DNA from: Macrostomum lignano
Lineage: Eukaryota
Assembly: GCA_002269645.1 (NCBI GenBank)
Contig: NIVC01003233.1
Span: 1-27,217, forward strand
Reading direction: 5' to 3'
DNA: 27,217 nt
In this document: in pieces, positions 1-27,217 of the stretch
How positions within the stretch are numbered: position 1 is the first letter of the stretch
Layout of the letters: each line of letters starts with the position of its first letter
Program-made: the position numbers and the translations under genes
Notes under the pieces: generated by a model
Told to the model about the DNA's origin: nothing
Seen by the model: only the letters and a program-made list of their open reading frames with translations
The model's database searches: none

Positions 1-1617
1 CCAAGGTTGCTATATATTCATAGAAAATACTATAAGTTTCATGCTTAAATATGAGTCTTATTTCTTGAAAATGGAATCTACTTAAACAAAATATTAAAAA
101 CATATTATTAAAAAACCCTAGAATAAATTGACTGCACAACTATAATAGCATAAAAAATAGCATTTCATTCTACTAAAGTTAAAAGAAACACAATCACTTC
201 AAATTTATAATTGTCAAACCATTACAATAATATCTAGGCCTATCACCAATAGGATCTTTTTCTTGTCACCAAAACAAGGGACTTATCACTGAAATTACTA
301 TGATTTAACCCTAGTGCCTATATTTTAAATTGAATTAAATATGATATTCAACCTATTAATAGGCTTAGGCTATATAGACAAATAAAAAGTTTTTATTCCA
401 GCTATAAAATGATTTTTAATGAGACCATGCAGATAAATTGCATATGGTCATAGTCAAAAGGTGGCTAAAAATTATTCTAGATAGTATCATGTACATCAGA
501 GTAAATTCTTTTTTTATACTATGATTTTCTTTTGCCATTTACTGAAGATTTTTTTATAGCCTAAAAACAAAGTTGAAGACAAATTGTTTATCAATTTCTG
601 GTCAATTTTTTTCTTAGCCTCAGTTTTAATTCAAACTTTGAGTAGTCTTCTATGTTAATAATAAAATTAATAATTGTTATAATTGTTATAAAAACCAAAC
701 CTAAATGAAATACAACAAATGAATAAAATGAATAAAATCCTATTCTTATCATTGAAGAAATAAATTTGTGTCATGCACATAACTGTTAACCATGTGCTAT
801 TTTAGTATAACTAGTCTAAAATAGAGTTTTTCAATCTATGTTATTATTCTTTATACAGAAAAATAGGGAAAGCTTCAGCTCTTATTGAAAAACACATATT
901 AGAAAATCTTCTAAGTAAGATTATACAATAATTTTTTGACTGAAGGAATAAAGTAACTTTACCACTTTTAAAGAAAAATAATGAATAATAATTCATTATT
1001 ATAAAATAGGTATCAAATATAAGTAATATTTGACAAGTATAATATTACATTTTGCCATCTTTTATAGACAAAGCTTAGAAAGATACAAGTTCAAGCATAA
1101 GTTGTTATTATAAAATTTAGAGCCAATGGTATAAATTATTTTTGTTTTTAATATTATTCTAATATTCAAAATTATACCTGCCATATGAGGTAAGAGATTA
1201 AAAAAAAGTTGGCCAAATATGATTATAGTATGATAAATCATGGGTAAAATATATTACAAGTCATAAATCTAAAATATGGACTTTTGTAATTTTTTGCTAC
1301 TTAGCCTATTTTCTAATGTAAAGTGTTTTTACACAAAATTAGCTACACTTAGCTAAGATTTTTTTTAAATGTAATTAAAAATAATAATGATTATTTTTTA
1401 ACCTTTAAAATCTTATTGAAATCCATACATCAGAATGAAAAATAAACATATTATATACTGGATAAAATAGTTATTTATATTGTTATTATTGATAGGAGAG
1501 TAATTATTTGTTTTAAATTATGCATTTCATCAAATGTTACTGTTTTTTTTTATTGTTCACATTGGATACAAATTTCACATTTACAATATGTGCAAAGTTA
1601 TCCTTTTATAAATTTTC

Positions 1618-2249
1618 ATGCCAAAAATATTGCTGCACATGGATAGCAACGACAATTCAACAGAATTAGTTGCGAATAATAACAGTGAGAGCATGAAGAA
1701 GTGCGATGCCACTGATATTGACACAACTATCAGTGCAATAATTGATGATGACGATAATAGCATCGGGAACAAGGACAACAGATCGGAATTAGTCAGTGAA
1801 AACGGTGGCAGCCAAGGTGGCTGTAATAGCTATAAAGCCAACAATGACAGGCACACTGCTGCTCCTAATGATGAAGGAGGAGATGAGGATTACGATTCCG
1901 ATGTGGCCAGAGATCTATTAGAAACATTCGGAGGCCCTGATGGCGACGAGAACGACATGATGGCGGCTGACTCTGGCGCCGCTTCCAGCTCTAACCGTAG
2001 CGCTGGTAGGCGGCCATTGTCAGCTGACCAGTGCAGCATCTGCCGTCAGCAGCTCACTGAACCAGTGCTGCTGGCCTGTCTGCACAGATTCGATTTGGCC
2101 TGTCTGCGCAGCTCATCGGCCGGCTCAGGCGGCGATGACTTTCTGTTAATCTGTCCAACTTGTAGTACGCCTACAGTGCTTAATCCTCGTTCTGGCCTGG
2201 CCGGATTAACTAAGGATTATCTGTATCTGCACGAGCTTGAAGCGGCCAG
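1618..2249 (+). CDS. mei-P26: mei-P26-like exon 1: acidic low-complexity N-terminus and RING (2032-2163)
   Basis: CSIC...CLHRFDLAC...CPTC; donor CAG|GTATAA at 2250. Confidence 0.85.
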
Positions 2250-5200
2250 GTATAATGACTTAAATGCCAACATTTCTACCCGCATCTTTTACACTGTTGA
2301 CCTCTGACTCACATAAGCTGAATTTAGTTTGAAAATTCCCATTATATGTACGCGTTGTTGCCAATGAAGTTTCTTTAAAATTGTCCAAAATTGAATTATC
2401 TACCCTAAAAAATCGCCCAAAAATCAACCAGAAATTGCCTTAAAAATTAGTCATAAACTTCCTTAAATATCGGCCATAAACTGCCTTGAATATTGGCCAT
2501 AAACTGCCCTAAATATCGGCCATAAACTGCCCTAAATATCGGCCATAAACTGCCCTAAATATCGGCCATAAACTGCCCTAAATATCGGCCATAAACTGCC
2601 CTAAATATCGGCCATAAACTGCCCTAAATATCGGCCATAAACTGCCTTAAATATCGGCCATAAACCGCCCTAAATATCGACCATAAATTGCCTTAAAAAT
2701 CAAGCATAAACTGCCATAAACTGCTTTGAATATTGGCCTTAACTGCCTTAAATATTGGCCATAAACTGCCTTGAATATTGGCCATAAACTGCCTTAAATA
2801 TTGGCCATAAACTGCCTTAAATATTGGCCATAAACTGCCTTAAATATTGGCCATAAACTGCCTTGAATATTGGCCATAAACTGCCTTAAATATTGGCCAT
2901 AAACTGCCTTTAATATTGGCCATAAACTGCCTTAAATATTGGCCATAAACTGCCTTAAATATTGGCCATAAACTGCCTTAAATATCAGCCATAAATTGCC
3001 TCAAATATCAGCCATAAACTGCCTTAAATATCAGCCATAAACCACCTTAAATATCGGCCATAAACCGCCTTAAAAATTGCTTTAAAATGCCAAACTGCAT
3101 TAAGCATCTTTCACAAACCGCCCTAAAATCCCCCATAAACTGTCCCGACAATTGCTCAAATTCATAGAACTATTGAATAATAAATGCCTGCTCAGATCGG
3201 TGGAGTCAGCAGACCCGTCTACGGCAGCCGCGGCCGCTGCCGCCGCCTCCAGCAGTCAGAAGCGAGTGAAATGCGGCGGCTGCACCACCGGAGCCGAAGC
3301 CGTTGCCAAGTGCACCGAGTGCGCCGATTTCCTGTGCGGCTCCTGCCGCGCCGCCCACTCGGTGATGAAAATGTTTAGCAAGCATCACGTTGAAGAGATT
3401 ACGCCGGAAGATTTAGAAACTGACACGCCGTTGCAGTTGCAGAAGCCAATCTTTTGCTTCGATCATCCGCAGGTAAAGTATTGCAATTTTACTACTTAAA
3501 GTAGGCTTTATTATGAGTGTGCTTATTATTTCTATTTTATTCCTTTCATTTTTTCCAGGAGCAGCTGAAGTACTATTGTCAAGACTGCGGCACCCTGCAC
3601 TGTCCCGAGTGCGTCGCCATGGATCACAAGCAGCACGTTGTTGACAAAGTTGCTGATGCATTTCCTCAAGTGAGATGAAACACAATGTACACTCGCGCCA
3701 ACCCATAGTCCGCCCCAGCCCCCAATGTACACTCATGTAAACCAGAACACTGCCTGAATATACTCACGAAAACATAAACCCTGCCCGAAGGTACACTCGC
3801 TCTAACCCACAGCCTGCCCCAATGTACACTCGCTCTAACCCACAGCCTGCCCCAATGTACACTCAGGCTAACCCACAGCCTGCCCCAATGTACACTCAGG
3901 TTAACCCACAGCCTGTCCCAATGTATACTCACGCTAACCCATACTGTCTGCCCCATTGTTAAACTCACTAACTCAGAGACTGCCCCAATGTACACTCCCG
4001 CTATCCTAAACCCTGCCCCAATGTACACTCGCGCTATCCTAAACCATGCCCCAATGTACACTCCCGCTATCCTAAACCCTGCTCTAATGTACACTCGCAC
4101 TCTATCCATCTCACTCTCCCATCAAGGTGGACGCGGACCTGTCAGTCGGCCTCACTCAACTAAGCAATTCTCGCGACCGTTGGGAAACCGAGCTGGCCTC
4201 TCTCCAAGAGAAGCTGGAAGAGATTCGGGACAGCCGCGAGCAGAACGCCGGCGCAATTGCCGAAGCCGTCGCCTCTTATCGGGCCTTTGTTGAAGAGATT
4301 GGCGAGACTGCCGCTAAAGAGAATCGCCGTCTGCATGATGATTTAGAAATGAAGGTAAGGCTTTTCTTATTTTAAATTCGGCAAAAAATATTGTCATTAA
4401 AAACGCTAAATCGTCAGGAAAAATAGCCGATTTAATCCTCCTTTAGTCGTCTAGAAAATCTCTGAGTCAATGGGGAGTCTTCCTTAGTCATGAGGCAATC
4501 TCCTAAAGTTATGGGGAAATCTTTCTGACTCATGAAATTGTGAAATCTCCCTTAGTCATTGTGAAATCTCCCTAAGTCATTGTGAAATCTCCCTAAGTCA
4601 ATGGGAAATCTCCCTAAGTCATTTGAAATCTTTCTTGAGTCATTGGAAGTCTTTCTGAGTCAATGGGAAATCTCCCTAAGTCAATAGGAAATCTCTCCAA
4701 GTCATTGGGAAATCTTTCTAAGTCATTGGGAAATTTCCCTAAGTCATTGTGAAATCTCCCTAAGTCATTGTGAAATCTCCCTAAGTCATTGAGAAATCTT
4801 TCTAAGTCATTGTGAAATCTCCCTAAGTCATTGTGAAATCTCCCTAAGTCAATGTGAAATCTCCCTAAGTCATTGTGAAATCTCCCTGAGTCAATGTGAA
4901 ATCTCCCTAAGTCAATAGGAAATCTCTCCAAGTCATTGGGAAATCTTTCTAAGTCATTGGGAAATCTCCCTAAGCCATTATGAAATCTCCGTTAGCCATT
5001 GAGAAATCTCCCTTGAAGCCATCAGGAAATTTCCTTAAATCATTCAAAATCTTTAAGTCATGAGGAAATTCCCCTAAGTCATGGGGAATTCTCCCCAAGT
5101 CTCTAAGTCCCTAAATATTCCCAAGCCAAGTTTATTAGAACACTGGAATTACTGGAACAATCGATTAATTCGCACTCTAAACACGCGCCGCCGCCAGGTG

Positions 5201-8152
5201 ATGGAGCTGCTAGAGGCCACCAGCCGCGGGGTGGACCAAATGTCCGAAGCCGAGCAATTCGTCCGCCAATACCGCGAGCGCGCCGGTGCCGGCACCCTGG
5301 CCTACGCTAGGAAACTCCTAGTGGACTGGATGGCCACCCTGACTAGGAATCACTGGGACACCGGCCTGCTCACTAGCATCCCGTTTCAGGCTAATCATCC
5401 CCGGGTTCGAGCCCTGCTCGAAGCCAATTTCGGCACATTCGGCAACAGTTCAGAATCTGGTTCGCTCGGTTCCGCCGCCGCAGCCGGCTCTGTGGATCAG
5501 TTCGATCCTCAACTGATGCTGCAGCATCACGCTCAGCATCAGAACGCCGAACTGATGAAGCCGCACATGTTGGCTAGCAACGCACCGGCTACGGTTGTAC
5601 CGCCGCAGGTGCTCTACGGATTGCCGCAATCGGCGGCTGCAGCTGTCGCCGCTGCCGATACCACCGCGGCGGTTGTTTCGTCGGCCTCGGTAGCTTCATC
5701 AATTGCCGGCGTTGTCGATGGAGTCGGCGGTGCCAACAGTCTGATCAGCAGCATGCTGGCCGCTAAACTCAGTCTGGATGTCGGCGGTGTCGGCGTCGGA
5801 AGCGGTGTCGGAGGTGGCGGTGGCGGCGCTGTCGGTCCCGTGTCGCCAATAATCGGTACAACGCCCAGAGCGATGACGCCGAACTCCATGGACTTCATGG
5901 GCGGCGGCGGTGGCGGCGGCCGATCCATTGGCAGCGGCGGCAGTGGCGGCGGCGGAGGTGGCGGCGGTGGAATGCCATTCCCGAATCGGAACGGCCGCTG
6001 CGGGAACATGACTGTCCGGTTTCGCTGGGGCTCGCTAGGCTCGTCGCGCGGTCAGTTTAATTCGCCGCATGGTTTCTGCCTCGGCTCTGACGAGGATATT
6101 GTTGTGGCTGACACTCAGAACCACCGGATTCAGGTGTTCGACAAGACCGGCGAGCACAAGTTCCAGTTCGGCGTGGCCGGCCGCGACGAGGGGCAGCTGT
6201 GGTATCCGAGAAAGGTGAGGGATTTGATCTGGGAGGCTGGTAGCTTTATTTTTAGGGATCTAGGAGGCTGGTAGCTTAATCTGGGAGGCTGGTAGCTTAA
6301 TCTGGGAGGCTGGTAGCTTAATCTGAGGATATGGGAGGCTGGTAGCTTAATCTGGGAGGCTGGTAGCTTAATCTGGGAGGCTGGTAGCTTAATCTGGGAG
6401 GTTGGTAGCTTAATCTGGGAGGCTGGTAGCTTAATCTGGGAGGCTGGTAGCTTAATCTGGGAGGCTGGCAGCTTAATCTGGGAGGCTGGCAGCTTAATCT
6501 GGGAGGCTGGTAGCTTAATCTGGGAGGCTGGTAGCTTAATCTGGGAGGCTGGTAGCTTAATATGGGAGGCTGGTAGCTTAATCTGGGAGGCTGGTAGCTT
6601 AATCTGGGAGGCTGGCAGCTTAATCTGGGAGGCTGGTAGCTTAATCTGGGAGGCTGGTAGCTTAATCTGGGAGGCTGGTAGCTTAATCTGGGAGGCTGGC
6701 AGCTTAATCTGGGGATCTGGGAGGCTGGTAGCTTTAATTTAGGGATCTGGGAGGCAGGTAGCTTAATCTGAGGATCTGGGAGGCTGGTAGCTTAATCTGA
6801 GGATCTGGAAGGCTGCTAGCTTAATCTGAGGATCTGGGAGGCTGGTAGCTTAATCTGAGGATCTGGGAGGCCGGTAGCTTTAATTTAGGGATCTGGGAGG
6901 CTGGTAGCTTTAATTTGGAGACCTGGGAGGCCGGTAGCTTTAATTTGGGGACCTGGGAGGCCGGTAGCTTTAATTTGGGGACCTGGGAGGCTGGTAGCTT
7001 TAATTTGGGACCTGGGATGCCGGTAGTTTTCTAAGAATTGAGAGTTACAGTTACAGAAATTCGCATAAAGAACCCAAAAATCTGAATAAATACATCCATT
7101 CGACTGTACACTCGCTCCCGTTGCCAGGTAGTTGTCATGCGCCAAACCGGCAAGTACATAATCTGCGACCGAGGCAGCGAACGCAGTCGCATGCAAATCT
7201 TCACTAAATCGGGCCACTTCCTGCGCAAAATCACCGTGCGCTACATAGACATAGTTGCCGGGCTGGCCATCAATAGCCAGAATCATATTGTGGCCGTGGA
7301 CTCCGTGTCTCCAACCGTATTCGCCATCGCCGAGAATGGCGATCTAGTGAAGTGGTTCGACTGCTCTAGCTATATGCGCGAGCCGTCTGACATCGCTATC
7401 CAGGGTCGGGAGTATTTCATCTGCGATTTCAAGGGCCACTGCGTGTCAGTGTTTCAGGTAGGACTTCTATGCACTTTAATAAAGTCATTGTCACAGTTGA
7501 CAGATGTGGACTAGGGGGGGGGGGGGGAGGTCGCCACACACCCTCAATTTACTCATTTTACAGTTTCTAGATTTGTTCAAGGCCCTTTTTACAAACAAAG
7601 ACAACAAACGATTTGTACTCACAGGTGGTCACCCATCCAAGTACTAACCAAACCCATCATTGCTTAACTTCGGTGATCAGACGAAAACCGGTGTTTTCAA
7701 CGTGGTATTACCGTTACCTGTAGTGCACTTAGCTTATCTCAAACAGTGTGTTCATCTACGTACCTAACCGCGACCAAATTTGCTTAACTTCTAGATTTTA
7801 TGACAATAGCACAATATCTGAGATTTAGTATAGTGCGACTAGCCGCCGCCCCCCTCCCAATCCACAGGAGGACGGCGTGTTCCTTCGCCGCATCGGCTCC
7901 GAATCTGTCACTAATTTTCCTAACGGCATCGACATTAGCGACCTTGGCGATGTTTTAGTTGGCGACTCGCATGGTAACAAATTCCACGTGGCCGTGTTTA
8001 ATCGGCTCGGCCAGCTGACTTCCGAGTTCGAGTGTCCGGCCGTGAAAGTGTCCCGATGCTGCGGACTGAAAATCACTAGCGAAGGCTACGTTGTCACCCT
8101 AGCTAAGAACAATCATCACGTGCTGGTGCTGGATACGCTCTACATTAATTAG
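1618..8152 (+). CDS. mei-P26: TRIM-NHL protein (RING, 2 B-boxes, coiled coil, low-complexity linker, NHL beta-propeller), Mei-P26/NHL-2 type; 7 coding exons, about 959 aa
   Basis: Exons 1618-2249, 3196-3472, 3559-3669, 4127-4354, 5198-6214, 7128-7457 and 7868-8152 join in frame through GT..AG introns (phases 2,0,0,0,0,0), total 2880 nt. NHL motifs [68 protein letters not shown] and [30 protein letters not shown] match my recollection of Drosophila Mei-P26 rather than Brat. An N-terminal RING is present, which Brat lacks. The start codon is uncertain (1618, 1639 or 1693). Confidence 0.92.
2451..3072. repeat. 23-bp minisatellite (GGCCATAAACTGCCCTAAATATC), about 26 copies, intron 1
   Basis: Period read directly from the sequence. 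Confidence 0.95.
3196..3472 (+). CDS. mei-P26: mei-P26-like exon 2: B-box 1 and start of B-box 2
   Basis: Acceptor CTCAG|A at 3195; CGGC...[17 protein letters not shown]; donor CAG|GTAAAG at 3473. Confidence 0.9.
3559..3669 (+). CDS. mei-P26: mei-P26-like exon 3: B-box 2 (not in the ORF track)
   Basis: Acceptor TTTTCCAG; translates [37 protein letters not shown]; donor GTGAGA at 3670. Confidence 0.9.
3683..4099. repeat. 33-bp minisatellite (GCCCCAATGTACACTCGCTCTAACCCACAGCCT), about 12-13 diverging copies, intron 3
   Basis: Period read directly; explains the repetitive spurious ORFs 3666-4109 and 3988-4293. Confidence 0.92.
4127..4354 (+). CDS. mei-P26: mei-P26-like exon 4: coiled coil
   Basis: Acceptor CATCAAG|GTG; heptad-like [12 protein letters not shown]; donor AAG|GTAAGG at 4355. 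Confidence 0.85.
4484..5101. repeat. 21-bp minisatellite (GTCATTGTGAAATCTCCCTAA), degenerate at the edges, intron 4
   Basis: Period read directly; 7-aa periodic spurious ORF 4614-4931. Confidence 0.93.
5198..6214 (+). CDS. mei-P26: mei-P26-like exon 5: end of coiled coil, Q/A/G-rich linker, NHL repeat 1 and start of repeat 2
   Basis: Acceptor CCGCCAG|GTG gives LEMK-VMELL continuity; donor AAG|GTGAGG at 6215. Confidence 0.88.
6227..7031. repeat. 21-bp minisatellite (TCTGGGAGGCTGGTAGCTTAA) grading into roughly 30-bp variants, intron 5
   Basis: Period read directly. Confidence 0.95.
7128..7457 (+). CDS. mei-P26: mei-P26-like exon 6: NHL repeats
   Basis: Acceptor GTTGCCAG|GTA gives LWYPRK-VVVMR; donor CAG|GTAGGA at 7458. 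Confidence 0.92.
7597..7718 (-). rRNA. Solitary diverged 5S rRNA copy (probable pseudogene or SINE3-like head), antisense in mei-P26 intron 6
   Basis: Minus strand reads GGTAACGGTAATACCACGTTGAAAACACCGGTTTTCGTCTGATCACCGAAGTTAAGCAATGATGGGTTTGGTTAGTACTTGGATGGGTGACCACCTGTGAGTAC..., matching invertebrate 5S over about 100 nt with recognisable A-box and C-box. The ends can still pair (GGTAAC with GTTGTC, with wobbles). Confidence 0.9.
7720..7845 (-). pseudogene. Second, heavily degenerate 5S-like copy in tandem
   Basis: Minus strand GAAGTTAAGCAAATTTGGTCGCGGTTAGGTAC (7760-7791) mirrors the GAAGTTAAGCA...GGTTAGTAC core of the first copy at a 120-nt offset; the flanks are only weakly similar. Confidence 0.55.
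7868..8152 (+). CDS. mei-P26: mei-P26-like exon 7: final NHL repeats and stop
   Basis: Acceptor TCCACAG|GAG gives VFQ-EDGVF; TAG at 8150-8152. Confidence 0.92.
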
Positions 8153-11100
8153 ACTGTTGGTTATTTAGTTTAGTTCGGCTTGTTTAGCAACAACAACAGA
8201 CTGTTCATTCCCTGTGTGTGTGCGCTTGTTTTTTTGTAGTTCTCCTGTCTCATTCTCGCTCGTATCTCTTCCCAGTTTGGCAACACAATCGGTCGCTTTT
8301 TTGTTTCTATATATTATATCACAGATGCTAGAATAACTAAATGAGCCACTCAGCAAATTTGCGTGTAAACTACTTTCAGTTCAGTAGTAAGCTAAACAGA
8401 AGCATTTTAATGTATTTTTCAAGCCAATCCTCCTTTATTGGCCCGTACCCCCCCAGCCTAAACCACCTCCCGCCCCGCCCCAATTTTTATTGCCTTTCTC
8501 GGAATTCCAGCCCAAGAAAAGCTGTTATATATGTACATTTCAGTGGACTGGCCAATGTACATTATTGCTGAACCAATTAGCAAGCAAGTTGTTTACGCCT
8601 GCAAGCTTGGGCTTTTAAACTTATCAAAGTCATTTCAGCTGCCTTTATTTTTTTATAAAATAGCTTATGTATTCTTCTTTGCTACTGAACTGAAAGTAGA
8701 AAGGAATTTTACTAAGTATATGTGTCTGAGTGGCCCATCTAGTTATTTTAGAATCTGTGTATTATACCCAGTTGGTTTAATTTTAATTATAATATATTAT
8801 ATGGCTATTTTTATTTATTGTTTTAGGCTATATCTCCCTGTTTAACTCCTTTGCTTGCTATCTAATAATTATTTTATTAGAGAAAAATATTACAAAATGA
8901 CAGCATCCTACCTACATTAGATAACAACTCTTATGAGTAAGCTAATTATGATTATTAATATTATTATTATTATTGTTATTTCATACAGTATGCTAACAGC
9001 TTGGCTTTGACTTTGTTCACCTTTTTTCTCTCAGCATAGTAGGTAAAAAGCTTATTTTTTAAAATAAATAATAGTTTAGCCAACCTTGTGCAATCGAATT
9101 ATTAATAAATTTATGAATAATAATGCTACTATTACTACTATTATTGTGTTTTAATTAGCTAATCCCAGTGCCCTACATTTTTTAAGCACCTGTTTACCTT
9201 TCTTATAGTCTGTTTTTCATTTACCAATATCGCTACTACTACTATTATTTATAAAAGAGTAAATCTTTTTTTTGTAATAATCTTTCAACCTCGCCACCTT
9301 TTGGTAACCGTTTTACACCAGCATTAGGTTGTTGCTCTGTAGTGACTGACATCCTGTAATCTCCTTTATTCGATAATTGTATTTTCAAATTTTTAATGTA
9401 CCCCACCCCCGTTACCTTAATCTGAACACAATGGACTATTTTTTATTAAGTAATATTTTATTTCAACTTTATCCAGATTTAAATATACTGGCTGGTGCAA
9501 TAGCAAGTAACTAATGCCCTCATTATTCAATTATTACTCCTATTAATAATTCATATTTATGATGTTTAGTGTCTGCAATGCAGATGTCTTGCCCGAGCCA
9601 TCCCATCTCATCGGAGTGATATTAATACCTATATACGCTTTTTTAATAATTATTTTTTAATCTTTGATACATGCTTTTTTACTACTTACATTCTGGGGTT
9701 GGATAAGTAGTGCTGGATGAATCCTCTAATTCAAAATGAAACTTGGGGTCTCGCAAAAGTTTCTGGGCGACTGTTGGATAAGAAGATTTGAACTGGCTTC
9801 CAGGGCTAAAGAATGACATTGTGTCTGTTTTAATATTCCATTAATTCACTCAAAAGTCAAGTCACAATTTGGAAATTACTTGTGTAATTAAATTTTTTTA
9901 ACTCTGCGTTTATTTATTTCAAAATTAAAACATTATTCTACTATACTATGTATGCTACTTCCTATATAGTGTTTTAAATAATAGACGAACATCGTGTATT
10001 TTTTTTCTTTTTTTCATTTTTTTCACTCGGTTTATTTTTGAAAAGTGTTCTGTTTTTATCCCAGCGTATTTTTGTTTATCAGCCTGGTTCTCCCGTTGCT
10101 CAAAGTTTATCAGCTCTTAGTTAGACTCAGCAGTAACCCCGGGTTCGCAAGTGCAGTTTATATAATTAGTAAAGTTGATTGACACTTTGCTGTGATGATT
10201 TACTTACACCAAGCTTTTAAAACTATTATACTTGCTGAACTTTGTCAATTATTTATCATTTGCAATCAGCGGCCGCACTTTTTTGTTCCATTTTTTTCTT
10301 AATTAAGAAAAGCAAAACAACTTTTTGGTCATTTATTATTATTATTAAGTTTTTGAGATTATTAATTAAGCAAAGGACAAACAACCGAATAGCTTTAGTT
10401 TTATATCTATTATTTGTGTATTATTAGGAACCATTTGTGTTGGTGTTTTTTCGTTATGCAATTTATCTTACCTAGGTAATTAGTTCTACACAGTGTGAGC
10501 AGGGGCTGCTGTTGTCCGGTCTATTTCTTCGTTATAAGCAACAGTTTTTTTCCTTAAATCTTTTAAAAACCTTTTTTCTCTCTGTTTCAATACAATTTTA
10601 ATACAGTTTACCGCCAAAAAACATTGAGTTTAAATTAATTAATATTAGCAAGTCTCCAAGCAGTTATTATGTATTTATTATTTGCCACACTATTCTGTAC
10701 CGACAGTTTACATTTTTAATCATTTTGAAGTTTGATCAGTCAAAGTCTCAACTGTCTTCTGCCGCCCCCCCCCCCCTAAATTGAAGTTATTTTGTTATAA
10801 TTCGCTGCAAATTTAAAATTGTTTGCCATCTGATAAAAAGGTTTAACTATTCATGTATTGTATTTGCGTGCTTTTTGCGGTAATGATAGTTTTCTGCCCT
10901 CCCGGGTCCCCCCCTGTCTTTTGTCGCCAATTTTATAGCGAAAGATATTAGACAGCTTTAAATAGCCCAAAATGTGCTGGTTGGTTGTTCAACTATTTTG
11001 TCAGGGTAGAATTTTAGCGTAGATTAAATATAGAACTCATTTATAGAGCAGGCTGTTCACTTTAACGTCACGTACATTATTTTTATACAAAATAATTTTA

Positions 11101-11361
11101 ATAATAATAATATTAATAAACACCTACAGACACGGTTGCTACATATTGCCGTTTTTTTCGTTTTTCTGGAATTAAAAAAATCTCTACCAAAAATGCGTTG
11201 CTAATTCCATTTTTGTTTATTCATTTTTGACCAGCAAAACTCATTAAGAATCAATCGGGTCTGGATTGGATAGACGTTGAACTTCTTCAAACTTGAGCAC
11301 ATGCAAGCGCGGCAATACTATACTCAGGCACGCACTCACACACACGCTCACACAGGGTGTG

Positions 11362-11841
11362 CAATTATCCGATATGTGTCGAAAGTAGCAATTTCTCTAT
11401 CTATTATCCGATATGTATCGAAAGTAGCTATTTCTATATCTATTATCCGATATGTATCCAAAGTAGCTATTTCTATATCCATTATCCGATATGTATCGAA
11501 AGTAGCTATTTCTATATCTATTATCCGATATGTATCAAAAGTAGCTATTTCTATATCTATTATCCGATATGTATCAAAAGTAGCTATTTCTATATCTATT
11601 ATCCGATATGTATCGAAAGTAGCTATTTCTATATCTATTATCCGATATGTATCGAAAGTAGCTATTTCTCTTTATCTATTATCCGATGTGTATCAAAAGT
11701 AGCTATTTCTATGTCTATTATCCGATATGTATCGAAAGTAGCTATTTCTATATCTATTATCCGATATGTATCGAAAGTAGCTATTTCTATATCTATTATC
11801 CGATATGTATCGAAAGTAGCTATTACTATATCTATTATCTG
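11362..11841. repeat. 39-bp minisatellite (TATTATCCGATATGTATCGAAAGTAGCTATTTCTATATC), about 12 copies
   Basis: Period read directly; 13-aa periodic spurious ORFs. Confidence 0.95.
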
Positions 11842-12603
11842 ATATTTATGTATTCTAAATGGACGATTTTTCAATTCTCTGGTACACACCGAAAGTAGCT
11901 AATAGTTGCTAGCAGACTACTCGTTACCTTTTTGCCAGCATAGTAAGTAGTATAATCAAGAATATTGCAACATTTTTTCATATTGAATACTTAGTTGCAT
12001 ATTCATTAGATGGGCTATGTTACAGCTGATGAGTAGTTAACAGACTGTTAAAGACATGCTTTGAGAAAAGGATTTTGTGGGTAATTAGTTTTTAATAATG
12101 AATTTTTTCCTAAACTTATTACTTACTAGTGAGTAGGATATCGCTACAAGACGGCAGAAAAATCATTCTCAAATGGCAGTCAGGAACGAGAAAAGCTTTT
12201 TTAGTCAGCAAGCGAAGCGTGGATTTCAACTTTCTCGACGAAAATTTTAAAATAAAAGCTTTCTTCTTAAGATTAAGCGGCTTTAAACTACGACACAAAT
12301 AAAAAAGTTTTAGACAACGCCCACGTTTTTGTAGTTGTGAACTTGTCAATCAACCTTGGAGACTGTCGAGAGACCACCTGCTGACAATAGAGACAGTTAC
12401 GGGCCATAGCATCGCAGCGCCTTTGTTGTCGCTGGGTCTCTGCTTGAAATGCAATTGGTATCCATGCCAACAAAGCAGAGTTAGATGGTAGAGTTAGAGG
12501 GAGGGGCAGGGGTTCCTTGTGTTAAATAACAGCGCCGAGATAAGCAGCGCGCTCTCGAAATTTCTTCACTGGCTAAATTCCGATTGAGAAAGAAAACGAG
12601 CCA

Positions 12604-14502
12604 ATGTCATCTTCTGCTTTTAGAGCTGTTGCGACACTGCTGACTTGCGCTGGCTGCTGCTTGCCTTGGGTGATCGCGACTCAGACCGGCTACACTGACT
12701 TCAATTGTAAGTGGTGTTCTAATTATCCTTGCGTCTAAAATGATCACGTATCATCCGTTAGACATCTGATTCATCTGTTAGACATCTGATTCATCTGTTA
12801 GACATCTGATTCATCTGTTAGACATCTGATTCATCTGTTAGACATCTGAATCATCTGTTAGACATCTGATTTATCTGTTAGACATTTGAATCATCTGTTA
12901 GAAATCTTAATCATCTGTTAGACATCTGAATCATCTTTTACACACCTGAAATCACCTGTTTGACCTAGGATAGGAAAAATTTCCTATATTAAAAGGCCCA
13001 GGCCTAAAAGGCAGACAATATCGATGGGAAATTTTCAGTTTACGTCCGTGACCCTCCCATCCCGACGGCATCCGCTGAGTATACCTTCTCGGACGGTCGC
13101 ACCGTCGCTGAGTGCCTGATGCGATGCAAATTCAGCGCCTCTGTCAACTGCTACGCCACCGCCTTTCGGCAGGATCTCAACCGCTGCGTCTTCTCGGCAA
13201 CTTGGTGCGCCAGATTTGACATCACTGCACCGTCGAGTTTCGTGTACAGGAAACGTCTGAGCAAGCCCGATTTTAGTGAGTTCTTATTGGACGATGCTTT
13301 GGTGGATTTGCCAAAAGCAAATCAGTCAGTGGACCGTGTCAGTGGACCGTGTCAGTGGTCTAGCGCGGCGCTCTGATATGTCTGTGGCCCAGGCTTGATA
13401 GTGCATTTAACTACCTTGAGAACCAACCCCCAAGGCACAGTGAAGTGTACATGCCTAACTATAAATAAAGTTAGGGCCGCTGTACACTCCTGTGTGTGTG
13501 TGTGCCTGTGGGTATGTCTAAGTACGTATCTGCGCGCTTGTGTGGCTGCTCAGGGGAGTCGACGGAATGGGCAGTAATGCCTCTCGCCGGTTGTGTGACA
13601 ATGTCGCTCAAAGTGCGCCAGGCTGCACACAGGCCCTGCCTGTAAATTAGATGCTCGATTAGACTTAAGCTCAGTCGGTGAAGTGTTCGATTAAGATGAC
13701 CAGGTCCAGTTCGCAACAGAGAACATCAATAGCTACAGTATTAAATGCAGTGCATTTGTGTATAACTATAACTTATTAATCACTTCACGCAATCCATGCC
13801 GCAGATGTGTACGCCAGCGTTGGCAGTCGCAAGTTTCAAGTTATCCAACAACGATCTAAAGGCTTTTTGAGCTTTGCTCAGTGCTGGGCCGACTACGAAA
13901 ACGGATTCGGCGATGACAAAGACTTTTGGATTGGTAATGAGTCTATAAAAATGTTTTTTAATAGCTGATTTAGTCTAGTGACTAGTGAGCCTGTGCCTTG
14001 GGGGGCTGGCCCTCTTGGCTGTGAATCGCACGAAAAACCCTCGAAGGCTTAAATAAACCGATCAGCCAATTTTTGTATTTCAAGGATTGCGCAAAATCAA
14101 CGAACTGACTGGAAACACGCCGCGACGCCTCCGCATCGAGGCTGTAACTCGCGAGAACAAGCTTTACGTTGCCGAGTACTCCGACTTCTCAGTTGGCGAC
14201 GCGTCAACAAATTACTTGATGACATTCAATTCGTATTTGTCTGGAAGCTCCAACACCAGCGGAGATTCGCTCAGCATCAATAAGGGAATGAAATTCTCTA
14301 CTCTGGATAGGGACAACGATGACAATTCGGACAGTTGCTCCGAGAGTCCTACGGCTATGCCGGCTGGTGGTTCGAGCAGTGCTCCGACAGCAACCCTAAC
14401 GGGATCTACTCGGCTGAGTTTAACAGCAATTCGGCCATGCACTATTGGGACGCCGACAAGAAAAAGGCGTTGAAAAGCATTCGACTCATGGTGGAGATTT
14501 GA
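12604..14502 (+). CDS. Secreted PAN/apple-like + fibrinogen C-terminal (FReD) protein; 4 exons; one frameshift near 14345-14349
   Basis: Exon 12604-12706: signal-peptide-like MSSSAFRAVATLLTCAGCCLPWVIA. Exon 13039-13275: ECLMRC..NCYA..RCVF, PAN/apple-like cysteine spacing. Exon 13805-13933: VIQQRSKG..FAQCWADYENGFGDDKDFWIG. Exon 14085-14502: LRKINELT..LRIE..GMKFSTLDRDND, then after a frame change YGYAGWWFEQCSDSNPNGIY..LKSIRLMVEI*. All three introns are GT..AG and phase 1. Confidence 0.85.
12751..12955. repeat. 20-bp minisatellite (TTAGACATCTGATTCATCTG), about 10 copies, in FReD intron 1
   Basis: Period read directly. Confidence 0.93.
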
Positions 14503-14574
14503 GTTTGTAGCTACGCTCGTACGAACCATGCAGAGCGAGTGTTGAGTCGTTTGACGTTTTATTAGATGAGACCA

Positions 14575-15092
14575 TTTGGACGGTGTGGTGTCGTTTTCAT
14601 TTGAGACGATGTGTCATTTTCATTTGAGACGGTGTGTGGTGTCATTTTCATTTGAGACGGTGTGTGGTGTCATTTTCATTTGAGACGGTGTGTGGTGTCA
14701 TTTTCATTTGAGACGGTGTGTGGTGTCATTTTCACTTGAGACGGTGTGTGGTGTCATTTTCATTTAAGACGCTTCTGGTTCAGTTGGGACGGTGTGGTGT
14801 CATTTTCATTTGAGACTCTTCTGGTTCAGTTGGGACGGTGTGGTATCATTTTCATTTGAGACTCTTCTGGTTCAGTTGGGACGGTGTGGTGTCATTTTCA
14901 TTTGAGACTCTTCTGGTTCAGTTGGGACGGTGTGGTGTCATTTTCATTTGAGACTCTTCTGGTTCAGTTGGGACGGTGTGGTGTCATTTTCATTCGAGAC
15001 GCTTCTGGTTCAGTTGGGACGGTGTGGTGTCATTTTCATTTGAGACGCTTCTGGTTCAGTTGGGACGTTGTGTGTGTGTGTGTGTGTGTGTG
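14575..15092. repeat. Compound minisatellite: 28-bp unit switching to a 46-bp unit, ending in (GT)n
   Basis: GTCATTTTCATTTGAGACGGTGTGTGGT has period 28 at 14641/14669; the longer unit has period 46 at 14881/14927. Confidence 0.92.
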
Positions 15093-15560
15093 TAATTTTC
15101 ATTTCAGATGGTTTGGGTTAGTTTAGGACGGTGTTATTTGGGATAAATTGTTTTTTATTGCCGTAGCTACAGCTCATCCGAGATCCGATACCTATAGCTG
15201 AGATTGCATGGTTGTCATATCTAGACGAGACAGTTTTTGTCATGTTTGTTATTAAATAATAATAAATAGAATATTTTTCTGTATTTTGTTCCTCATCTTT
15301 AAGCGCCGTAATTAATCTATTTAATCTTCTAATTATTTTATAATATGTTGCAAGGTATAGAGCATCACATTTATACACGTACACGTAAAGAGTAAATTGC
15401 TTTTTAAATATTTTAAATGCTTTTCTTAAACGCTTTTTCCTCCATTTGTTGTTTTCTTTAATAACAAATCTATTTGTCTTTTATAATTCATTAGAAATTG
15501 TGTCAAGAGCAGTAACTGCTTTTTTGTTTGTTTTAATTCTCACATATTTTTTCGAAAGTA

Positions 15561-15621
15561 ACCTAAACTGTGTAACCTGTGTAACCTGTGTAAACTGTGT
15601 AACTGTGTAACTGTGTAACCT
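15561..15621. repeat. Short tandem repeat (AACTGTGT / AACCTGTGT)
   Basis: Seen directly. Confidence 0.8.
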
Positions 15622-17040
15622 AATTAATTAAGGCTAACAATTTTAAATTTAATTTTACTGCATTGTGTTGAAATAACAAAGGGAACGACGTAAATGAATA
15701 ATTTTATTTGTTTCTAACTTTGTTGTGCTGCAAACTATAAACTGAAGTGAAGAAGTTACAAAATCTATTTAATTATATTACGCAGCTATAAAACAAAAAT
15801 TCTTGTTAACCGATTTATTTTATAGTTTGAAAAAAGTTAACAGTTATCTAATTTTCAAAACAGAAAAGTTTTTGTCTCTACGATAATAAGTCGTCAGAGA
15901 TATTGTGTAACTTTAAAAAAATCTATTGAACTTAACTCATATAAACTAAAAATTACTATCTAATAACCATTTTATTAGAATGAACAATCTTTTATTATTT
16001 ATAATTATTGAATCGGTTAAAGAAAGGCTTTTTGAGTTCTTTTTACTACATTTTTAAACTTCATAGCGAAAAATTATTTCTACTTCTCCCCTTTCACTCC
16101 TGTCAGATGGTCAGTTCACACTTCTTTTAAACTGGGTCGGTGCACTAAGATAGTTTTTGGACAAACTGAATTGAATTAAACTTGTGACTCATAATTACCT
16201 AATCAATCAGGGTACCAAGCTGCCAGTGTCTGTCGCTGATCTCTATTGAAGTGCGCGTAAATCCGTAGATTTGTTACAACGAGCATCGAATTTTCTAATT
16301 GGATGAGCCCGAGAGGACCCACTCGACTCTGATTGGCTGAGCTCATCGAATTCGTAACTAAAACTAATTTTAGTTGAATTAGGAAGCAAATTATTTAATA
16401 GCTATAGACTTTTCCTTAAAATTATAAATTCAGTAATTATAAAGAAAAATCCTTTGCTAGCCTATTAAGAGTGATGTAAAAGCGAAGAAGATGAGTACTC
16501 TTAGGTCTGATTATAAGTTCAAACAAAGTTCGTCCCTATCATAAATTTAGTTCTTTTATCATTGAATCTGTGGTCCTTTGGGTTGTTACCAAAGTCAATT
16601 TAATCCTGGAAGCACAGCTCAGTGTCACTTAAGCCACAGACTGTCGTAGACGATCAACGATCGATATGTAATACCAACTTGATCTCAGTAGGCGGCTCAG
16701 TACTTCGCTGCAACCAAGCGAAAATCTGTTAGATTTAAAAAAATAGATCTTCGTTGCGCCTATGCTGCACCTCCTCATCGCATCCTGACAAAACACAGGA
16801 AAATCCACAGGAATAAAATTTTACTTTCCTGAAAAGTTCAAGCTCTTGTACATGTACGAGGGCTGTCCCAAGTGAATTACGTTTCACTATATCTCTTGTT
16901 CTGTGCTGATCCAAATAATATTACTTTGCACAAATTCATAGCGGCAACTCTCTTCTTCATATTATCTTTAACATCATTAAAAACTGACAATGGAAACAAA
17001 AGTTATAAACTAAAATGTAGCAGGACCCATGGAGGAAAGA

Positions 17041-17273
17041 GTAGAATGGATTGCTAATCTGAGCCAGTTATTTTTGTCTCGCTCGATCTTCACGTTTAAC
17101 ATATCCTTCCCCCCGTTCTTTCCTATTGGCTCGTGACTGCCATAGACGAAGTTAGTACGAGCTCGAATCAAAATATGCTTTCAGCCAATAGGAAGGAACG
17201 GGGGGGAAGGGATGTTAAAAGTTAAAATCGAGAGAGATAAAAATAACTGGCTCAGTTTAGCACTCCATTCTAC
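17041..17273. repeat. 233-bp imperfect palindrome (about 90-bp arms, about 51-nt spacer), MITE-like
   Basis: GTAGAATGGATTGCTAATCTGAGCCAGTTATTTTT...CCTATTGGCT versus AGCCAATAGG...AAAAATAACTGGCTCAGTTTAGCACTCCATTCTAC. Confidence 0.85.
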
Positions 17274-17643
17274 ACCTTTTTCCATTCTATTTTGGCAAAC
17301 GTGCAATCAAGGTCAAAATCTTTTCATTCAATTCAGACAGTTAATGGTAGTTCTTGGCCGGATGTGCATACAATTCCACAGAATATACACAGAATGCCAA
17401 ATCGAGCGATTTCCATGAAGCCGAATTAAAATTCGTGTGCACTACTCTTGTTGTGAAGTCTATGGCCAGTAGTATAAATTTGCGAAGAATAATTTATCAA
17501 AGTCTCGCAGGCAGTCAGAGATCCTACCTGGAGGACCAAATGTAAAAATTTATCATTTTTTCGTATTTTATCATCTAAACAAACCAAACACTCTGAAGAA
17601 CTCCAGTTAAGCAGAATTCATTCGCATCACAGTTAAACTACAG

Positions 17644-18370
17644 TTAAACAGCATTTAATCGCATCAGCTTCTTCCTCTCTTCAGCTCTCTTTATTCCTGT
17701 CGTGCGCCCCCCCCCCCGCTTTCTCTGCTGAGCGAGCGTCCTCTGACTGTTGCACCAGTGATGCAGGCGAAGTCTGGCAAACAACTTGGCCATTGCCTTA
17801 GCACAGCGTTCGCCGTGATCCGAGCTGTGCGTCTGAATATTAGCAAGAACAATGGGAAAGAACTTTTCCTGAAGCCGTTTGCTCACGTCCTTCAGAACGA
17901 ACAGCTCTTTGTCCGTTGTCGTGAAGGTGCGCTCCATCTGACAGACTGCAGATATGACTGCCTTGTTGGAATGATCAGATTTCCAGTCCCGCCCTGTCCG
18001 TTCTTGAGCTGCAGGAAGCGCATCTCTCCCGAGCCATCGCCTTTTAACGACTGCTGGCACTCCTCGCACTTTTCCTCAGATTTGAATAGCTTGAAAAGCA
18101 GCCAGCCTCCAATGTAGGCGCACTTCTCATTCTCAATGCTGCCGACTGTGCCAGCAGGCAGGTCTTGAGCTTCCTCAGTGGAGTCTGCTGAAATCAGGCC
18201 ATCGCCCTGCGGACCAGGACTGGGCGCACTTGCACTTGCTGTTACTTTGGCCTGAAACTCGGTCAGCAAGGTGCTGCCATCGTTCTCGCAGTTGCTGTTA
18301 GTCTGCGATAGACAGTCCAACAAGTGGTTGACAGTGAATTTTCCAGCCATGCTGCGCAGAAAAGCGCAGA
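17644..18370 (-). pseudogene. 3' fragment of a P-element/THAP9-like transposase, frameshifted near 17966-17970
   Basis: ORF 17892-18350 (NSNCEND..CAYIGGWLL..KCEECQQSL..FLQLK..GNLIIP) continues in ORF 17644-18069 (NKAVISAVCQMERTF..H..LFARLRLHHWC..RKKLMRL). This matches the C-terminal pattern of invertebrate P-like transposases as I recall it; no catalytic core is seen. Confidence 0.65.
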
Positions 18371-19654
18371 CTGAACTTAGTTTTCATTTGAAAGCAAAGA
18401 ATAAAAGTCGCTCTTAGAATAGTCTATGGCAAAAACTCAAGCCCTACTTATCAAAGCTTCACAACAAGAGTAGGCTGGTGTGATTTCAATTCTTGCACCG
18501 ATTTTTTAAAACAAAATGCTCGAATCGGCATTCTGTGTACAATTCCGACAACTGTGCTTTCAAAAGCGACAATTTTCAAACAAAGCAAACAAGCTACCAC
18601 GAGAAACCGACACTTTGCAATCAATTCTGACAGTTGGCTATGAATTAGCTTTTTCTGTCCTCCTATCTATATGGCTCTTACTGCGAAATTTCCAATCAAT
18701 TCCCACAAATTTCAATCTATTTAGACAAGCTACTTTTTACTTTGGGTGGGGCCAGGGCTAAATGTGCATGTGCAGGGCTAAATCTATGGGTGTTCCGAAT
18801 CTCCAAGTTTCTCTCCATGATGTGGCTATGGCATTCGCAGTACGAGCAGTATTGTTGAATCTCGGCTCAAACTGTGCCCCAGCCAGCCCCCAAAGGGTGT
18901 TAACACACTCCTCTGAGCAACACTTGAATGCACATCCGGGACTTTTAGCGCAGCAAAAGGAGGGAACAAAAAGCATTGCTACACAATAGAAGCGGTCTTT
19001 CGCGTCCCTGGGATTTCCCTAGGGAATTCCGGAATTACTGAAGCTAAGAGCTGAAGCCCAGTTGGAAATATTCTGATGCTTTAAAAGCTATATTAAAATA
19101 TGCTTCTCCAATTTTTCCATAGATATCTCTTTGTCACAGCAGTCTAACAAAAAAGTTTGAGTACGTATTAAATCAAAAGTACTTTCGCTACTTTCCGCTA
19201 GCTTATCGAATTACTGTAAGTCTATTGTCGAGGTCCTGCTATATGTTAGTTCATAACTTGCGTTTCCATTGTCAGTTTTTAATGATGTTAAAGATAATAT
19301 GAAGAAGAGAGTTGCCGCTATAAATCTATGCAAAATGATATGTTATTAATACATGATAATATATGACATATGATAATGTTATTTGGATCAGCAGAACGAG
19401 AGATATAAAGAAAAGTAACACTACTACTTTTGGGACAGCCCTCGTATTATCAGCATCAGTGGGTGATTCGGTTGGAACAATTCTGTCTAACAGGTGACAG
19501 CTACTGTCTAATAAGAAGTTTTACCAGTGCAAATTAATCAACTGCAGAAATCAGTCGCTGAAGTTTTTTGTTCGCACGAAGTGAAAATTTATAATTGTTA
19601 AAGAAATTTTGCATCAGACACGCTCAATCGAGATGAGAATGAAGCTGTTTTACA

Positions 19655-19802
19655 TAATTAAATAATTAAATAATTAAGTAATTAAATAATTAAATAATTA
19701 AGTAATTAAATAATTAATTAAATAATTAAATAATTAAATAATTAAGTAATTAAATAATTAAGTAATTAAATAATTAAATAATTAAGTAATTAAATAATTA
19801 AA
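19655..19802. repeat. 8-bp AT-rich tandem repeat (TAATTAAA/TAATTAAG)n
   Basis: Seen directly. Confidence 0.95.
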
Positions 19803-20354
19803 CATTTAAGTTTTAAAATAAGTGTTAGATTTTCAGACCGAATTTAAAACGAATAATGTGAGCACATCAGAGCTAAATCTTATAATCAGATTTATATTAG
19901 CAGACAATTACAAGTTGCATTATCAAGGACTACTAGACTAGAAGGACGCAACACTTGCAAATCGTGCAAAAATAGTTGAAGGCCGATTATTAAAATGTCT
20001 GTATTTCCGAATCAATTGCATGTAGAACGTGTCACGTTATTTGATGTTGTCCGTGACCCTTAAAAGGGCCGTTTTAGTCCCAAATGAATCGAGTCAAGTC
20101 TTGATAGCGGATTTGTGTAGCGGAGCACTTGGCACACAAGGCCGGAAGCTGGCCGTAGTTGGTTATTATTGTTGAGATCAATATTCGATGCGGTTAATAT
20201 CAATATAGAACTTATTGCGCGTTGGGGCACTGGCGGCTGCAACAATGGTTTTGAATTGAAGGTGAGTTAGAGATTGTAGTCGAGTGGTAGGCGAGTGATG
20301 CAAGACGATGCAACGTGGTGAGTAACGGCGATGAGTACAACAGACGGCGATGAG

Positions 20355-20366
20355 TACAACAGTGGC
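20355..20366 (+). repeat. Target-site duplication, left copy
   Basis: TACAACAGTGGC, identical to 26205-26216. Confidence 0.92.
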
Positions 20367-20389
20367 TTGACTTACTTACTTGACTTAGC
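20367..20389 (-). repeat. Simple-repeat 3' tail of the retrotransposon
   Basis: Minus strand CTAAGTCAAGTAAGTAAGTCAA directly abuts the TSD. Confidence 0.8.
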
Positions 20390-20480
20390 TGCAGGGCGGT
20401 CCGAAGACGCAGCGGGGAGGCGAGCGTCGCCCATTCCGCTAATCCCTGAAAGACCCGCATAGGCTAGGGCGCGGGGCCGG

Positions 20481-23400
20481 TCAGGGAGGTCTGCCGGTCC
20501 TGTCTGCAGCGTTGTCTTCGGTGGGGAAGACGGAGGCTCGCTTGGTGGCCCGGAGGAACCGGATGAGCCGTGGGATGTTCTCGGGCCGGCAAACGTCGTC
20601 CAGGGACGGGTTGGGCCCGAGGTGGTTGAGCCGGTCTCGGTTGAAGGCCGGGCAGTAGCAGACGAAGTGCATGGCATCTTCATTCTCGAGGCTGCAGAAG
20701 GGGCAGAGTTCACTCCGGCGAACACATCGGAGGAAGCAGTGCCTGGCAAAGCAACCGTGACCTGTGAAGGTCATAGTGAGAGCGCGGATATCTTTTCGAT
20801 TTTGATTCAAAAGGATTCTCCGCAGCTTGAGGGACGGATTGGGCACTGCCGCACGAGATTGGCGGCAGTTGGAGATACCATCCCATCTGCGCAAGTGCAG
20901 GATGTCCGCCCAGTCGTTAATCTGACGATTAATGACTGTGGCGGGGATGGGGGCCAGGGGCACGGGGCCAAGGGGCGAGCCGGAACAGCCCGCCTTAGCG
21001 AGGGAGTCGGCGAGCTCGTTACCTTTGAAGCCGGCGTGTCCTGGGATCCACGTGAGCCGGACGGTGTTCCTCCGAGCCAGCTTGTTGAGCTGCCCGATAC
21101 AGTCGCGGACTGTTCGGGAGTTCGTAGTGGTGTGACACAGGGCCTGTAAAGCGGCCTGGCTGTCAGAGTGGAAGAAGATTCTTTTGTCCTTGAAGTCCTT
21201 GCGGTGGAGCTCAGCTGCACAGGAGCTGATGGCAAGGACTTCATTCTGGAAGACGCTGGAGAGTCTGCCAGTGTGTTGGGCGTGAGTAGCAATCACGCGG
21301 CCGTTGATAAGGATGCAGACTCCAAAGCCGGATAAACCGTCTTTGGAGGATCCGTCAGTGAAGCAGTGAACCTCCTGAGGGGCCCAGCTGTCGTTGGCGT
21401 TCTCCCTGGAGGGGATCGTGACCTTGAAGCGTTGGTAGAGGTTGAGGGAGCGCGGTTCAGCGTCCGAAAGGACAGCCGCACTCCCACTCTCCTCCAGAAC
21501 TTTAAGGCACAGGTCAGAGTGCGGCAGGAGCTTGCGCTTCGCCATCGCTCTTTGTGGCTTGAAGCTAACACCAGCCTCGATGAGCCGGCGGGTGGTTTTA
21601 GCAGCCTCGCGACGGACAAAGATGTCCAGAGGCGGGAGGCAGAGAAAGGCGTTGAGGCCGTCAAAGGGAGCAGAGAGCGGGGCATTCAGGATCATGCGGC
21701 ACGCACGTCCCTGCACCTTTTTGAGGGCTTCGTGGCAGGTTTTAATCTGCAAGGCGCTGGTCCAGACCAGGCCGGCGTATGTAACGGCCGGTCGGACCAT
21801 TGCGGTATAGATCCACCAGAGACGCTTTGGGGTGAGGCCCCAGGTGGTGCCGACGGCTCTGCGCAGCTGCGCAAGAATCGCGAGGGCTTTTTTGGTTTTG
21901 GCCTGGACGTGGGTGGACCAGCTCAGCCGGTGGTCCAGCGTAACGCCGAGACACTTGGTTTGCTTGCAGGATGGAATTTCCACTCCGTAAAGCTTTAGTG
22001 GGCGAATACGCCAGTTTACCCTGCTGGTGAACATGATCGCGACAGTTTTGGTCTCGGAGAGCCTGAGGCCGCACCTGTCCGCCCAACGTTCAGCAGAGCG
22101 AATGAAGTTTTGCAAAAGATCTCTAAGGGTTTCAGGTGACGGTCCGGATGCCACGGCTGTGACATCATCGGCGTAACCGACCTTGAGGATGGGGTCAAGA
22201 TGGCTGTCCTGGAGGAGCTCATCGATGACCATGTTCCAGAGAACTGGAGAGAGGACACCGCCCTGGGGGCTGCCTTTGCAGACGGTTACCGTCCGTTGGT
22301 GGCCCAACAGGTGTGCGGTGGCAGTACGGTGGCTGATCATATACATGATCCACCGGGTGAGGTGCGAGTGGGTTCCTCTAGCACGTAGAGCTCTGTCAAA
22401 GGCCTCAAAGAGGACATTATCGAAGGCTCCAACAATGTCGAGGAAGACAGCGAGAGCGTAGCCATTACCAAGAACGGCTTTCTCCAGCATGTCAACCAGA
22501 ACGTGAAGCGCGCTCTCCGTGGACCTGCCTGCCCGAAAGGCATGCTGGTTCTCACTGAGCGGCTTGTTCTTCAGTTCCACAGAGAGGAGGCGCCAGAGCA
22601 CCAGTCTCTCTAACAGCTTCACCAATGAGGAGGTGAGGCTAATTGGTCTGAAGGATTTAATGGACCGGTAGTCCGGTCGGCCAGGCTTGGGGATAAAGAC
22701 CACCTTGGCCTCGGTCCAGGATTTCGGAACAAAGCCGAGCACAATGCAGGCTTTCAGAAGCCGGCAAAGGTTCCGCAGGAAACCGGTGCATTTCACCGCC
22801 TCCCGCAGGAAGGCTGGCACAACGCCGTCCGGTCCTGGGGATTTGAAGGGTTTGAAGGAGGAGACAGCTTTAGTAACGCGGTCCTCCGTGATGATTGAGT
22901 CAGCCAGTACGTGTCCGCCCACTGAGTGGTCAGGGGGGCCGGGCCTAGCTGGCTCGTTCGGGAAAAACGCTGTTAGCATCGCTTCCAGTGTTTCTCCTGG
23001 GTTCTCAGTGAGCGAGCCGTCGGCTCTCTTGACTGAGGAGAGTTTGGACATTTTGTCCAGGGTGAGGGCTTTAACGATTCTGGAGGTGGGGCGGGAGCCC
23101 TCAAGTTCCTCACAGTATTCGCGCCACTTGTTGGTTTTGGCGTTCCTAACCTGCCTCTTGAACTCGTGGATAGAGTTCAGGTAGGCGGTTTGGTCGGCCG
23201 GGTTTTTAGTTTTTTGGGCCCTGCGGTGAAGCCTTTTGGCTCTGCGACGGAGGTCGCCAAGCTGCGGGTTCCACCATGGGGCCGACTGTTTGCCTTTATA
23301 TGCCTTTAGTGGGCATGAGGCTTCGAAGGCAGCAGTGAGCGAGTCCGTAAGTGCGGCCGCAAATTCATCTGCTTCTTCGCAGGTGTTGATGGAGACTGGA

Positions 23401-24184
23401 GCGCTAGTGCAACGATAGGTCTCCTCCAGGGCAAGCCTGAAGGCGGTCCAGTCGGTATTCCTAGCATTCCGTTTCCAGTAAAGCTGGCCTGCGTTACGGG
23501 CGCTGGCCAGCGTGAAAGAGATGAACTTGTGATCGGAGAGGGACGCCTCAGGAAGCACCCGCCATTCCCTAGTGCTCTGGAAGAGCCTGGGCGTGGCGAG
23601 GGTGGCATCCAGCACCTCCGATCGGCGTCCGTTATTGAAGGTAGGGGTACTACCCGAGTTACAGAACTCAAGGGTTGTAGTAGCAATATAAGCCAGGAAG
23701 TCTTCACCTCTCTGGTTTATATCAGAACTGCCCCAGTGGGTGTGGTGGGCATTGATGTCACCTGCCACGAGCAGCTCATAGTTTCTGGTGGAGCAGAGCT
23801 CGACCAGTGTGACAAGCTCTACTGGGATCATCTCGCCGTCGCCCGGTAGGTAAACCGAGGCGATGAGGGTAGTCCTCCCAGGGAGTATGTCTTCAGACTG
23901 GATGACACAGATGTCCCTGGTGGACAGGTCTGATCTGAGCCATGCGTTAATAGAACTGGACACCATGATGCAGGATCTTGGTGCCAGGTTTCCCTCCCGG
24001 GTACCAGCGGTTAAACACTGGTAGCCGGTGGGGACATGTTGGGGCTGCCCCTAAGCGTCCAAGGTTCCTGGATAAGGATAATCCCTGGCACGTATTGGTC
24101 AGTGTGCTTCAAGAGGTTGACTGAAGCAGCAATGCTGTGCTGCAGGTTGACCTGCAAGCAGTGGATGCCCTGGGAGACAGTCAT
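20481..24184 (-). CDS. Retrotransposon ORF2: AP endonuclease, reverse transcriptase, RNase H, CCHC zinc knuckle; frameshift near 24035-24053
   Basis: ATG at 24184 gives MTVSQGIHCLQVNLQHS..ILIQEPW (endonuclease start). This shifts into the 1161-aa ORF containing GDINAHH, SDHK, FRPISL, QGGVLSP, YADD (22164-22175), TDGS..SDSQAAL..WIPGHAGFKGNELADSLAK and CPFC..EDAMHFVCYC. Confidence 0.93.
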
Positions 24185-24186
24185 GT

Positions 24187-25715
24187 CTACTGTCCAGGGG
24201 AGGAGAAAAGCAACTCATTCTCAGCCTCATCGGTGAGAGTTGAGTCGCCAATTTCCATTGGCTCAGGCTCAGCCGCCTCCCCAGCCGCCGCGGAGGCGGA
24301 CACGGCGCCCACGGCAGGTGAGTCACCTAGCCGCGCTACACCGCCCTCCTCCCCAGCGACTGGGGTACGGCTGCTGCCTTCGCCTTGCGCCCCGCCGTCG
24401 GGAGTCTGAGCTCGGCCGGCAGCGTCCTCCTGGTGGTAATCCCACCAGTTGGAAGGCTGAGCCGTGCCGTCGTCCAGTTCCCTCGGCTGGCTTTCAGTGT
24501 TTTTTCGAGCGGCACGAGTCTGCTCGAGGTGAAGTCTCAGAGACTGAGCTTCGTCAAGTGCGCGCTGGATTAGACCGGACCGCCGGCTACTGCGGGCGGG
24601 TCTACGTCCGCGCGAGGCGGACTCAGCAGCGCGAATAGCCTTGTTAGGCTCGGGATCGGGTTGCTGCTGCCGCTTGGCCGGCGGGGCATGAGCCCCAGCT
24701 CCGGGAGCGGCGCGCTTCCCGTCTTTCTTGGTCTCCACCTTGCCCTCCTCACAGCGGAGGATGGTCAGTTGATGGAGACCAAGGTGGAGGTTTGTGCCGT
24801 GCGGTAGCCGCTTGGCCCATCCCTCCGTCAGGCCGAGGATGACTGTGGCCCCGGTCGTGCCCTTGCGGACCGTGCTGTGGTACACAAGACCACTGGCGTC
24901 GAGATCCGGGTGCCGCTTGAGCAGGAGCTGCCGCAGCTGCTCCCGGACTTGATTGCACTGTCGGCCGGGACCCAAATCCGATGGCGGATGGTCTTCGGCC
25001 GCTCGCTCTCCAAGGCGAAGGTCAGCTGGCCCAGGTCGCTGTGCCAGTCGAACTTGGGCAGCTGATCCCGCAGGAGCTGGGTGCTCTCCTCGGATTTGCA
25101 CCACAGTAGGATGCACCCGTTCGCCTTGGTGGACTTGACGATGTCCACGAAGACGCCCTCCAGGGTTAGATTGAGCAAGCCCTCGTCGATGGTACGCCAC
25201 GCGACGTCGAGCTGCTCGGGCGTCAGGTCGAAATCCCCGCCGAGGATCATCACGGCGGGTTGCAGCGGCTGCTTGACCTTGGACGCGTAGGACTCGGAGG
25301 TCTTGAGCGGGGCCGCTTTGTCTTTGGAAGGCGGTAGGCCGGCAGGGTTGCCCCCCTGAGAGCCCGAGGACACGGCGGTTCCTGACGGCCCAGCCGCGCC
25401 ACCGGACTCCCCAGAGGGCCTCCCCGCTGCGGTGGCTCCCGAAGGCCTCACCGCGGCTTGCGTGCCCTCCTCAGACGCAGCAGCAGCCCGCTTCTCCTGC
25501 CGCTTACGGTTGCGGCGGATGTTCCGCTGTCGTCGAGACTCGGCCGTGCGCGGTCGGCTAGACTGGCGGCCAGGGTGATCGGCGGCAGCGTCAGCTGGCC
25601 CGGTTGGACCAGGTTGGGCGTTGGTGCTACCAGTGGTAGCTACCGGAGCGGCTGATCCCGGTGAGCCAGAGGCGACCGGGTCAGTTTCTTTAGGGATGGT
25701 GGCGTTAGTGGCCAT
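24187..25715 (-). CDS. Retrotransposon ORF1 (DUF4780-like central domain); frameshift near 24942-24944
   Basis: ATG at 25715 (MATNAT). The segment LLWCKSEESTQLLRDQLPKFDW..ERPKTIRHRIWVP resembles DUF4780 of LOA-type ORF1s. After KSG it continues in another frame as EQLRQLLL to a TAG at 24187-24189, 2 nt before the ORF2 ATG. Confidence 0.8.
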
Positions 25716-25919
25716 AGCTGAAAAGCGGGGAGGGCTACTCGTTATGCGAGTTGAGTACCCGACTGGCCGACACCTCAAGCCAGCCGGTTTGAAAAAAGGA
25801 CCGCTAGCGACCGGACTACTCCCCGGCCTTCCAGCCCATCGGCACGGTCAAACACCTTAGGCATTAGAGGGTACGTTAAGCAGTACCACGGCCTGCAGGC
25901 TGGTGAGCCAGACCCGCAT

Positions 25920-26204
25920 ACCCAAATTCGGCCGAAGCCACTGGATAGGGTCGCCAGCGCCGGAGCCCAGTCTGTCCAGCAGCCCTAGGGTCTGCCTTGA
26001 ACACACGCGGGGACGAGTACCCCTGGGTCGACTTGCGAGACAGCGTGGGGGAGTCTGCGGCTGCCAGAGGCAAATAGAGGGTGCAGACCTCCCACCAGCC
26101 TTGACCTGCTGAAGATGGGGGCAGGCGTGAAGCATCGCAGACCTTAGCTCGTAGGCCTAGTCTGTCTCATACTTCACTGGCATGCTGAATACGCCTTCGC
26201 GTGC
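25920..26204 (-). ncRNA. HDV-like (double-pseudoknot) self-cleaving ribozyme at the retrotransposon 5' end
   Basis: P1 GCACGCG (26204-26198) with CGCGUGU (26009-26003); P2 ACCCAG (26028-26023) with UUGGGU (25925-25920); P3 GGG/CCC around loop UACUCGU; P1.1 AC/GU; J4/2 CGAA with candidate catalytic C at 25930. G1 is the first base inside the TSD. Confidence 0.85.
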
Positions 26205-26216
26205 TACAACAGTGGC
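26205..26216 (+). repeat. Target-site duplication, right copy
   Basis: TACAACAGTGGC, identical to 20355-20366. Confidence 0.92.
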
Positions 26217-26316
26217 AGATGCGTAGTGGTGAGATTGGCGTTAGCCGTGGCAGACAGTGGCAGGCTGGCCCAGACAGAGAGAAGGAAAACAAGGCCGCGA
26301 AGGGACGGCAGAACGA

Positions 26317-26375
26317 AAGGAAGAAAGACAAAAGGAAGAAAGACAGAAAGGAAGGAAGGAAGGAGAGGAGGGTGA
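26317..26375. repeat. GA-rich low-complexity tract
   Basis: GAAAGGAAGAAAGAC/GAAG repeats. Confidence 0.8.
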
Positions 26376-27217
26376 AAAACCAGCCGCAGAGGGGGGGGCG
26401 CGAAGCACGAGCGGTTTTCATTGGCTGGCGAGAGAACTTAAAATTATCGATCGTGCCAATTTTATACGGTCGCGAGAGAGGATAGCAAAATATACAGTGA
26501 ATTAGAAATTGCCACAAAATCGTTGGGCCCTACTATAAGTAAACGTTAAAATAAACTATGGAGAAATTAATATGAGAAATTACAAGGGAAAATATAGTCC
26601 AGCGGCCCTTTTCGGGACCACCTTAAACTGACAACGTCACAAACGTTAATTTTTTCGACAGATTGTTCCATTGTTCCTACCAAGTAAGCCTACCAAGATG
26701 AAGATGCGAAAATCCTGTACAATGGAGTCACCCTATTTTTGGCGTATGTAGCTATTCAAATCTTCAAGTTTAGGAAGCAAATTAATAAAGTAGAGCCGAA
26801 AATCTTGAGCGCATTTTTGTGAATACGCTCTTAGTTTCATTAGTGACGTTTCTGAAAATATATCGGAATCTGGAGATCATATACAGAACCCGCATAATTT
26901 GGTCTATATCCTTTAAATCTCTCACAAGATGGCCAGTCAGAAAAAATGAGAGAGAAGAAAAAGCCAAACATCACAAAAGCAGACTCCTGTTTTAACATTC
27001 TGTTCTTAGAATTCTCAGAATTCTCAGACAGATAAACAACTGTCTGTCTGGCAACAAAATTGGAGGTATGATAAACTGTATTGAGCAAATTTTATTGTCT
27101 GTCGAACAGTGTTGCAAAGTGACGAAACGGTAGAGAACAAAGAAAATGGAAAAAGTAAATAACAAATTCATGCAAATGAACTCAAATTATTTGCAATGCA
27201 CAAAAATTCTTTTAACA

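Follow-up and report, generated by a model that had tools for sequence, protein, structure and literature searches.

The window analyzed in this study, a stretch of 27,217 nucleotides of the Macrostomum lignano genome (contig NIVC01003233.1 of assembly GCA_002269645.1), contains a GC-rich non-LTR retrotransposon (LINE) inserted on the minus strand between two copies of a target site duplication (TSD). The TSD, GCCACTGTTGTA, is an exact 12-bp direct repeat with exactly two occurrences. An initial annotation of this DNA had used it to place the element's 5' end, and on reexamination the repeat proved to be real. With its copies at 26205-26216 and 20355-20366, G26204 is the first base of the element. 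The boundaries and coding regions are as follows.

20367-26204, minus strand: LINE insertion between the TSD copies, 5838 bp
26205-26216, minus strand: 5' TSD copy GCCACTGTTGTA, exact repeat
20355-20366, minus strand: 3' TSD copy GCCACTGTTGTA, directly after the (AAGT/AAGTC)-type 3' tail of the element
24757-25391, minus strand: part of ORF1 that resembles ORF1 of the relative L001; frame broken near 24948-24969
20484-24160, minus strand: ORF2 (APE, RT, RNase H), assigned by Pfam and by comparison with L001; frame broken near 24041-24050

The Pfam domains of ORF2 are found in the order Exo_endo_phos_2, RVT_1 and RNase_H (APE-RT-RNase H), and a M. lignano protein in UniRef is 100% identical to part of the window ORF2. 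The name LOA-like, given in the initial annotation, has this domain order as its sole basis and should be taken as provisional; the named database matches to ORF2 bear no TE clade names. The APE-RT-RNase H order is common to I, Tad1 and Ingi among other clades, and is not LOA-specific. Baggins, a Drosophila element considered below, is a member of the LOA clade.

The element was compared with a close relative, L001, a 6492-nt Logan contig in which both ORFs are intact: ORF1 has 525 aa, and ORF2 has 1232 aa with 61% identity to the window ORF2. With the L001 ORFs as reference, the frame change in the window ORF2 falls inside the APE domain. The frame changes in ORF1 and ORF2 may indicate a decayed copy or may be assembly indel errors; because of them, the earlier description of this sequence as an active family member is unsupported as far as the window copy is concerned. 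When ORF1 of L001 was used as a protein query, the only matches were itself and one M. lignano UniRef entry. Pfam detected DUF4780 in the ORF1 of more distant relatives and did not detect it in the ORF1 of the window element or of L001. The L001 contig starts exactly at the base aligned with 26204, yet it extends about 530 nt beyond the 3' tail of the element.

A 19-bp tandem duplication overlaps the 3' TSD copy, and the insertion site lies at the edge of this duplication (20325-20362). The element is flanked by a TTAAATAA microsatellite and a (GAAAGGAA)n tract (19650-19802, 26315-26362). Elsewhere in the window the following features were identified.

7599-7718, minus strand: 5S rRNA gene (RF00001, 89 bits, full length)
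1618-2307 and 5081-6274, plus strand: ORFs that contain a RING finger and an NHL repeat; they are probably exons belonging to a host gene of the TRIM-NHL type
14087-14473, plus strand: ORF in which Pfam detects a fibrinogen C-terminal globular domain (E 4.6e-13); probable host exon

HDV-like arrangement at the element's 5' end

The HDV-like strand order P1, J1/2, P2, P3, L3, P3', P1', P1.1', P4, J4/2, P2' is complete in the window element and in L001. The initial annotation had described an HDV-like ribozyme at this place on the minus strand. All the segments that it listed were located in the sequence at the positions it gave, and a descriptor script recovered the same parse. The 3' half of the putative window ribozyme has two alternative solutions, a compact one and that of the initial annotation, and both are included in the following list.

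26198-26204, minus strand: P1 5' strand GCACGCG, paired with 26009-26003; predicted scissile bond A26205/G26204
26028-26197, minus strand: J1/2 peripheral domain, 170 nt, containing a conserved hairpin at 26177-26128
26023-26027, minus strand: P2 5' strand CCCAG (ACCCAG, 26028-26023, in the initial annotation)
26010-26022, minus strand: P3 GGG (26022-26020), L3 UACUCGU (26019-26013) and P3' CCC (26012-26010), from the sequence and L001
26003-26009, minus strand: P1 3' strand CGCGUGU, from pairing and the L001 comparison
26001-26002, minus strand: P1.1 3' strand GU, paired with L3 (A26018-U26001, C26017-G26002)
25996-26000, minus strand: J1.1/4 UCAAG with a CAA motif (GCAAU in L001, GCAAC in L128, CAAC in the RF02682 consensus)
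25979-25995, minus strand: compact P4 hairpin GCAGACC-CUAG-GGCUGC; fold with flanks, -9.4 kcal/mol
25971-25978, minus strand: compact J4/2 UGGACAGA, with C25974 as candidate catalytic cytosine in C-A-G-A before P2'
25966-25970, minus strand: compact P2' CUGGG; the homologous CUGAG of L001 pairs with CUCAG
25920-25931, minus strand: J4/2 (C)CGAAU (25931-25926) and P2' UUGGGU (25925-25920) of the initial annotation, present in the window sequence

P1 is a 7-bp helix with G26204-U26003 as its first pair. Its first base is the first base of the element as defined by the TSD, an agreement already noted in the initial annotation, and it is also the first base of the L001 contig, as expected if cleavage takes place there. 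P3 consists of 3 bp, and the 7-nt L3 supplies two P1.1 bases and keeps the metal-site U...G pair, in the window as well as in L001. The equivalent parts of L001, in contig coordinates, are listed below.

1-6 / 189-194: P1 / P1', GCCUGC / GCAGGC
170-175 / 232-237: P2 / P2', CUCAGA / UCUGAG
176-178 / 186-188: P3 / P3', GGG / CCC
179-185: L3, UCUCCGU
180-181 / 195-196: P1.1, CU / AG
197-201: J1.1/4, GCAAU
202-225: P4, 10-bp hairpin

The descriptor script allowed up to 250 nt in J1/2 and up to 120 nt in P4, and its strict form specified a C-N-R-A J4/2. The loose form was unselective, as it matched at 69 distinct start sites on both strands of the window (54 kb), of which eight had a J4/2 of the C-N-R-A form. 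When the 5' UTR was shuffled with its dinucleotides preserved, a match anchored at +1 arose in 10 of 3000 cases with the loose form and in none of 3000 with the strict form. The match at +1 is the sole strict match across the whole 5.8-kb element, and its coincidence with the base fixed by the TSD is not explained by chance.

Searches with the Rfam covariance models, a check of the kind proposed in the initial annotation, were negative. A scan of the whole window at the gathering score detected only a 5S rRNA and no HDV-type match, and a scan of 25700-26400 at E<=10 again found no HDV-type match and returned only two lncRNA noise matches. None of the HDV-type families (HDV_ribozyme, CPEB3, drz-Agam, HDV-F-prausnitzii) matched L001 at E<=1. 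The lack of Rfam matches for the window and for L001 can be attributed to the long J1/2 insertion, 170 nt in the window, and it was nonetheless counted as a negative result. P1 was absent from the plain MFE folds of the window and of L001, and the z-score of the window was only -0.32. This failure is expected of a pseudoknot split by a 170-nt insert, for which such folding is uninformative, and it too was counted as negative.

The covariation comes from one comparison, that of the window with L001, and thus from only two close sequences. Position 3 of P1 is A-U in the window and C-G in L001, and position 4 changes from C-G to U-A. Both pairs of P1.1 change on both sides, from A-U to C-G and from C-G to U-A. 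In P2, a C-G pair of the window becomes U-A in L001, and the P2' strands are homologous. P3 is identical in the two sequences, and L3 retains U1, C5, G6 and U7 (UACUCGU vs UCUCCGU), four positions on which the RF02682 consensus agrees. In structural register, 34 of the 36 core cells are paired and eight pairs are compensatory, two in P1, two in P1.1 and between one and four in P2 depending on the register. Slid controls, in which the partners were shifted by 1-3 nt, had 7-18 of 36 cells paired and 0-1 compensatory pairs. The P4 hairpin is located in the same place in both elements, with unrelated sequences. The proposal of an HDV-like nested double pseudoknot starting at the first base of the element is supported by a relative with the same architecture and with compensatory changes in P1 and P1.1. 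The initial annotation had also called for an alignment of other copies, and the relative that was aligned begins at the base homologous to 26204. What the sequences show directly is the layout, the agreement of its start with the end set by the TSD, and, in one relative, the retention of this layout through compensatory changes.

L001 departs from the window in several details. Its P1 has 6 bp and a G-C first pair, as opposed to 7 bp and G-U in the window. Its J4/2 (AGCUGC) is non-canonical, with a C located four bases before P2' in the context C-U-G-C instead of C-N-R-A, and its P4 could extend, absorbing the J4/2. In addition, a local 4-bp hairpin between bases 3-6 and 11-14 of the element (26202-26199 with 26194-26191) carries in L001 the two compensatory changes seen in P1. 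The covariation of P1 is thus not exclusive to the long-range helix, and the local hairpin may represent a competing or a post-cleavage 5'-terminal structure. A second descriptor match in L001, from nt 227, was rejected as a ribozyme, as it lacks a J4/2 and Rfam support.

Two versions of the 3' half

The two versions of the 3' half predict one and the same cleavage site. They differ in the candidate catalytic cytosine of the window, which is C25974, four bases before P2', in the compact version, and C25930 or C25931 in that of the initial annotation. The latter keeps the same ribozyme and the same cut, with a P4 of about 70 nt, the J4/2 (C)CGAAU and the P2' UUGGGU at 25925-25920. This arrangement has a 6-bp P2 preceded by C-G-A-A-U, a combination that occurred in only 0.64% of the shuffles, and the 70-nt intervening stretch holds an 11-bp helix. 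Moreover, the block GGC-CGAAU aligns with GGCUAAAC in L001, and it is similar to the J4/2 of L128 (GGCUAAAU) and L002 (GGCUAAAC), both compact relatives, and to the RF02682 consensus GGCUAA. However, the bases that follow GGCUAAAC in L001 (CGGGUACC) are unable to pair with the P2 5' strand CUCAGA, and the base homologous to C25930 is a U, so that the assignment of C25930 and of P2' to 25925-25920 has no counterpart in that element. The P2' segment GGGUAUG (25923-25917) also has another partner, CGUACCC (25875-25869), and the equivalent in L001 is GGGUACC/GGUACCU. Finally, the 70-nt P4 fails to close beside P1.1' and J4/2, and about 10 unpaired bases follow P1.1' in place of a P4 stacked on it. 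We therefore consider this version of the 3' half rather doubtful.

The initial annotation missed the shorter 3' half, with P4 at 25995-25979, C25974 and P2' at 25970-25966. Intact L001 can form the compact version only, and its 6-bp P2 was found by chance in 0.44% of shuffles. The compact P2' of the window, taken alone, was present in 61% of shuffles, and in 3.7% when accompanied by C-N-R-A. The variable G/A site of the compact P2' also covaries with C25930/U in a local hairpin. On the basis of these two sequences the compact 3' half is the one we favour, with a confidence that is about evenly balanced, and the 3' half and the catalytic cytosine were probably misassigned in the initial annotation.

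The region downstream of the ribozyme, 25855-25965 on the minus strand, is structured and conserved with L001. It contains the block GGCCGAAU (GGCUAAAC in L001) and the helix 25923-25917/25875-25869, and it overlaps the J4/2 and P2' of the initial annotation. The presence of GGCUAAAC in both L001 and L002 was considered as proof of homology and rejected, since an 8-mer match between two 500-nt sequences is expected by chance.

Related elements and the case for catalysis

More distant relatives, with 30-36% identity in ORF2, were inspected for ribozymes at their 5' ends, and three of them (L128, L002 and L130) have a ribozyme or a candidate. The ribozyme of L128 is compact and HDV-like, spans nt 44-114, some 630 nt upstream of ORF1, and matches RF02682 end to end. 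The match scores 28.1 bits, below the gathering score of 44, with an E value of 0.0042 when only the 5' UTR of this element was searched. The 43 nt upstream of the L128 ribozyme hold a direct repeat, GGTAGACAGC, at 1-10 and 34-43. In L002, a manual HDV-like candidate occupies 2-202, beginning at nt 2 of the contig, with a 7-bp P1 that includes a G-U pair, an 8-bp P2 and the J4/2 GGCUAAAC. The J1/2 of this candidate, 107 nt long, is closed by a 10-bp helix, its L3 of 29 nt is atypical, and the L002 5' UTR produced no ribozyme match in Rfam at E<=10. The third element, L130 (P0033, 35% ORF2 identity), has at 1-65 a twister-P1-like motif (RF03160, 32.4 bits, E 0.0035), whose 5' side is cut by the contig end and which is located about 390 nt upstream of an ORF1 with DUF4780. 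Descriptor matches in L003, L005, L006, L007 and L129 were at chance level only. The L004 contig is without a 5' end, and so is the P0002 contig (57% identity). Judging from these sequences, ribozyme processing of the 5' end seems to be common, not demonstrably universal, in this ORF2 lineage.

From the sequence evidence, we consider it probable that the element RNA begins with an HDV-like self-cleaving ribozyme of some 240 nt (minus strand, 26204 to about 25966). A different reading of the region is that of a conserved, structured 5' UTR that lacks catalytic activity or has lost it, in which an internal promoter sets +1 and the HDV-like parse is a relic or a product of chance. The missing Rfam matches, the permissive descriptor and the non-canonical J4/2 of L001 are compatible with it, as is the local 5' hairpin, which covaries as well as P1. 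The 5' end of L1Tc, moreover, combines a promoter and a ribozyme (PMC3383444). The distribution of conservation in the 5' UTR points in the same direction, with the best-conserved stretch, 41 nt that are 83% identical to L001 (the ORF2 amino acids are 61% identical), located in the J1/2 hairpin, outside the catalytic core. Against this reading, chance does not account for the anchored coincidence at +1, and the two pairs of P1.1 together with two pairs of P1 are doubly compensated while P3 and L3 remain constant. Related elements have ribozymes at their 5' ends, and a promoter and a ribozyme could coexist. A purely non-catalytic 5' UTR is thus quite unlikely in our view.

The J1/2 domain, of 170 nt in the window and 163 nt in L001, has features of its own. 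The long hairpin at 26177-26128 is predicted in both sequences, and the consensus fold includes compensatory pairs. In large HDV-like ribozymes, a structured peripheral J1/2 joins P1 and P2 and has been assigned a "pinch" role (PMC4908430). The J1/2 of the window is folded and has its own covariation, which fits the published role. It is also possible that the hairpin is a protein-binding site or a promoter element. A metagenome scan with a conserved 16-mer of J1/2 identified at least 120 loci, none of which was related according to BLAST against the 5' UTRs.

The occurrence of either an HDV-like or a twister ribozyme in related elements hints at an interchangeable processing module. A more far-reaching proposal is that the 5'-processing ribozyme has been exchanged between classes within one APE-RT-RNase H LINE lineage, with twister-P1 in L130 and an HDV-like ribozyme in L001, L002, L128 and the Macrostomum element. 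The Macrostomum branch would then have gained the 170-nt J1/2 and two mutually exclusive 3' halves, which would act as a switch between the cleaving fold and a post-cleavage fold of the 5' UTR related to translation or to binding of the element's own protein. We put this forward as a speculation that is more likely wrong than right by a wide measure.

Proposed processing pathway and comparison with known systems

If the 5' region is an HDV-like ribozyme, the processing of the element could take place as follows. The element would be transcribed within a longer precursor, a read-through transcript that starts in upstream host sequence. The ribozyme would fold during transcription into a nested double pseudoknot in which P1 stacks with P1.1 and P4, and P2 with P3, and in which the 170-nt J1/2 is placed between P1 and P2. 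The J4/2 cytosine, most likely C25974 in C-A-G-A, and Mg2+ would then catalyse a reaction in which the A26205 2'-OH attacks the bond to G26204. The 3' product would be an element RNA that begins with a 5'-OH G+1, includes the complete ribozyme and is free of host sequence. Since the whole ribozyme lies 3' of the cut, every full-length cDNA copy would inherit it and new insertions would begin at that G. Target-primed reverse transcription would consequently generate copies in which G+1 immediately follows the TSD, as in the window copy. We infer catalysis, the identity of the catalytic cytosine, co-transcription and any further role of the 5' UTR, and the functional unit would be the family rather than the frameshifted window copy. 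By analogy with L1Tc, an internal promoter may exist alongside the ribozyme.

If confirmed, a free-living flatworm used as a laboratory model would join the hosts of LINE lineages whose exact 5' ends depend on HDV-like ribozymes, and the defined first base of full-length copies would be explained without a conventional upstream promoter. For work on RNA folding, the element would also offer a natural ribozyme that has a large J1/2 and two 3' halves in competition. The principle has been established since 2010-2011, and the gain is therefore incremental.

That HDV-like ribozymes process non-LTR elements at their 5' ends is established (PMC3774820, PMC3185411, PMC6765202). A ribozyme of this type precisely at the 5' end has been published for R4, Dong, Baggins, RTE and L1Tc, as well as for R2 of many animals including planarians (PMC3774820, PMC6765202, PMC3185411). 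The initial annotation had suggested that the ribozyme was possibly unrecorded for this lineage. Our literature search found no paper linking Macrostomum to ribozymes, in agreement with the suggestion as far as this animal is concerned; the kind of ribozyme, by contrast, has been published in Baggins, R4, Dong, RTE, L1Tc and R2, planarian R2 included (PMC3774820, PMC6765202). The Macrostomum element is a new example of the published LINE 5'-end ribozymes and not a new mechanism.

The closest published cases are the ribozymes of Drosophila Baggins1, R4, Dong, RTE (drz-Agam-2) and L1Tc (Ruminski et al. 2011, cited in PMC4908430; PMC3774820; PMC6765202; PMC3185411). As in those elements, the putative Macrostomum ribozyme is located at the 5' terminus, its predicted cut is at the first base, the ribozyme would remain complete in the processed RNA, the order of the double pseudoknot is shared, and its function would be release from a co-transcript. 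It differs in that it belongs to a macrostomid flatworm, its 170-nt J1/2 is much larger than most, its P1.1 consists of A-U plus C-G, and it has two competing 3' halves.

Other known systems share different parts of this picture. The compact bacterial RF02682 (HDV-F-prausnitzii) resembles it in L3 (UCUaCGU vs UACUCGU/UCUCCGU), in the CAA of J1.1/4 and in a purine-rich J4/2 after a short P4, and it differs in a model J1/2 of about 10 nt, compared with 170 nt in the window, which does not match the model. In Schistosoma mansoni, flatworm LINEs are processed by a small self-cleaving ribozyme, in that case a twister variant (PMC8501958), to which the twister-P1-like motif of L130 can be compared; the window element is HDV-like and not twister. 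The R2 ribozymes, including that of planarians, and the large HDV-like ribozymes share with the Macrostomum element a long structured insertion between P1 and P2 (P1.2), closed by a helix through which P1 and P2 are brought close (PMC3774820, PMC4908430), and in R2, as proposed here, the 5' end is processed out of a read-through transcript (PMC3774820). R2, however, is site-specific, has a single ORF and a restriction-like endonuclease, and in most species is cleaved upstream, in the 28S rRNA, whereas the Macrostomum element has an APE endonuclease, two ORFs and an RNase H, resides outside the rDNA, and has its predicted cut exactly at the junction.
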